64,000 nucleotides of DNA from Ruditapes philippinarum (lineage: Eukaryota): positions 1 to 64,000 of the forward strand of contig NW_026857904.1 in assembly GCF_026571515.1 (NCBI RefSeq), in the 5' to 3' direction. The notes below the pieces were generated by a model. That model was not told the DNA's origin and did no database searches. It worked only from the letters and a program-made list of their open reading frames with translations. Positions 1 to 64,000 of the stretch are shown here, one piece after another. Positions within the stretch are counted from its first letter, which is position 1; each line of letters opens with the position of its first letter. Both the position numbers and the translations under genes were made by a program.

Positions 1-677
1 TTTGATAGATTGAAACAGAATTGACTCCTTGAAATTTTTTTAAATCATGATATTTTCCCAAAAACACTAAGCTGAGTTTTACTTCCCAAATTAGCAATTT
101 TAGCGATAATTTTTTCGGGTAAGGCCTCTTCCCAATTAAGTGAGAGAATAACCCTTTGGTATTTGTATTGAAAGTTAGCAGGGCAATTGGTTACTACGTT
201 CCACTAAGTAAATAAGTGACAGAATTTGACTGCCTACACGAATAAGAAGGACATTTTTTTTTTTTTAAATTGGAGCGATTTCATTAATCAGCAATTGATA
301 TTGAACACTAAGTGATAAAATTGTTTGATAGATTGGAAAGTAATTGTTACCTATGGTCTGGTGTATAAAGTAAGATGATATTCCCCATCATATAACAGCC
401 TACACTGATGGCAGGTATACATAGTAACAGATACAACCGTTTCTGGTAGAAACCAAACTCCCCCAGCTCATGTAGTATATCATCAAACTTCATCTTGAAC
501 AACTTGCTTGATCTTCTTCTTTCTTAATACCAGTCATGTATTTCTAGCTGTTTTGATTAAAAGAAAGGTTTCAGTAGTTTATAATATTGAAATATTTATT
601 AATTTTGATTTTATTTAACTGGAGCAAGATCCATGCTGTTAGCTATCTGTTTCTCTACTTGTTATAGGGTTTTTTAA

Positions 678-779
678 GCGAACAGCATGGATCCTGATCA
701 GACTGCGCAGAGGCGCAGGCTGGTCTGGATCCTTGCTGGTCGCAAACCCATTATGTTGGTTTTGTCATGACACGGCTCA
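678..779. repeat. Short interspersed palindromic repeat (second copy ~11555-11641)
   Basis: Hairpin-forming GCGAACAGCATGGATCCTGATCAGACTGCGC...GCGCAGGCTGGTCTGGATCC core, near-identical at ~11555-11641; degenerate relatives at ~910-1010 and ~40540-40670. Confidence 0.7.
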
Positions 780-3286
780 AATGTTATTTATGAGTCCCAA
801 GTAGCAATGGCATCTCTGACCTAGATATCTTAAATATAATTATCCTTCTTTAAAATTTGAACAAAACAATTTATCAGTATTAGGAAAAATGTCAGAATAT
901 GTACTGACTGAATAGCAAAATAGTGCAGATCATGAAAATCAAATGGCAAGACCTAGGTCTGCACTGGTCGAAAACTAGGTAAATTTAGTTGCCTCGAGCA
1001 GGCAGAGGGTTAAGTAAGTGATCCAAGTTTGGCAAGATACAATAACAGTGATCAGACATCTAATGTGATAAAAGATTTTATTATAAAAAAAAAAATCATT
1101 TGATAATTATTTGTGAATTTTCTGTAAAAAATAAAGATTTACCACTTAAATTTACCTGTTTTAAAATGAATTTATTCGTTTAAATTGTTTCAGAAGTTCC
1201 AAAATCTGTCATTAAATTTCATGATTTTGGCATTGTAATAAAGTGTATTTTCCTTGCAAATATTGATAAAAAAAATAATATTTTTTATTTTCTCAAGATC
1301 AAAATATTTTGTTTCAGCTGAGAAAGTATTCAAGTTAGATATTTATTTATTATAAATAAACAACAATTGATGTGTGTGATGAAAATTAGTAAATAGGAAA
1401 AGTTTGTTGTAACATTAATTTAAGAACATTTTTAATGTAAGACAATATAAAAAGCAAGTACCTTTAAAATGGAATAATGATAAAAAGTTCCAGATTTCCA
1501 ATTCAGGCTTTTGAAAATTATTTTTCATGACTAAATAACAAATTTTATGATACTAATGAAGTAGTGTATGAAACAATTTTGCATTTTCATTTATAATACT
1601 ATTAAAAACACTATCATACATACTTTCTTAAGTTAAATTCCAGTATCACTGTATGTGAACCATAATTAAAGTAAGTCTCATAGCCGTGATATATAAAAGG
1701 TCCTTCACTACATGTACATACAAGGGAATGTCATGCCACAGTGTGCAACTGGTGATTTTATGATGCCAGTACAGTAATATCATGTCCATGCATTGGCAAA
1801 AAGGTGAAATCTTTGTTTGTTATGGCAAGGGACAGTTGAAATACAAGAGGCACTATTCTGAAAGCAGCTATGAATATTTTTAGAGTTATGCCTCTTTTCA
1901 ACTTTTTTTTGATATTAGTAGGATGATTTCAAAACTATCAAAGCTATCAACTTGAAACTTGTATTTGATTATCTTGACAAGACACAGTTGTAAGACAAGG
2001 GTCATTATTCTGACACTTTTATTTAGTTATACCCCTTTTAAGGTTATGATAATTGTAAAAATTGGTTATTAAAAGTTGTTGCCCTTCACAGATGAGCGTA
2101 AACACTGCTTGCGGAGCTCTTGTTAAAACTTTAGACCTATTTAATAGTGAAATTTATGTAACATCACTCTTATCAATATGAATCCAGTCAGTATGTTGGT
2201 TAAATATCAGTTTTTTCTAACTAAAAAAAAGGCAAGAAGGCAATTGTGTTAATTACAATTGAAAATAATGTGTGCATCATGGGTCACCAAAGGTCACTTG
2301 AATGCATCTGCATGTAAATTAGTTGTGTGTAACATCAGCACAGAAATTCACCATGGACAAATGGGCACCTGAGGCCTTCCTCCACCAGAAAAGCTGGATA
2401 CTGTGTTGATGCCATGTAAAACCCAAGATCACTAATTTTTACTAAGATGATTTATTTTGAAGTATACCTCAATCAAGCTTACCGGTATTATTTTTGTTTC
2501 TGAACTTTGGCTTATGAATGTGAAATAGATTGACTAACTGGTAAACATAGAGATTTATTTTAAAAAGTGCGCAATTATTGAATTAGGGACATAAATCTAT
2601 CATAGTCTTGTTTGACTTTGGATAGGGAGGTGGCTTCAGCAAACAGGTGTAGCAATACTACAAAAACTGTTTACTGAAGTCTCTTTAGCTTCCAAGACCC
2701 ATAAGTCTAGCATGCATCTTTAAGACTAGAGTATTCAATCAATACCTGTAACTATTGCAAGCATCATTAAAATTGTTATTAAAATATTCAAGCAAGACCC
2801 ATAACTTTTGCATACATCTTTGAAATCAAGACCCATAACTCTAGCATACATCAGTTTTCCTATCTCTGAACTCTTGAAAAATTCCTGCATGGCTTTTGAT
2901 TGTTACTAACAAGCAGTGAGGGTATTGGAAGCCCAGCCCTGTGGCAATAGATTTAATTGGAATGTTATAATATTAACTGCAGAACGTTTTGCTAATGATA
3001 TTATCAAAAATAACATTTGAATCAAATTATTCATTTTGTACTACTTTATATGGAAATTTTATTCAAAGATTTGTCCAGCAATACTTCTGCATGTAACAAT
3101 TACAGGTTAACCATGGTGGTTAGATTATACAATCTTCACAACTTTTGGACAGGATTAGTATCATATTATTAACATTTACAATGTTGAATCTGTACACATT
3201 TAATACAAGTATAGAGCATGGCAAGCTTGTATACCTATTCTCTCTGACTCTTACTAGTCTAGAGAAGTCTAATAAATAGACTTATA

Positions 3287-4630
3287 CGAGGGTTCTTCAA
3301 AAAGTTCTGTTATCGGGTATTAAATACAAGATAAAGAAAATATATACGAAAATGGTTTATTTCATCCCTTCAAAATATTCACCACCTACAGAAATACACT
3401 TTTGTAATCGAAATTTCCACTGTCTAAATGCATCAGAGTAGTCTGCCCTTGGTATCAGTCTCAAACACTGATATACAGCACTTCCAAGTCCGCTTCTGGT
3501 GGTATACCGACGTCCAGACAACATCTTTTTTTAGCCGGGGAAATAAAAAAAAGTCACATGGACTTAAATCCGGCGAATAAGGGGGGTGGCTTAACACATT
3601 TACCATTTCTTCAGCGAGAAAGTTAACAACCCCCTTGCTTTTATGCGCGGGGGCATTATCATGTAGTAAATTAACTCCCCTTAATCCAGTACTGGGACGT
3701 TTCTTTTTATAAAACTTTTTTATCCTTTTTAGCACAACGTTCTTATAATATGTTCCAGTGATTGATTTTCCAGATTGTGATGGTATCTGAATAACTGGAC
3801 CAAGATGATTGAAAAAAATGGTGTACAGAACTTTCGTTGAGCTTTTCTGCCGTTTAGCCACTACTGGACGTTTTTGATTTTTTCCTCTCCATTGTTTATT
3901 ATCACCCCTCCTTTGTGGCTCAAACATGTAGACCCAAGTCTCATCTCCAGTTAACATATTAGAAATAGTCCTGCTGTTAAATGTTTTGAACTCTTTAAGG
4001 AGTTTTTTAGAACACATGACTCTCATTTTTTTCTGGTCATTGGTCAGTAAATGGGGCACCCAACGTGCACAAACCTTTTTAAGTCCAAGTTTTTTTGATA
4101 GAATTTCATGAACACTTCCTTCTGAAATGCCAACACTATTAGCCATATCCTTTACTGTATAACGGCCATCTTCTTCCACCAATGCTTTCACAGCAGCCAC
4201 ATGCTTATCAGTCACTGACGACTTCGGACGTCCACTTCGATGACAATCTTTAATCACAGAAAGCCCACCTTTAAATTTTTTCGCCCACCTACAAACTGTC
4301 ATAAATGATACCACAGAATGTCCATAAATACCATTCAGCTCATTATAAATGTCTTTTGGAGATATATGCAAAGCAGTGCGACTTTTAATATAAGTGCGTA
4401 CTTCAACTTTGTAATGTCGTTTCATTGTTATTTCCAAAATATGGCCAGTGTATATGAGTGACACTACTTTAAAACTGAATAATTTTGTCAGTATTGCATC
4501 GATTTGCACGTTTTTTTCGTGCTTATATAGTGTGAATATTTATGTACATAACTGTATATGTTTATTGAAGCAAAACCGTCGATTTCGCTACGGAAGACCA
4601 TTGGTAACAAAACTTTTTGAATAAACCTCG
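3287..4630 (-). mobile_element. Mariner (DD34D) DNA transposon, full length ~1.34 kb
   Basis: Imperfect ~28-bp TIRs (CGAGGGTTCTTCAAAAAGTTCTGTTATC at 3287; reverse complement of the right end CGAGGTTTATTCAAAAAGTTTTGTTACC ending 4630), TA on both flanks (3285-3286, 4631-4632), enclosing a transposase ORF. Confidence 0.95.
3357..4425 (-). pseudogene. Mariner transposase with a single extra base near the C-terminus
   Basis: ATG at 4425 (MKRHYK). Motifs WVPHLL, TGDETW, HDNAPAH and HPPYSPDLSPCD, with 34 residues between the 2nd and 3rd catalytic D. Removing one A from the A7 run (plus-strand T run 3526-3532) restores a mariner-type tail LKKMLSGRRY...RLQKCISVGGEYFEGMK* ending at 3357. Confidence 0.9.
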
Positions 4631-6298
4631 TATATTTTAAAATCTTCTCACAAACTACAATGTGCTGAGCATAGAAACACAGCATGTAGTAACTTGTGGT
4701 TCTCTATGAAAGCTATATAAATCATGGGAGTTGAAGTCAAAATTGGCCCAACCTGGGAATCACTTAGTTTATGTTGACTTGTACATAGAAAACATATTAA
4801 AGGCATATTGTGTTAAACTACAATGTCCAGAGATAAGAGTTTTGCATATAGCATTGCCTTGTGGACTTCAGCAGAAGTTATAATCAAACATACCACTTGG
4901 GACTAAATATGTACACTGACTTGCTGGGTCACTTAGATATAAACATAATTTTATGAAGTAATTAAATATGACTAAAACATATTCTTTTGACTCTACAATG
5001 CTCAGAGCATTTATGTTTTACATATTATTCACCTTGTGGTTGTCTAAAAAGTTATATGAATCAAATTTTTTGCGTCTAAATGGCCCCAGTCTCGGGGGTA
5101 ACAGGTTACTTAGAGTTGTGGTTACTTATTTCATGCAGACTTGGGAGCCATTCTCAAGTCATGTTTGGCATGTATCATTTTCAGCAGACATCTACAAATA
5201 TTTGATAGATAGGCTTACTCCGGAATTAAGAAAATTTTGGGTTTTCCCAGCTTATCCGGGGTACAAACTTATTTTTAAAGTTACAGCTTCGAAAATAAGC
5301 GTTACAGGTGACAAATTTATTGTGAATGGTAATGCACTGTGAAGCTATAATGGTAAAAGTTTGAACTGGGGGATTAGAATGGAAAAACCCACATTTGCCG
5401 AGTTCGGGATAATATCAATTGACAGCAGGGGTTAAAATGTTACATCCCATTAGCCTTACTACTTAATTTTGCATTGAAGAATTGTGACCTTTCCTAGTAA
5501 TGCACATGGATTTTCAGTTTGGCGGGTAATAGTAGTCATTCAGCGTTGAGAGAGCCTACCAGTTAACACGTAAATTAATTTTCAAATTTAATTATTTCCA
5601 GTTCGTTTTGATTATGAAAAATAGAATGTATAATTTGGAATAGTTGTAAATTAAATATTTTGAAACAGTATCATGTGATTAAATACTTCAAACATTTTGA
5701 TTAATGAATTATATGCTTAAATATATGATTTGTCATCGTGATATGTGAATGTGAAATGTATATTGATTTCATTTATATATGAATATATAGTTTGTTTTGC
5801 TCTCTCAAGCGCTCTGAACAAATTAAACACTAAATTTAATTTGATATTGATTGTTGTTGTTTTTGGAGACGAGGTGTTATAAGGGAAATACTGAAACCAA
5901 GATAATCATTCTTTTGGCAAGACATTGACCTATGACATTGAATGTAATTCTGAGTGAACTTGATTTCAGATAGATATTAAATATTTTTATTTGTACAAAA
6001 TTATTATTTCCTATTTTCATTTTGAATAAATGTTAATAGTATTAAGCTAAAGATCAGAAACATGATTAATATCTTCTTATGTTATGATGAATAAGGTGAT
6101 AAAACTAAATAAAGGGACTGTAAGAAATTTAATCCCAGTATTTCCTTATCAAAAAGTATACAAATGACCTTGTTGAAATTCCCTTATTTCTAGGCATTAC
6201 AACATTTTGGTATGAATAGAAGAAAGAAATGACCTAGATAGTAAATAGTATTGTAGGCCAATCCTAGAAGGATAGTAAATTGGAGAATTATATGTTAA

Positions 6299-6662
6299 AG
6301 GCACATTATGCCTCAGAAACAAATAAATTTTTCATTCTTTAGAAAGTGCAAATATGAGGGTTTTTTTTAACATTTAGATAATGATTCTAGAGCATGTTAG
6401 ATGGTTATCACCTGAAGGAAGTTGCACTGAATATGAAATTATTTGTCATAAAGGTAGTAAAATGTAAACAAAATAGTACTTAGACTTCCATGCAAAATAC
6501 TAAATCATTTTAGTATGACTTTACTAAAAAGCAACAGAAGCAAAGGATGGTTCAACAAGTTGGCCAAGAAGTATATTTTTTTTAAAAAATAACAAAACAC
6601 CAAGAACGAAAATGCTTGTGATAAATTGTTATAATAACTTATTTCTGAAGCATAATGGGCCT
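6299..6662. mobile_element. Non-autonomous TIR element with TTAA target duplication (Kolobok-like MITE)
   Basis: TTAA|AGGCACATTATGCCTCAGAAA ... TTTCTGAAGCATAATGGGCCT|TTAA; 19/21 TIR match. AG...CT termini fit Kolobok rather than piggyBac (CCY). Confidence 0.7.
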
Positions 6663-7065
6663 TTAAAAAAATAACACATTTTTTATCTATTACATGCAGT
6701 AATAAAATGTTATCATGGCTGCCTTTATTTTACTGTAGTCCCAAAGTTATAGATTGAAGATGAATTTCGGTCGGATTTTTATTTGATTTAGGTGTACTAA
6801 TATTAACTTTTATGCTCCCATTTCGGGTGGTGGGGGATCATAGATTTGCCCTTCTCTGTCCATCACTTTATTCATCTGTTGACTGATAGAAGAAATGTGG
6901 AATGTATGGGCATTCATGCCCTATGGACACATTCTAGTGACCTTTTAATTTTATAGGCTATTTTGACATTTCTTTAGTTTTTAGAAAATATTGTTGCTTT
7001 GATTTAATAAATAGTGACAGCTTTAAAAACTACTGCAATAAGCTTGCAGAAGGGTAGGGTCATTT

Positions 7066-8196
7066 TGTGTCGCCTTGAAAAAGGCGCCATGTAGGGGTTA
7101 CTTTTGTCGGCGTTGTCAGCGTCGTTGTCGGCGTTATGGCGTCCCCTAAAGCTTGTGCTGAGTATAAGACAGTCATTATAAGTTTGATTGACTTCAAACT
7201 TGGTATGAATGCTTCTGATAATGACCCGAAGTGCAGTGCACAAGAACCGGTACTCTGCACTTCTTATTTTTTGAGTTATTGCCCTTTGTTAATTTTCATA
7301 CTTTATTTTTGTCCGAGCCATTTCTCCTAAAGTATAAAATCTATGGACTTGAAACTTCATAGGATGATAGATCTCATTAAGAAGAAGTGCAGTGCACAAG
7401 AATGTCACTCTGCATTTCTTATTTTTGGAGTTATTGCCCTTTGATAATTTTCATACTTTATTTTTGTCTGGGCCATTTCTCCTAAAGTATAAAAGCTATA
7501 GACTTGAAACTTCATAGGATAATAGATCTCATTAAGAAGAAGTGCAGTGCACAAGAACTGGTACTCTGCATTTTTTTTTTTTTTTTTGAGTTATTGCCCT
7601 TTGTTAATTTTCATACTTTATTTTTGTCCAGGCCATTTCTCATAAATTATATAGAGGATATTAAATGAGTGTAAGTTCAATACAGAATTTATTGCATGAG
7701 TTGAATAAAATTATATTATGCGAGCCTCTGGCGAGCATAATATTGTTTTATTCCACGAGTGCAATAAATTCAGTAATGAACTTACACGAATTTAATATCC
7801 TATTTATCACATACCCAAAATAAAGACCGTTTAAAGTGAAATAAAAGTCATTTTTCATTGACGCGCCTATAGTATAACGCTAACATTCAGCGCGTCTTTA
7901 CTCTTTGTTCGTATAACACTAATGACGTCAAGTCAAACTATATGCACGGCCGTGCAATACCATATTTACGGAGTCGCAAAATCGGCACGGGTGTGTGATA
8001 AAAAGCTTTAGACTTGAAACTTAATAGGATGATAGATCTTATTGATAAGAAGTGCAGTGCACAGAAACTGCTGCTCTGCATTTCTTATTTTTTGAGTTAT
8101 TGTCCTTTGTTGATTTTCAAATTTCATTTTTGTCGTGGGCATTTCTCCTAAACTATATTGTTCACAAGGCGACACATCCGACTCGCGGAGTTCTAG
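7066..8196 (+). mobile_element. Helentron-associated non-autonomous element (HINE/DINE-like) with ~160-bp internal tandem repeats
   Basis: SubTIR TGTGTCGCCTT with 5' hairpin, (GTCGGC/GTT) microsatellite, tandem units, 3' subTIR AAGGCGACACA, small hairpin, CTAG end, inserted in a T run. Confidence 0.8.
7652..8001. mobile_element. Hairpin-rich non-autonomous element nested in the HINE tandem array (possibly Crypton-derived)
   Basis: Interrupts a repeat unit at TATA|AAAGCT. Imperfect ~150-bp palindrome 7655-7801 plus inverted repeat TTTATCACATACCC/GGGTGTGTGATAAA. A related fragment lies inverted at ~44160-44260. Family assignment is a guess. Confidence 0.6.
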
Positions 8197-8693
8197 TTTT
8201 TTTTGGGTTTTTTGGCGTCTTGTTAAGTTATAGAACATAGTTGTAGTTATTTTAGTTTGAATATGATGCATTGGAACCATTCTTAAATTATGTCATTGGA
8301 ATAAAAGTTTTCAAGTTATAAAGCTAGCTTCCTGAAGGTGTTAACTTTGTGTTTGTTTATTTTTTGAATGCCAGCTTGGGACTAGAATAATACACAGAAA
8401 AGGTATCAAGCATGATTTCTGCCATCAGAGGTGGTAAAATCATTTGTCCTTCATGCCCAGGTTGTCACACAGCCTGTACAGACAAGTGAAATTTTACCAA
8501 AAATTAAAGATATGATCAGATCATTTGGACAAGTAAGTCAAAATCAGATTTTGCCAGCTCTGCTGCAGCCATGTTTAAATTGAATTTGTCACTGTCACCT
8601 ATGTATTTAATGATATTAGGTACATTAGACGGTAAATTTTATTTATAAATCGATTTGGCTATAAATGATTACTTAACTCCTATCTATTTTCAG

Positions 8694-11600
8694 GCAACAA
8701 ATGGCTATGTATGGCTTCAATAGCTTTTGCATCATATCAATCACTGTATCCCATCATGCTGGTTGTTCCAGCAGCCATCTTCTTCAATACTGTAAGTACT
8801 TGTAGAAATAAAGTCTTAATTTATAGATCTATTCTTCAATGAAATACAGCAATATGGTACTTAATATTTACAATATATAGGTAATGTATATAGTTTTTCA
8901 ATGTGTATGACTTTTAATATGAATATTGAACACATTCTAATGGTGCCTATACCATGTGACTTTTTGTGATCTGCATGATGGCAGAAAAGAAATACCAAAG
9001 ACTGTCCAGGGTTGAGTAACCAGAAGCATTCGTCAGAGTTACGATCATCGTTAAGCCTTGGTTAAGCTCTAGTTAGTAATTTACCTTCTAACCTAAAACG
9101 TTCGTTATTCCAAAAATTCTAACGAAACTGTCGTTAATTAACGAAAACTTCGGAGTACACGTTAGACCTTCGTTGAAGGAAAAACAACGTGTGAAGCTCT
9201 TTCAACAAATTTTTTATGAGTATATATTATTTTTTTGTATTGTTTATGCATTTCTATCAATGTATCATCACACTAAGTATGATTATGTACTATGTACATG
9301 TCAAAATAAAATAATGTTCTGTTCTGTATTTTATTGTATATTCAAAGACTTAGGATTGCTTTCTTTAGATGCAATTTACGGCGAACGTTNNNNNNNNNNN
9401 NNNNNNNNNNNNNNNNNNNNNNNNNNNNNNNNNNNNNNNNNNNNNNNNNNNNNNNNNNNNNNNNNNNNNNNNNNNNNNNNNNNNNNNNNNNNNNNNNNNN
9501 NNNNNNNNNNNNNNNNNNNNNNNNNNNAGCAGCTGTGTGTTCACAGATATATATGGCTGTACATTTGTACAAAAAAATTTAAAACAATTTATAAACAGTT
9601 TAAAAACAATTATTTGTATTGTTGATATTGCATTTTAATTAATGGGGGTAATGAGGTAACCAAATACAAAGAATGTTTTTTGGAAAACTTTTGTTTTCGT
9701 TAAATACAATGATTTTTTCAACCCTAAAACATTCCATGTCTGCGTTACTCACTAGAATGAGAGAGTTCTACACTTTATAAGTTTTTAATGAAACACTTCA
9801 TAAGTTATGGAAGAAAACAATATCTGGACTGTCTATTGTACAGGATCAAGCAGGTCATAAAATGATGTGTGGTATGTACATTATTCTACACAAACCTAGA
9901 ATAATTGTCTGTCTCCAGTATAGGATGAAGTGGTGAATCTCTTACATTTGAGTTAATGTAAGTTTGAATATTGAAATAAAATCCAGTTTAAATTCAAAAA
10001 TGTATTGTTTTATTTTAAAAAAAACATGTTTCAATGTTGACAACCCTGCAAACTGACAGATTGTTGGTGGTACTTCTGTGGTGCCAGTATGAGCTTTAAT
10101 TAATGTACAAGGGGCATCTAGGGTCTAAAGTTGATACAAATTTACTTAAGTTTCATCATGTTGGAAGCTCTAAGCTTATTGAAACATTCCAAGGGTCTTT
10201 AACACTTTTAAAGTTAAAAAATCTGTGAGTCACTTTGCTGAAAAAAAATACAATGTACTTTTAAATGTGCAATCTGCTTATTTCAGAACATGTCCGATGG
10301 GAAGAAATCAAAGGAATCCGTGCCACTGCCAGTGTATGGACGGACAGCTATGATTAGTCTAGGATTCACAGCTATATTAATTTTTGTGTCCTATTTTTTT
10401 TTTGCACATTCTTGGAAGTTCCTGCATGCTACAACAGGCTTTATGTAAGGTTCTTTGTAGATTCTTTCAAGAAATACTCTCTATTTAACTGAGTAAAATT
10501 ACAGAATGCACTGTTCCTGAATATTTTGTACAAGTTTAGTTTTCAGCGTTTTGATGATACCTTATTTTAGGTTTTGTAACATCTGAAACTGTACGTGAAA
10601 TGGCTGTTTTAAACTTGCTTTGGTATAGACATATTTATTTAAGCTTGATTGCTAAACAAGTGCTTTCAACTTAAATTAATCACTTTCGAACCAGTACTGG
10701 TGTCAAATGAAGAAACATGATTGTGATCTGATTAGGGCTCAAACCAGTGATCCCTGGGTTGAGAGGCAGACACACTTACCACTAGGCCACCACTTTCTTT
10801 CACACTTGCTTTGATGTGTGGACATTGTTAGATAATCAGGGGTGTCAAAATCAATTGTCCGTATTGCCCAGATTGTTCCATAGCCTGTACAAACAAGTGG
10901 CATCTTGAAGAAATACTATATAAATATCATATGAATAACTTAAGGGAATGCTTCAGTTAAAAATGGAGAAGTTAGTCGTAATCAGATTTTGGTGACCCAG
11001 GATAATAAAGATTGTTTCAGACTATTAAGTATTAAAAGAAAAATTATGAACTCTTGACATAGAAACTTTATCTTAATGTAATTATTGGCCTTCACAAAAT
11101 ATGTATAAGAATGTAAATTTGCCACTGTTAAAGCCACACAAGTGGTGATTAAATCATGAATTTTAAAATTGTCTATTTCAGCCTAGGTGTGCCAGATCTA
11201 ACACCAAACATGGGGGTATTTTGGTATTTTTTCACAGAGATGTTTGAGCATTTTCGTCCATTTTTCATTTGTGTGTTCCAGATCAACGCATTTCTCTACA
11301 CAGTTCCACTAGCTATCAAACTGAAGTATGCATGTTTTTGAATAGTGTTTTTTTTTTAAATAAATAGCAAAGTAAAAGAAATGTTGCAGATGCATACATA
11401 CTAAAAAATCGCTTTTTCTGTGTATTACAATTAACCTTATCTGCTTGTTGTTTTATTAAACAATAGTTTCCATTTTATATTTCACAAAAGATTGTGTGGT
11501 GATGTTAACATAGATATTTCTGAGTTGAGATAACATCAACATTTATTTTTTGTTCTGATCAGACTGTGCGGATGCGCAGGCTGGTCTGGATCCATGCTGG

Positions 11601-14152
11601 TCGCAAACCCATTATGTTGGTTTTGTCATGACACGGCTCATTTATGTAATAGTTTTTGTATGTGTTTATTTCAGAGATCACCCAGTGTTCCTGGCCTATG
11701 TTCTAGTCACACTTATGTCAATATTTAAATCCTATCCTAGCTATGCTGATGTGGCAATATTTGTTACATTATTGCCAATGTGGAAACATGTCTTTTCATG
11801 TAAGTTTATTGTTTATCACATATAAGTTTCAATTTTTTATAAAGATGTACATAGTAAAAAGAAATGTTATCTGTATTTGTACCACAAAGTGTAAGATTGA
11901 ATTTGTATTATGCTGTATTTGAAATCCAAATAAACAAAAAGATTGCAATCTTTTTTAAACTGCTCCCTGGAACTTAGCCAGTTTCGAAGTCTAATGAGGA
12001 AATATGATTTCAGATCCAAATAGGGTCCAAATCCATGTTTACTAGGTAGGGAGGCAAACATCTTTGGCCACTGCCCTTATATGTTGGATTTAAGTCCCAT
12101 CAATATTGTAGAGGTAACATGGTGACTATCCAGTTTTACTGGTAAATGAAGACCTTTGGAGCTCCTTCTTGTATTATTTTAAGCTTAACTTATATGAGCA
12201 CCAAAGACAGTTGTAATACAAAACGTGTTATGATTTCAAGGAAGAAGACTAACTGCTCATGATCAATATAGTGATTTACACATTTATAAAGCATGTAGGA
12301 AGAGAATTAGAATAAGTGAAAACATAAAAATGTTTGAAGTTCACATAAATGAGAGAGTTTAAGTTTAAACTGGCATGAAAAAAAAGAGTAGAAAAGTGTT
12401 TCATGAAAATAAAAAAAAGACAAAAGTATAAAAGGTGTTTTATGAAAAATAGACCAAAGTAGAAAAGGCGTTTGGTGTTTATCTTGTTTTAATGTGATTT
12501 TATTAATGTGATTTCAGATATGAGGAACACATTTATTGTAACCAACATGTTCCTATGTTGCACAGTACTGTCTCCTATACTGTGGCATCTGTGGATATAT
12601 GCAGGCAGTGCTAATGCTAACTTCTACTTTGCTATAGCTCTCACATTCTCTACAGCACAGGTAATTTATATACTTATATCTTGTTTTATCAGACACAGTA
12701 TTCTAGTGTTTGTTTAAACTTCACACACTTATTTGAGGAGGTCACTATCTCCTAACTCTGGATTTTAACTGAATTATGGCCCCATTAAAACTTAGAATAT
12801 TCTTCATTATCTAGACTCTTGTTTTACTTTCAAGCAATGAAAATAGTCGAGCATGCTTGAGAAAGAAAATGAATTGGATACTGTTATTAAAACTTTATAT
12901 GTATTGAAGACTAAACATTTGAATACACAATTCCATCCACAGTAAATATTAAGCTTTGAATATGAGTGTAATATTCATTGCATTAAAAATGATGGTAAGA
13001 TTCATTGCATTGAAAATGATATTAATATTCATAGTGTTATGCCCAACCTTTACATGTACATCACATTGCATTGAAAATGATATTAATATTCATAGTGTTA
13101 TGCCCAACCTTTACATGTACATCACATTGCATTGAAAATGATATTAATATTCAGAGCGTTTTTGTATACCATATAAGTGGTTTTTTCTGCAGGCTCCAAA
13201 TTCTGAGGTTTTTCCAAATTTTGGCATGTTTTTATTTCTGCGGACTTAATTTCTGCGGCACATTGTTTGGACAAAACGTGATTTAAATTTTGCGGCTCAT
13301 CTTATCAAAGTCTAAGTCACATTAATTTACCTAATTTATTTGCATGTACACATTCGCATTAAAATTTTGTTTACCGTCGTCACCGCAAAACTATATAGTA
13401 ATTACAAACAATTATATTGTTTGCTTGCAAACAAATATAATGTGCCACAATAGACAGTTTGCATCTTTTAATCAGTGTGAAATGAAGTGTGAAAAATATA
13501 CCCAGGTAGTATCTTTAATTTAATAAAATTGATAGAAGTTTATCGTAAATCAGACAACAATTAATGTATACGACGATTATTTAGCAGTATAAGGGTTTAA
13601 ATGGTTTTAATGATTTAGTGGTAAACAAACCTTTTAGTGTACAGGCAAACACTATAATGTTTGAATTTCTTTGTTCATAAATTGGCATAATTAACAACAA
13701 GTACATCCTTACATGCACATATTGCATATTTAGCCGAAAGCAATTTTATATAACTCGATGACCCGCTAACCGTTATAATCCGTTCGTCGTTATTACTTTA
13801 AAGGAAACAGGTCATAATGTAGGACTCGTATCTTAAAAAAAAAAATGTGGAGAAATATTCTGCGGTTTTTATTTCTGCGGTGCTGAAACTGACCGCAGAA
13901 AACGCAGAAATAAAGTGACTGCAGGAAAAAACACTTATACGGTATTTGCTATGTCCAACCTATACATTTACATCACCACTGATTCTTTGTTTATCATCAT
14001 ATCATCATCACCCAGTTTAACTCTTTCTTTTTCCTCCGCAGATTTTCCTAATCACAGATCTTCTGTTTGCCTTTCTACGTAGAGAATTTGACCTCAAAAC
14101 TGGGGTCAAACATTTGATCAACGGTAAGGATGCCCAGGTGATACTAGATTGA
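8694..14152 (+). CDS. PIGU: GPI transamidase subunit PIG-U, 3' part (6 exons; 5' exons not found in this window)
   Basis: Phase-consistent AG/GT exons 8694-8791, 10287-10444, 11182-11325, 11675-11799, 12518-12660, 14042-14152 (TGA). Peptides [55 protein letters not shown] and [17 protein letters not shown] match the PIG-U family. Confidence 0.93.
9390..9527. other. Assembly gap (138 N) inside a PIGU intron
   Basis: Run of n characters; the flanking exons splice in phase without needing an exon in the gap. Confidence 0.98.
13003..13160. repeat. 61-bp tandem repeat (~2.5 copies; third copy interrupted by a MITE)
   Basis: CATTGCATTGAAAATGATATTAATATTCA starts at 13003, 13064 and 13125; the remainder of the unit resumes after 13944. 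Confidence 0.8.
13169..13942. mobile_element. Tc1/mariner-type MITE (TA target duplication)
   Basis: TA|CCATATAAGTGGTTTTTTCTGCAG ... CTGCAGGAAAAAACACTTATACGG|TA, with subterminal TTTCTGCGG repeats at both ends. Confidence 0.8.
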
Positions 14153-14365
14153 AGACATCTCTTTATCCACGGAAACAGCTCATCTTATAATACATAAAAC
14201 CAGTTCTATAAAAAAGAAACCAGTCAAAAAACCAAAGTACTGTTTTGGTAAATGAAAACCAGTCAAAAATAATTATAATAAAGACCAGTCAAAAATCTGT
14301 GTGGTATAACAATTTTATTGAGCTAAATTTGTGTCATTGACATGCCCAGCTTTCAATTATGAAGT

Positions 14366-14587
14366 AATCATTGATATTTTCAAGGAATCATTGATATTTT
14401 CAAGGAATCATTGTTATTTTCAAGGAATCAGTGTTATTTTCAAGGAATCAGTGTTATTTTAAAGGACTCATTGTTATTTTCAAGGACTCATTGCATTTTT
14501 CAAGGACTCATTGCTATTTTCAAGGACTCATTGCTATTTTCAAGGAATCATTGTTATGTTCAAGGAATCATTGTTATTTCAAGGAAT
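14366..14587. repeat. 20-bp minisatellite (~11 copies) just downstream of the PIGU stop
   Basis: Unit AATCATTG(A/T/C)TATTTTCAAGG repeated in tandem. Confidence 0.9.
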
Positions 14588-15865
14588 TTTAGCATCAAAT
14601 ACCTGAATTAAGCAGCTGACATCACAAAGTTTGTTGTGTCTTCATAGAAGAGCAGGCTGTTATTTTCTTGTGACATTTAGAGAAAATTAAAGAGGAGTCA
14701 GTGTTATTTATATATTGAAGACTTTCTGCAGCACACTTATAGATCTGGTTAAACTACATAAGTAATGGAAATAAATGCATTCCAGCATTGTATTGTATGG
14801 TTTGTTCTAGCATTGTGCAATACAATCTTGGTGCCCTTTATAGAATCTTATCTGTTACAGATTATTGTTGTTTTGCGTACATGGACATTTGTATCTTTTT
14901 TCTCTATCTTCTCTATGTCACTACAGCACTACATATTTGATTTTGTTAGTGAGTGTTCTAATCCCACTTTATGTAGATTGTTAATTAATAGACTATTTTT
15001 TGTAGCCTCTTAATGATTTAGAATCTTGCTACAGATGTTAATTTATTTGGTGTGAAAAGCTACATTGTATCTGGCTAGCCATCAAAGACTGACTGTTCCT
15101 CTTTGAGGTTCCTTTGTGGTCAAATGAGGTCTTTTTAAATCAGTAAAACAGTTGATATTGTATATTTTATTCCATGCTGGATGATAAATGAAAATGTTTG
15201 TGTTAAAGTGACGTTATTCTCATTTTTTCATTATCGAGCTTGAGTAAAATAGTTGTATTTTTTAAAATATTTACCATTCTAATGGCGACTGAACCATATT
15301 TAATAATTACAAATATTTCGGATAAATTATAAAAACTGCCTAAAATATATAAAGACAGTCCCACTCTTTTTATAAATTGAATATTACGAATGATTAACGA
15401 AGGATATTTATTGGTATTGATGAGGTCACTTGGTTATTGATTATTCAAGTGACATTTATTTTAAAACTGAAAGCAAGTATAACAAAATGTAAAGTTATTT
15501 AAATTTTACCTGAACACTCACTTTTTGCTCTTTGTTGGGCATAATGTCACTTTAAACCTTTTTAATGAAATCCTGTGTTATTCAATATTGTTATGGATAT
15601 TTTGTTCAATAATGACACATTACACATACATATATTTCAAGATGTTTTGGTGTGCTTTGATCAAAAGTGTTGTAAAATTGCAGTAGTTTGTTTATTGTTG
15701 TGTAAGTGAAAATGAAATGAAAAATTATGTATTTGCACAATTACAATCCATTCCAACAAAGTAATTCCATACCAATTGCCTGGTGTGACAGGCCATGGTT
15801 ACTTAAAATAATATTAATGCAGACAAGTTTTTTTTTGTGTTTTCTGCGTTGATACAAATTGATTT

Positions 15866-17690
15866 TTATACGCCCGTTTGAAAAACGGGACGTATTATGG
15901 GAACGCCCCTGGCGGGCGGTCGGGCGGGCGGCGTCCAATTTTGTCCGGAGCATATCTCCTACATGTATGGAGGGATTTTAATGAAACTTCATAGAAATGT
16001 TCACCACTATGAGGAGCAGTGTCGCGCACATGAACCAGGTCTCTAGGTCAAAGGTCAAGGTCACACTTAGAGCTCATTGAAAAATGCTTGTCCGGAGCAA
16101 AACTTCCACATGTATAGAGGGATTTCAATATTACTTGGCACAAATGTTCACCATTGTGAGGCGGAGTGTCACGCGCAAGATTCAGGTCCTTGCGGCCAAG
16201 GTCAAGGTCACACATAGAGGTCAAAGTTCAGATAAAAATATGAAGATGTGTATATGGACCATTTAGTCATCATTTATTGAGGGATTGTAACACAAATGGT
16301 CATTATCAAGACTATGGCTGTGATACATATAATTTAGGTCAATATATACAAGGTCAAGGTCACTAAAGATGATGAAATATCCAGATTTTGTCCGGAGCAT
16401 ATCTCCTACACACATGGAGGGATTTTAATGAAATTTCATAGAAATGTTCACCATTATGAGAAGCCATGTCACGCACATGAACTAGGTCAAAGGTCAAGGT
16501 CACACTTAGAGCTCATTGAAAAACGCTTGTCCGGAGCAAAACTTCCACATGCATAGAGGGATTTCAATATAACTTGGCACAAATGTTCACCATTGTGAGG
16601 CGGAGTGTCGCGCACAAAATTCAGGTCCCTGCAGCCAAAGTCAAGGTCACACATAGAGGTCAAAGTTTAGATAAAAATATGAAAATGTGTATAGGGACGA
16701 TTTAATCATCATTTATTGAGGGATTGTAACACAAATGGTCATTATCATGACTACGGCTGTGACACATATACTTTATATATGCAAGGTCACTAAAGATGGT
16801 AAAATATCCAGATTTTGTCTGGAGCATATCTCCTACATGTATGGAAGAATTTTTATAATACTTTATGGAAATGTTCACCACCATGATATGTATTGCTCCA
16901 TGCATGATCCAGGTCTCCAGGTCAAAGGTCAAGGTCACACTTAGAGCTCATTGAAAAACGCTTGTCCAGAGCAAAACTTCTACATTCATAGGGGGATTTC
17001 AATATAACTTGGCACAAATGTTCACCATTGTGAGGCTGAGTGTCGCACACAAAATTCAGATCCCTGCGACCAAAGTCAAGGTTACACATAGAGGTCAAAG
17101 TTCAGATAAAAATTTGAAGATGTGTATAGGGACCATTTAGTCATCATTTATTGATGGATTGTAGCACAAATGGTAACTATCATGACTACAGGTGTGACAC
17201 ATTTAATTTAGGTTAATATTTGCAATGTCAAGGTCACTGGAGATGATTAAATATCCAGATGTTGTCCGGAGCATATTTTCTACATGCATGGAGGAATTTT
17301 AATGTTACTTTATAGAATTGTTCACCACCATGAGACGTAGTGCCCTGCACATGAACCAAGTCTCTAGGTCAAAGGTGAAGGTCACAGAGCTCATAGAAAA
17401 ACGCTTGTCTGGAGCAAAACTTCTACATGCATAGAGGGATTTCAATATAATTTGGCACAAATGTTCATCATTGTGAGGCTGAGTGCCGTGCATAAAATTC
17501 AGGTCCCTGCGACCAAGGTCAAGGTCACACATCCTGTGCATATCTTCCCTACTGATTTGTTTTAAGGTTCATTTAACAACACAGTGCCAAGAATAAAAAC
17601 TTGCTTGCTAGATAACACTTATCCATAATGCCCCAATCTCCATCTAAAGCTTTCGTAAACGGGCGTATTTTGTGACTATGGCACCCTTGT
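15866..17690 (+). mobile_element. HINE-type element with a three-subunit higher-order tandem array
   Basis: SubTIR ATACGCCCGTTT and 3' AAACGGGCGTAT, (GGGC)n microsatellite, ~430-450-bp period built from three ~150-bp subunits, CTTGTT end. Confidence 0.8.
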
Positions 17691-18822
17691 TATCTAATGT
17701 AGTCTGAATTGAAATATTACTGATTTACATCAAATTGGCTCTTTTATCCATTACATTTTGGCTGACTTAAAAAAGATATAATTATAAATAAAACCTGCAT
17801 GTTGAAATTTATGTAAGGCAGTTTAAACCATATAATTATGTTGTAGATGTCCTTCACCTTTATTTTGTACCTTTGTATTGTTTTGATGTTTTTGATTGTT
17901 GTATTTTTTGAATACATGTATTTATTTATAGCTGGTTTTGTTATTAGTGTGTCCACTTCCAGGCATGAATTATTTTAGTTATCATCACCTTAGTGCAGTA
18001 ATGAGTAAACTCCTTATATAATGTAATAGGAGTTAACCCATTTCTGCAACAAGGTGACATTATGTTGCCATCTTTATTTGTACATAGTTGGTAGATTGGT
18101 ATCATCGTCAGATACCCACAGCCAAACCATTAACATTTATGACTGTTATGTTACATGTTAATCTCCCATGGGTATCCGACAAAGATTGGTATATGGTTAC
18201 AGGAATAGTAAAAACAATGAAATAAGGTAACAAGTGAAACCCTATAATAACATCAAGCTTTGTTCCCTTTATTTCAAAATAATGTGGAAATCCTTAATAT
18301 AGCACAGACACGATTCCTTCCATTGTCAGGTACCCGTGTATTATCATGTAATATGTTAACCTACATGTTGTACGACAATGATTGAAAATTTGAAATACTC
18401 TAAAACTGACAGTAAACCCTGACACTGTACAAACTAATGAGTACTTTAGAAGTGTTGAATCCAGCAATAAATGGTTAGCTCCTTAACACATTTGACAAAT
18501 GTTAAATTGAGTGCTAAGCCCAAACATATGCTGGCTTAATTATAAGGTACATTGTACTTTTTACTTCCCTTCCGTGACCAGACTTTGACTGGAGTTACAG
18601 TGTTGTCAAATAGAAGGGTACAATTCTTCATTTTGTCTGGTAATCTATGAAAACTAAAATTGGACACAGTATAAAAAGTGTATAGAAATAAATTTTAATA
18701 ACAGTTACATTTGTATAACAAATATGCATTTTCATGGCTTTGGTACAAATGAATAAATCTTAATTTACATACAAGAACTGACTCATTGTAATGATTATAG
18801 TAGTTTCATGTCTAATTGTCAC

Positions 18823-19090
18823 ACTGTGAATTCACTTGATTTTGTGAGCATTAAATTTCGTGTTTTTTGAAAAGGTACATTTTTGTGAATGTGAATGGGT
18901 ACATTTTTGTGAATGTGAATTGTAAATTCACTGATTGTTTTTGAAAAAAAATGTAAAACAAAAATAATGCAAGACACAAACAATCTTACAGTTCAGAAAA
19001 TTAAATTTTGTTGGGTCTTAACTTCATAGATTTCTCTGTCAAGAAAAAACACAGAAAATAAGTCCCACAAATAAAAATGATTTTGCAGTA
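18823..19090. mobile_element. Degenerate TA-type MITE
   Basis: CTGTGAATTCACTTGATTTTGTG ... CACAAATAAAAATGATTTTGCAG imperfect inverted termini. Confidence 0.45.
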
Positions 19091-19215
19091 TTGTAAAATG
19101 TGACATTTTAAATACAAGTTATGAATGAATATCACAATGTATCATCAATTATCATAGCACAAAAAAGGGTCCCTGATGAAAATCGCACAACAGGTGCTCT
19201 TGTAGTCACTTCATA

Positions 19216-22200
19216 TCATAATTTACTATCTTTATTATTAATTAAACCAAGGTTTACATTCTCCTCTTCTACAGATAGATCAGGTAGTACACGAGGCATC
19301 ATCCTTGGTGGCTCCACCCCAGGCTCACACTGGTACTTTGTGAAGTCTGTTTGGCCCTCAGAGCGTAAATAATCTTCGTCCAGTAACACAGCACCATTTA
19401 ATCTGTACATACAGGTGAAAAAAGACAATAGATGATGCTGATACATATGAATCCATATTTATATATTGTTAAACCTTGTTAAAATATTTTGCAGCCGGTT
19501 AAATATCTGGAAAAAAGGTGATCTCTCGGACGTAAAAACCATTGATACAATGTACATTACAAACAGAAATGCAACACCAGTTTACATTCCAGACACAAGG
19601 GTGATAGTAATTTTCTTTACTTCACTATCAGTATCACTATCTCATTGAAATCTTATACCCACAAATTATTTAACATCTATTGATCATAATAATAAACACT
19701 CATGTAAAATGAAAATGTTTCATGCCAAATATCTGAGCTTTGAGCTTTCTGCAAAGACGATTCTTGAAAATATTACTGTATACAAATAAGGAAAACCAAT
19801 GTTCACTAGGGCAGGACTATTTTGACCCAATGGCCATAATTTCAGCAACCCTGATAGAGGTCCTCATGATAATGTTTTGGTGCTCAGACCATTATTTCAA
19901 AAACATTGAAAAAAATCAACTACAAATAGATATGTTACATGCCAAATATATAAGCCTTAGACCTTGGGCTTTCAAAAGAGAAGATTTTATTAAGTTTTTA
20001 CTATAACATTTAATGAAAAAGCAGAGCTAATTCTTATTCTAGAGTTATAATTTGAGCAACTTTGGTAGAGGATCTCCAGATGATGTTATATGAAACGGAT
20101 GATGTTATATAAAACGTAACAAAGCTACGGAACTACCCAAGAATCATTACTATGTAGTTTAGTTAATATCCAGGCATTCGTTTCAGAGATTTCGTTTCAA
20201 GAAATTGTTGACCTCGTACAACACAAACGGAGAAGAGTGTGGGGTTACAATACTATGAGCACGTTTTGGTCACGTGAGCTAAATACAACAAAATAGAGCC
20301 TGCAAAGGCAAATAGAAAAAACACTAACTTGTCAGTTGGTTCATTTATAATACCCAGTACTGCATCAGCAAATATTTCAGGTGTCCTCATATGAGAGTTG
20401 GGTACATTCATCACATCTGTTACATGAGCTTTAATCACTGTAGCTGGCCATAATGTACTTATACTTACTCCTAGTTAACAAACAAAAATATATGTACTTT
20501 ATAATATAGTGCAAATTAATTTTTACATAAAAGCAAGTCTTGAATAGTGGTGAAATGATGCTTAAAACGACTTCAAGCTACACATGTCATTTGTAATGTT
20601 TCCACGACAATAAACAAAACCGACTCAACACGTACATTTTCAAAATTAGCTACATGTATGCATATGACCTTTAATGTGTTGGTATGACGTAAAACCCACA
20701 TCCCATACCCACTCCCACAATAGCACTGTATGATAGATCTCTATTGCAGAAAAGACGATACATGTATCTAGTACTATCGGCAAGTTTAATGCATCTTGAC
20801 CACAAAGTTTATGTGATAATATGTAGCAGCACAACGTGTTTCCCATGTCTGTTTTAGCATACAATCAATGTATATAAATAGTTTCTATAAACGGAAACAT
20901 TTGCTCACACAAAGCCAACAAAGTTTGCAAATGTATTATAGGTGTTATATTAGAAAGAAAAGAAGACGAAAACTAACCAGTGTCTGGCAGTTCATTTGCC
21001 ATTCCTTTAGCTAATATCGTCATTCCCACTTTACTTATACTGTATGGAGTTTTACCCTTGAAAAACCTGCAAAAAATCGTATTTAACTAAGCGACATTAA
21101 TACAATATTAATTGTGACTAAGAAACGCTAGGAGTGTGCCAAATTTCCATCTGCCTTTGTACAATAGTGTTTCTTGTAGAAGACAAGATATATACCAGTC
21201 AAAAAGTCTCAGCAAGGTATTAATAAAATAAGGTCACAAAAGTGATCTCTTTAGAAAAAAAATCTGGATAAAGTGTGATCCCTCAGAAGCATTAATCCGG
21301 CAAAGTTACATGAAAATTGCAGACTCGATTTAATTGAGTCTGTACATAGTCAAAGCTGGACCTTTCCGGACCCTACCATGGACCAAGCAGGGCAAATACA
21401 TTAAACAAATTCAGAAGGTCAATAATACAAAGTTTAGCTCAAGTATTTTATGGCGAACAAAAACCGGCCAAACATTTACCACGAGGCATCGCTGGCACCA
21501 AAATATGTTCCGCCCCGTCCAAACATACGGTCCACCCTGGTACGGTCCGCCATGTCTCACGGTCCGCCCTGTCTTACGACCATCGCTTACAGGTTCTAGA
21601 TTCAGTATACATGTAATCATTCACTAAAATAGGATACTGTTAACATCCTACCAGAATCTATTTAATCCACAACAAAAATACAGAACTACCTATTATAAAT
21701 AGGTGGCGCTACAAGCACGATTTTCCCGCGCTTTTGTTGAATCATCTTTGGCACGGCATTTAGCACCATCGCATACGCCCCACGAACATTCACATGCATC
21801 ATGAGGTCGAACCGCTTCATTGGCGTCTCAAGTACAGGTTTCCACATTATAGCCCCAGCGTTATATATGGCTGCATCAATACCACCAAATCTGTAAACAG
21901 AGGAAATGGTGAAGAAAAACATCTGTTTTGATTTATAATATTTATATTGGATTAGACTAATTAATATCTAAAGGTGAAGTGTAGCATATTGAGCGGGAGT
22001 CATGGATTGCTGAAAAAAAATCTGAGTACTTTTTACAGATGCTATGGTTAGCATAAAAATAATTATTGTTCAAAGGATATTTTGTGTCCTTTGGGGAGAT
22101 ATATATACCTTGAAGTCTGGACAAAACAACGATTGGCCAACATGTCAGTATAACCATCGTAAACAAGGGACACGTATTTGTGGCAGACTTAAGCTCCTTT

Positions 22201-23606
22201 GCTTTTCCGAAGGTATTTACTTGAAACCTTTCTTGTTTAAGTCACGTGACATGTGAGATCATATGGTTTGTTGTGCAAAGTCTTTGAAACTAAATCTTTC
22301 GGAACTCATTTAGGACACGGAACTCATTTAGGCGTGTCCGTCACAAAAGCAGATGCAGAAAGATTTGAAAAAGAAAGGGCTTTGTCTTGTATTAAGCCTG
22401 CACGAATTTAATTAATAAACAATTTTATATAAAAACAAAACAAGAAGTGTCATTTTAAGCAATGATAAAAGTAAAATCCAGCATGGCGTGTCGGGGAGGT
22501 ACTTTGTTAGTCACTTAGTCAAAAAGAAATCAATATCATTTCAAAGTTTTGGTAAAATACTCTCTGACTCATTACAGTCCGTTATAAGGTTGTATCTTAT
22601 GAGAATTATCTCTGATGGTGAATTGGTTAAGAATCATACAGCATTAACAAAATGAGGCAAAAAATATGATAAACAAGATCAACAAGGAAAGACGCAACCC
22701 CAAAACGACCCAGCAACAAGAACGATCTGGCTTATTGGGTAGATCAAAATCCTTTTTTCACATTTTATATAATATCGTCTATTTCAGTATCATTATTGTA
22801 AATTATTTATCATTTATTTATTTATTATAATGATTACTACTTTTTCAAACTAAAAAAAATTATCGGCCAAATTTGTTTTGATTCTCCGAAACTCCTCAGA
22901 GAAGCAAAGGGGGACCACTGCGTCGGAGTTTGATACCGATATATTTCAGGGAGATAATTCAGTGTGTAATACGACAAATTTAAGTATACCATTTAATTAC
23001 GTTGTCAGTCAACGCATTTCTGTACGATAATAATTCATAACCGTTCTGGTGAAATAGGACATCCTGATATATTATAATATATTATACTACTCTACATTTT
23101 ATCACCCGTGTTATAATCTTTCCAGCTTAATCTTAACAAACATTCGAAAATGACCTACTGAGGCATTACAGGGTCACTCGATGATAAAGTTACCAAATTG
23201 TTCATATCAACTCAACTTTTAAGCATAACAAGCACAAAAATGTTAAGACATCACATCAAAATTGTTTTTCAGAAATATATATTTAAAACATCCTAATGGT
23301 CCAAACGTCGACGAGAAAACAATTAAGCTACGAACTACTTTGGCCTTACCTATCTGTTGTAACGTTTACAGCATTTGCCACATCGTTTTCATCTCGACAG
23401 TCACATCTCACAGGAACAGCTATCCCGCCAGCTGCTCTTATCTCTTCGGCAACCGAGTTGATAGACCCAGGTAACGCAGACGACGTTTCTTCCGTCTTTG
23501 ATGCTACAACAACGGCGTAGTTATTTCTCGCTAGCGTCAAGGCGATTTGCCGCCCGATTCCGCGTGACGCACCAATAACTAAAGCCGCCTTTTGGGAAGT
23601 CATCAT
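19216..23606 (-). CDS. HSDL2-like short-chain dehydrogenase/reductase, 291 aa, C-terminal PTS1 (SKL), no SCP2 domain
   Basis: Exons 23606-23350, 21890-21690, 21066-20978, 20470-20329, 19402-19216, all GT/AG and phase-consistent (876 nt). Motifs GASRGIG, LPGSI, YNAGAI, catalytic YSISK, LWPAT, RTPEIFADA, LLDEDYL. Confidence 0.9.
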
Positions 23607-23787
23607 GCCTCACATCTGTAGCAAGAGATAAATTAAATTGTTTAATTAAGCATACCTTACACATAGAAATAGTTTACATATATTTTATATCCTTGAACCC
23701 ATAACATTGTAGTGAGTTAACACAAATATGATAACGCATAACGTTCGAATTTTTACACCCGCCAAATCTATACTCGTTTAATTTTAA

Positions 23788-24132
23788 AGCAGCACACCTC
23801 CAGATTTCTGCTAATTTTCATGAAAATTTTGAAAAAGTATCAAAAAGCAAAAAATTGTGAAGTGAACAATTAAAATAATTTACATATTGCAAACCGCACT
23901 TACAATCAATGTAATTTACCAAAAAAGAGGTCAAAATACTCAAAAAGCCCTCACTGTGTTAGTAACGCAGTAGAAATATCGTGAAAAATACTGGCAAATC
24001 GGTCACAAATGGCACATTCAATGGAAATTATTACTTTTATCTTGAATCTTTTTACATTTCTTAAAACGTCAGTTCATTTTCCTGAAGTTTGATTTTCTTC
24101 AAATATTTTATCTCATCTGGAGGCATGCGGCT
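23788..24132. mobile_element. Non-autonomous TIR element with TTAA target duplication (Kolobok-like MITE)
   Basis: TTAA|AGCAGCACACCTCCAGAT ... ATCTGGAGGCATGCGGCT|TTAA; 15/18 TIR match. Confidence 0.7.
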
Positions 24133-24650
24133 TTAAACGTTATTTTTGTCATGCATTTCCTTTTATTTTCTAACATGAATGGCAAATTGTTTGTTTGATA
24201 GGGTTTTACGTCACACCGACACTGTATATAGCGACGTTCCAGCTTTACTGGTGGAGAAATACCTCAGCTGCCCTTCCGTGAATTATTTCAGGCACGAACG
24301 GGCACCCTAGTAGAATCGCCGACGTCCCGGAAGCTAGCTGGATAGCTTCCGAATAAGGTCCCTGTCGGAATTTGAAGAGACAAATATTACAATCTAAACC
24401 GCAAACACATGTCAGATTATTTGTTCTTGCATATATTACAATATTCTATAACATTTAAAATGCTTTTCATGGAAATTAATGTCAATTCATTCGTAACTAT
24501 TATTGATAAACAAATTTACAAATAAAATTATTGTTTGTATTCAATTTGCATTAAGATTCAAAGTAACATTAGATCTATACGTGTTTTGTTGTTGACTTTA
24601 AGTACAGCAACCATATGCCATCAGTGACAAACGAATCTAATCTTTATAAT

Positions 24651-24840
24651 ATGGTGGCTGATTTGTGTCATGTCGTATTTTCTCGGCTAAACACGAAAAT
24701 ACGACAAAGTGGTGACTGTTGTATTATTGTGTTTTCGCCTTGCGCCCCCACGGAGCGAAAGTACGACAAAGTTATGACTTTGTGTTTTCGACTCACAACC
24801 CGCGGAGCGGAAATACCACATGGTACAAATCAGCCACCAT
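24651..24840. mobile_element. Short TIR element (ATGGTGGCTGATTTGT family)
   Basis: ATGGTGGCTGATTTGT ... ACAAATCAGCCACCAT perfect 16-bp inverted termini. Confidence 0.75.
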
Positions 24841-25359
24841 TAAATAGTTATTTTGATTAATTAAATGAACAGAATTGCTTCAAAATTTGCATGATTTTGC
24901 ATGAATATTTCTTTGAAGAATCTGATATATTCAGCATTCTGTGTACGTGGATGTCGTCCATTTTTTGTTATTTCTAAATTGTTTATGCGTCCGTTAGCCT
25001 ACAAGGTAGCATGCTTTTTGTTATCAAAATTAAAGAAAATTGTGTTCAAAAGGGGCAATTTGCATGAACGAACAAACAAACTATATTAATCTAGAAAAAT
25101 ATCTACAGATGTTCACTATATTGGATTCCGACCCTATATCGGACAGTACCACAGTACCTGCTGTTTTTTACTTTTTTTTGCGTTAGATAGATCTTATTCG
25201 GTTTTGAAGTTTCTCTCTAACATGGACAGTCTAAAGAGATGCTTATATAATATTCAAAACACCAATACGTTACTTAACTAGCTCTTACATATCACTTCCT
25301 CAAAATTGTATACTTCGAAACCTAAGCCTTATTTTATTCTTCCGTTCTTTTCATCTTTC

Positions 25360-25790
25360 TATGGTGGCTGATTTGTGTCATTCGTGTTTTTGCCCCGCGA
25401 CCCCGCCAAGCGAAAAGTTAAAAGTTAACAAGTTAAAAAGGCGGGGGCGCTGAGCGAAAACACGCTAATTAGTGAGGTCTCGGCGAAGTTTTATTGCTCG
25501 GAATAAAACTTCGCCCCGCGGGGGCGCGGAGCGAGATTTAAGAAATAAAACGGCAGGGTCGCGGGACGAAAACACGCTTATAAGCGGGGGCGCTGGGCAA
25601 AGTTTAATAAATAAAACAAGTTAAAATGGCGGCGGCGCGGAGCGAAAACACGCTAAATAGCGGGGGCGCTAATTAGCGTGTTTTCGCTCCGCGACCCCGC
25701 CATTTTCTTTCTTTAATCTGCCCCGCGACCCCGTAGCGCGAAGTTTTATTTATTTGGCGGAAACACGAATGACAAAAATCAGCCACCATA
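25360..25790. mobile_element. CpG-rich TIR element of the same family with internal repeated motifs
   Basis: TATGGTGGCTGATTTGTGTCATTCGTGTTT ... AAACACGAATGACAAAAATCAGCCACCATA; internal GCGGGGGCGC and GCGAAAACACGCTAA motifs, partly in both orientations. Confidence 0.8.
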
Positions 25791-26370
25791 TCATCTAAAT
25801 CTCCCTCACTCAAAAAATGTATACTTGGATACCTAAGCCGTATTTTATTCTTCCATTTTTGTATTTACCTTGAGTGAGCGTGCGTGGGTTTTAATTTAAG
25901 GCCCTCGTGAGATATGTAATCAATTTGCAGACGAAGTTTACAAAACGTGACCATGATGAAATTCCGCTTTTTACTAAACCGCTGATGGACCTACGTATGA
26001 TACTATTCGCCTTTCTCATCGATGTAAAGTTATCAGTAGAACTCACTTTTTCGCGTAACACTTCCATTCCCGTGATCCCGAGTTTTTGTACCTAAGAGTA
26101 CAATTAATGTACTATAAATATAATAACCTCATAATAAACCTAGTAAGATTGAAAGTAAACCTATTTTACATGTTCATGTGCATCATACTAAAGTAAAATA
26201 AAATAGTCGAACTGATTCACCAAAAAGTAGGCTTACATGACATTTTAGATCTGTCCCAAATAAACTTGCATATATTATTAATTGCTAGAACTACTAATAA
26301 TAGTACATAGATAAAGAAAGCTAATAATACGAATCAGAGATAATACTTATAATGCAATCAAGTCATTATA

Positions 26371-26976
26371 CTCGGTTCCTATGATATCAAGGGTTCTATG
26401 ATATCAAGGTATTTAAATTTTCTGTGACTGCTAGTAAAAGCAACACATGGTGATGCTAATATTTGTAAAACTTGCTCACTAGATTCATTTTCATCTGCCA
26501 ATAAATTTAATTTGGTGAATAATGAATGTATTTGTGGCAAGAAAACTATTTTATAAAACCTTTATATTTGACTACCATTTTCCTTAGTGGTTTTTACACA
26601 GTCAATTAAAATATGTTATAAACACATATACTGACATATAGTCTGTTCATATAGTTTTAATTTTATAGCAAGTTAACTGTTGGAAGTTTTTCACAACTTA
26701 ACTTGAAAGTTTTGACCCATCAATTCTTCCATATCTGCTTTTTTGGGGATTACCTTGATACCGTAGTAACCTCCTCTGAAATGACCCAAAATGGCAGGCA
26801 TTGAAAATATTCTAAAAAATGTCATTTTTATTGGTTCTTTTGAAATAATTTTATGACAAACAGTTCTGGAAAAGGTTCAATTATAAGATGGAAGAAAAAT
26901 CTCATTCATTTATGATATTTATATTTAAATATTTTCCGATAAACGTTAAGTACCTTGATATCATAGAACCCCGGGC
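26371..26976. mobile_element. MITE with ~21-bp TIR just upstream of the hydantoinase gene
   Basis: GGGTTCTATGATATCAAGGTA (26391-26411, preceded by a partial duplicate) versus TACCTTGATATCATAGAACCC (26951-26971). Confidence 0.7.
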
Positions 26977-27372
26977 TACTCTGTAGCAGGCACGTTTGCA
27001 TGGAACTGTTAATTAGTAAAAGAAGGAAGTAATACCGGTATACGATTTTATATTAGTAGATAATATAATAAAATTTCTACAACACTATTAGATCTAAGTT
27101 GAATAATGATATAGTTGCGCGGATATTTTTTTAACTCAAGCTGGAGCTAATCTACATCCACTTAAGCATATACATGTATATGACGCTTAATAAATAAGGT
27201 ATATCTGCGCGTGACCTAGGTCGTAAAGTAGGCTATTTAACCTTGACATTTTAAACTGAAATCGGGAAAACTGATCTGGTGAGCATTGAACTAGAACATT
27301 AGGCTACACGGATACACGCCTGAATAACGAAATAATACATGTTTAACTTTACTTACGAGCGTCTTCACAAAT

Positions 27373-30300
27373 ATGGCTGTTACGCGAACTGTGATCGGTG
27401 TGGATGTTGGTGGAACAAATACTGATGCCGTTGTCATAGATAGAGGTACAGACAAATTGACAGTCCTTTCACATGCGAAAACTCTGACAACGGCAGATGT
27501 TACCACCGGTGTTAAAGCAGCAATTCATCTCGGACTTTTGAACTCACGGAAGAAAAACCGTACTTTATCCGTGCAACAAGTTAACATTGGGACTACCCAT
27601 TTTATAAATGCGGTTGTAGAAGGTAAACATTTAGCAAAGGTAGCTGTTATTCGTCTGTGTGGCACTGCTTCGCGAAAATTGCCTCCTTTCTGCGATTTTC
27701 CTGAAAAATTGGCCAGTAAAATCAGAGGTAGTGTATTCTTGTTGAACGGAGGATACCAATTTGATGGTACAGAAATAACGGAGATAAACGAAAAAGAGCT
27801 TGAAAATTGTGTTGATATATTGAAAAGTAACGGTGAAAAGAACATTGCAGTATCCGGCATCTTTTCACCTGTTAGAGATGAACAGGAACGTCGAGTGGTC
27901 GACTTTATTCGGAAACGTTTTCCTGAAGCAAGCGTTACTTCAAGTCATGAAATTGGAAAAATAGGAATGTTAGAGCGGGAAAATGCTACAATTCTAAATG
28001 AGTGTATTAAACCGCTTTGCCTTAGGACAATCAAGGGATTTCGTTCAGCTCTAGATGATTTAGGTTTGAAATGTCCGCTGTACCTTACTCAGAATGACGG
28101 TACGATTTTGGAGGAAGAGAAAGCGCTTCGTTACCCAGTCTTTTCCTTTGCTTCCGGTGCTACAAATAGCATGCGTGGTGCTGCATTTTTGACCGGCTTG
28201 AAAGAGGCAATCGTAATCGATATTGGCGGAACGAGTACCGATGTTGGCGTTTTACTTAAAGGATTTGCAAGGGAAGCATCTACCGAGGTGAAAGTAGGCG
28301 GTATAAGAACAAATTTCCGTATGCCTGACGTCATAAGCATCGGTTTAGGAGGAGGATCATACGTTACGCATGTGAAGGTGAAAGGTCAAGATCAAATCGT
28401 TGTTGGTCCACAAAGTGCTGGTTATTGTATTGATAGAGAAGCATTTGTCTTTGCTCAGCCAGGTGAAATTGGTGATCGAGTTTTGACAGCAACTGATGTT
28501 GCTGTTGCCTCAGGGATCGCTAATGTCGGTCTTATAAGTAATGTTAAGCATTTAAATAAAGAGGAAATAAACGTGGCTGTTGATAAAATAAAAAGTATGA
28601 TCACAGTATGCGTTGACCAGATGAGATTCAACGATAGAAATTTGCCGTTAATTCTTGTTGGGGGCGGAAGCATTATCGTCGACAGAAGCTGGAAGTTTGA
28701 TGGCATATCAGACATTTTTCGCCCAGAATATTTTGATGTTGCTAATGCCATAGGTGCGGCCTTAAGTCAGATCTCAACAACCAAAGACCGAGTTGTTGAC
28801 CTGGAAAAATATTTTGATACGGATGAAATGAACCACCAAGTTTCATGTAAGCTTATAGAATGTTCTGAAACTTCTGAGGAGAAATCAGCGATAATAGAAA
28901 AAGTGAGAAAGACTTTCTTTCAAAGTGCGCGCGAAAAAGCCATGCAAGAATTACTGGAACTTGCGAAACAAGAAACTATTGCATCAGGGGCAGATTCAAA
29001 TTCCATTTGCCTTGTGGAAAAAGATGATATTAGTTTGTCATACATTCCTGGAAATGCAACTAGAATAAAATTGAAAGTTGTTGGAGATCTGAAGATTGGG
29101 TCGGATTCAGATAAATTCGTGGTTCCAGAATCGTTTTACAATCAGAGACCGCCACAAACGGGTTTGCAGACAAAAAAGCAAACAATCACAAATACGGGCG
29201 TTATTCTATCTGAGGATAGCAACAAACTAAAGATAGAAACGCCAACAATTGACAAAGACACCGGGGAATGGCTACTATCTGAGTACGACATTGAATGCAT
29301 TCATATTGGAGCAGGAATTTTAGGCTGTGGTGGCGGAGGAAGTCCTCATCTTGGACGTCTTTTAGCACTGAGATCATTACGCAGTGGGAAGAAAATCCGT
29401 GTACTTACACCTTCCAGGTTTTACCAAAATGCTCACCCAGAAAATGATTTAGTATGTTCTGTAGCGTTTATGGGGGCTCCAGTTGCGGTGTATGAGAAAC
29501 TTGTAGCCGGAAATGAAACAACTGGTGCGTTGGCATGTTTACAGGATTTATATTGTGTCGGTGGTTATAAAGATGGAGACCTTACCAACAAAGATGGGGT
29601 GGATATAGTAAAAGAGGAACATGTTACATATATTGATGATTACAAAGTGACTGCTGGGGAACAGTTGAGCATGGGAGACAAGAGATTAAGCGCATTGATG
29701 AGTGGCGAAATCGGTGGAATGAACGGTATGGAACCTTTAGTCGTAGGTGCAGCCTTGGACCTCCCAGTACTAGACTGCGATGGAATGGGTCGAGCTTTTC
29801 CAGAACTGCAGATGTTTACACCATTTATATATGGAAACAACCCTTACCCAGCAACGTTGGCAGACGACAAAGGTCGGCATGCAGCAATTTTGTATGCTGA
29901 CTCTCCAAAAAGTGTAGAAAATCATTTTCGAAAGGTTGTTATCAATATGGGATGTAGTGGAGGAACAGTTTTGTCGCATTTTAACAAAGATCGAGTCTTG
30001 TCGTCAACAGTTCTGCATAGTACAAGTCATGCATGGCGCATTGGGGATACTATCTTACGAGCTCGCACTGAAAATACTTCACCTGTTGATGAAGTCGTGA
30101 AATTAGAACACGGGAAAATTCTCGTCTATGGTAAAATTTCTGACGTTTTAAGGGAAACAACAGGTGGTTTCAACAAGGGCAAATTTGTTATTACTGGTCT
30201 TGACCAGTATGCTGGCAAAACGATTAATATAGAATTTCAAAACGAATTTCTTATTGCAAGAGAAGTCAGCGAAGGAAATCATAAGCTGCTTGCATGTGTC

Positions 30301-30525
30301 CCAGATTTGATCACGCTGATGGATGCAGATACGGCACAGCCCATTCAAACGGAAGAGCTAAGATTTGGTATCCGTGTTGCTGTTGTTGCTATGCGAGCGT
30401 CACCAACCATTAGTTCAGAGCAGGCCTTGAAATTCGTTGGTCCACAAGCATTTGGTTACGGTGCAGATGTTCAATACACTCCTCTTTGTGACTTTGTAGA
30501 CGCCGGACCTATTGGACCTATGTGA
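27373..30525 (+). CDS. Intronless hydantoinase A/oxoprolinase-family + DUF917 fusion protein, 1050 aa
   Basis: Uninterrupted 3153-bp ORF with a good Kozak context (AATATGG). N-half has HyuA motifs GVDVGGTNTD, GTTHFINA, ERENATILN, QNDGT, SGATNSMRGA, DIGGTSTD, SIGLGGGS, VANAIGAA. C-half has DUF917 motifs GILGCGGGGSP, MGAP, EIGGMNG, DCDGMGRAFPELQM. Confidence 0.93.
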   Translation: MAVTRTVIGVDVGGTNTDAVVIDRGTDKLTVLSHAKTLTTADVTTGVKAAIHLGLLNSRKKNRTLSVQQVNIGTTHFINAVVEGKHLAKVAVIRLCGTASRKLPPFCDFPEKLASKIRGSVFLLNGGYQFDGTEITEINEKELENCVDILKSNGEKNIAVSGIFSPVRDEQERRVVDFIRKRFPEASVTSSHEIGKIGMLERENATILNECIKPLCLRTIKGFRSALDDLGLKCPLYLTQNDGTILEEEKALRYPVFSFASGATNSMRGAAFLTGLKEAIVIDIGGTSTDVGVLLKGFAREASTEVKVGGIRTNFRMPDVISIGLGGGSYVTHVKVKGQDQIVVGPQSAGYCIDREAFVFAQPGEIGDRVLTATDVAVASGIANVGLISNVKHLNKEEINVAVDKIKSMITVCVDQMRFNDRNLPLILVGGGSIIVDRSWKFDGISDIFRPEYFDVANAIGAALSQISTTKDRVVDLEKYFDTDEMNHQVSCKLIECSETSEEKSAIIEKVRKTFFQSAREKAMQELLELAKQETIASGADSNSICLVEKDDISLSYIPGNATRIKLKVVGDLKIGSDSDKFVVPESFYNQRPPQTGLQTKKQTITNTGVILSEDSNKLKIETPTIDKDTGEWLLSEYDIECIHIGAGILGCGGGGSPHLGRLLALRSLRSGKKIRVLTPSRFYQNAHPENDLVCSVAFMGAPVAVYEKLVAGNETTGALACLQDLYCVGGYKDGDLTNKDGVDIVKEEHVTYIDDYKVTAGEQLSMGDKRLSALMSGEIGGMNGMEPLVVGAALDLPVLDCDGMGRAFPELQMFTPFIYGNNPYPATLADDKGRHAAILYADSPKSVENHFRKVVINMGCSGGTVLSHFNKDRVLSSTVLHSTSHAWRIGDTILRARTENTSPVDEVVKLEHGKILVYGKISDVLRETTGGFNKGKFVITGLDQYAGKTINIEFQNEFLIAREVSEGNHKLLACVPDLITLMDADTAQPIQTEELRFGIRVAVVAMRASPTISSEQALKFVGPQAFGYGADVQYTPLCDFVDAGPIGPM

Positions 30526-32943
30526 ATGACCGGTACATGTCAATTACCCTAGGCAACAAGCCAGACTTAAAACTTGTTTTATACGTGAACTTGAGATGGA
30601 AAGTCGCACTGTACGTTTATATTTGTAATGATAATTGAGCATATAGATCTACATGTGTCAAAAAAAATTTGTTCTTGAGTGGTGATAACTTATTTTACAT
30701 GGTTTATGCATACCCATGATCGAGTTAATCTTTATTTCATAGATAATTAATGTATTGACATCAACGCTATACAAGTATACAAAACATTGCTGATGTGTTG
30801 GATTAACATTGCATTTTTGATTTAGCCCTAAACTACATATAGCAACTATGTAATACCTTATTTTTAATTTATTATTATGCAAACTATAAATTTGAGAATA
30901 CATGTATTTGGCAACAGAATGCTTGATGTTAATATGAACTTTTATTTTTTGATTTATAAAGTAAATGAAGTTTGCCTATCATAACAAAATTAAGTTGTTT
31001 TGTGATGTTACGGCCGTGAAATATTAAATAGATTCTTCTACAAAAAAAAGTATTATTATTCGTCAATTTTGTAAAATCCAAAATTATCCCAATATGAAGA
31101 GTCCATCAGACATGGTAATCGCTATTCGCCCGGTTAGATGGCGCCGAAACAGGAACGATAATTTTGGTATTCCTCGGGTGTTACAAACTTAAAAGCAACA
31201 CCAAGGGCCAAAACCCCTCATCTGTTTGAGCTTTAAAGATGCATAGACTCCAGTTGTTTGAACCCAGTTAGTCGCCTCTATACGGTCACGCAGGGATATT
31301 TTGTGAGACTCGGCCATTAAAGACAACCTCTCGGCCACAGGCACGAGTATCGGACCTGGGAAGAAAAAATATTACCAGATTGATAAAAAAAAACCCTGTG
31401 CACATCTTAAATGTGTCAAAAACCAAAAAAAAAATGTAAAATACGACCTCCTTTAAAAATGTACTATAAGTTATGTAGAGTAACACAACCCACTATCAGG
31501 TATTCATGAAACAAGGATTATCTGCACATATATTATATATATAGTTAACTGCATTTTAAACTTACTTAAAATAAGACAGGGTGCACACTTGAAACACCAT
31601 GCGCACATCTGCAGCATCAGACAATAGAGAAGCGATGACCTAGTGTAAGGTGTCTACCTCTCAAACTGTGGATCATAGGTTCGAGCCCTAATCGGAACAC
31701 AACCATGTTTCTTCATGACACCAGTACTGGTTGATTCCAGCAAGCGGACTCCAAGAACTTGTTTCACAATCGGGCTTAAATGATTATGTTTAAACCAGTT
31801 ATAAAAGTTCTAATTATAAAAGTTCTAATTTTATATAAATCTATCTCGGAATGCATTCTATTTAATTGAGAAACTCAAAAACACCTTATAACAGATGACA
31901 TGTAAAATACGTTTTTGGTTTCGGAAAAAATGATTTACAGAAATTTTAGAAATCATCATAAAACAAAACCATCCACTTTGATTTTCTCCCAATTGTGCGA
32001 TCACAATTACAGAACCGGAAATCGCACATTTTTATGGAACAGAATTAATGCATTTATTCCATCTTGTTTTATGATATCGGAACTTACATTATGCTTGCTT
32101 CTATACTTCTTTACGACAATGAAAACCTGCGTTTTGCTGAATTTAATCATGCCTTATGATTACTGAATGCACTTTCATGTAATTGAACCTTGTGTGTTCC
32201 CTACTAAACCATCAAACTCACATATTTTAATATGCTATATGTTTAATTGCATCTTTTTTTTAAGGACAACGTATTATGTTTGGTGTTTAAGATAACATTC
32301 TTTATAACTTTGTAACATGGTAGTTGTATCTTTAATTTGCTATAAATCTGCCACTTATATTGTCGACATTATGTCAAATTAAACTATTCATTTTGATCAA
32401 TAATTGGCTGATTTGATGTGTCTTAGCATTCATATACTTCAATATATTCACTGATTACAAATATAATGCAATACATAATCACTGCGCATCGACAACGAAG
32501 ATGACAACGATAGCGATATTATAGTCGCATGTGACAGTACGCACTAAGCAGTTGGCAGTAAGCATAATGCGAGTTGCAATAATTTGTGTTCATATTATGA
32601 CAGCAGGTGTCGCTTTGTCGGTACATCCCGTTATTTTCCGGATTATCCCGTATTTTGGCACGTGGAGTAAACAAAGTTACGTCCACTTTATATAGGGGCG
32701 TATACAGAACAGTGTTAGTTGGGGACTGACATGTAAATTTACTAAAAAACAAGAGAACACGATGCGACAGACGAAAAGTGCGTGTTTTTGAAGATTCCGC
32801 CAGCATGTGGAAAAAAAGTTATATATGTCTCTAATAACTCATCCTACAAGTGGCAACTCACCTCTTATACAATTGTTTGCACTTCTTTTTGGGCGTCTGT
32901 GATAAGTGAAATTGAATTTTATCAAACTTAAGGTGGCACGAAG

Positions 32944-33722
32944 GTGACATGTGTGTGTTTTTATTTATCTCGTGCGCACGAGATACTGTGTCGTGGCCAC
33001 GGGTTACTAAGTCGTGGCCACGAGATAGTTAAGTCGTGGGAACGAGATACTATGTTGTGGCCACGAGTTACTAAATCGTGGCCACGAGGTAATTAAGTCG
33101 TGGGAACGAGATAACTTAGTCGTGGCCACGAGTTACTAAGTTTAGGCCACGAGATAAATAAGTCGTTGGAACAAGTTACTATGTCGTGGCCACGAGAAAG
33201 TTTAGTCGTGGCCACGAAAAAGTTAAGTCGTGCGAACGAGATAAATAACCAATCAAATTACACTATTTATATGAATTTTCCTAACAAGGATGCCCCTACT
33301 TAAAAGTGTCATTTATACAAGTTATTGATTGGTCGATGATTTTACATAAAGCGTCATTGTGACCCTGATTTCTGACCAAATTGCCTAAAAATTATTAGGT
33401 GTCATCTACTGATCTTTTTAGGTTATATAAACTACGGCTTATTCTTTCTAAATCATTCATCAGACACAAGGATTTTGCATTTATCTGACCTGTGACCTCA
33501 AACATCCTTATAGGATATCTACTGTCCATGGGCAATGTCTCTTCCCAATAAAATAAACCAGGACTAAGTCCCTCTCAAGTTATGGTATAACCAATGTTAA
33601 CAGGCCTTTGTACGTACAAAATGACAAATTCTATCATAGAATTGTCCCAACAAAGGGCTATAACTAAAGAGATAAATAAAAACACACACATGTCACTTAG
33701 TAACTCGTGGCCACGACTTAGT
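32944..33722. repeat. Inverted-repeat element containing 13 tandem ~21-bp palindromic units
   Basis: Perfect 28-bp inverted repeat 32944-32971 / 33669-33696. Array 32966-33243 with core TCGTGGCCACGA. One further inverted unit at ~33697-33722. Confidence 0.8.
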
Positions 33723-34907
33723 ACAGTACAAACTTGATTTTTTTTTTTTTTTGTAAAATAAAATAAATATAATTTGGCTTCACACAAATATTGTGCTTTA
33801 AATACTTTACACTGTAATTGGGCAGTATGAATATTCATGTATAGTGTTATAACAAAAATATATATGGAAGTTTCGTTTAAAGACAGGCACAACTTTACTT
33901 GACCCGTAATAAGGAAAGCAGATTCCTATACATTATGGGTATGTGTTTTTATTTAAATAAAACATATTTAGTAAGCATTTTATAGATTTCAATAAATTTC
34001 TGTGATAAAAATATATTACTGAAAGATGTGCATAGTATATCTTTAAGCACAAATGTATGTGAATGTGGTGGTGTGTGCGGGATGTCTGATCTATAATCAG
34101 ACACACATTTGCCCAACATTTGTAATTGATTATGCACATGTCACAAAAATAAACAACTTCCTTCTTTCCTTATTATACATGTATATTTTAATGTGTTACA
34201 TACCTATTCGCCACTATTAGTGACTGAGACATTTATTAAGTTAAAAGGCCAATTATTAAGTTTTGCTTTTCAATGTCCAAGTCATTAGATAAAGACCTTC
34301 GCAATCGTAGGCAGGTGCTTAACAACTGGATGACAGCATTATATGTTTTGATAAGGAGTACACTATGACCACTATTGCATGAAATTTACACGTATATATT
34401 CCATCCCAGCTCATCAACGTATCTTTGGGGTAGGTGCAGCCCTTAAGCCAAGGCCTGAATCCGCCACTGTACGTATAAACTGCCCCATTGAATAACTGTT
34501 ACGAGCATAGTTTTTCTATTAGACTGTATACATATACATGTATAAAATTATATTGCATAATCCTTACTACTTGTATTTATATTCTTTTGACGGCAATTTA
34601 TTTATTAAGCGCTTGGTACGTATTTATAGCATTGTCGCCCTCTGTATTTTAACGTATATCCACGATGGCCCTAACGGTATTCCGTAATATATACATGTAC
34701 GGAAAATTCCGATGATAGGCGAATCATGGAAAAAATCCGTTGATATCGATAACAGAGTTCTCGCCCCTTAACAGTTCACAAATCGCTAGACATTGCTTAA
34801 ATTGTTTATCATAATGTAAGATGATCAAACATTATCCACAAAGCCTCAGACACCGAGCTTTATTAAGCATAAACACTGAATAATGGATATAAGCGAAAGC
34901 TAATAGT

Positions 34908-35879
34908 AACTAGAGGATGCTTTTGTAAAAAAGCGCATGTCTCCCCCACTGCACTGTGACCTTTGACCTACTGACCCCAAAAACAATAGGGATCATCTGC
35001 TCTATAAGACCAATCATCCTATGAAGTTTGAGGGCTGTAGGTCAAAAGGAACTCTAGTTATCATCCGGAAACGAGAAATTGACCAACGGTCACTGTGACC
35101 TTGACCTTTGACCTACTGACCCCAAAAACAATAGGGATCATCTGCTCTATAAGACCAATCATCCTATGAAGTTTGAGGGCTGTAGGTCAAAAGGAACTCT
35201 AGTTATCATCCGGAAACGAGAAATTGACCAACGGTCACTGTGACCTTGACCTTTGAACTACTGACCCCAAAAACAATAGGGATCATCTGCTCAATAAGAC
35301 CAATCATCCTATGAAGTTTGAGGTCTGTAGGTCTAAAGGAACTCTAGTTATCATCCGGAAACGAGAAATTGACCAACGGTCAGTGTGACCTTGACCTTTG
35401 ACCTACTGACCCCAAAAACAATAGGGATCATCAGCTCTATAAGACCAATCATCCTATGAAGTTTGAGGGTTGTAGGTCAAAAGGAACTCTAGTTATCATC
35501 CGGAAACGAGAAATTGACCAACGGTCACTGTGACCTTGACCTTTGAAAACTACTGACCCCAAAAACAATAGGATCATCTGCTCAATAAGACCAATCATCC
35601 TATGAAGTTTGAGGGTCTGTAGGTCTAAAGGAACTCTAGTTATCATCCGGAAACGAGAAATTGACCAACGGTCCAGTGTGACCTTGACCTTTGACCTACT
35701 GACCCCAAAAACAATAGGGATCATCAGCTCTATAAGACCAATCATCCTATGAAGTTTGAGGGCTGTAGGTCAAAAGGAACTCTAGTTATCGTCCGGAAAC
35801 GAAGAATGGACGGACGGACGGACTGACGGACGGACAGGGCAAAAACAATATGTCTCCCCCCGAGGTGGGGGAGACATAA
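34908..35879 (-). mobile_element. HINE-type element with six 145-bp tandem monomers
   Basis: ATGTCTCCCCC subTIR at both ends, terminal hairpin TATGTCTCCCCC...GGGGGAGACATA, (GGAC)n microsatellite; monomer landmarks at 35091, 35236, 35381, 35526 (period 145). Confidence 0.85.
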
Positions 35880-36159
35880 TCACGCCATGCGTGCTATAAA
35901 TCAAATAAGTCACATTTTAACAAAATCCATCAGGGAACAAAAAATAGTCAATTTTAAATGACTTCTACATAAAAGTAATACAAAAAAAAAAACTAAACCG
36001 TAAATGGTTTGTATAGAGCATGAAGAAAGGTAGCTTATACATAAAGGTATTTATAAGACGTTAACATTTTAGTATTCCAAATGGCTTGTTCCAGTTTAAT
36101 AGATATCACTCAATGAAAGAATTGGTCACTACGAAATGTTTGAATGAAATAATGAAAAA

Positions 36160-36376
36160 TGGAATCCAGAATAATGCAACGTTTAAATAACATAAAGCAA
36201 GATGGAATCAATCATAATGCAAGTTCTGATGTCATGTAGCAAGATGGAATTAAGCATAATGCAAGTTCCAAAGTCATCAAGCAAGATGGAATCAAGCATA
36301 ATGCAAGTTCCAATGTCATCAAGCAAGATGGAATTAAGCATAATGCAAGTTCCAATGTCATCAAGCAAGATAGAAT
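36160..36376. repeat. 42-bp minisatellite (~5 copies)
   Basis: AGCAAGAT(G/A)GAAT unit starts at 36196, 36238, 36280, 36322, 36364. Confidence 0.85.
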
Positions 36377-37335
36377 AAATGCATTAATTCTGATCCATAC
36401 ATTTTAATTTGCTGTGAAATTATCAAGGATTTTCATGTTTTCCTTTGAAAAAGGAAGATTGCTGTACTATAAAGTCGTTAATTCAATATTGCGGCTCGGG
36501 TTATATTTACAAACAACCGTTTATATAGGGTCATATAGCCTGTTACGACCTTCAAGTATGCCTATAGACTAAGTTGATATTTAAAGTCCTGTCCCATATG
36601 AGCCTACTTCACAAAAAATACAGTATTTTTTTCTTAATATATATACTATAGAATATGGACGATACTTAAATATAAGGGGCTAATATAATCTCAAAAACGT
36701 TGCTTGTAAAAATTTATTTCTAAATGAACAAGAATTGACAAATAATACACCACCAATAATTCATTTAATTCTTCTATCTTGCTTCATAGACATATATGAT
36801 TTAAATGCATCGAGATTCACATAAATATACTTTAATATTGGCCTTTTATTTCATGCATGCATTAAACTCTTGATACTACAACAACAATTAATGAACTAGT
36901 GTTTAACTATCTAGCTAGGTGGTCATTACTTGCTAGAACAAAAAAAATCTTCTATTGAATCATCCAGGCTATATTACTTGTATCATAGGATATGTACTTA
37001 TTACTATATTCATGATTGTTGAAGGAGGTATATAACTTTAAGCCATTAATAAATTTTGGTGCTTCATTTAATCGACATTGCAAAATACATTAGTTAAATA
37101 AATAACTATCAAACTCTCAACATACATGTATATTCAACAAACGCATTTATTAAAAATTTATAACATTTTACTTCAGAATATCATCTATGGTTGAAAGAGG
37201 AAAAGTTATTTCTTAGACATTAAGCTACTTAAATGAGCAACTAAATCAACACAAAAATGAGAGTATTGTTGAATGATGCTGAAACTATTTCATCTCTCCA
37301 ATTTTCATTTTCCCGGAATTTATCAGGTCCTGCAA

Positions 37336-40300
37336 TCATTTTGGCCTTTTGAAGCCTCCCTTAGCCTTCTTCTTGGCTGAACCTTTGGAATCCTCTGCCT
37401 ATAAATATAATTAATTCTGATTAACATTATGTCAAAGCCAGTGTAACAGACAGCCTGCTTACAGAGTTATATTCTTTTAGTTTATGCAAATTTATTTTCA
37501 TTTGATTGCGTTGGAAACTAAGTTTATTGAAACACTCTGGAATCCGTTCCTGGAACTAACCAATAACTGTAAAGTTTCTTGCCCAAGTTAGCAACGTCTT
37601 GCCCCTGATGGGGTTTGAACCCACACAATCCTTAGATGACTAGTCTGACCTGCCTTTAGCCAGGACATACATTCACCGTATTAACAGTAGAATAGATTCT
37701 TACATAATTCCAACAAGGTTTTTTTTACCTTTCGTTTAGGAGTTGTTGATGTCGTTGAAAGTACTTTAAAGAACCCGTCAAGTCTTCCTTGTGTACTGCC
37801 AGTACGGGCTTTAGACAGTTTCTTTAACCCATTACGTATTCTGTCCTCACTGTAATGTAAATGATACCAGATTTGGGTAAATCTCTGCAGGTTTTTTTTT
37901 TTCAGGTTTATTCCTTACATGTAAATACAGTCGAACTTCGTTCGCTCGAACTCGGAGAGCCTGTGCAAATTTGTTCGAGAGATCGGTAGTTCGAGCCAAT
38001 CGAGGTTGAACTATTATTACGTTGATCATATGCCTAAAGGTTTTCCTAGCTTACATCCTTTGAATGATAAATGCGTCAATATAATCATTTGTTAGTTTAT
38101 CTGTTCGTCCAATATTTCATACTCAGAATTATTATCCCAGTGTTTAAATTAAGTATTAACGGTACACTGTGTTTATCTATATTCAGGCATATTGTAATTG
38201 GTAGAGTTCGATTGGGCAATCACACCAAACTTGTTGAACAATGTATAAAATATATTTATATGTTTATAATGGGATGAATTTAATTAAAAAAAAAAATTAA
38301 TGAAATATTTATTAAAAACATTTACAGCATCATCTATTTGTAGTCATTTACTAAAATAAACACACATACAAGTATCATTCTATAAATAGATAACACTGTT
38401 ACGATTCACTTTACATGAACCACGGTTGTAATTAAAGCCGTCCGGGTAACGTCATTCTTTATTGGCATGCATATTTCACTTATTTCACAAGTTATTTTCT
38501 TTTTATCGTTACCATAAACGGCAAATCAACAATATTATCATACAAATAAATCGGTTACAACAACTCTTTTTGTATCTACCTTTGTCACGATCACGAGGTG
38601 TTAAAAACATGCGTCACCGACTGTCATTTATTTAGGACATACTGACTTGTCTTTTTGTGTTTGACCGAAAAGGTGTGATTTTCACTATATTTCTGCTGAA
38701 GAGACCAGAGATCAGGTTCGAGAGTTCGGTGTTCGAGCGATCCGAGGTAGAACAATATATATTATATAGGAATTTTGCGGGGACTGGGCGATGAGTTCGA
38801 GCGAAGGGAGGTATTCGTGCGATCCGAGTTCGAGCGAACGAAGTTTAACTGTAGGTCTTAATTCCTAAATACTTGCTAGTACCTAGTACCATAGATACTA
38901 TCAGGAATTAATTGATAAATTAAAACTGAATAAATTAATGCAAGTTTCGACTTGATCAAAATTGACATTGAGTCAATGAACATAATAAAGTATTTCAATT
39001 ATTATCTTCTACAAATGACATTTTCAATACCAGCAAATTTTCAATTTTATACTTAAATTTTTGCAGGAAATCTCATGAAATGAACACTTATTAGCTTAAA
39101 CTTAATGAAAGAATAGATTATCAAACAGAAGATTGTTTTTACGTAAGAGAACTACATGCAGTGATAACGCTTGTCTACTAAGGGCAAAGACTATCAATAA
39201 CCAATTTTTATAAATATTCCAAGTTAATAAAAGCTGTTGGTAAGACAACATGCTTGACTATTCTCAGTGCTTGATAGTAAAACAAGCCTGGATAATGTAG
39301 CATTTTCTTAATTTCAAAATTTCAGACTTATGGGCCTTGGACAGTGACCTAGTATGCTGTGTTTAAAGTTTCAACCCAACCCTTCAGTAGTTTTGTAGAC
39401 ACCAATTTGCAATGCTGATACTGTGATGGGTACAAAAGCTCTCCAATAGTTGATATAGAAATGGATATAAATCTTAAAATATATGGCTTTCAGGAATATG
39501 TCCATAGTATTAAAACTGTGCCTAGTCATGATAAGCGTTCCAAATTTTGTGTTGATACCTTTGTAAACGTTCGAGTAATGAGCTACATAAATGTTCTTGC
39601 AAGACAAAAACAACAAGGACAACAACTAGAACATAGCAATCATAATATCTCAATTTTTTTTCTTCAAAACAGAAATAACAAAGTGAAACATACTTGAATC
39701 CTTTCTTATTGACCATGTAATCTATAAGTTCTTCTTCTTTTGGCTCTGACCACTTCAGCTAAAAACATATTTTATAAATCATTATTACAACAAATATAAA
39801 ACCTATTAAAGTCATATAACTTCTAATCCAAATAAAGAAATGACATTCATCTTGTATTAATTATATATCATAAAAATATAAATTTCAATGTCCATTTAGA
39901 GTGTATCCCAGGATTGCTTAGCAGGGCAGTTTTTGTCACAATTGTGGAGGGAAAAAAATCAATAAAAAAAAAATCACAAAATTGTGCACAATTATAGAAG
40001 AATTTATTTTTATTATATTATTCTTTAATGAACTCCAAATTGAATATGTTTATTTGTTTGTTTGTTTAATTTGGTTTTACGTCACACCGACACATAATAG
40101 GTCATATGGCGATGTTCCAGCTTCACTGGTGGAGGAAGACCTCAGGTGCCCTTCTGCGTATATTATAAACTGAATATGTATGCTTCCTTTTGCTTTGGAT
40201 AATGGTAGAACTCAGTATTGGCTTGCTTAACAACAGATGCCTTACCCTGTCATAATTATGTAATAGACTAATCCTGCCTTGAATTCAGACCTGTCCATCC

Positions 40301-43300
40301 GGAAGTTATTCAGTGATTTTAGTAGCAATCAAACAATCAAAGTATTGAAGTTGTCCAAACATCAGTATATAGCCTGCTTTTAATGTACAGGTCTGTCATG
40401 ATCAACTCCAACTGCTCAACAGCTTCACCCATAATCTACTGCATTAGTGTAATTGACTAGTTCTGCTTTCAATTTGGAATAATCCATTTTTAATGTAAAG
40501 GTTTTGATAGACCAAATACAAATATAGAGCTACTATTATAGTCTGACCAGGCTCTATACTCTTAGACTAAATGTATAGAGTATGGTCAGACTGTACAGAT
40601 GTGCAGGCTGGCCTGACTCAATACTGGTTGTAAAGGGGCTGATAATTTTCGGTTCCAGGCAGGTTAAGGGTTAAACTGCATCCCCCCCCCCCCCAATCAA
40701 ATGGTCAGTACTTACCTCTACTTCCTCGGCTGTAGCAACTTCTGGATTTTTGAATAGTTCACGAGCTTCTTTGTACATCCAATTCTCAGGTATTGTGTAT
40801 TTCTGATAAAGGTTAAAAACAAAACATATTTATGTTAGAAAGAACATTCAAACTTTTATCAAAAGACTATCTTATGCAACATTATGTTAATTATTCAAAT
40901 CTTGGGCAATTAAGTTAAAAGGGGCATAACTTCAAAACTATTGATTTCAGAATTATGTCCCTTGTCTAACAACGCCCCCTTTGTTTTCACAAGCATTTCA
41001 AGTTTCATGCTAATACCTTTGAAATGTTACAATAATGGGCTACATCAAAGTTTTTGTACAGCAACTACGCTGCAGCAATCATAATAGTTCAACTTTTTCT
41101 TTGAAATGGACAAGCTGATAAGTATTTCTTAACAATATTTCTAAAATTATTTGTATTCTGCAATTATAGTAACCTTACTACTGTGCATCTGATATTTCTC
41201 AATACAGTGTAACTTCCGAATTCCGGAACTTCTGAAATCCGGAAACTTCTAAAAACCGAACAATTTTTTCGGTCCCGATTTTTTCCCTTCTATTTTCTAT
41301 TAATATAATACTTCTGAATTCCGGAACTTCTAAATTCTGAATTCCGGACGATATTTTCGTAAAATTAGAGTCAAATCAATGCAATTTTACCTCCGAAAAC
41401 CGGAAATATCCAAAGGTGTGAAATACATTGTAAATCGAGAATGTTTACCCTGCAGGAAGATTTAATCTCCCTATCGATTGTTTACTAATTAGCGGTGATC
41501 GTGTAATTTGACACGCGTTAAAATCACAAACTGTGAAATGGTATGTTTGAAGTGATGCGGTTAATCAAAGTAATTTACCGCGGTCAGTTAATTTGAAGTG
41601 TTTATTAGCGGATTAAATCACAATTAGTTGGGACAATGTATGCATCAAACGTCTATAGGGATTTTATTGCATTTGATGTAATAATTAATTAACTAGCATC
41701 GGACGATATGTAAGTTTATGCAATTATCAACATTTCTACAAACTGATAGAAATTCCAAAGCATTTTCAGGTGTAAGATAAAAATGTATTCTTTTCATTCA
41801 CATCTTTATCTTGATTAAAATACTATTATATATGATATTACAGTAATGGCCACATCTTCCTTGACATTTAGTGATATTAAGTGGTTTAGTCTTGTCCACA
41901 TTATCATAAACCTCTGAATTCCGGAAACCTCTGAAATCCGAACTTTTTGACAAGTCCCATGGGTGTTCGGTTTTCGGAAGTTACACTGTATAAAATTAAA
42001 TATAAGTTGTTTTTTTTTACCTTTAAACCTAGATCTTACATTATTTCATCGTTGGATTTATATTATTTAAATTGATCTATAACACCATATACAACAGTCT
42101 CTTACCTTCAGATCTATATTTTTCATTATTTCATCAATAGATTTATATTGTTTAATCAGATCTATAGCTCGCTTTGGTCCAATTCCACGTATAGACTCAC
42201 AGTAATCACAGCCCAGCAATATACACAGATCTATAAACTGTAATACAAACATGTTACATGTATTTCTCATCAATTTGTTTTGTTTGGTCTGAAGTCACAC
42301 AAACACAGGACATGACTGTCATGTGTAAACCTTCCAGCTTTACTGGTAGAGGAAAACCAAAGGCTCTTTGTGCGCTATTTCAGTCATAAGCAGGAAACAA
42401 CAGTAAAACCAACAACCATCTGTAAGGTAGCTTGATAACTTCTTTATATTGGTATATCTTAAAATGAGGAATATGTTTCAAATACAGGATATTTTATAGA
42501 TGACTTTCTAATTCAAAGTGTTTCATTGTTTATATATATCTGGCTTTTACTTCAATCATAAGCACATTTATTGTCATACCTTGGCAGGCAGTCCACCTTA
42601 CCAGTTTTTCTTGATAACAAACCAGTTATTACTAATTAATCAAAAATGACCATCCTAGCATTTGAAAAAAAATGTTAAAAAATCAATATGGAATAGTCCA
42701 CATTATATCTGATATTAAAACTGTATAGATGACAACTGATGATCAATATCCAAGTTTTACCTCGTCGTTAGACAATTCCAAACCCTGTAAGATTCTATCA
42801 TAGTGATACTCCTTTATTGGCATCTTCCTGGAAACAAAAAAAGAATAGATTATAAGAATCTTACACTGGATGCCAGTACAGACCGGAATATTTAGCTGAA
42901 GGGTAACTGTTTCCAGTGGTACAAGGCTCAGACGTCATTCAAAACACATGGGGGGTGTAAGACAGGTTTTTCTAGCACAGGTGTAAACAGTAGATAATCC
43001 TGTCTGATATGCAAGAAAACATCATTAATTAAATATGTTGTACAAATGAGTAGCAAATGTGACACACATTGGACTACTCTTAGGTGTTCAAGATCTACCT
43101 CCTTTATTTCATCCTTGTAAAAGCAATAACCAGTAGAAAATGATTCCTTTAACATCTTCACATGCCATAAACAAAAGAATTTGACCAGATTACGACTCAA
43201 AATTACTTTTGTGTTGACAGCAATACAGAGCCAGCTAGTAACATTTATATTTTGACTTTAAAGTTAAGTGTACTACCACTAAAATGTGAACAAGACTTTT

Positions 43301-46300
43301 CTATTTTTGACTTCTGTATATAGTTTTTCACCAGAGATGACCCATGTTCGAACTCATCCAAGCAAAACCTAGCACAAAGAAAAAGATGCTCAGTCTGCCT
43401 TTCAACATGTACTATACTATATTTTTTGAAAAACATAAAACAAGTTGAAAGTTACAACATGAATTTTAGGCGATAACTGAGCTTTTGCTAAAAATGTACA
43501 GGGAGGAACGAAGAACAATATCATTGACAGACAAAGTTCCCAGATATCCCTGTTTGTTTATTTCTCTAGGAAGACAGAATCTTAAAGAATTGCTACATCT
43601 TCAACAACCTTTCTAGTCTGGTCTTCCAATGCAAACATTCTGACAAATGTTTAAAGAATTTATCAAGGTCTTAGGAACTTAAGAAAATCATACAGGCTGT
43701 TTTTCTCAAAAATAATTTCTGCTTTTGAATTTTTTTTCCAATCTATGGTATTATCACCTTATCTGAAAAAACTTTATCGTAAAAAAAAAATTTTCATTAA
43801 AGACTAGCCTTTGAGAATTTCATTAGTTTAAATCATTTTCCAATCCAGTTCCTATACTATTAAACCAGTACAAGTGTCATAATTATGAAGCTCAAACCCT
43901 TGCTCCCTTTACTGAGAGGGAGAATCATTTATCACTAGGTGTCAATTCTCTATAAGAAAATTCAAAGTGTAGTCTTCCAATTTTATAAAGATATTACATA
44001 CTTCAAAGTAAATTAGAAGACACTTTCTTCTACCTGATGTTTTTTGTAACGTTCTCAATACAAAAGAAAGTCACTCGTTTCTTTCAGGTTAAATTGTTCT
44101 ATCTAGAAAATGCTGTCAGTGACAACAACCAGTGTTAGATTTTTTTTATATAATATTTTTACTTATCACATTAACATGTCGATTTTGTGACTCTGTAAAA
44201 ATCGTATTGCATGGCCGTGTATATATTTTGCAGTGACATCATTTAGGTTATACACCAATAGTGTGTAAAGACATGCTACATTTGTGTAAATGTTAAACAA
44301 GATGAAAAGTTACAACATGAAATGTAGCTGATAACTGAGCTAAAAATGTACAGGGAGGAACGAAGAACAATATCATTGACAGACAAAATTCCCAGATATC
44401 CCTGTTTGTTTATTTCTCTAGGAAGACAGAATCTTAAAGAATTGCTACATCTTCAACAACCTTTCTAGTCTGGTCTTCCAATGCAAAAATTCAGATAAAT
44501 GTTTACATCAAAAAATGTATTATGGAATAGTCTTAGGAACTTAAGAAAAACATACAGGCTGTTTTAAAATTTATTATGGGATAGTTTCAGGAACTTAACA
44601 AAAACATACACGCTGTTTTTCTCAACTAACCAGTACAAGTGTCATATGAGGATCAAACCCTTGCTCCCTTTACTGAGAGGCAGAAACATTTATCACTATG
44701 TGACAACTCTCTATTAGAAAATGCATGGTGTAGTCTTCAATTTTATAAAGATATTACATACTTCAAAGTAAATTAGAAGACACTTTTTTCTACCTGATGT
44801 GTTTTGTAACGTTCTCAATACAAAAGAAAGTCACTCGTTTCGCTCAGGTTAATGGGCCTATATAGAAAATGCTGTCAGTGACATAAACCAGTGTTGGATT
44901 TTTTGCTTGTATATTACATACAAGGGGCCATTGGCGCTCACCTGAAGACAGTCATTTGTGTAAGGGCCAATTTTGACACTAGCAGCAAACTTTGAACGAC
45001 TTTGGTAAAAGAATTTATAGATGATATTATACCTAAATATCAAAGCTCTAAAAAGTTGTGCTCAGGTGAGCTAAAAAGATGACTACTGTGTATACAAGTG
45101 ATGGTTATATTAATTTCTTTACCTTGCTTCACTGAATGTGAGATGTCTTAGGACAACATCAGAACCAAAAGTCAGGGAGTCCATATCCTCTGTACCTGTT
45201 GCCCACACCTTGCCAGCCTTTACCAGAGCAGCACATTGAGCTTCAGCCTCACAGGGAGCCTGCAAACAACAATCATATCACATTATTACATGTATACAAA
45301 ATCTACATACATTAGATTATATAATTCTAGGTTCATTGTGATAATCATCTCCGGATACCTACAGTTGATTAACAAGACATCTAACCGTGGGTAAAATGAA
45401 TCAATTTGCATCAATATAAAGCAACAGGTGCGTAAAATATTGACCAATAAAATTGCTTTTAATAAAATGTATGTTCTTAAATGGTGGAGGTAAAAACTAT
45501 CAGTAACAGTAATTTTTGTTTTTGCTGGATATCGTTCATATTTTTCATATTGAACTTTTCACAGCTGAATTTATTTGGTAACCGCAATTTTGTCTGTTAT
45601 TAGTAATTTTTGTTTTTGCTGGAATTTGTTCACTTTTTTAATATTGAACTTTTCACAGCTGAATTCAGTTTATTATCGCAATGTTGTATAGAACGAGCAT
45701 TTTGATTGGTTTTAATCACCTCATGAAATCAAGAGGCAACCAATGAAATAATTGCATTTGACACACCTCTAATCAACTGGACAAAAATCCCACAGCTGAT
45801 AATTGTTAATGGTTCGGCCCTGGGTATCAGACGATGTGTGATAATACAATACAATGCTTTTTATATTTCTCTCAAGACATGCTCAGTAATTTGAAGGGGC
45901 TTTACTTAGCAGTGAATAATTTGAGGCTTATCTGCCATTTTGAAATGGGGTAAACATGTTTACCAAGTATGAAGTGAATAGCTAAAACATAACTTACATC
46001 TACATAGGGGATGCCCATCAACTTGAGGAGTTCCTTACACTCTTCATTATGTTGTTTTGTTACCTTCACAAGTCTTCTGTTAAATTTCTCAATATTCTCA
46101 GCATCACCTGTTACCATTAACAATATCTTTTCATAGATGAAACATAGTAACAGCTAAACTAATCTGAACTTTAAAGACATCTTAGAGACTTTATGCAAAT
46201 ATGTAAGGAAGCATTGTGGAGAATCTTTTAAACAACAAATAATACCCTCATCTTTTCCTATAAGAATGAAGATGCTAAAGGATTTCTAAACTTTACCATA

Positions 46301-49300
46301 AGTTGCTAGCTAGCTATCCAGCTACATGTAGCTTACAGAAGATCGATGGTCATACTAAGTATCTAACTTATGCCTGAAATAATGCATGGATGGGCTCCAC
46401 CAATACAGTTGGAAAATCATCGTTGGACCATTACAGTGCCAGTGTGACTTAAAATCCAACAAACAATCAATCAATGATTTACAAATCTGAAGCTGACAAA
46501 TGAGTCTGTACGTGAAATGAAAACTAAACCACAACACAAATTCAGAGTCAAGTTAAAAAGTTAACATAAAGAGGTATCTACCTGCTTCTTCAGCCTTCTC
46601 TAAAGCTTTCTGTGCCTCATCACGTCTTTCCTTTCTCTTTTCAAGCTGTAAATTATACATCATACTTTTTAATACTTTTACTTAAGATATTAAAACTTTT
46701 AAAGTTGTAAGTCTGAAATTAAATGGTTAACAATGCAATCAAGGCACAAATTATTATAAAGACCTGAAAATGTTCTTTTTCTTCTTTTTTTCAATTATAC
46801 AGCTTTAAAACCAACATTTCATTTCAAAAATACTTGTTTATTCCAAAAGCAATTCATTATCAAGGCTTGAACACACCTTGTACAGTGTTTATGTCTTAAC
46901 TTTGAATCTGATCATGTCTTGTAGTTAAGTAGGGTTCTTTTTAACAAGGGCTACCATTACTGTAAGTTTAAAATTTTATCCTTAACTCTGCTTAATTCAG
47001 AAACTCAATAGATCAAATATGTCATCAAGTTTACACTGGTTCTTCCATATTGTATGAATTGAAATCAAATGCAAGGAGCTTGGTTTAAACATATTTCTTT
47101 AAGCTAAATTGCGAAATAAGTTCTTGCAACTTATATTAATCGCTTTCGAGTCTGCTTCCTGCAACCAACCAGTACTACTGGTGTCATTAAAGAAACATGG
47201 CTGTGACCCGATTAGGGCTTGAACCAATGATCATCGGGTTGACAGGCAGACACCTTTACCACTAGGGCACTGCTCCCCTGTGAGTGAGTACAGGTATTAC
47301 GATATGCATTATTGCAAGGAGCTTAAGTAAGTCAATAACTGTGTCTGACTTTGAACTCCACCAAAAATGTCAAACATTTTGGCATACCTTTTACCCAAAA
47401 CAATGAAATGACAGGAAATATTAATGGGATAAAACAAGATTGCATTTGAGAAAAATGCTATGCCACCGCATTAATACAACACTAAATAGTAGTGTAGGAA
47501 CAGTTTTTTTTGTTTCTATACAATTAAAGATTGTCATAATGCATATCTAATTCTTATTATCAGACTAGTGGTTAAATCTACTGTTAACTCAATAAAAGAT
47601 CAGAGTAGGAATATTTCAATGCACTCGAGTCTAGTGAATTTGGTGGTGAAGGTCATATTTCACACAGCCTAAAATTTCATGACTGCATCAAAGGACAACA
47701 TGTAATACACTTTGTCAAAATCTAGGTCAGCTGATATCAAAGTTCACTTTTAATTTTGACACTGGAGGCAAAATTTGAACAACTTTGGTTGAGTACCTAT
47801 AAATGATATCATTTAACAAATATTAAAGCCTTAAGCCTTGTACCTTCAGACAATAAGATTTTTTTGAATTTTTTCTATTTGTATATATTGAAAATCAATG
47901 ACCCCAGGGCTATTATTTGAACATTCTTGCTAGAGGTTCATTTCACAATGTTTCATGCAAAGTATCTAACCTCTAGCCAATGTCAATTGCTAGAAGAAAT
48001 GTTTTTAAAGTTTTTACTATAAGTTTTTACTATAAGTTTTTACTATGTAAATATGAGGAAAATATGTACATATAGTGAAAATCCATGACCCCCGGGGCAG
48101 GGCCGATTTTGACCCCAGGGCTATAATTTGAACAATATTGGTAGAGGTCTACCAGACAATGCCTTATGCAAAATATCTAAGCTCTAGGCCTTTTGGGTCT
48201 TTACAAAAAGGTGTTTTAAGTTTTTACTATATGTACATATAGTGAAAATCCATGACCCCCGGGGCGGGGCCGATTTTAACCCCAGGGCTATAATTTGAAC
48301 AATATTGGTAGAGGTCTTCCAGACAATGCCTTATGCAAAATATCCAAGCTCTAGGCCTTTTGGGTCTTTACAAAAAGGTATTTTAAGTTTTTACTATATG
48401 TACATATAGTGAAAATCAATGACCCCTGGGGCGGGGCCGATTTTGACCCCAGGGCTATAATTTGAATAATCTTGGTAGAGGTCTACCATACAATGCCTTA
48501 TGCAAAATATCTAAGCTCTAGGCCTTTTGGGTCTTTACAAGAAGATTTTCTAAATTTATTCTTATAATTCCTTTTGGTTGCCATGGCAACCAGATTTCTG
48601 CATGGAATAAAATTCTTTGAACAACTTTGGAAGCCCTTCACCCAAGGATCAATCCTGCCAAGTTTGGTTGAAATTGGACAAGTGGTTTTTTACAAGAAGA
48701 TTTTTTAAGTTCACTATATAATCTATATAACACACACACACACAAACAAACAAACAAACAAACACACACACACACGCACACACAGGTGAATCGCTATATG
48801 CCACCGCATCGCAGATGCTGCGGTGGCATAAAAACAACATATATATATTTTTATGAACTGATATCTTACCTCACCAGACTTCATTTCTGGTGGTTTACCA
48901 TCAAATACATACACAGGTTTGATACCATTCTCTACCATACGAATTGTACGATAAAACATTCCCATTAAATGACTGAAATAGAATTAAAAGAAAAATTAGT
49001 TCAATAGAATTCCTCAGTTCCCGTTGCAAGATTAAATATGTGGTGCTTTGGTACCATTAGTATGCAAATGGCTTAAAAAAATTAAAATAAGGTCTGAAAC
49101 ATCTAGTTTTTTAACATGTTAATTTGTTTTACAATCATTATTCCTAAACTTATATATTAGTGATAATTTCAAAATGTATTGTGGACTCACTAGAAAGAAA
49201 AATCTTAAAAAATTGGAATATACACTAACACTCAGAATGTTACCTAACCTTGCAAATTGACTATTTAAAACTATTACTACATTATTAAAAAGAAATCTTT

Positions 49301-52300
49301 TTAAAACAATACAACACTTTACCCTGGTTTACCCACTGTTATGCATTAATCACTAATCAGATACAGTCTAACTTGCCCATGCGACCACGTGTATTAAGCG
49401 ACTTTTGTCTTAAACGACCACTTTAAATCCCTCCCGATCATTTTCTCTCTATATCTTTAATGTATTAAGCGACTTTTGCTCAACGCGACCAGCGACCGCC
49501 AATTAGTCACATAATTGAGATCAGTCTTTTCATTAAACGACCACTTTTACCTGTCAAGTAATTGTGTTTTTAGAGAACGCCGCATCGTAATGTCAGAAGT
49601 GTCAACAATCAAAACACAACAAATAAATGTGTGAAAAACTCTATTTCCCAAACCGTTTTAGCGTAGGTGCAAAAGAAGTAATGTATACCCGTGACGTGTA
49701 TTATCCAATAAAATCGGATAAACAATGCAACGCTCCGCTCCTACTTAGATGGTGTATACGCTTCGCTTGCTGACATTTAGACTGCATTGAATTGACCTTG
49801 AACTTGATCAGCTATTAAATTAATCGTAACAATTAGATGTAGTTTGTTTATTTCAAATAAAAAAATGCACAACAGAAAGCATTTTCACTAATAGGGTTTA
49901 CGTGTTGGAGACAAAGATTAACAACGGATAAGTTAAAAAAATTCTTGAAAAATGTCAAACATGTACATAATGGATCAAAACTGTTTTGTCAATAAGTATC
50001 AGAAAGTAATTTTTTGCATAAGCATCCGTTTAGATTATCGGAGCTTACTAATTATTCAACATTTATATAAATGAAGTTGAAAAACATTCCCACCGCAAAA
50101 GAAAGATGTCATTTTATGATTCATAAATTTTGACTTTTACTTAAGAGACCGTTTCATTAAGCGACCGTTTTGGGTGTTTCCCTTGCGCGGTCGCTTAATA
50201 CAAGTTTGACTGTATATCACTCTGTCTGGTCATTTGGTCTAGTACACTAGATGTGCAAAAGTGTGGGAACTAAGATAATTAATCACCAATAAAATGTTTT
50301 ACAATATACATGTACAGTCTATGCGAAAGTCAATTTTTTTTTCAGGCCACAAGGACCGAGACCCAAAGGTTTATTTCCGGCCCGGATGATATTTTTCCGG
50401 CCCAGACATTTCAAGCATTATTTTATATAAACACGATTGAATGCAAAAATGATAGTCTTTCTTTAAATTAGTGAGACCATCCATATAGAAACATAAGAAG
50501 ATCCTGACCAATTGAAATAACTTAATAATAATTAAGCAGGGTGCTCACTAGGATTTTGAAAGGAGGAGTCCTTGGACTCCCAAGCACAGAAAAGTAGGAG
50601 CACAGAGCACTTTGAATATGTTTAGCTATCTCTACTGCACTTATGCAGTTGACAAATATGATGTATATTAGTGGAGTAAGCTAGGTTTTGAAAAGTTGGA
50701 GTTTGAACAGAGAAAAAGCTTATTCAGGAAAATGGTAGTATGTCCCAAATGGAATACACTGTACTGTAAAAGTGATTGAAAAGATTTGAAATATAATTTC
50801 AAAAACCCTACATCATTAGACCATTATGCTGTTTTCTTCCAGATTCACTCCACACAGCTAATGCACACAGCCCCCTCCCATAAGAAAATATTCATTGTAT
50901 GTGACAAACACATACTGGTTAAATACCTCCATCTCAACTAATGTGAACAATATCTTTAGTAATTTTAATTCTTAAACTACATTTAAGTGTTATTATACAC
51001 ATTTAAACAAAACAAAGTTTCCTTTTGGTTACGATTTTTTTAATTATAAAAAGCGGCATCGCGAAAATATGTGACAATTGAAAATTTGTCTGTTTCCTGC
51101 AGAAACATTCACAATTCTACTTGTTGTTGATTTTGATTATATTAGATTAAATATTTTTTGATTATTTTAAGATTTTTAAACTATGTTTAAACTAACAAGC
51201 ATCATAAAACAAAATTTTCAAATCTGTAATTTACGGCAAAATTTACCGTTGTTGATGAAACTTTTTGAAGACAGAGTTGACTGGTATTTATTTGACATGT
51301 ACAAAGGTTGGTCAATATCTTCTTTAATAAATTCTTTGCATCACCGGGAACTTATCAATCAGGTCATTGATATTTTTCACATTTGAAATTTTATTCGGAC
51401 ATGAGGACTGACGGAAAGGAATTTTTCTCGGACCGCACGAGTTTTATTCAGCCAGGACCGAGGACCGACGGACTTTCGCACAGACTGCATGTATCACAAT
51501 GCATTTCATGATAAATTTTTTGTTAGGTCTGAAAAGAATATGAAAAGCATAAAACAAAAGTGCAGAGACAAAGAATATGACCGCAAACACATTTGTGTGT
51601 TTAAAGATAAGTGTTGGTTCCTAAGACAATAATTTGGACAAACTTTATTGTCATGTTTGCAGTTTGAACTTCCTGCAAACCGCGAAAACGATCTTGGCTT
51701 TTATGTAGGGAAATCATTAACAAGAAAGGACACTCTGATGCATCAAATGTCGTCCAAACATGTCATTTGTGTCCAAATACAAGCAAAACCCTAGTACACA
51801 AGGTTAAACAAGCCATTGTATTACAAGCCTGATTTTTTTATTGTTTATTTGGGCAAGTTAACTTGAGCTGCGGACAAGATGAAATTTTAGTCCAACTTGT
51901 CCCTGGGCATGTGGAAAAAAATTAAAAATTCCACACCATAGTATACCTTGTGGTTTCTCCATCTTCATTTGTGAGCTGGCTGCCATCTTGTCTTACGGCA
52001 ATAAGAAACTGGTAAATACACATAGAAGCATCTACTGCCACTTTTCTGCCTGAAATCAAAGAAAAATTCTTAACTTCACTATTTTTTGTAAGCTTTAAAA
52101 CAAATGTAGATAAGTTAGTCTTTTTTTCCCCACTATTTTTTTTTTCTTTTTGTGTTCAAACAATTCTATTAAACATAGATTTTGTGAGCAATAAATTCAA
52201 ATACTTTAATTGATTGTTATTTTTTAACTTAAAACATTCTTTACAGATATTCATATATTTCTTTTTATATGTAAATAAAAGAATAAAAAGAATTTACTTA

Positions 52301-53501
52301 ATATCCTATCAATATTTTATGCTACAAATGACAAAAATAGCAGCCAAAATCTCACTTTAATATCAATTGACACTTTTATCATTAACACTTTTTATGTGAA
52401 GCAATTTTTATCTCTCCCAAGACCACAGTATTAAAGATATCAAGCTGTCATCATCCAAGACTGTAACGTCAATTTTCAGCCTTATTAATACTTCATTTGC
52501 AGGGTGTTTATTGTTAAGAACTGCCCTTTTCAATGCCAAAATAGAAAAATAATAAAATGCAATTTATTTTGTTAAATCTTTCATGACTTTTAAATAATCA
52601 ATGAAATGATCACTATGTAACAGGGTGAGAAAAATGTGCAGCCTGGACCCTCGAAATTTGTTTGTTTCATTTTACACCTTTTCCAAACAGTATTTCAGTC
52701 ATATAGGCGGGTAGTTTCCTAACCATCGTTCTTGGAGAGTTACACCAGTACTACACTACCTTCCGCTGTGCTAAACTACCAAAGCATCTCCAGGGGATCG
52801 AACCCACGCCAGAGAGGTAACTGGATTAGAAGTCATCGACTCTAACCCCTCGACCTCGGAGGCGGTACAACCCTCGAAATACCATACTGTGGCTGTACAG
52901 ACTGAACTATCCGGCCGCTTACACATCATCTCCCCTAAATATTTCAGTTCTGAACCTTGTTATACTCCTCTCAGTCCCCTGTTTCAATATTGATATTTGT
53001 CCTCAAATTTCACAGAGGTACAGAGCAATGTGAATAAATTTAATTAAACTCTGAGCTATAAACAGTTACGTTCCCTCAATGGGTGCCAAATGTCACAGGG
53101 CAAGAAAAATGTGCAGCGTGTCCAGAACTTGAACCAGGGACCGCCAGAATATCATCACCCGGCTCGGCTCTATTCTCTGAGCAAACCGGCTGCTTACACA
53201 TTTTTTTCTGACCTAGTGAACAGTTCTGAACCATGACAACTATATGAGAAAGGCCAGTACAACTGGCAACAAGCAGGTTCTTTGGTAAAACTTGGACCAC
53301 CTACATAAGAAGCTGTTAATTCAGGTAAACATTCATTGAATGGAAAAGGCATCTGACAACTTCATACAAAAACTATTTTTAATAACAGTTATTTTTAACT
53401 TTGGGAAAACAAACTTTACCAAAATAGTTTTTAATCTCATTTTCTTTCATACATCCGGGGGCATGGTCGGCCAGGAGTTGTGACAAGCCTTTTATTCCCA
53501 T
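37336..53501 (-). CDS. FEN1: Flap endonuclease 1, complete, 377 aa, 12 coding exons
   Basis: Exons 53501-53420, 52049-51947, 48972-48870, 46645-46582, 46107-45998, 45259-45123, 42827-42761, 42237-42106, 40802-40716, 39758-39694, 37849-37729, 37398-37336; all GT/AG and phase-consistent (1134 nt). [56 protein letters not shown] box QGRLDGFF, basic tail. AATAAA ~190 nt after the stop. Confidence 0.97.
37928..38851. mobile_element. pogo/Tigger-like MITE (TA target duplication) in FEN1 intron 10
   Basis: TA|CAGTCGAACTTCGTTCGCTCGAACTC ... GAGTTCGAGCGAACGAAGTTTAACTG|TA. Confidence 0.85.
41205..41988. mobile_element. pogo/Tigger-like MITE (TA target duplication) in FEN1 intron 8
   Basis: TA|CAGTGTAACTTCCGAA ... 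TTCGGAAGTTACACTG|TA, with subterminal CTGAATTCCGGAA repeats. Confidence 0.85.
43492..43630 (-). ncRNA. H/ACA box snoRNA A, copy 1 (FEN1 intron 6, sense to host)
   Basis: Hairpin GGAAGAC/GTCTTCC, H box AGAGAA, hairpin ACAGGGA/TCCCTGT, ACA plus 3 nt; ~139 nt; one mismatch versus copy 2. Confidence 0.8.
43965..44092 (-). ncRNA. H/ACA box snoRNA B, copy 1 (FEN1 intron 6)
   Basis: Hairpin ACCTGA/TCAGGT, H box AGAAGA, hairpin GTCTTC/GAAGAC, ACA plus 3 nt; ~128 nt; pockets 14-15 nt from the boxes. Confidence 0.75.
44344..44482 (-). ncRNA. H/ACA box snoRNA A, copy 2
   Basis: Same fold and boxes as 43492-43630; the single change turns a C-G pair into U-G in the upper stem of hairpin 2. Confidence 0.8.
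44726..44852 (-). ncRNA. H/ACA box snoRNA B, copy 2
   Basis: Same fold; H box AGAAAA and ACA box retained; about 4 substitutions and 1 indel versus copy 1. Confidence 0.75.
47432..48833 (-). mobile_element. HINE-type element with 167-bp tandem repeats in FEN1 intron 3
   Basis: TATGCCACCGC subTIR at both ends, hairpin TATGCCACCGCA...TGCGGTGGCATA, (CA/CAAA)n microsatellite, units at ~48075, 48242, 48409. Confidence 0.8.
49364..50212. mobile_element. pogo/Tigger-like MITE (TA target duplication) in FEN1 intron 2
   Basis: TA|CAGTCTAACTTG...GCGACC ... GGTCGCTTAATACAAGTTTGACTG|TA, with repeated TTAAGCGAC motifs. Confidence 0.8.
50315..51487. mobile_element. Non-autonomous TIR element (hAT-like CAGT termini)
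   Basis: CAGTCTATGCGAAAGTC / GACTTTCGCACAGACTG (16/17); CATGTA directly repeated on both flanks; subterminal GGACCG motifs. Confidence 0.7.
52658..52869 (-). mobile_element. tRNA-derived SINE with 11-bp target-site duplication
   Basis: Reverse-complement copy of 59674-59895; TSD ACCCTCGAAAT at 52647-52657 and 52870-52880; (CAAA) tail. Confidence 0.85.
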
Positions 53502-53760
53502 ATTTATCTTAGGTTTTATTTTCCAGCTGTTTCACCACTTCCCGCCAAAATAATGTACGGGACGTTACGGCTATAAAACATGACACAGAAGTTTCGAATT
53601 ATCGCATTTTTCGTTTTTTATTGATTATTATAGATTTAAATGATTAATCATTTCGCAGAAGATTTTCTAATAATGAATCTTATGACGAAACATTGCCAAA
53701 ATTAATCTTTCTACATAAAAGTGTAATTCGAATATTTTTCGTTAATGAAGAAACTGAAAC
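53502..53760. promoter_or_regulatory. Bidirectional FEN1/DDX27 promoter region with E2F site
   Basis: Start codons diverge 259 bp apart. TTCCCGCCAAA (reverse complement TTTGGCGGGAA) at 53539-53549. YY1-like AACATGGC overlaps the DDX27 ATG. Confidence 0.75.
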
Positions 53761-56700
53761 ATGGCAGCCTGCATGGAGTTAGGTCTGATTGGCACGATTT
53801 CAGAGAATGATGACATAAAGCTAGCATCAGAAAGCTCCGAAAGTGACGATGAAGCTGTAAGAATTACACATATCTCTATTTGTCATCCAATCAGCTGATA
53901 ATTTATTGTGGATAAACGTTTCTCACTTTGTTACAGGCTCGCGAAATCAGAAAATCACATGTTTACAGTTAAATCAGGTCTTGGATGGCATCCTACTTAC
54001 AGACAAATTCACAATATGCAAATTTAACGACCACCCATTTAATCTAAGATTTTTATACACCTGTCCGTAAGTGTCAAACACTGTCCTCATGAAATGTGAG
54101 CATAGCATGTATATTTTGTTTTACCCTGCCCATGTATATCCCAGTGTAACCTAAATTCGGCGATATAAGAACAAATGTCAATGGCATTTTCAATAAACGA
54201 CAGTAATCTATAATTATACTTGATATAATTTTACTACACATATTTAAAAGTAACTTTAAGTTGATTTCTAACAATGTAATTGTTCAGCGGTTGCCAAATA
54301 TAAACAAATATGGCTGATGTAAAATCCTACTACGATCTGTAAAGGTCTCCTAAATTCGGCGATTTTGATTGGTTGCAGTAAATTTTTAATTTTGGCGGGA
54401 TTGTGATGTAGTATGTTGACCAAGATTGGCAGTAAAAAAGTAAGATAAGTTAACAGACAGCGACTGTCAAATTATTTTAAGCAACAATGTTAATCAAATA
54501 GAGGAAAATATAAATAAACTTGAAATTGCATTAGGTAAAACACACAAATTTCTTCATGTCATATACAATTTTTAATGTTTACCAGCCGTATCTCCATCTT
54601 TAGCACAGAAAATCACTCTAGTTCAAAAATGATTTATACACCAAATTAAAGATAAGAATCTGTGCTTTACGATTATGTATGGTGCATAATTCGCAAATTA
54701 ATGATGTTCGTATAAAATTGGTTTAACTTTAGGGGATTATATCTTCGGTGCGGATGAAGCTAGAAATTTGCCTCAAATTCATGAATGAACCTCGTGATGT
54801 TTTTTAAATGGACTCGTCCATCTAATTAATATTCATCAAATGCAAGTCACCCGTAAAGACAAATAAACACGACAGGGGTCACGCGGAGTTTGCATGCAAC
54901 TTGTTTATTCGCCGCTGCGAGTAAAAATGGTAACACGTGGTGTTTATTGTGTCATAAAACTGATAATGATCGATATATCACAAAAAGAAAATATGCAGAT
55001 TAGGCAGAAATCTATATGCTTTTAAAATAGCCTTTGTGCAAAAAAATTTGACAACTAATGACAAAATAACAGGAAAAATGCCACTGGTAGTACCAAATTC
55101 CTGCAAATTTCCAGTTAATTGGCGTGCTTATCAGCGGCTAACTGGGGTTGCTACTAGTTGTAAAAATAGACTGTGGGACATAAACATGATTGACCTTCAC
55201 CTCTGAAATCTTGCGTGAATGATGAAAAACAAAACATCCCCAAATTTAGGAGAAAGCCGAATTTGGGTTGATGTGGTAGGATATATATATGGTCCTTGTT
55301 TATATGTATGATGAAGTCAAAGGCTTGCACGAGCTACCGCTTACCCACAATTAACTACGAATATTTATTTCAATGGAAAGAATTAAATAAAAGAAAATTA
55401 GAGGTGTAACGATTCATCAATGCATTGCTATCTGCCCTGTCCTCGATGTATGCATTGGAATAAAATTAATATGAAAGTAGGCAAAACCTATGAATGGAGA
55501 CATCATATAATATGAAAAAGGCATACTGTGAAATAGTATAAAACAAGATATGTTTGTAAAACATGTATGCCCCCTATCAGCAGCCAATTAGTCATGTGAT
55601 AAGGTTATTATGCATGACTTCTGACCCAGTGATCAAACAATTACTAAGGGTTATCAAGTATCTTCTGGTCATGACCTTAACCTTTGACCCCTTGACCCAA
55701 AACTCAATAGGGGTCATCTGCTGGTCACGACCAATCATCATACAAAGTTTGAAGTTCCTAGGCCTAAGCGTTTTTAGTTTATTGATCAGAAACCGTTTTA
55801 ACATACAAGGTCAATGTGACCTTGACCTTTGACCCCTTGACCCCAAAATCAATAGGTCATCTGCTGGTCATGACCAATCACCAAACCATGTTTGAAGTTC
55901 CTAGGCCAAAGGGTTCTTAAGTTATTGATTTGAAAGCATTTTTACCTACAAGGTCAATGTGACCTTGCCCTTTGACCCCTTAACCCCAATATCAATAGGG
56001 GTCATCTACTGGTCATGACCAATCACCATACCAAGTTTTGAAGTTCCTAGGCCTAAGGGTTCTTTAGTTATTGATCGGAAACCATTTTTACCTAAGAGGT
56101 AAATGTGACCTTGACCTTTGACCCCTTGACCCCAAAATCAATAGGGGTCATCTACTGATCATGACCAATCACCATATCAAGTTTGAAGTCCCTAGGCCTA
56201 AGGGTTCTTTCGTTATTGATTGGAAACCGTTTTTACCTACAAAGTCAATGTGACCTTGACCTTTGACCCCTTAACCCCAAAATCAATAGGGGTCATTTGC
56301 TGGTCATGAACAATCACCATACCAAGTTTGAAGTTCCTAGGCCTAAGGGTTCTTTTGTTATTGATCAGAAACCGTTTTTACCCAAGAGGTCAATGTGACC
56401 TTGACCTTTGACTCCTTGACCCGAAAATCAATAGGGGTCATCTACTGATCATGACCAATCACCATACCAAGTTTGAAGTTCCTAGGCCTTAAAGTTCTTT
56501 AGTTATTGATCAGAAATCGTTATTGCTTACAAGGTCAATGTGACCTTGACCTTTGACCCCTTGACCCCAAAATCAATAGGGGTCATCTACTAATCATGAC
56601 CAATCACCATACCAAGTTTGAAGTTCCTAGGCCTTAAGGTTCTTTAGTTATTGATTGGAAACCGTTTTTGCTTACAAGGTCAATGTGACCTTGATCTTTG

Positions 56701-59700
56701 ACCCCTTGACCCCAAAAACAATAGGGATCATCTACTGATCATGACCAATCACCATACCAAGTTTGAAGTTCCTAGGCCTTAAGGTTCTTTAGTTATTGAT
56801 CGGAAACCGTTTTTGCTTACAAGGTCAATGTGACCTTGACCTTTGACCCCTTGACCCCAAAATCAATAGGGATCATCTACTGATCATGACCAATCACCAT
56901 ACCAAGTTTGAAGTTCCTAGGCCTTAAGGTTCTTTAGTTATTGATCGGAAACCGTTTTTGCTTACAAGGTCAATGTGACCTTGACCTTTGACCCTTTGAC
57001 CCCAAAATCAATAGGGGTCATCTACTGGTCATGACCAATCACCATACCAAGTTTGAAGTTCCTAGGCCTTAAGGTTCTTTAGTTATTGATCGGAAACCGT
57101 TTTTGCTTACAAGGTCAATGTGACCTTGACCTTTGACCCCAAAATCAATAGGGGTCATCTACTGGTCATGACCAATCACCATACCAAGTTTGAAGTTCCT
57201 AGGCCTTAAGGTTCTTTAGTTATTGATTGGAAACCGTTTTTAGTCCCCTACCGGTTTACCGGAGGGGACTTTAGGTTTACCCTCCGTCCGTCTGTCCGTC
57301 TGTCCGTCCGTCAGTCCGTCCGTCAGTCCGTCAGTCCGTCCGTCCACAAAACTGGATCCCGCGATAACGCAAAAAGTACTGAAAATATTTTAATGAAACT
57401 TGATATATGGATAGATGGCAGTATGGAGATTATGCACGTCTTTTTCTTTTCTTCCTATGTTGAAAATTCTGGTTGCTATGGCAACAAATAGACTGAAAAT
57501 ATGGCAAATTTTACACATAACCTGGATCCCGCGATAACGCAAAAAGTACTGAAAATATTTTTATGAAACTTGATATATGGATAGATGGCAGTATGGAGAT
57601 TATGCACGTCTTTTTCTTTTCTTCCTATGTTGAAAATTCTGGTTGCTATGGCAACAAATAGACTGAAAATATGCCAAATTTTACACATAACCTGGATCCA
57701 GTGGTAACGCAAAAAGTACTAAAAATATTTTTATGAAACTTGACATATGGGTAGATGGCAGTATGGAAATTATGCACATCCTTTTCTTATCTTCCTATGT
57801 TGAAAATTCTGGTTGCTATGGCAACAAATAGACTGAATTTCAAGATATCTGATTCTAGTTTTTAAGTTTTTTCACTATAAGTTCTTTATTTCTTAAGGTA
57901 TTTTCTTCAAACTTTAAATATAAGTTGCTAGTCATCAACCACATCATATGTGACAAGGTTTACAACTCTAGCACAAAATTTATCAGAATTACCTCCCTTG
58001 AACTTAAAATTTTCATGAAAAAAACATTGTTTTTTTTAATAACTTCTTTTTTTCTGAATGTATCTACTTCAAACTTCATATAAATGTTTCTTATTATCAC
58101 TCAACATTTGTGAGTGTTCAATACTCTAGCAAGACTATTTCCAGAATTATGCCCCTTTTGAACTTAGACTTTTTTTTTGAGAAATTGGTAATTTTTACTC
58201 CAACTTCTTCAATCATGATAGGATTTTCTTCAAACTCCCACATCATAATAATATGACAAGGTTTATAAATCTAGCATCCATATTTCCAGAATTATCTCCT
58301 CCTTAAACTTTTAATTTTTCCTATTCGTTCTTTTAACTTTCATTTACTTCAAAATAAACATTCAATATTCATACCTTCATTACTAATTGTTCTTTGTTAC
58401 ACTCACATCATGTATGACATCGTAAATATCTCCTTTTTAAAAATTTTTGCTTTTAAAAATGTTATATTTTGATAACAGGGATGTTTTCTTCAGTCCGTCT
58501 GTCTGTCTGTACATAAAAACTGTTTCCGAACTTTTTCAACAAATTTACTTAAAATTGAAACATAAGTGAATGGCCAATGGCCCTTCAGAATGTTGCTTGG
58601 GCTCTTACCGGTAGGGGACTTATGGATTGCTTGCAATACTATGATAATTGCTTGTTGCTTACAAGGTCAATGTGACCTTGACCTTTGACCCCTTGACCCC
58701 AAAATCAATAGGGGTCATCTACTGGTCATGACCAATCACCATACCAAGTTTGAAGTTCCTAGGCCTTAAGGTTCTTTAGTTATTGATCGGAAACCGTTTT
58801 TGCTTACAAGGTCAATGTGACCTTGACCTTTGACCCCTTGACCCCAAAATCAATAGGGGTCATCTACTGGTCATGACCAATCACCATACCAAGTTTGAAG
58901 TTCCTAGGCCTTAAGGTTCTTTAGTTATTGATCGGAAACCGTTTTTGCTTACAAGGTCAATGTGACCTTGACCTTTGACCCCTTGACCCCAAAATCAATA
59001 GGGGTCATCTACTGGTCATGACCAATCACCATACCAAGTTTGAAGTTCCTAGGCCTAAGGGTTCTTTAGTTATCACTCGGAAACCATTTGGTCTACGGAC
59101 CGACGGACCGACAAGTGCAAAGCAATATACCCCCTTTTCTTCGAAATGGGGGCATAATAATCATTAACTTTTATTTTACATTTTTCGTTTGAAAACTGTC
59201 ATTCGGTATTTTATACACTGCTTCCGTTTATTCTGGTTCCCTGTCCTATTATGGTTCCTATAAAAGTGCACAGGACACTAGTCTAAGCATCCGTTTTCAA
59301 TCAGAATACCTCTGCTTTTATCCTTATTTTGTAATTCCAAAAAGTTTCAATGTGTCAATTTCCCACTTCCGACGAAAGTTTTCAAAACCATCACTATCTA
59401 GCAGGTACTCACCTAACCATAAAGCTGCTTCGCGAGCAGGCCCATCAGGCTAGCTCTTCGAGGTTGCTGTAAAAAAATTGTTTATTTTATATTTTCTGTT
59501 TTGAAAGTATCATTCTGTATTTTATGCACCGCTTCCGTTCTGACTCATCCCCAGCGCATTTCATCTTTGTCGGGAACATAATAAAATCGAAATTGAAAAG
59601 TTGTGATTGATACATTATCGGAATACTCATCATTGCGTTACGGAAAATTTCACTGATATGTATAGAATTCTATGACCGCCTCCGTGGTCGAGGGGTTAGA

Positions 59701-61328
59701 GTCGATGACTTCTAATCCAGCTACCTCTCTGGCGTGGGTTTGATCCCCGGGAGATGCTTTGGTAGTTTAGCGAGGAGGAAGGTAGTCTAGTACTGGTGTA
59801 ACTCTCCAGGAACGATGGTTAGGAAACTACCCGCCTATATGACTGAAATACTGTTGGAAAAGGGCGTAAAATGAAACAAACAAACAAACAAACAAATAGA
59901 ATTCTATTTTTTTTTTTTTTTTCATTTTATTTTTTTTTTCTATATTTGATTTCCTTTTTAAATATACATGGTAGTCTATAGTCGAGCGAGTCAAAGCTGG
60001 GCTTTGACTTCCACTCATAAATACCAATATATCATGATGCAATACATATGTGACCTCCCGATGCATCAATATGGCAGACAAGTATAGCAATACAATAACA
60101 ATATCTTCCAGGAAAATAAAGACAAACATATTTTTTTGGAAAGACTGAAGAAGAAAAATTAGCTGGGATGAAAATAAAGAACAAGCACGACTGTTATCAT
60201 ATCATTGTCATCTCGCTTCCTGTTTAGTGTAGACCATGTTCACCGTAATAATTATAATCAAGTTTAATTAATTTCATATAAATGGGCTGGTGTTCTTTGA
60301 ACTTATACTTGTTTAGAAAAAAAATTAAATCTATTATTCTATAAAAATATTTCTTAAAATCAAAATCAATTTAACATGTACATTACAGTTTGTGAAACCA
60401 AAGTCTGACATTGGATGACTTTGAATATGACTCTATTTTAACATACATAAATTAGTTAATGGTTTCATTATTTCATTGCTTTTATTTCAGGTTCAAGTAC
60501 AGAAAAAGAAGAAAAAGAAGGCCAAAAAGGATTTCAGTACAGGATTTAGTTTCACTGAACTGGTATCTGCATTTTTGAAATTTTTATTTACATAATATTT
60601 GTCTTTTAAGCAAGAGGAGAAAATGAGTGTTTAAAGATTAGCAAAATTCTCATTTGCTCTGGAAAACGTGGTTATGTTAAGGTATTGGATGATTAACATT
60701 TCCTGATGTGGTACTTAGATGTGTCTGTAGCCAAGTGGTAAAGATCGTTGACTTCAAACTACATGTACTTTCCCCTCACTGCTGTGGGTTCAAATTCCAC
60801 AAGAGATAGGATTCATGTGAGGAAGTTATCCAGGTAGTTTACTGAACATTAGTGGTTCTACTAAGGTGCCCGTTTGTGTCTGAAATATGGCATGGAAGGG
60901 CTCCTAAGGTCTTCCTCCACCAGTAAAGATGGAAAGTTGCCATATGACCTTTACAGTGGTGGTGTGATGTAGAACAGCAAAAAAAGAAGATAATAAAAAA
61001 AATAATTCATTTGAAAGAAAATAGAATTTCTAGACCTCTTTTATATGTTTAAAGACATTATTTTCACAACTGTAGGAATTAGTAATAATAATAATAATAA
61101 TAATCAATAATTTACTTTTTACATACTGATTTCAATTTACATTGTGTATTTTATTTATAAATTTACATTGTGTATTTTATTTATATTTGAGTATTGTATT
61201 TTCATATTATTCAGGATGACCCATTTAAGGGCTTTAAGACAATCAACTTACAGTTTGCAAAGAAAGCAGAGCCAACTTTCTCATTAGATGAAAAGATTGC
61301 TGCAGCCAGGAAGAAAAGAAAGAAAGAG
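53761..61328 (+). CDS. DDX27: DEAD-box RNA helicase DDX27 (DRS1), first three coding exons; continues beyond the window
   Basis: Exons 53761-53856 (MAACMELGLIGTISENDD...), 60491-60562 (KKKKKKAKKDFSTGFSFTE), 61215-61328 (...SLDEKIAAARKKRKKE), all phase 0. Resembles the DDX27 N-terminus (LGLIGTI, DF..F.FTE, LDEKI..RKKRK). The helicase core is not in the window. Confidence 0.8.
55541..59158 (-). mobile_element. HINE-type element with ~14 145-bp tandem monomers, in DDX27 intron 1
   Basis: TATGCCCCC subTIR at the left end, terminal hairpin ending GGGGGCATA at the right end, (GACC/GGAC) microsatellite; monomer landmarks e.g. 56532, 56677, 56822, 56967. Confidence 0.85.
57242..58656 (+). mobile_element. 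Second HINE nested in opposite orientation inside the 145-bp array
   Basis: Interrupts AAACCGTTTTT|GCTTACAAGG; subTIR AGTCCCCTACCGGT / ACCGGTAGGGGACT, (GTCC)n microsatellite, ~171-bp tandem units, CTTGTT end. Confidence 0.85.
59674..59895 (+). mobile_element. tRNA-derived SINE with 12-bp target-site duplication
   Basis: A-box-like TGGTCGAGGGG, B-box-like GGTTTGATCC, (CAAA)n tail, TSD ATAGAATTCTAT at 59662-59673 and 59896-59907. Confidence 0.85.
60718..60980 (+). mobile_element. tRNA-derived SINE of a second, older family (fragments also near 2340-2425, 12100-12180, 24190-24350, 40050-40165, 42280-42440, 46310-46470)
   Basis: A box TAGCCAAGTGG, B box GGTTCAAATTCC, shared core GTCTTCCTCCACCAGTAAAG recurring across the window. 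Confidence 0.7.
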
Positions 61329-61814
61329 GTAACTCACTTTATTTTGAAGGCAATTGATAATATTATCAAATTGTTATAGAAAATATAAACCACATTACAT
61401 TGAAACCTATTATCTTCACATTTAAGCTGAAAGACTTAAAATATACACTTGGAAATAATTGGTTTCTCTGCAATGACTTGTACTGCAACCAACAAGCTCC
61501 TTTTCTATGTGATAATGCCTTTCATCAGAAATAATGTCTTCATGATAGACCATAAAACAGTTTTGCTTACTTACATGGGTTTTAAAAGTAGGCAATGATT
61601 TATTTTTAGCTCCACTATTAAAATAATAGGGAGAGCTATTGTATTCACCCCTACTTAGTGTCGCATTTTGGTTAAAGTTTTTCATGCAAGTTTTGCATAT
61701 TGCCAAAACTACTGAAGGGGATGAGTTGAAGCTTTACACAATTATTTTAATGCAAAATAGATCATTGTCCAAAGCCAATAACTCTTACCTGGATTTTGAC
61801 AGAATTATGGCCTT

Positions 61815-61860
61815 TTTGTGTCGCCTCTACGGAGTAGTGGCGACATATAGGGATCACTTC

Positions 61861-61892
<32 letters not shown>

Positions 61893-62765
61893 CTGTCCGT
61901 GCGTCCGTCACAAAACTTGTCCGGACTACTCCTCATAAACTACTGGTGCAATTTCATCCAAACTTTACAGGAATGATCAGTACCAAGTCTAGTTGTGCAT
62001 ATTTGTCAGCATTTTCCGGTTCAATGATTTTTGTCAGAGTTATGGCCCTTTAATAATAATTTTTAATTTTAAAGTTTGTCCGGACTACTTCTCTTATACC
62101 ACTAATGCAATTTCAATGAAACTTTACAGGATTGATCTGTAGCTCAAGTCCTTGCGCATATTGCACGGGTTTTCCGGTTGAATGATTTTTGGCCGAGTTA
62201 TGGCCCTTTGATAAAAAGGTTTCTTTTTCTGTGTGTTGCCAGATACACAAAAGCTTGTCCGGACTACTTCTCATAAACTACTGGTGCAATTCCATCCAAA
62301 CTTTACAGGAATGATCAGTACCAAGTCTAGTTGTGCATATTGTCAGCATTTTCCGGTTCAATGATTTTTGTCAGAGTTATGGCCCTTTAATAATTTTTAA
62401 TTTTAAAGTTTGTCCGGACTACTTCTCTTATACCACTCATGCAATTTCAATGGAACTTTACAGGATTGATCTGTAGCTCAAGTCCTTGCGCATATTGCAC
62501 GGATTTTCCGGTTGAATGATTTTTGGCTGAGTTATGGCCCTTTGATAAAAAGGTGTTTTTTTCTGTGTGTTGCCAGATACGCAAAAGCTTGTCCGGACTA
62601 CTACTCATAAACTACTGGTGCAATTTTATCCAAACTTTACAGGAATGATCAGTACCAAGTCTAGTTGTGCACTGTCCGTCTGTCTGTCTGTCTGTCACAA
62701 AAATTTGTCCCAACATGAAATTTGCCTTCATGAGGCGACACATGTGATTACTGATCGCTCTTGTT
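61815..62765 (+). mobile_element. HINE-type element with a dimeric (~157+179 bp) tandem array, nested in an older HINE fragment (~61605-61812)
   Basis: TGTGTCGCCT subTIR with hairpin, (GTCT/GTCC)n, TTGTCCGGACTAC landmarks near 61912, 62071, 62250, 62405, 62584; 3' AGGCGACACA...CTTGTT. Confidence 0.8.
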
Positions 62766-62921
62766 TGAACATTTACATTATCCAGGCTCTTGTTTTACTA
62801 TCAGTCACTGAGAATAATTGAACATTCTTTCCCACTGAAAGCTCTTGTTTACTAGTAATGTTGATTGCTTGAATACCAGAAAGCTATTCTAGCTTAATAC
62901 AGAACTGATGTAGTATTTTTG

Positions 62922-64000
62922 TTATGCCCCCGCCATGTAATGGCCGGGGCATATAGTGTTACCCTGTTCCGTCCTTCCGTCATTCTGTCCTTCCGTCATT
63001 CTGTCATTCCGTCATCATCAGTTTCCGTTCATTATCTTAGTAACGGTTGCACACATTCAACTCAAATTTGACATATGGATATGTCGTGAGAAAATACAGG
63101 TCAAGTTCGAATTTGGTCATGGTTCAATGATTTTTGGTAGAGTTATGCTCCTTTCACTTTGAATATAATATGAAATTTTCAGTTTCCGATCATTATCTCC
63201 CCAATGGTACAACACATTCAACTCAAACTTGACATATGGATACGTCACAGGAATGTGCAGGTCAAGTTCAAAGTTGGTCATGGTTCAATGATTTTTGGCA
63301 GAGTTATGCCCCTTTCACTTTGAAAATAATATGAAATTTTCAGTTTCTGTTTATTATCTCCCCAACGGTACAACACATTCAACTCAAATTTGACATATGG
63401 ATTTGTTTTTAGAATGCCCAGTCCAAGTTGGAATTTGGTCATGGTTCAATGATTTTTGGCAGAGTAATGCCCCTTTCACTTTGAAAATAATATGAAATTT
63501 ACAGTTTCTATTCATTATCTACCCAACAATTCAAATTTGACATATGGATATGTCAAAGGAATGGGCAGGTCAAGTTGGAATTTGGTCATGGTTTGATGAT
63601 TTTTTGGCAGAGTTATGTCCCTTTCACTTTGGAAATAATATAGATACATCTTAGGAATAAGCAGTTTAAGTTTAAATTTGGTCGTGGTTCAATGATTTTG
63701 GACAAACTTATCTTTCTTGAATGTTGGAAAAATTTTGAACTTTCAGTTTCAGCACTGAAACGATGTAGCCATTATTTTGGCTACAAATATGAAATATGCT
63801 ATTTTCAAAAGGTTTAGACTGAATAATTTCAGTGCCTTGAACATTGTATGAAAATGGTTTGTGTTAACATTGAAAAGTTTTAAGGGCTTTGAACTTAAAA
63901 TGAAAAAAATAATTTGTGCAAACAAATTTAGAACTAAATATTATAACATCTGAAATTTTGGCTGCATGCGGGGATATCCGTGGCATGATGACACATTTCT
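62922..64000 (+). mobile_element. HINE-type element with ~160-bp tandem repeats
   Basis: TATGCCCCCG...CGGGGCATA hairpin, (TCCG/TCTG) microsatellite, units near 63020, 63180, 63340, 63500, 3' GCGGGGATAT at the window end. Confidence 0.75.

Follow-up and report, generated by a model that had tools for sequence, protein, structure and literature searches.

The question raised by this locus is which reaction an animal would carry out with a protein that joins an ATP-binding half of the hydantoinase A (HyuA) type to a DUF917 half, in the absence of any hydantoinase B (HyuB) domain. Such a fusion of 1050 aa had been read directly from the window (i.e. the whole 64,000-nucleotide stretch of Ruditapes philippinarum DNA that was analysed), and both the ORF scan and Pfam bear this architecture out. 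The features of the gene are collected in Table 1.

Table 1. Features of the HyuA-like/DUF917 fusion gene, with positions in the window
Feature	Position	Strand	Basis
Complete single-exon CDS of the HyuA-like/DUF917 fusion (1050 codons + stop)	27373..30525	+	ORF scan, orthologues
N-terminal half (aa 1-575), short hydantoinase-A-like ASKHA ATPase	27373..29097	+	Pfam, fold search, tblastn (35-47% identity to ~510-aa prokaryotic genes)
GVDVGGTNTD (aa 9-18), first of the two ASKHA phosphate-binding motifs	27397..27426	+	Sequence, alignment
DIGGTSTD (aa 283-290), second phosphate-binding motif	28219..28242	+	Sequence, alignment
VGGGS (aa 429-433), adenosine-binding motif	28657..28671	+	Sequence, alignment
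Linker (aa 576-630), poorly conserved	29098..29262	+	Alignment; pLDDT about 50-63 at aa ~590-620
C-terminal half (aa 631-1050), DUF917 of the HyuA-partnered subfamily (S-Me-THD_N + S-Me-THD_C)	29263..30522	+	Pfam, fold match to 2o3i
GCGGGG (aa 651-656), glycine-rich loop	29323..29340	+	Conserved DUF917-wide, true desulfurases included
DCDGMGRAFPE (aa 801-811), signature motif of the partnered subfamily	29773..29805	+	Alignment

A conserved single-exon gene

According to the ORF list of the window, the fusion ORF starts with ATG and is the only one of at least 150 aa between 25 and 33 kb, and an open frame of 1050 codons in DNA of 33-42% GC makes an origin by chance implausible. The open frame as such amounts to 1065 aa, beginning just 15 codons upstream of this ATG, and the N-terminus of the clam protein agrees with the orthologue consensus. 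The fusion ORF represents a genuine clam gene, intact and contained in one exon. A single exon of 3.15 kb in a genome of small-exon genes could nevertheless suggest that the ORF has no function in the animal, being a retrocopy that has died, a gene recently acquired by horizontal transfer, or contaminating bacterial DNA in the assembly. This is hardly credible, however, since the frame is intact and has lost none of the residues invariant in an alignment of 32 eukaryotic sequences, just one copy of the gene is present in the 1.4-Gb clam assembly that was searched (in which no second, intron-bearing parent copy was found), and the AT-rich, ORF-poor flanks contain eukaryotic genes along with the remnant of a DDE transposase. 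Moreover, orthologues occur animal-wide in one clade apart from the prokaryotes, and the fused form was found in none of the 160 prokaryotic loci examined, where the halves are always separate ORFs. Contamination and a recent retrocopy were rejected in view of the composition and genes of the flanks, the single copy and the orthologues.

More than 100 full-length orthologues of the fusion protein exist, in bivalves, gastropods, amphioxus, hemichordates, echinoderms, cnidarians, placozoans and others, all of them labelled uncharacterised; most of the best 120 of 1443 matches are 41-80% identical to the clam protein across 98-100% of its length. The claim of the sequence-only reading that the enzyme would be novel for animals was therefore overstated, as sequences from dozens of animals had already been deposited. 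The nearest bivalve orthologues (1045-1086 aa) share all four Pfam domains with the clam protein and belong to its clade in the trees of both halves; Mercenaria mercenaria LOC123549025 (78% identity) and Mya arenaria LOC128243507 (63% identity) align in full length and show no substantive difference, being the same gene in another bivalve. No vertebrate is present among the best 120 of the 1443 matches, which agrees with the earlier remark that no mammalian counterpart was known, but does not by itself demonstrate absence. The occurrence of the fusion in fungi, stated in the sequence-only reading, is in line with Ascomycota protein clusters of the same HyuA-like/DUF917 architecture, which serve as a lead only. 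In the trees of both halves the eukaryotic fusions form one clade (SH-aLRT 100), and the clam ORF, present once in its genome, is the orthologue of a eukaryotic fusion that has been conserved in numerous invertebrate phyla and, it appears, in ascomycetes. As such, the clam gene itself is an ordinary orthologue, and the interest lies in the function of the family as a whole.

The HyuA-like and DUF917 halves

In the N-terminal half, Hydant_A_N (PF05378) matches aa 8-181 with 107.8 bits (cut-off 25.2) and Hydantoinase_A (PF01968) matches aa 202-351 with 103.1 bits (cut-off 22.9), while Pfam gave no match to Hydantoinase_B (PF02538) in the fusion ORF. The Hydantoinase_A match spans just positions 1-149 of the 291 in the profile, and this half, which is ~170 aa shorter than canonical HyuA (about 680-730 aa), could therefore work differently from the latter. 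Judging from the alignment, it retains all three nucleotide-binding motifs of the ASKHA ATPases. G9, D11, G13, G14, T15, T17 and D18, in the first phosphate-binding motif, are invariant in the 32 eukaryotic sequences, as are D283, G285, G286, T287 and D290 in the second, and V429 and G430-G432 in the adenosine-binding motif.

The best matches of the N-terminal half, both in sequence (phmmer, E 2e-21 to 3e-8) and in fold (Foldseek, E 1e-27 to 3e-17), are subunits of N-methylhydantoinase, caprolactamase and acetone/acetophenone carboxylase. Together with 5-oxoprolinase these are HyuA/HyuB enzymes (N-methylhydantoinase, PDB 9h03 and 7hk5; caprolactamase, 6yra; acetone carboxylase, 5svb/5svc and 5m45; acetophenone carboxylase, 5l9w), with which the clam half has both the HyuA fold and the ATP motifs of the ASKHA type in common, but the HyuB domain is missing from the clam fusion and a DUF917 partner is present instead. 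The same searches bear on the possibility that DUF917 contains the only catalytic site, with the HyuA-like half in the role of an ATP-driven accessory (activase, gate or repair factor). Such a role would fit the weak matches linking aa 8-52 and 273-306 with the MutL/GlmL accessory protein and the BcrAD/BadFG activases, the distant ASKHA fold matches that include diol dehydratase reactivating factor and the benzoyl-CoA reductase ATPase, and the Ert gene clusters (see below), which indicate that stand-alone DUF917 enzymes function without an ATPase. It is unlikely nonetheless, as every match to an accessory family falls under its cut-off, whereas the best matches are to subunits that act on the substrate itself.

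The match of the C-terminal half to DUF917, which the sequence-only reading had put forward for checking, is clear: S-Me-THD_N reaches 151.9 bits (cut-off 27) in two stretches, the best at aa 767-837, and S-Me-THD_C reaches 187.5 bits (cut-off 27) at aa 845-1038, so that both families (PF06032 and PF20906) are above their gathering scores. Within the HyuA-partnered subfamily, the signature DxDGMGRAFPE is invariant. The AlphaFold2 model of the full-length fusion has a pTM of 0.87, implying that the halves are fixed relative to each other, and it agrees with the domain limits given earlier (HyuA at aa ~1-570 and DUF917 at aa ~625-1050), only aa ~590-620 being of low confidence. The model of the C-terminal half corresponds to PDB 2o3i (Z 39.7, rmsd 2.2 Å, 341 residues aligned, 26% identity), i.e. 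CV_3147 of Chromobacterium violaceum, a DUF917 protein from structural genomics and the sole solved structure with this fold. Unlike the clam half, 2o3i is a stand-alone protein (without known function or ligand), and it has no counterpart of the extra ~35-45 aa around aa 727-765, a stretch that is present in the orthologue consensus as well. The idea that DUF917 is a diverged HyuB, to which its fold bears no resemblance, was rejected, because a wide fold search returned 2o3i alone and nothing else above Z 5.5.

Relation to the thiohydantoin desulfurases

The sequence-only reading had described DUF917-type enzymes as thiohydantoin desulfurases, and curated NCBIfam models do name them so (NF058529 for thiohydantoin desulfurase, NF058532 for S-methyl thiohydantoin desulfurase). 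The clam DUF917 half shares its Pfam families (PF06032, PF20906) with these enzymes, the two models are its only NCBIfam matches, and D801, R807, R853, N957, E958 and the glycine loop are common to the partnered subfamily and the true desulfurases. On these grounds one could imagine a bifunctional thiohistidine/ergothioneine enzyme, in which DUF917 desulfurates a thiohydantoin, after which the HyuA half opens the resulting hydantoin ring with ATP. However, the clam half scores 59.2 bits against a cut-off of 440 (NF058529) and 61.4 bits against a cut-off of 450 (NF058532), compared to 602-604 bits for true desulfurases on the desulfurase models. Its identity to the latter is 22-24%, and tblastn with the clam DUF917 domain at E 1e-3 did not retrieve them. 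By sequence, the clam DUF917 half is no close relative of the known thiohydantoin desulfurases.

For the comparison of residues, three desulfurase-type sequences were used, i.e. two above the cut-off and the sub-threshold L084. Out of 73 columns conserved in the partnered subfamily, 46 show another residue in one or more of these sequences, many polar columns among them, while the 27 that are common to all three are mostly Gly/Pro. E708, E779, N784, D803, F809, E811, K921, R927 and Q956 are replaced in both above-cut-off desulfurases, as are E849 and D978, which L084 keeps. Of the signature motif, D801, R807, A808 and P810 occur in the desulfurases too, whereas D803 is changed to V/A, F809 to H and E811 to T.

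The loci of the true desulfurases are Ert clusters (with ErtD, ErtE, thiourocanate hydratase and a HAL-like lyase), where no HyuA lies within 10 kb of the desulfurase and the ring is opened by the amidohydrolase ErtD, without ATP. These desulfurases stand alone, in contrast to the clam DUF917, which is fused to its HyuA-like half. Nor is ring opening by a HyuA-type subunit known without a second catalytic subunit (5-oxoprolinase, caprolactamase). Given the scores, the identities and the composition of the Ert clusters, the assignment to thiohydantoin/ergothioneine catabolism in animals is not supported, and the bifunctional enzyme outlined above is highly improbable. The HyuA-like/DUF917 module is most likely a distinct, ATPase-pairing DUF917 subfamily rather than a desulfurase.

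A prokaryotic two-gene module and its possible chemistry

In prokaryotes the module consists of two polypeptides; in the clam both parts belong to a single chain and are connected by a linker of ~55 aa. That HyuA and DUF917 genes are neighbours in prokaryotes, as the sequence-only reading had it, was recovered in a set of bacterial and archaeal loci retrieved with DUF917 alone, in which a short (~510 aa) HyuA-like gene adjoins DUF917 (~365 aa for a protein of the partner type) in 76 out of 80 cases. A further 80 loci were retrieved with a fused query, so that the co-occurrence among them (78/80) is not independent evidence. By tblastn, clam aa ~8-575 are 35-47% identical to the adjoining HyuA-like genes, and the C-terminal half is 31-42% identical to the DUF917 partners. 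The bacterial sister loci of the eukaryotic clade overlap between the trees of the two halves, and there, as in the prokaryotic loci nearest to the clam fusion, the order is HyuA followed by DUF917. The clam protein thus combines, in fused form, a HyuA-like part of the ~510-aa type and a partnered DUF917, related by sequence to the two prokaryotic proteins and with the predicted interface conserved; the eukaryotic fusion is the joined form of the bacterial/archaeal two-gene module.

This interface comes from the pair of Pseudaminobacter soli (locus L005), the genes of which lie at 4460-6004 and 6001-7122 with a 4-bp overlap. The complex prediction for this pair scored 0.85, compared to 0.15 for the best control; the score expresses the confidence of the model, and the 0.85 mark was attained by 51 of 78 solved complexes and by 2 of 108 mismatched pairs. 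The runs share at least 86% of their contacts, with a partner pLDDT of at least 90, and the bacterial HyuA-like and DUF917 proteins are predicted to bind each other. Many residues of the predicted interface are conserved in the clam protein, and at several of its positions (E708, K921, D924 and R1001) the residue is (nearly) invariant in the partnered subfamily, but replaced in the stand-alone desulfurases. HyuB is not recurrent among the neighbours of the prokaryotic pairs, and PF02538 is nowhere found in the assembled sequence of two module-bearing genomes. The gene pairs, the two genome assemblies without a HyuB match, the predicted binding and the conservation of the interface favour what the earlier reading had offered as its alternative, namely that DUF917 replaces HyuB.

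Recurrent neighbours of the module are SBP_bac_5, Opp/Dpp-type ABC importers, NCS1 nucleobase/hydantoin-type permeases, catabolic-type regulators and amidohydrolases. In a Paenibacillus (locus L026) the operon is minimal, consisting of TetR, an NCS1 permease, DUF917 and the HyuA-like gene (the pair being located at 5974-7095 and 7092-8702, also with a 4-bp overlap), in a genome without a HyuB match. The NCS1 permeases, Dpp/Opp importers and amidohydrolases beside the module point to an imported N-heterocycle or cyclic amino-acid/peptide derivative as its substrate. An enzyme that works synthetically, be it by ATP-dependent ring closure, by amidine formation or by carboxylation like the acetone/acetophenone carboxylases, would be in keeping with the place of these carboxylases in the HyuA superfamily. 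It would also fit a preprint (bioRxiv 10.1101/2023.09.25.559410) in which DUF917, noted there as uncharacterised, is enriched in the gene clusters of cyclodipeptide oxidases, clusters that may produce metabolites derived from peptides. With importers, catabolic-type regulators and amidohydrolases as the recurrent neighbours, and a minimal operon made up of a permease and the pair, a synthetic role is nevertheless quite improbable.

The best reading of the clam protein, somewhat favoured rather than firm, is that of a two-site enzyme, complete in itself and dependent on ATP, which has DUF917 in HyuB's place, stems from a prokaryotic gene pair and acts on a cyclic amide or ureide. The N-terminal half would bind ATP and phosphorylate this small substrate at a carbonyl oxygen, a role modelled on that of the HyuA-type subunits in 5-oxoprolinase, N-methylhydantoinase, caprolactamase and acetone carboxylase. 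The DUF917 half, packed on the N-terminal half via the conserved interface and occupying the place of HyuB, would then perform a hydrolytic addition-elimination at the activated carbon, leading to ring opening or substitution. This proposed division of labour is by analogy with the HyuA/HyuB enzymes, in which an ATPase subunit is likewise combined with a second catalytic subunit. The stand-alone DUF917 desulfurases may carry out the same kind of chemistry, presumably without the need for an ATPase partner because their substrates already bear a good leaving group (SH, SCH3).

For the family as a whole it is conceivable, albeit short of probable, that the short HyuA-like ATPase and DUF917 form an undescribed class of ATP-dependent cyclic-amide/ureide/lactam hydrolases, with DUF917 instead of HyuB as the second catalytic component. 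In the literature searched, no functional study of a HyuA-like/DUF917 fusion or of thiohydantoin desulfurases was found, nor any assayed enzyme of the HyuA-like plus DUF917 type. If true, the class would span archaea, bacteria, fungi and most invertebrate phyla while seemingly missing from vertebrates, and clams and many other invertebrates would own a heterocycle-opening activity that vertebrates lack, acting perhaps on a hydantoin, pyrimidine-like ring or cyclic dipeptide that comes from the diet or from microbes. The module is strongly conserved and apparently HyuB-independent in bacteria, archaea, fungi and invertebrates, and the bacterial pairs, above all the minimal Paenibacillus operon, are tractable systems for finding the substrate.

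In the clam genome itself, the only HyuB matches are exons of a separate gene on another contig (C9850). This HyuB-containing gene is spread over more than 100 kb, and small exons are seen in it as well as in the FEN1/XPG-like neighbour of the fusion gene.

The fusion gene and its setting in the clam genome

The fusion ORF is a single open frame with no other long ORF nearby, and its HyuA-like and DUF917 (S-Me-THD) domains all score far over the Pfam cut-offs, whereas no Hydantoinase_B (HyuB, PF02538) domain was found in it by the Pfam search; the sequence-only reading described and placed the ORF correctly. In the full-length AlphaFold2 model, built from 32 orthologues (mean pLDDT 87.4, pTM 0.87), only aa ~590-620 are of low confidence, for which reason the protein is predicted to consist of two folded halves in a fixed arrangement, joined by a flexible linker. 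The N-half is HyuA-like in both sequence and fold, with matches to the corresponding subunits of N-methylhydantoinase, caprolactamase, acetone carboxylase and acetophenone carboxylase, and it directly displays the three ASKHA nucleotide motifs, with key residues invariant over 32 eukaryotic sequences. Modelled by itself (pLDDT 93.6), the C-half matches 2o3i (Z 39.7), a structure without assigned function; this was the sole match in the fold search, all else being at Z 5.5 or below. A HyuB-like fold for the C-half was rejected, as the search gave no likeness to HyuB. The DUF917 N-domain also holds an extra stretch of ~35-45 aa (aa ~727-765) that the bacterial 2o3i lacks but the orthologue consensus shares, and that forms short strands in the model.

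Features of the clam locus and of comparison loci
Feature	Position	Strand	Remarks
Fusion ORF	27373-30525	+	1050 codons
Hydant_A_N	aa 8-181 of fusion
Hydantoinase_A	aa 202-351 of fusion		first half of profile only
S-Me-THD_N	C-half of fusion		two stretches
S-Me-THD_C	aa 845-1038 of fusion
Extra stretch in DUF917 N-domain	about 29551-29667
Transposase remnant (probable)	3433-4509	-	358-aa ORF, HTH_32 + DDE_3
Helix-hairpin-helix exon	42067-42273	-	5'-3' exonuclease fold; FEN1/XPG-family nuclease gene, downstream of fusion
XPG_N exon	48723-48965	-	FEN1/XPG-family gene, downstream of fusion
HyuB-type gene, another clam contig	G000:C9850:138997-243225	+	only one in the genome
4-bp HyuA-like/DUF917 gene overlap, Pseudaminobacter soli	L005:6001-6004
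4-bp HyuA-like/DUF917 gene overlap, Paenibacillus	L026:7092-7095
Tandem DUF917 paralogues + HyuA-like, prokaryotic locus	L094:3621-5628
Same	L129:2802-4649
Same	L155:8079-10093
Ergothioneine-utilisation cluster, bacterial	L165:5151-12724		complete-looking comparator: HAL-like lyase, ErtD, ErtE, thiohydantoin desulfurase, thiourocanate hydratase

The gene is single copy in the clam assembly (1.4 Gb, 15,874 contigs). Its GC content is 42% in a window of 30-39%, and a single exon of 3.15 kb is out of the ordinary in this genome: the separate HyuB-type gene, presumably that of canonical 5-oxoprolinase, is split into at least 8 small exons spanning more than 100 kb, whereas the fusion gene is intronless. 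That the ORF is dead or foreign sequence is nevertheless extremely improbable; it is a genuine animal locus, given the AT-rich window nearly devoid of long ORFs, the small FEN1/XPG-family exons spread across at least 7 kb, the remnant of what is probably a Tc1/mariner-like transposase, and the small exons of the HyuB gene.

The HyuA-like/DUF917 pair in prokaryotes

The clam C-half shares 35-41% identity with DUF917 proteins that stand alone in bacteria and archaea. In 76 of the 80 prokaryotic loci retrieved with a DUF917-only alignment a HyuA-like gene is present (full ORFs of median 518 aa), which matches aa ~8-575 of the clam protein at 35-47% identity and almost always adjoins the DUF917 gene. 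Both gene orders are represented, and the 4-bp overlaps suggest translational coupling. Approximately 20 of the loci L002-L081 have a tandem pair of DUF917 paralogues next to a single HyuA-like gene. A fused ORF was found neither in these 80 loci nor in 80 further metagenomic ones.

Recurrent neighbours are a Dpp/Opp-type ABC system with an SBP_bac_5 binding protein, NCS1 permeases and TetR and AsnC regulators; amidohydrolases, a PuuE-like deacetylase, SDRs and molybdenum hydroxylases are occasional. HyuB is not recurrent among the neighbours, and PF02538 was found nowhere in the module-bearing, possibly incomplete genomes of a Komagataeibacter (L038) and the Paenibacillus. Genes for TetR, an NCS1 permease, DUF917 and the HyuA-like protein make up a minimal locus in the Paenibacillus.

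Complex prediction with the separate P. soli proteins gave 0.85 in all three runs, compared to 0.15 for the best control. The mark attained here was also attained by 51 of 78 solved complexes and by 2 of 108 mismatched pairs; the runs shared at least 86% of their contacts, with a partner pLDDT of at least 90. This supports, but does not prove, binding between the two proteins. Predicted contact residues are kept in both clam halves (N-half: D108, D131, F164, G198, L200, S303, Y557, P559, R564; C-half: G701, P703, E708, G834, G860, K921, D924, R997, G999, R1001). The partnered subfamily keeps E708, K921, D924 and R1001 (near-)invariant, whereas stand-alone desulfurases have other residues there, as expected if these four serve the partnership. 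The directly observed, conserved pairing without HyuB and the predicted, conserved interface favour the alternative raised from sequence alone, i.e. that DUF917 replaces HyuB.

When a quick maximum-likelihood tree was built for each half, all 32 eukaryotic sequences fell into a single clade (SH-aLRT 100 in both), and the bacterial sister groups overlap between trees (L003, L011, with HyuA before DUF917 as in the fusion). Because rooting and sampling are limited, the trees show congruence of the halves, not a donor.

Distance from the thiohydantoin desulfurases

The fusion scores 59.2 bits on the NCBIfam thiohydantoin desulfurase model (cut-off 440) and 61.4 on the S-methyl thiohydantoin desulfurase model (cut-off 450), bacterial partner-type proteins just 100-120, and fetched true desulfurases 602-604. 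The latter, 22-24% identical to the clam domain, sit in ergothioneine-utilisation clusters (ErtE, ErtD, thiourocanate hydratase, a histidine-ammonia-lyase-like gene), with no HyuA-like sequence within 10 kb. The partnered subfamily has 73 columns with conservation of at least 90%, of which 27 (mostly Gly or Pro) are common to all three desulfurase-type sequences compared; residues that differ in desulfurases include E708, E779, N784, D803, F809 (His there), E811, K921, R927 and Q956, joined by E849 and D978 in the pair of sequences scoring above the cut-offs. Judged by these scores, identities and residues, the clam C-half is a family relative of the desulfurases, not an orthologue. The proposed ergothioneine link is therefore unsupported, and a desulfurase-plus-ring-opening enzyme, as first suggested, is very unlikely; ring opening in the ergothioneine pathway falls to an amidohydrolase that does not depend on ATP (ErtD, acting on hydantoin-5-propionate).

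Putative chemistry and distribution

The HyuA/HyuB enzymes 5-oxoprolinase, caprolactamase and acetone carboxylase provide an established basis for mechanistic analogy. By that analogy, the N-half would use ATP to phosphorylate the carbonyl oxygen of a cyclic amide or ureide, after which the DUF917 half would perform hydrolytic addition-elimination at the activated carbon; formally, this would be the chemistry of stand-alone DUF917 enzymes on thio- or methylthio-substituted rings, where no activation would be needed. Such a mechanism seems somewhat likelier to be right than wrong. An accessory, activase-like role for the ATP-binding N-half is unlikely. Judging by the importers beside bacterial modules, the substrate may be an N-heterocycle, or a cyclic derivative of an amino acid or peptide, that is taken up from outside. 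Operation in the synthetic rather than catabolic direction is quite unlikely. A preprint notes an enrichment of DUF917 genes next to cyclodipeptide oxidases (10.1101/2023.09.25.559410).

A word search with the fusion protein gave 1443 relatives, the best 120 of which all have the fusion architecture, most at full length. They come from bivalves, gastropods, a chiton, a brachiopod, a nemertean, a priapulid, a sea spider, amphioxus, hemichordates, echinoderms, cnidarians and placozoans (closest among the matches listed: Mercenaria mercenaria, 78%, which marks the host as a heterodont bivalve); no vertebrate, insect, nematode or tunicate is among these 120. Three ESM Atlas clusters (127-165 members, all eukaryotic, Ascomycota commonest) share the architecture, as a lead rather than a test. 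Given these relatives in many animal groups and the eukaryotic clusters, the fusion is old and widespread, not peculiar to the clam. Where named, the 120 are called 'uncharacterized protein' or 'hydantoinase', and the clam sequence is an added member of a catalogued, uncharacterised family; of moderate interest is how the HyuA-like ATPase and DUF917 module works chemically as a whole, beyond the clam gene. Three Mercenaria relatives (P0003, P0004 and P0122, i.e. LOC123549025, LOC123549023 and LOC123549024) have consecutive locus numbers on one chromosome, which suggests tandem expansion, and multiple copies occur in Gigantopelta and Haliotis as well, compared to one in the clam.

What the first reader, a model, noticed from the sequence alone, without database searches (positions are those of the whole stretch)
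43438..44905. Duplicated pair of H/ACA snoRNAs (four copies) in a single FEN1 intron
Seen: within a tandem duplication in intron 6, two blocks are much better conserved than their spacers. On the FEN1 sense strand each folds as hairpin-H box (ANANNA)-hairpin-ACA+3 nt, 128-139 nt long; the one change in snoRNA A preserves pairing. Known: intronic snoRNAs usually sit in ribosome/translation genes, one per intron in vertebrates, while several per intron implies polycistronic processing. Inference: a DNA-replication gene serves as snoRNA host, so E2F-driven S-phase transcription would co-produce rRNA-modifying guides, with the rRNA helicase DDX27 firing from the same promoter.
Basis: partly seen in the sequence, partly recalled or inferred. 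Interest (0 to 1): 0.78.

Follow-up and report, generated by a model that had tools for sequence, protein, structure and literature searches.

The report
Clam intronic H/ACA guide RNA cassette
One intron of a clam's FEN1 gene carries two tandem copies of a cassette with two likely pseudouridine-guide RNA genes, one of which looks like the guide for a conserved site in spliceosomal U6 RNA, an ordinary kind of gene not yet described in molluscs.

Summary
Intron 6 of FEN1 (minus strand, 42827-45121; the splice is seen in RNA contigs) contains a tandem duplication. Two blocks, A (139 nt) and B (about 125 nt), are far better conserved than their spacers. Each has hairpin, H box, hairpin and ACA on the host-sense strand.

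- Block A is not an rRNA guide. Its best Rfam matches, both below threshold, are SCARNA3/HBI-100 and Drosophila PsiU6-40. Its 3' pocket pairs 7+4 Watson-Crick with the clam's own U6 and places U40 in the pocket.
- Block B is an H/ACA-like orphan with no Rfam relative. No target was found, but 28S rRNA is almost missing from the assembly.
- FEN1 is not the only host. The same A+B cassette forms a ~13.6-kb array (7 full A, 9 B) in what appears to be an intron of a ZER1/ZYG11-like gene on another contig, also sense-oriented.
- Several H/ACA genes per intron is a published arrangement in Drosophila. Other unchecked notes of this scan report intronic snoRNA arrays elsewhere in this genome.

Expression evidence is suggestive only, and there is no cross-species comparison and no compensatory covariation. 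Verdict: likely real, a new member of a known kind, of modest interest.

The parts
43492..43630 (-). H/ACA RNA gene A, copy 1. H box AGAGAA at 43562-43567, ACA at 43495-43497. The 3' pocket strands UAUCUG and UCGUUCC are complementary to U6 around U40.
   Evidence: An RNA-run contig of 141 nt equals 43489-43629 exactly.
44344..44482 (-). H/ACA RNA gene A, copy 2. It has one difference from copy 1, C to U, which keeps the pair as U-G.
43965..44089 (-). H/ACA-like RNA gene B, copy 1. H box AGAAGA at 44026-44031, ACA at 43968-43970. Target unknown.
44726..44849 (-). H/ACA-like RNA gene B, copy 2. H box AGAAAA at 44786-44791, ACA at 44729-44731.
42827..45121 (-). FEN1 intron 6, 2295 nt, GT..AG on the minus strand. 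It hosts all four copies.
   Evidence: The joint 42826|45122 is seen in spliced contigs of runs X1 and X5.
45122..45259 (-). FEN1 coding exon 6 (XPG_I domain).
   Evidence: Pfam XPG_I, E 6.5e-19. Contig pieces.
42761..42826 (-). FEN1 coding exon 7 (22 codons, [22 protein letters not shown]).
43272..44931 (.). The stretch homologous to the cassette array on contig C11138: two cassette units. This is the only part of window 30000-60000 that matches that locus.
43275..43377 (.). Fragment of a dispersed high-copy repeat lying downstream of A1 inside the cassette. It is also present in four array units.
   Evidence: 483 first-look candidates on many contigs. High depth with loose ends in RNA reads.
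44095..44145 (-). Moderately conserved block just upstream of B (mean difference 0.14). A second copy lies at about 44855-44904. Role unknown.
   Evidence: (D7).

Best explanation
Intron 6 of the clam FEN1 gene carries two tandem units of a ~0.8-kb cassette. Each unit encodes two box H/ACA guide RNAs on the host-sense strand.

RNA A (139 nt) is the clam counterpart of the U6-psi40 guides (vertebrate SCARNA3/HBI-100, Drosophila pugU6-40). The two strands of its 3' pocket pair with U6 positions 33-39 and 42-45. This leaves U40 and A41 unpaired, 14 nt upstream of the ACA box, so the dyskerin-type synthase would convert U40. RNA B (about 125 nt) has the same architecture but no recognisable target or relative.

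The RNAs are most likely released from the spliced intron by cleavage in the spacers and exonucleolytic trimming up to the bound H/ACA proteins. The same cassette is amplified to a ~13.6-kb array in what appears to be an intron of a ZER1/ZYG11-like gene. The FEN1 copies are therefore a two-unit offshoot or sister of that array, moved as DNA and then duplicated in place.

Shown: anatomy, conservation pattern, complementarity to U6, intron position and orientation, and the second locus. Inferred: RNA accumulation, processing route, actual pseudouridylation, and the direction of transfer.
For: - Rfam. A's two best matches are both U6-psi40 guide families and both align over their full length: SCARNA3 at 23.4 and 22.8 bits, PsiU6-40 at 20.5 and 18.7 bits.
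- Literature. HBI-100, ACA12 and Drosophila pugU6-40 guide U6 psi40, and pugU6-40 was shown to do so in a yeast assay (passages of PMC3884663).
- Target match. The clam U6 was taken from its own genome. Among U1, U2, U4, U5, U6 and the rRNA pieces available, the only all-Watson-Crick match of 11 bp to A's 3' pocket is U6 U40, at 7+4 bp. 5 of 20000 composition-preserving shuffles of the pocket strands reach 11 bp in any of the five snRNAs.
- Guide and box conservation. The 3' guide strand, columns 120-126, is invariant in 9 of 9 copies. The 5' guide strand and ACA are intact in 8 of 9, and the H box in 9 of 9. For B, ACA is intact in 11 of 11 and ANANNA in 10 of 11.
- Conservation troughs match the RNA bounds.
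- Variable columns favour unpaired positions. A: 6 of 76 paired against 13 of 62 unpaired, p 0.045. B: 5 of 64 against 17 of 61, p 0.004. The changes inside helices include G-U to A-U, C-G to U-G and G-C to G-U.
- Pocket geometry. In all four hairpins the 3' strand of the internal loop starts 14-16 nt before its box (my count on the columns).
- Folding is strand-specific.
- Orientation. Both loci carry the cassette in the sense orientation of a protein-coding gene, in an intron or apparent intron.
- Expression. In run X5, which holds spliced FEN1 mRNA, a 141-nt contig equals A1 exactly at depth 12.5. The mRNA contig is at 19.2, and the spacer bin just upstream of A1 on the RNA strand (43675-43759) is at about 1; the other neighbouring bin overlaps A1.
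Against: - Neither A nor B reaches any Rfam gathering score. E-values of 0.13-0.38 hold only for a 2.4-kb search.
- There is no compensatory double change in any of the 70 pairs examined. The copies are too alike, so structure is not proven by covariation.
- One lower-stem pair of A's 5' hairpin (columns 10 and 56) is C-A in 5 of 9 copies, and both strands of A's 5' pocket vary between copies.
- The 5' side of the U6 duplex is only 4 bp, followed by a mismatch. The pocket also requires two G-U pairs of the minimum-energy fold to open.
- No UGAG (CAB box) occurs anywhere in A (sequence).
- B's architecture is not unusual for this window: it ranks 7 and 10 of 69, and 15 candidates fold at or below -24 kcal/mol.
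- Expression is not demonstrated. Two raw-read RNA runs gave about 4 reads on A and none on B. Three of the four carry variants not in the window copy; by my comparison they fit the array copy that has lost its ACA box. In X5, a contig through the spacer has a depth like A's. In X1, A is no deeper than the rest of the intron. The ends of the 141-nt contig also coincide with points where the copies diverge, which alone could break an assembly graph.
- No sequence from another species could be compared.
Confidence: 0.7

Rival explanations
1. The FEN1-intron copies are recent, functionless duplicates of the ZER1-like-intron array. Only the array makes the working RNAs. The copies look conserved because they are young or are homogenised by gene conversion.
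For: - The array is larger: 7 full A and 9 B, against 2 and 2.
- Homology to the array ends sharply inside the intron at 43272 and 44931, as for an inserted DNA piece.
- RNA contigs with one-unit joints (43683|44600 and 43653|44519) suggest that copy number varies.
Against: - Between the two FEN1 units the spacers have diverged to 74-87% with large indels. A differs at 1 of 138 positions, and B at 5 of 122 positions before its last three. That uneven pattern within this locus fits selection on the RNAs.
- All boxes and the U6 guide strands are intact in both copies.
- The exact-match 141-nt RNA-run contig carries the copy-1 sequence of the window.
Confidence: 0.12
2. The cassettes are independent transcription units with their own promoter, for example the moderately conserved block upstream of B. 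They yield a B-A precursor, and lying in introns is incidental.
For: - A block of about 50 nt upstream of B is better conserved than the other spacers (0.14 against 0.22-0.37).
- Tandem arrays of independently transcribed or polycistronic snoRNAs are known in plants, yeast and trypanosomes (recalled, not from a call).
Against: - At both loci all units lie in the sense orientation of a protein-coding host.
- No snRNA-type or other promoter element was identified, and none was searched for with a suitable tool.
- The two raw-read RNA runs show no transcript covering the units.
Confidence: 0.12
3. The blocks are not RNA genes. They are unevenly conserved parts of a low-copy tandem repeat, and the H/ACA-like features and the U6 match are chance.
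For: - No Rfam gathering hit and no covariation.
- H/ACA-like architecture is found 69 times in this window. One good-looking case (52885-53031) is a high-copy repeat.
- The cassette contains a dispersed-repeat fragment.
Against: - Two separate blocks each show boxes at the right places, conservation that ends 3 nt after ACA, and folding on one strand only.
- A ranks first of 69 candidates.
- The pocket match to U6 U40 is reached by 5 of 20000 shuffles, and it agrees with the identity of the two best Rfam families.
Confidence: 0.06

Closest known systems
SCARNA3 / HBI-100 (Rfam RF00565), the vertebrate H/ACA guide for U6 psi40
   Same: - Two-hairpin H/ACA RNA of about 140 nt, with a full-length alignment to the model.
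- The 3' hairpin carries the strand ending UCGUUCC plus an UCUG-containing 5' strand, which pair around U6 U40.
- The chicken sequence printed in PMC2770669 (Table 2) shares, by eye, the GGAAG start, the CUUCCUAGAG lower stem and H-box region, and the UCGUUCC guide.
   Different: - It scores 23.4 bits against a gathering score of 47.
- The 5' strand pairs 4 bp rather than 6.
- There is no UGAG CAB motif.
- It is multi-copy and sits in introns of FEN1 and a ZER1-like gene.
Drosophila pugU6-40 / PsiU6-40 (Rfam RF02669)
   Same: An invertebrate H/ACA RNA shown to direct U6 psi40 in a yeast assay (PMC3884663). It is the second-best family for block A, matched over the full length.
   Different: It scores 20.5 bits against a gathering score of 48. 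The fly RNA is a WDR79-bound Cajal-body RNA. Localisation of the clam RNA is unknown and no CAB motif was seen.
[quoted passage not shown] 2004, J Mol Biol)
   Same: Several H/ACA genes, often duplicated isoforms, inside a single intron of a protein-coding host.
   Different: I saw only the title in the reference list of PMC5932544, not the paper. The clam cassette alternates two different RNAs, reaches 7-9 units at the second locus, and occurs in two unrelated hosts.
Other intronic snoRNA arrays noted in this clam genome by the scan (RPL13A intron, another 'intron 6' cluster)
   Same: Tandem snoRNA genes in one intron of the same genome.
   Different: These are unchecked first-reader notes. 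They concern box C/D families and translation-related hosts.

Membership tests
Box H/ACA guide RNA | Hairpin-hinge-hairpin-tail fold with an H box (ANANNA) in the hinge | tested here: met
   - A: AGAGAA in 9 of 9 copies.
- B: AGAAGA, AGAAAA or AGAATA in 10 of 11 copies, and UGAAGA in 1.
- Both hairpins are predicted on the minus strand only.
Box H/ACA guide RNA | ACA box 3 nt from the mature 3' end | tested here: inconclusive
   ACA is present in 8 of 9 A copies and 11 of 11 B copies, and conservation drops about 3 nt after it. The mature 3' end was not mapped. The X5 contig ends 3 nt beyond the predicted end.
Box H/ACA guide RNA | Internal-loop pocket whose top lies 14-16 nt upstream of the H or ACA box and is bipartitely complementary to a target around an unpaired U-N | tested here: met
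   - Geometry: 16, 14, 14 and 15 nt for the four hairpins (my count on the columns).
- Complementarity is met for A's 3' pocket, with U6 U40 at 7+4 Watson-Crick pairs.
- No convincing target was found for A's 5' pocket or for B's two pockets.
Box H/ACA guide RNA | Accumulates as a stable RNA bound by dyskerin, Nop10, Nhp2 and Gar1 | not testable with these tools
   There are only suggestive contigs in one RNA run, and almost no reads in two cDNA runs.
SCARNA3 (RF00565) / PsiU6-40 (RF02669) | Score at or above the Rfam gathering threshold | tested here: not met
   23.4 bits against 47, and 20.5 bits against 48.
SCARNA3 (RF00565) / PsiU6-40 (RF02669) | Antisense elements that place U6 U40 in the pocket | tested here: met
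   UCGUUCC pairs with U6 33-39 and CUG plus U with 42-45. The clam U6 sequence comes from its own genome.
H/ACA scaRNA (Cajal-body class) | CAB box (UGAG) in the terminal loops | tested here: not met
   There is no TGAG anywhere in the 138-nt A sequence. The loops read GAAGAUGU and UGUCAAU. The UGAG consensus is recalled, not taken from a call.
Intron-encoded snoRNA | Lies within an intron, in the sense orientation of the host, and depends on host transcription and splicing | tested here: inconclusive
   Position and orientation are met for FEN1 (splice joint), and inferred for the ZER1-like host from the flanking Pfam-positive exons. Dependence on splicing was not tested.

The most novel reading that the evidence does not exclude
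The A+B unit is a self-amplifying two-guide cassette that has moved as DNA between introns of two cell-cycle-linked genes (FEN1 and a ZER1/ZYG11-like gene) and varies in copy number between individuals. The supply of the U6-psi40 guide, and of an orphan guide B with a target not known from other animals, would then be tied to proliferation-dependent host transcription.
Probability: 0.1. Interest if true: 0.55.

Novelty: new member of a known kind. Interest (0 to 1): 0.3.

Why it matters
If confirmed, A would extend the U6-psi40 guide family from vertebrates and flies to molluscs. It would also be a case that Rfam-threshold annotation misses.

The cassette also illustrates how guide RNA genes multiply and change hosts. 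There is an array in one gene's intron and a two-unit offshoot in another, and the FEN1 copies still look constrained.

It does not support a special link between DNA replication and rRNA modification. For genome annotation of bivalves, it is a reminder that satellite-like intronic arrays can be snoRNA genes.

Tried and rejected
- Rfam at gathering thresholds over the whole window gave nothing.
- Rfam on B alone gave as its best snoRNA hit plant snoR74, at 20.6 bits against a gathering score of 44. The guide strands are not shared, so I rejected it as a relative.
- Covariation gave no double changes, so it is uninformative.
- Target search for B and for A's 5' pocket. It covered U1, U2, U4, U5, U6, three 18S pieces, a second SSU-like sequence of doubtful origin (C7645) and two LSU pieces. 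Only G-U-rich or AU-rich matches came up, mostly in the doubtful SSU. None is credible.
- Attempts to obtain 28S rRNA failed. The LSU model found only fragments (model positions 967-1170 and 2414-2822). The best 5.8S match, the only one whose downstream side was fetched, has no LSU after it. An rRNA target for B therefore cannot be excluded.
- Cross-species search. One exact 18-mer scan of metagenome contigs gave 9 loci, and all match only 18-19 nt, so they are chance. No eukaryote genome collection was available.
- A haplotig explanation for C11138 is rejected. Nothing but the cassette matches between window 30000-60000 and C11138:258001-298000, and the flanking exons there are ZER1-like, not FEN1.
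- A further H/ACA-looking candidate in FEN1 intron 1 (52885-53031) is rejected. It is a high-copy repeat with no H/ACA family match.
- The strict E2F motif TTTSSCGC has 4 matches in the window, none near FEN1, and 20 of 100 shuffles do as well.
- The FEN1 exons were scanned one by one.
- I did not open any supplementary files. The supplements of PMC3884663 and PMC2770669 may hold guide-target drawings and host-gene tables that bear on the comparison with SCARNA3.
- Literature searches for snoRNAs in bivalves ('snorna' + 'bivalve' + 'pseudouridylation') returned 2 irrelevant papers. 'psiu6-40' returned none. I make no wider claim of absence from print.
Full report
**Observation**

The region holds a tandem duplication. 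The repeat finder pairs 43487-43653 with 44339-44505 (167 nt, 98%) and 43978-44092 with 44738-44852 (115 nt, 97%). The pieces between pair at 74-87%, and a pairwise alignment shows large indels in the spacers.

On the minus strand the first block (A: 43492-43630 and 44344-44482) reads hairpin, AGAGAA, hairpin, ACA plus 3 nt. The second block (B: 43965-44089 and 44726-44849) reads hairpin, AGAAGA or AGAAAA, hairpin, ACA plus 3 nt.

**Gene context**

FEN1 lies on the minus strand. I read its exons one by one and did not join them.
- Exon 6 (45122-45259) matches Pfam XPG_I at E 6.5e-19.
- A 22-codon exon 7 lies at 42761-42826.
- The next exon, at about 42070-42240, has helix-hairpin-helix matches.
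- Spliced contigs in two public runs of the same species join 42826 to 45122, with GT..AG on the minus strand.

Intron 6 is thus 42827-45121 (2295 nt) and contains all four copies in the sense orientation.

**A second locus**

Searching the window's own 1.4-Gb assembly with A gives 10 matches: 2 in the window and 8 on contig C11138, of which 7 are full length at 95-99% and 1 is a 61-nt fragment. Searching with B plus its flanks gives 2 matches in the window, 10 on C11138 and one 45-nt match elsewhere.

On C11138 the units form a minus-strand array from about 269.4 to 283.0 kb, with 7 full A and 9 B. Between window 30000-60000 and C11138:258001-298000, only 43272-44931 is homologous, so this is not a haplotig of the FEN1 locus. 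The open frames flanking the array on the same strand match Pfam LRR_Zer-1 (E 8.6e-10) upstream and ZER1-like_2nd (E 1.8e-10, 3.8e-16, 1.1e-6) downstream. That the array lies in an intron of a ZER1/ZYG11-like gene is inferred from these exons, not from RNA.

The blocks are not dispersed repeats. As a control, the same tool returned 483 and 1209 first-look candidates for two true repeats of the window.

**Constraint**

Over 9 aligned units the mean pairwise difference is as follows:

| Region | Mean pairwise difference |
|---|---|
| A | 0.039 |
| B | 0.064 |
| Block upstream of B | 0.14 |
| Downstream of A | 0.22 |
| Between B and A | 0.29-0.37 |

The troughs begin and end at the predicted RNA ends.

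Boxes and guide strands across the copies:
- A: the H box is intact in 9 of 9 copies and the 3' guide strand in 9 of 9. ACA and the 5' guide strand are intact in 8 of 9. The exception, at C11138:274318-274454, has TCA and several other changes, and looks like a decayed copy.
- B: ACA is intact in 11 of 11 copies and ANANNA in 10 of 11.

No helix pair shows a change on both sides (0 of 38 pairs in A, 0 of 32 in B), so there is no covariation proof. Variable columns are fewer among paired than unpaired positions. For A it is 6 of 76 against 13 of 62 (p 0.045). For B it is 5 of 64 against 17 of 61 (p 0.004).

Evidence against the structure should also be noted. In A's 5' hairpin the pair of columns 10 and 56 is C-A in 5 of 9 copies, and both strands of that pocket vary, so the 5' pocket may not be a working guide.

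Folding is better than dinucleotide shuffles on the minus strand (z -2.3 to -3.4) and not on the plus strand (z -1.0 to +0.3).

A simple scan of the whole window for H/ACA architecture gave 69 candidates. A1 and A2 rank first and second, and B1 and B2 rank 7th and 10th. B's case therefore rests on architecture together with the conservation pattern, not on architecture alone.

**What A is**

Nothing in the window reaches an Rfam gathering score. With the region alone, the two best families for A are SCARNA3 (23.4 and 22.8 bits, E 0.13 and 0.17, gathering score 47) and Drosophila PsiU6-40 (20.5 and 18.7 bits, E 0.38 and 1.1, gathering score 48). Both match over the full model.

Passages of Deryusheva and Gall 2013 (PMC3884663) state that Drosophila pugU6-40 directs pseudouridylation of U6 position 40 in a yeast assay. 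They also state that human HBI-100 and ACA12 are guides for the same site. HBI-100 is SCARNA3 according to a passage of PMC6466398.

I took the clam U6 from its own genome (118 bits). A's 3' pocket pairs with it as follows:
- UCGUUCC pairs with U6 33-39.
- The 5' strand pairs with U6 42-45.
- U40 and A41 are left free, 14 nt before ACA.

This is the only all-Watson-Crick match of 11 bp among the five snRNAs and the rRNA pieces tested. It is reached by 5 of 20000 shuffles of the pocket strands.

Three weaknesses remain. The 5' side has only 4 pairs before a mismatch. Two G-U pairs of the minimum-energy fold must open for the pocket to form. No UGAG motif is present in A, so I cannot say whether it is a Cajal-body or a nucleolar RNA. 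I therefore file A as working like a U6-psi40 guide and probably homologous to SCARNA3/pugU6-40, but it fails the formal Rfam membership score.

**What B is**

B has no Rfam relative. The best snoRNA hit is plant snoR74 at 20.6 bits, without shared guide strands. No credible target was found among the RNAs I could collect. The assembly lacks nearly all of 28S rRNA, so an rRNA target remains possible. B's pockets are AU-rich.

**Expression**

The look-up of sequencing runs listed no holder on record as RNA, plus four raw-read RNA runs of the species. I laid two raw-read runs and two contig runs on 42740-45270.

- The raw-read cDNA runs gave about 4 reads on A1 and none on B, with FEN1 exons at about 1-2x. 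Three of the four reads carry variants not in the window copy. By my comparison with the alignment, they fit the decayed array copy.
- In X5, which contains spliced FEN1 mRNA (depth 19.2), a 141-nt contig equals 43489-43629 without any difference, at depth 12.5. The spacer bin just upstream of A1 on the RNA strand (43675-43759) is at about 1; the other neighbouring bin overlaps A1 and holds part of the same contig.
- Also in X5, a 237-nt contig of depth 9.2 runs through the spacer. The ends of the 141-nt contig coincide with points where the copies diverge, which could break the assembly graph by itself.
- In X1, A is no deeper than the rest of the intron.

This is suggestive and no more.

**Mechanism and history**

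The most likely mechanism is release from the spliced host intron. With four genes in one intron, the inner ones need cuts in the spacers before trimming. This step is inferred.

The FEN1 copies share states that differ from all array copies (B columns 28-29 and 39). This suggests that one unit was copied between the loci and then duplicated in place. The direction of transfer is unknown.

Contigs with joints at 43683|44600 (X5, 0 and 2 other letters on its two pieces) and 43653|44519 (X1) fit one-unit forms. The first joint falls at matching positions of the 54-nt repeat found. Copy number may therefore vary between individuals.

- Calling the RNAs rRNA guides is not supported for A and is open for B.
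- FEN1 is one of two hosts.
- Several H/ACA genes per intron is a published Drosophila arrangement. I saw only the title of Huang et al. 2004 in a reference list.
- This scan holds unchecked notes of other intronic snoRNA arrays in the same genome.
- S-phase coupling is untested. There is an E2F-like TTTTGGCGGGAA on the FEN1 strand near 53540-53551, and no exact TTTSSCGC there.
- A divergent coding exon starts about 260 nt from the FEN1 ATG. Its likeness to DDX27 rests on my recollection of the human protein and on no call.

**Verdict**

These are likely genuine H/ACA guide RNA genes: about 0.8 for A and 0.65 for B. A is a probable U6-psi40 guide. They are new members of a known kind, and interest is modest.

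Noticed in passing
own genome, contig C11138:269400-283000 (loci L018, L019): A minus-strand array of about 13.6 kb of the same A+B cassette (7 full A, 1 truncated A, 9 B). It includes a decayed A copy (TCA for ACA) and a gap of about 3 kb between units. It lies between ZER1/ZYG11-like exons.
   Followed up: yes
window 43275-43377 and 42910-43079: Two stretches of intron 6 with very high depth in RNA reads and many loose ends. The first is a dispersed repeat (483 first-look candidates in the genome) that is also part of four array units.
   Followed up: partly
window 52870-53045 (FEN1 intron 1, minus strand): It passes a crude H/ACA-architecture filter (-31.8 kcal/mol) but is a high-copy repeat. 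It often occurs in tandem with a period of about 250 nt elsewhere (1209 first-look candidates). No H/ACA family match.
   Followed up: yes
window 43683|44600 and 43653|44519: RNA-run contigs join these places and skip one cassette unit. The first joint falls at matching positions of a 54-nt repeat (43650-43703, 44512-44565, 44566-44619). This may be a one-unit allele or an unequal crossover product.
   Followed up: partly
window 44095-44145 and 43901-43920: A block of about 50 nt upstream of B and a small hairpin (CUCCCUCUCAGUAAAGGGAG) downstream of B are better conserved than the other spacers (0.14 and 0.10). No role is assigned.
   Followed up: no
own genome, contig C8989:1097300-1102700: U6 genes (minus strand) and U5 genes (plus strand) alternate with a period of about 1.3 kb. 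This is a tandem U5-U6 gene array.
   Followed up: no
own genome (C8048, C7645, C13473, C5783, C8036): The rDNA is barely assembled. There are scattered 18S pieces, one complete but low-scoring SSU-like sequence not followed by 5.8S or LSU, two short LSU fragments, and 5.8S copies, the better of which has no LSU after it.
   Followed up: partly
window 53502-53800: The FEN1 ATG (53501, minus) and the first coding exon of a divergent plus-strand gene (ATG near 53761) are about 260 nt apart. An E2F-like TTTTGGCGGGAA lies on the FEN1 strand at about 53540-53551.
   Followed up: partly
window 45508-45687: A direct repeat of 86 nt (85% identical, spacing 94) in FEN1 intron 5.
   Followed up: no
window 25449-25577 (+) and 8323-8472 (+): Other high-ranking hits of the crude H/ACA-architecture scan (-34.8 and -31.2 kcal/mol). 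Not examined further.
   Followed up: no
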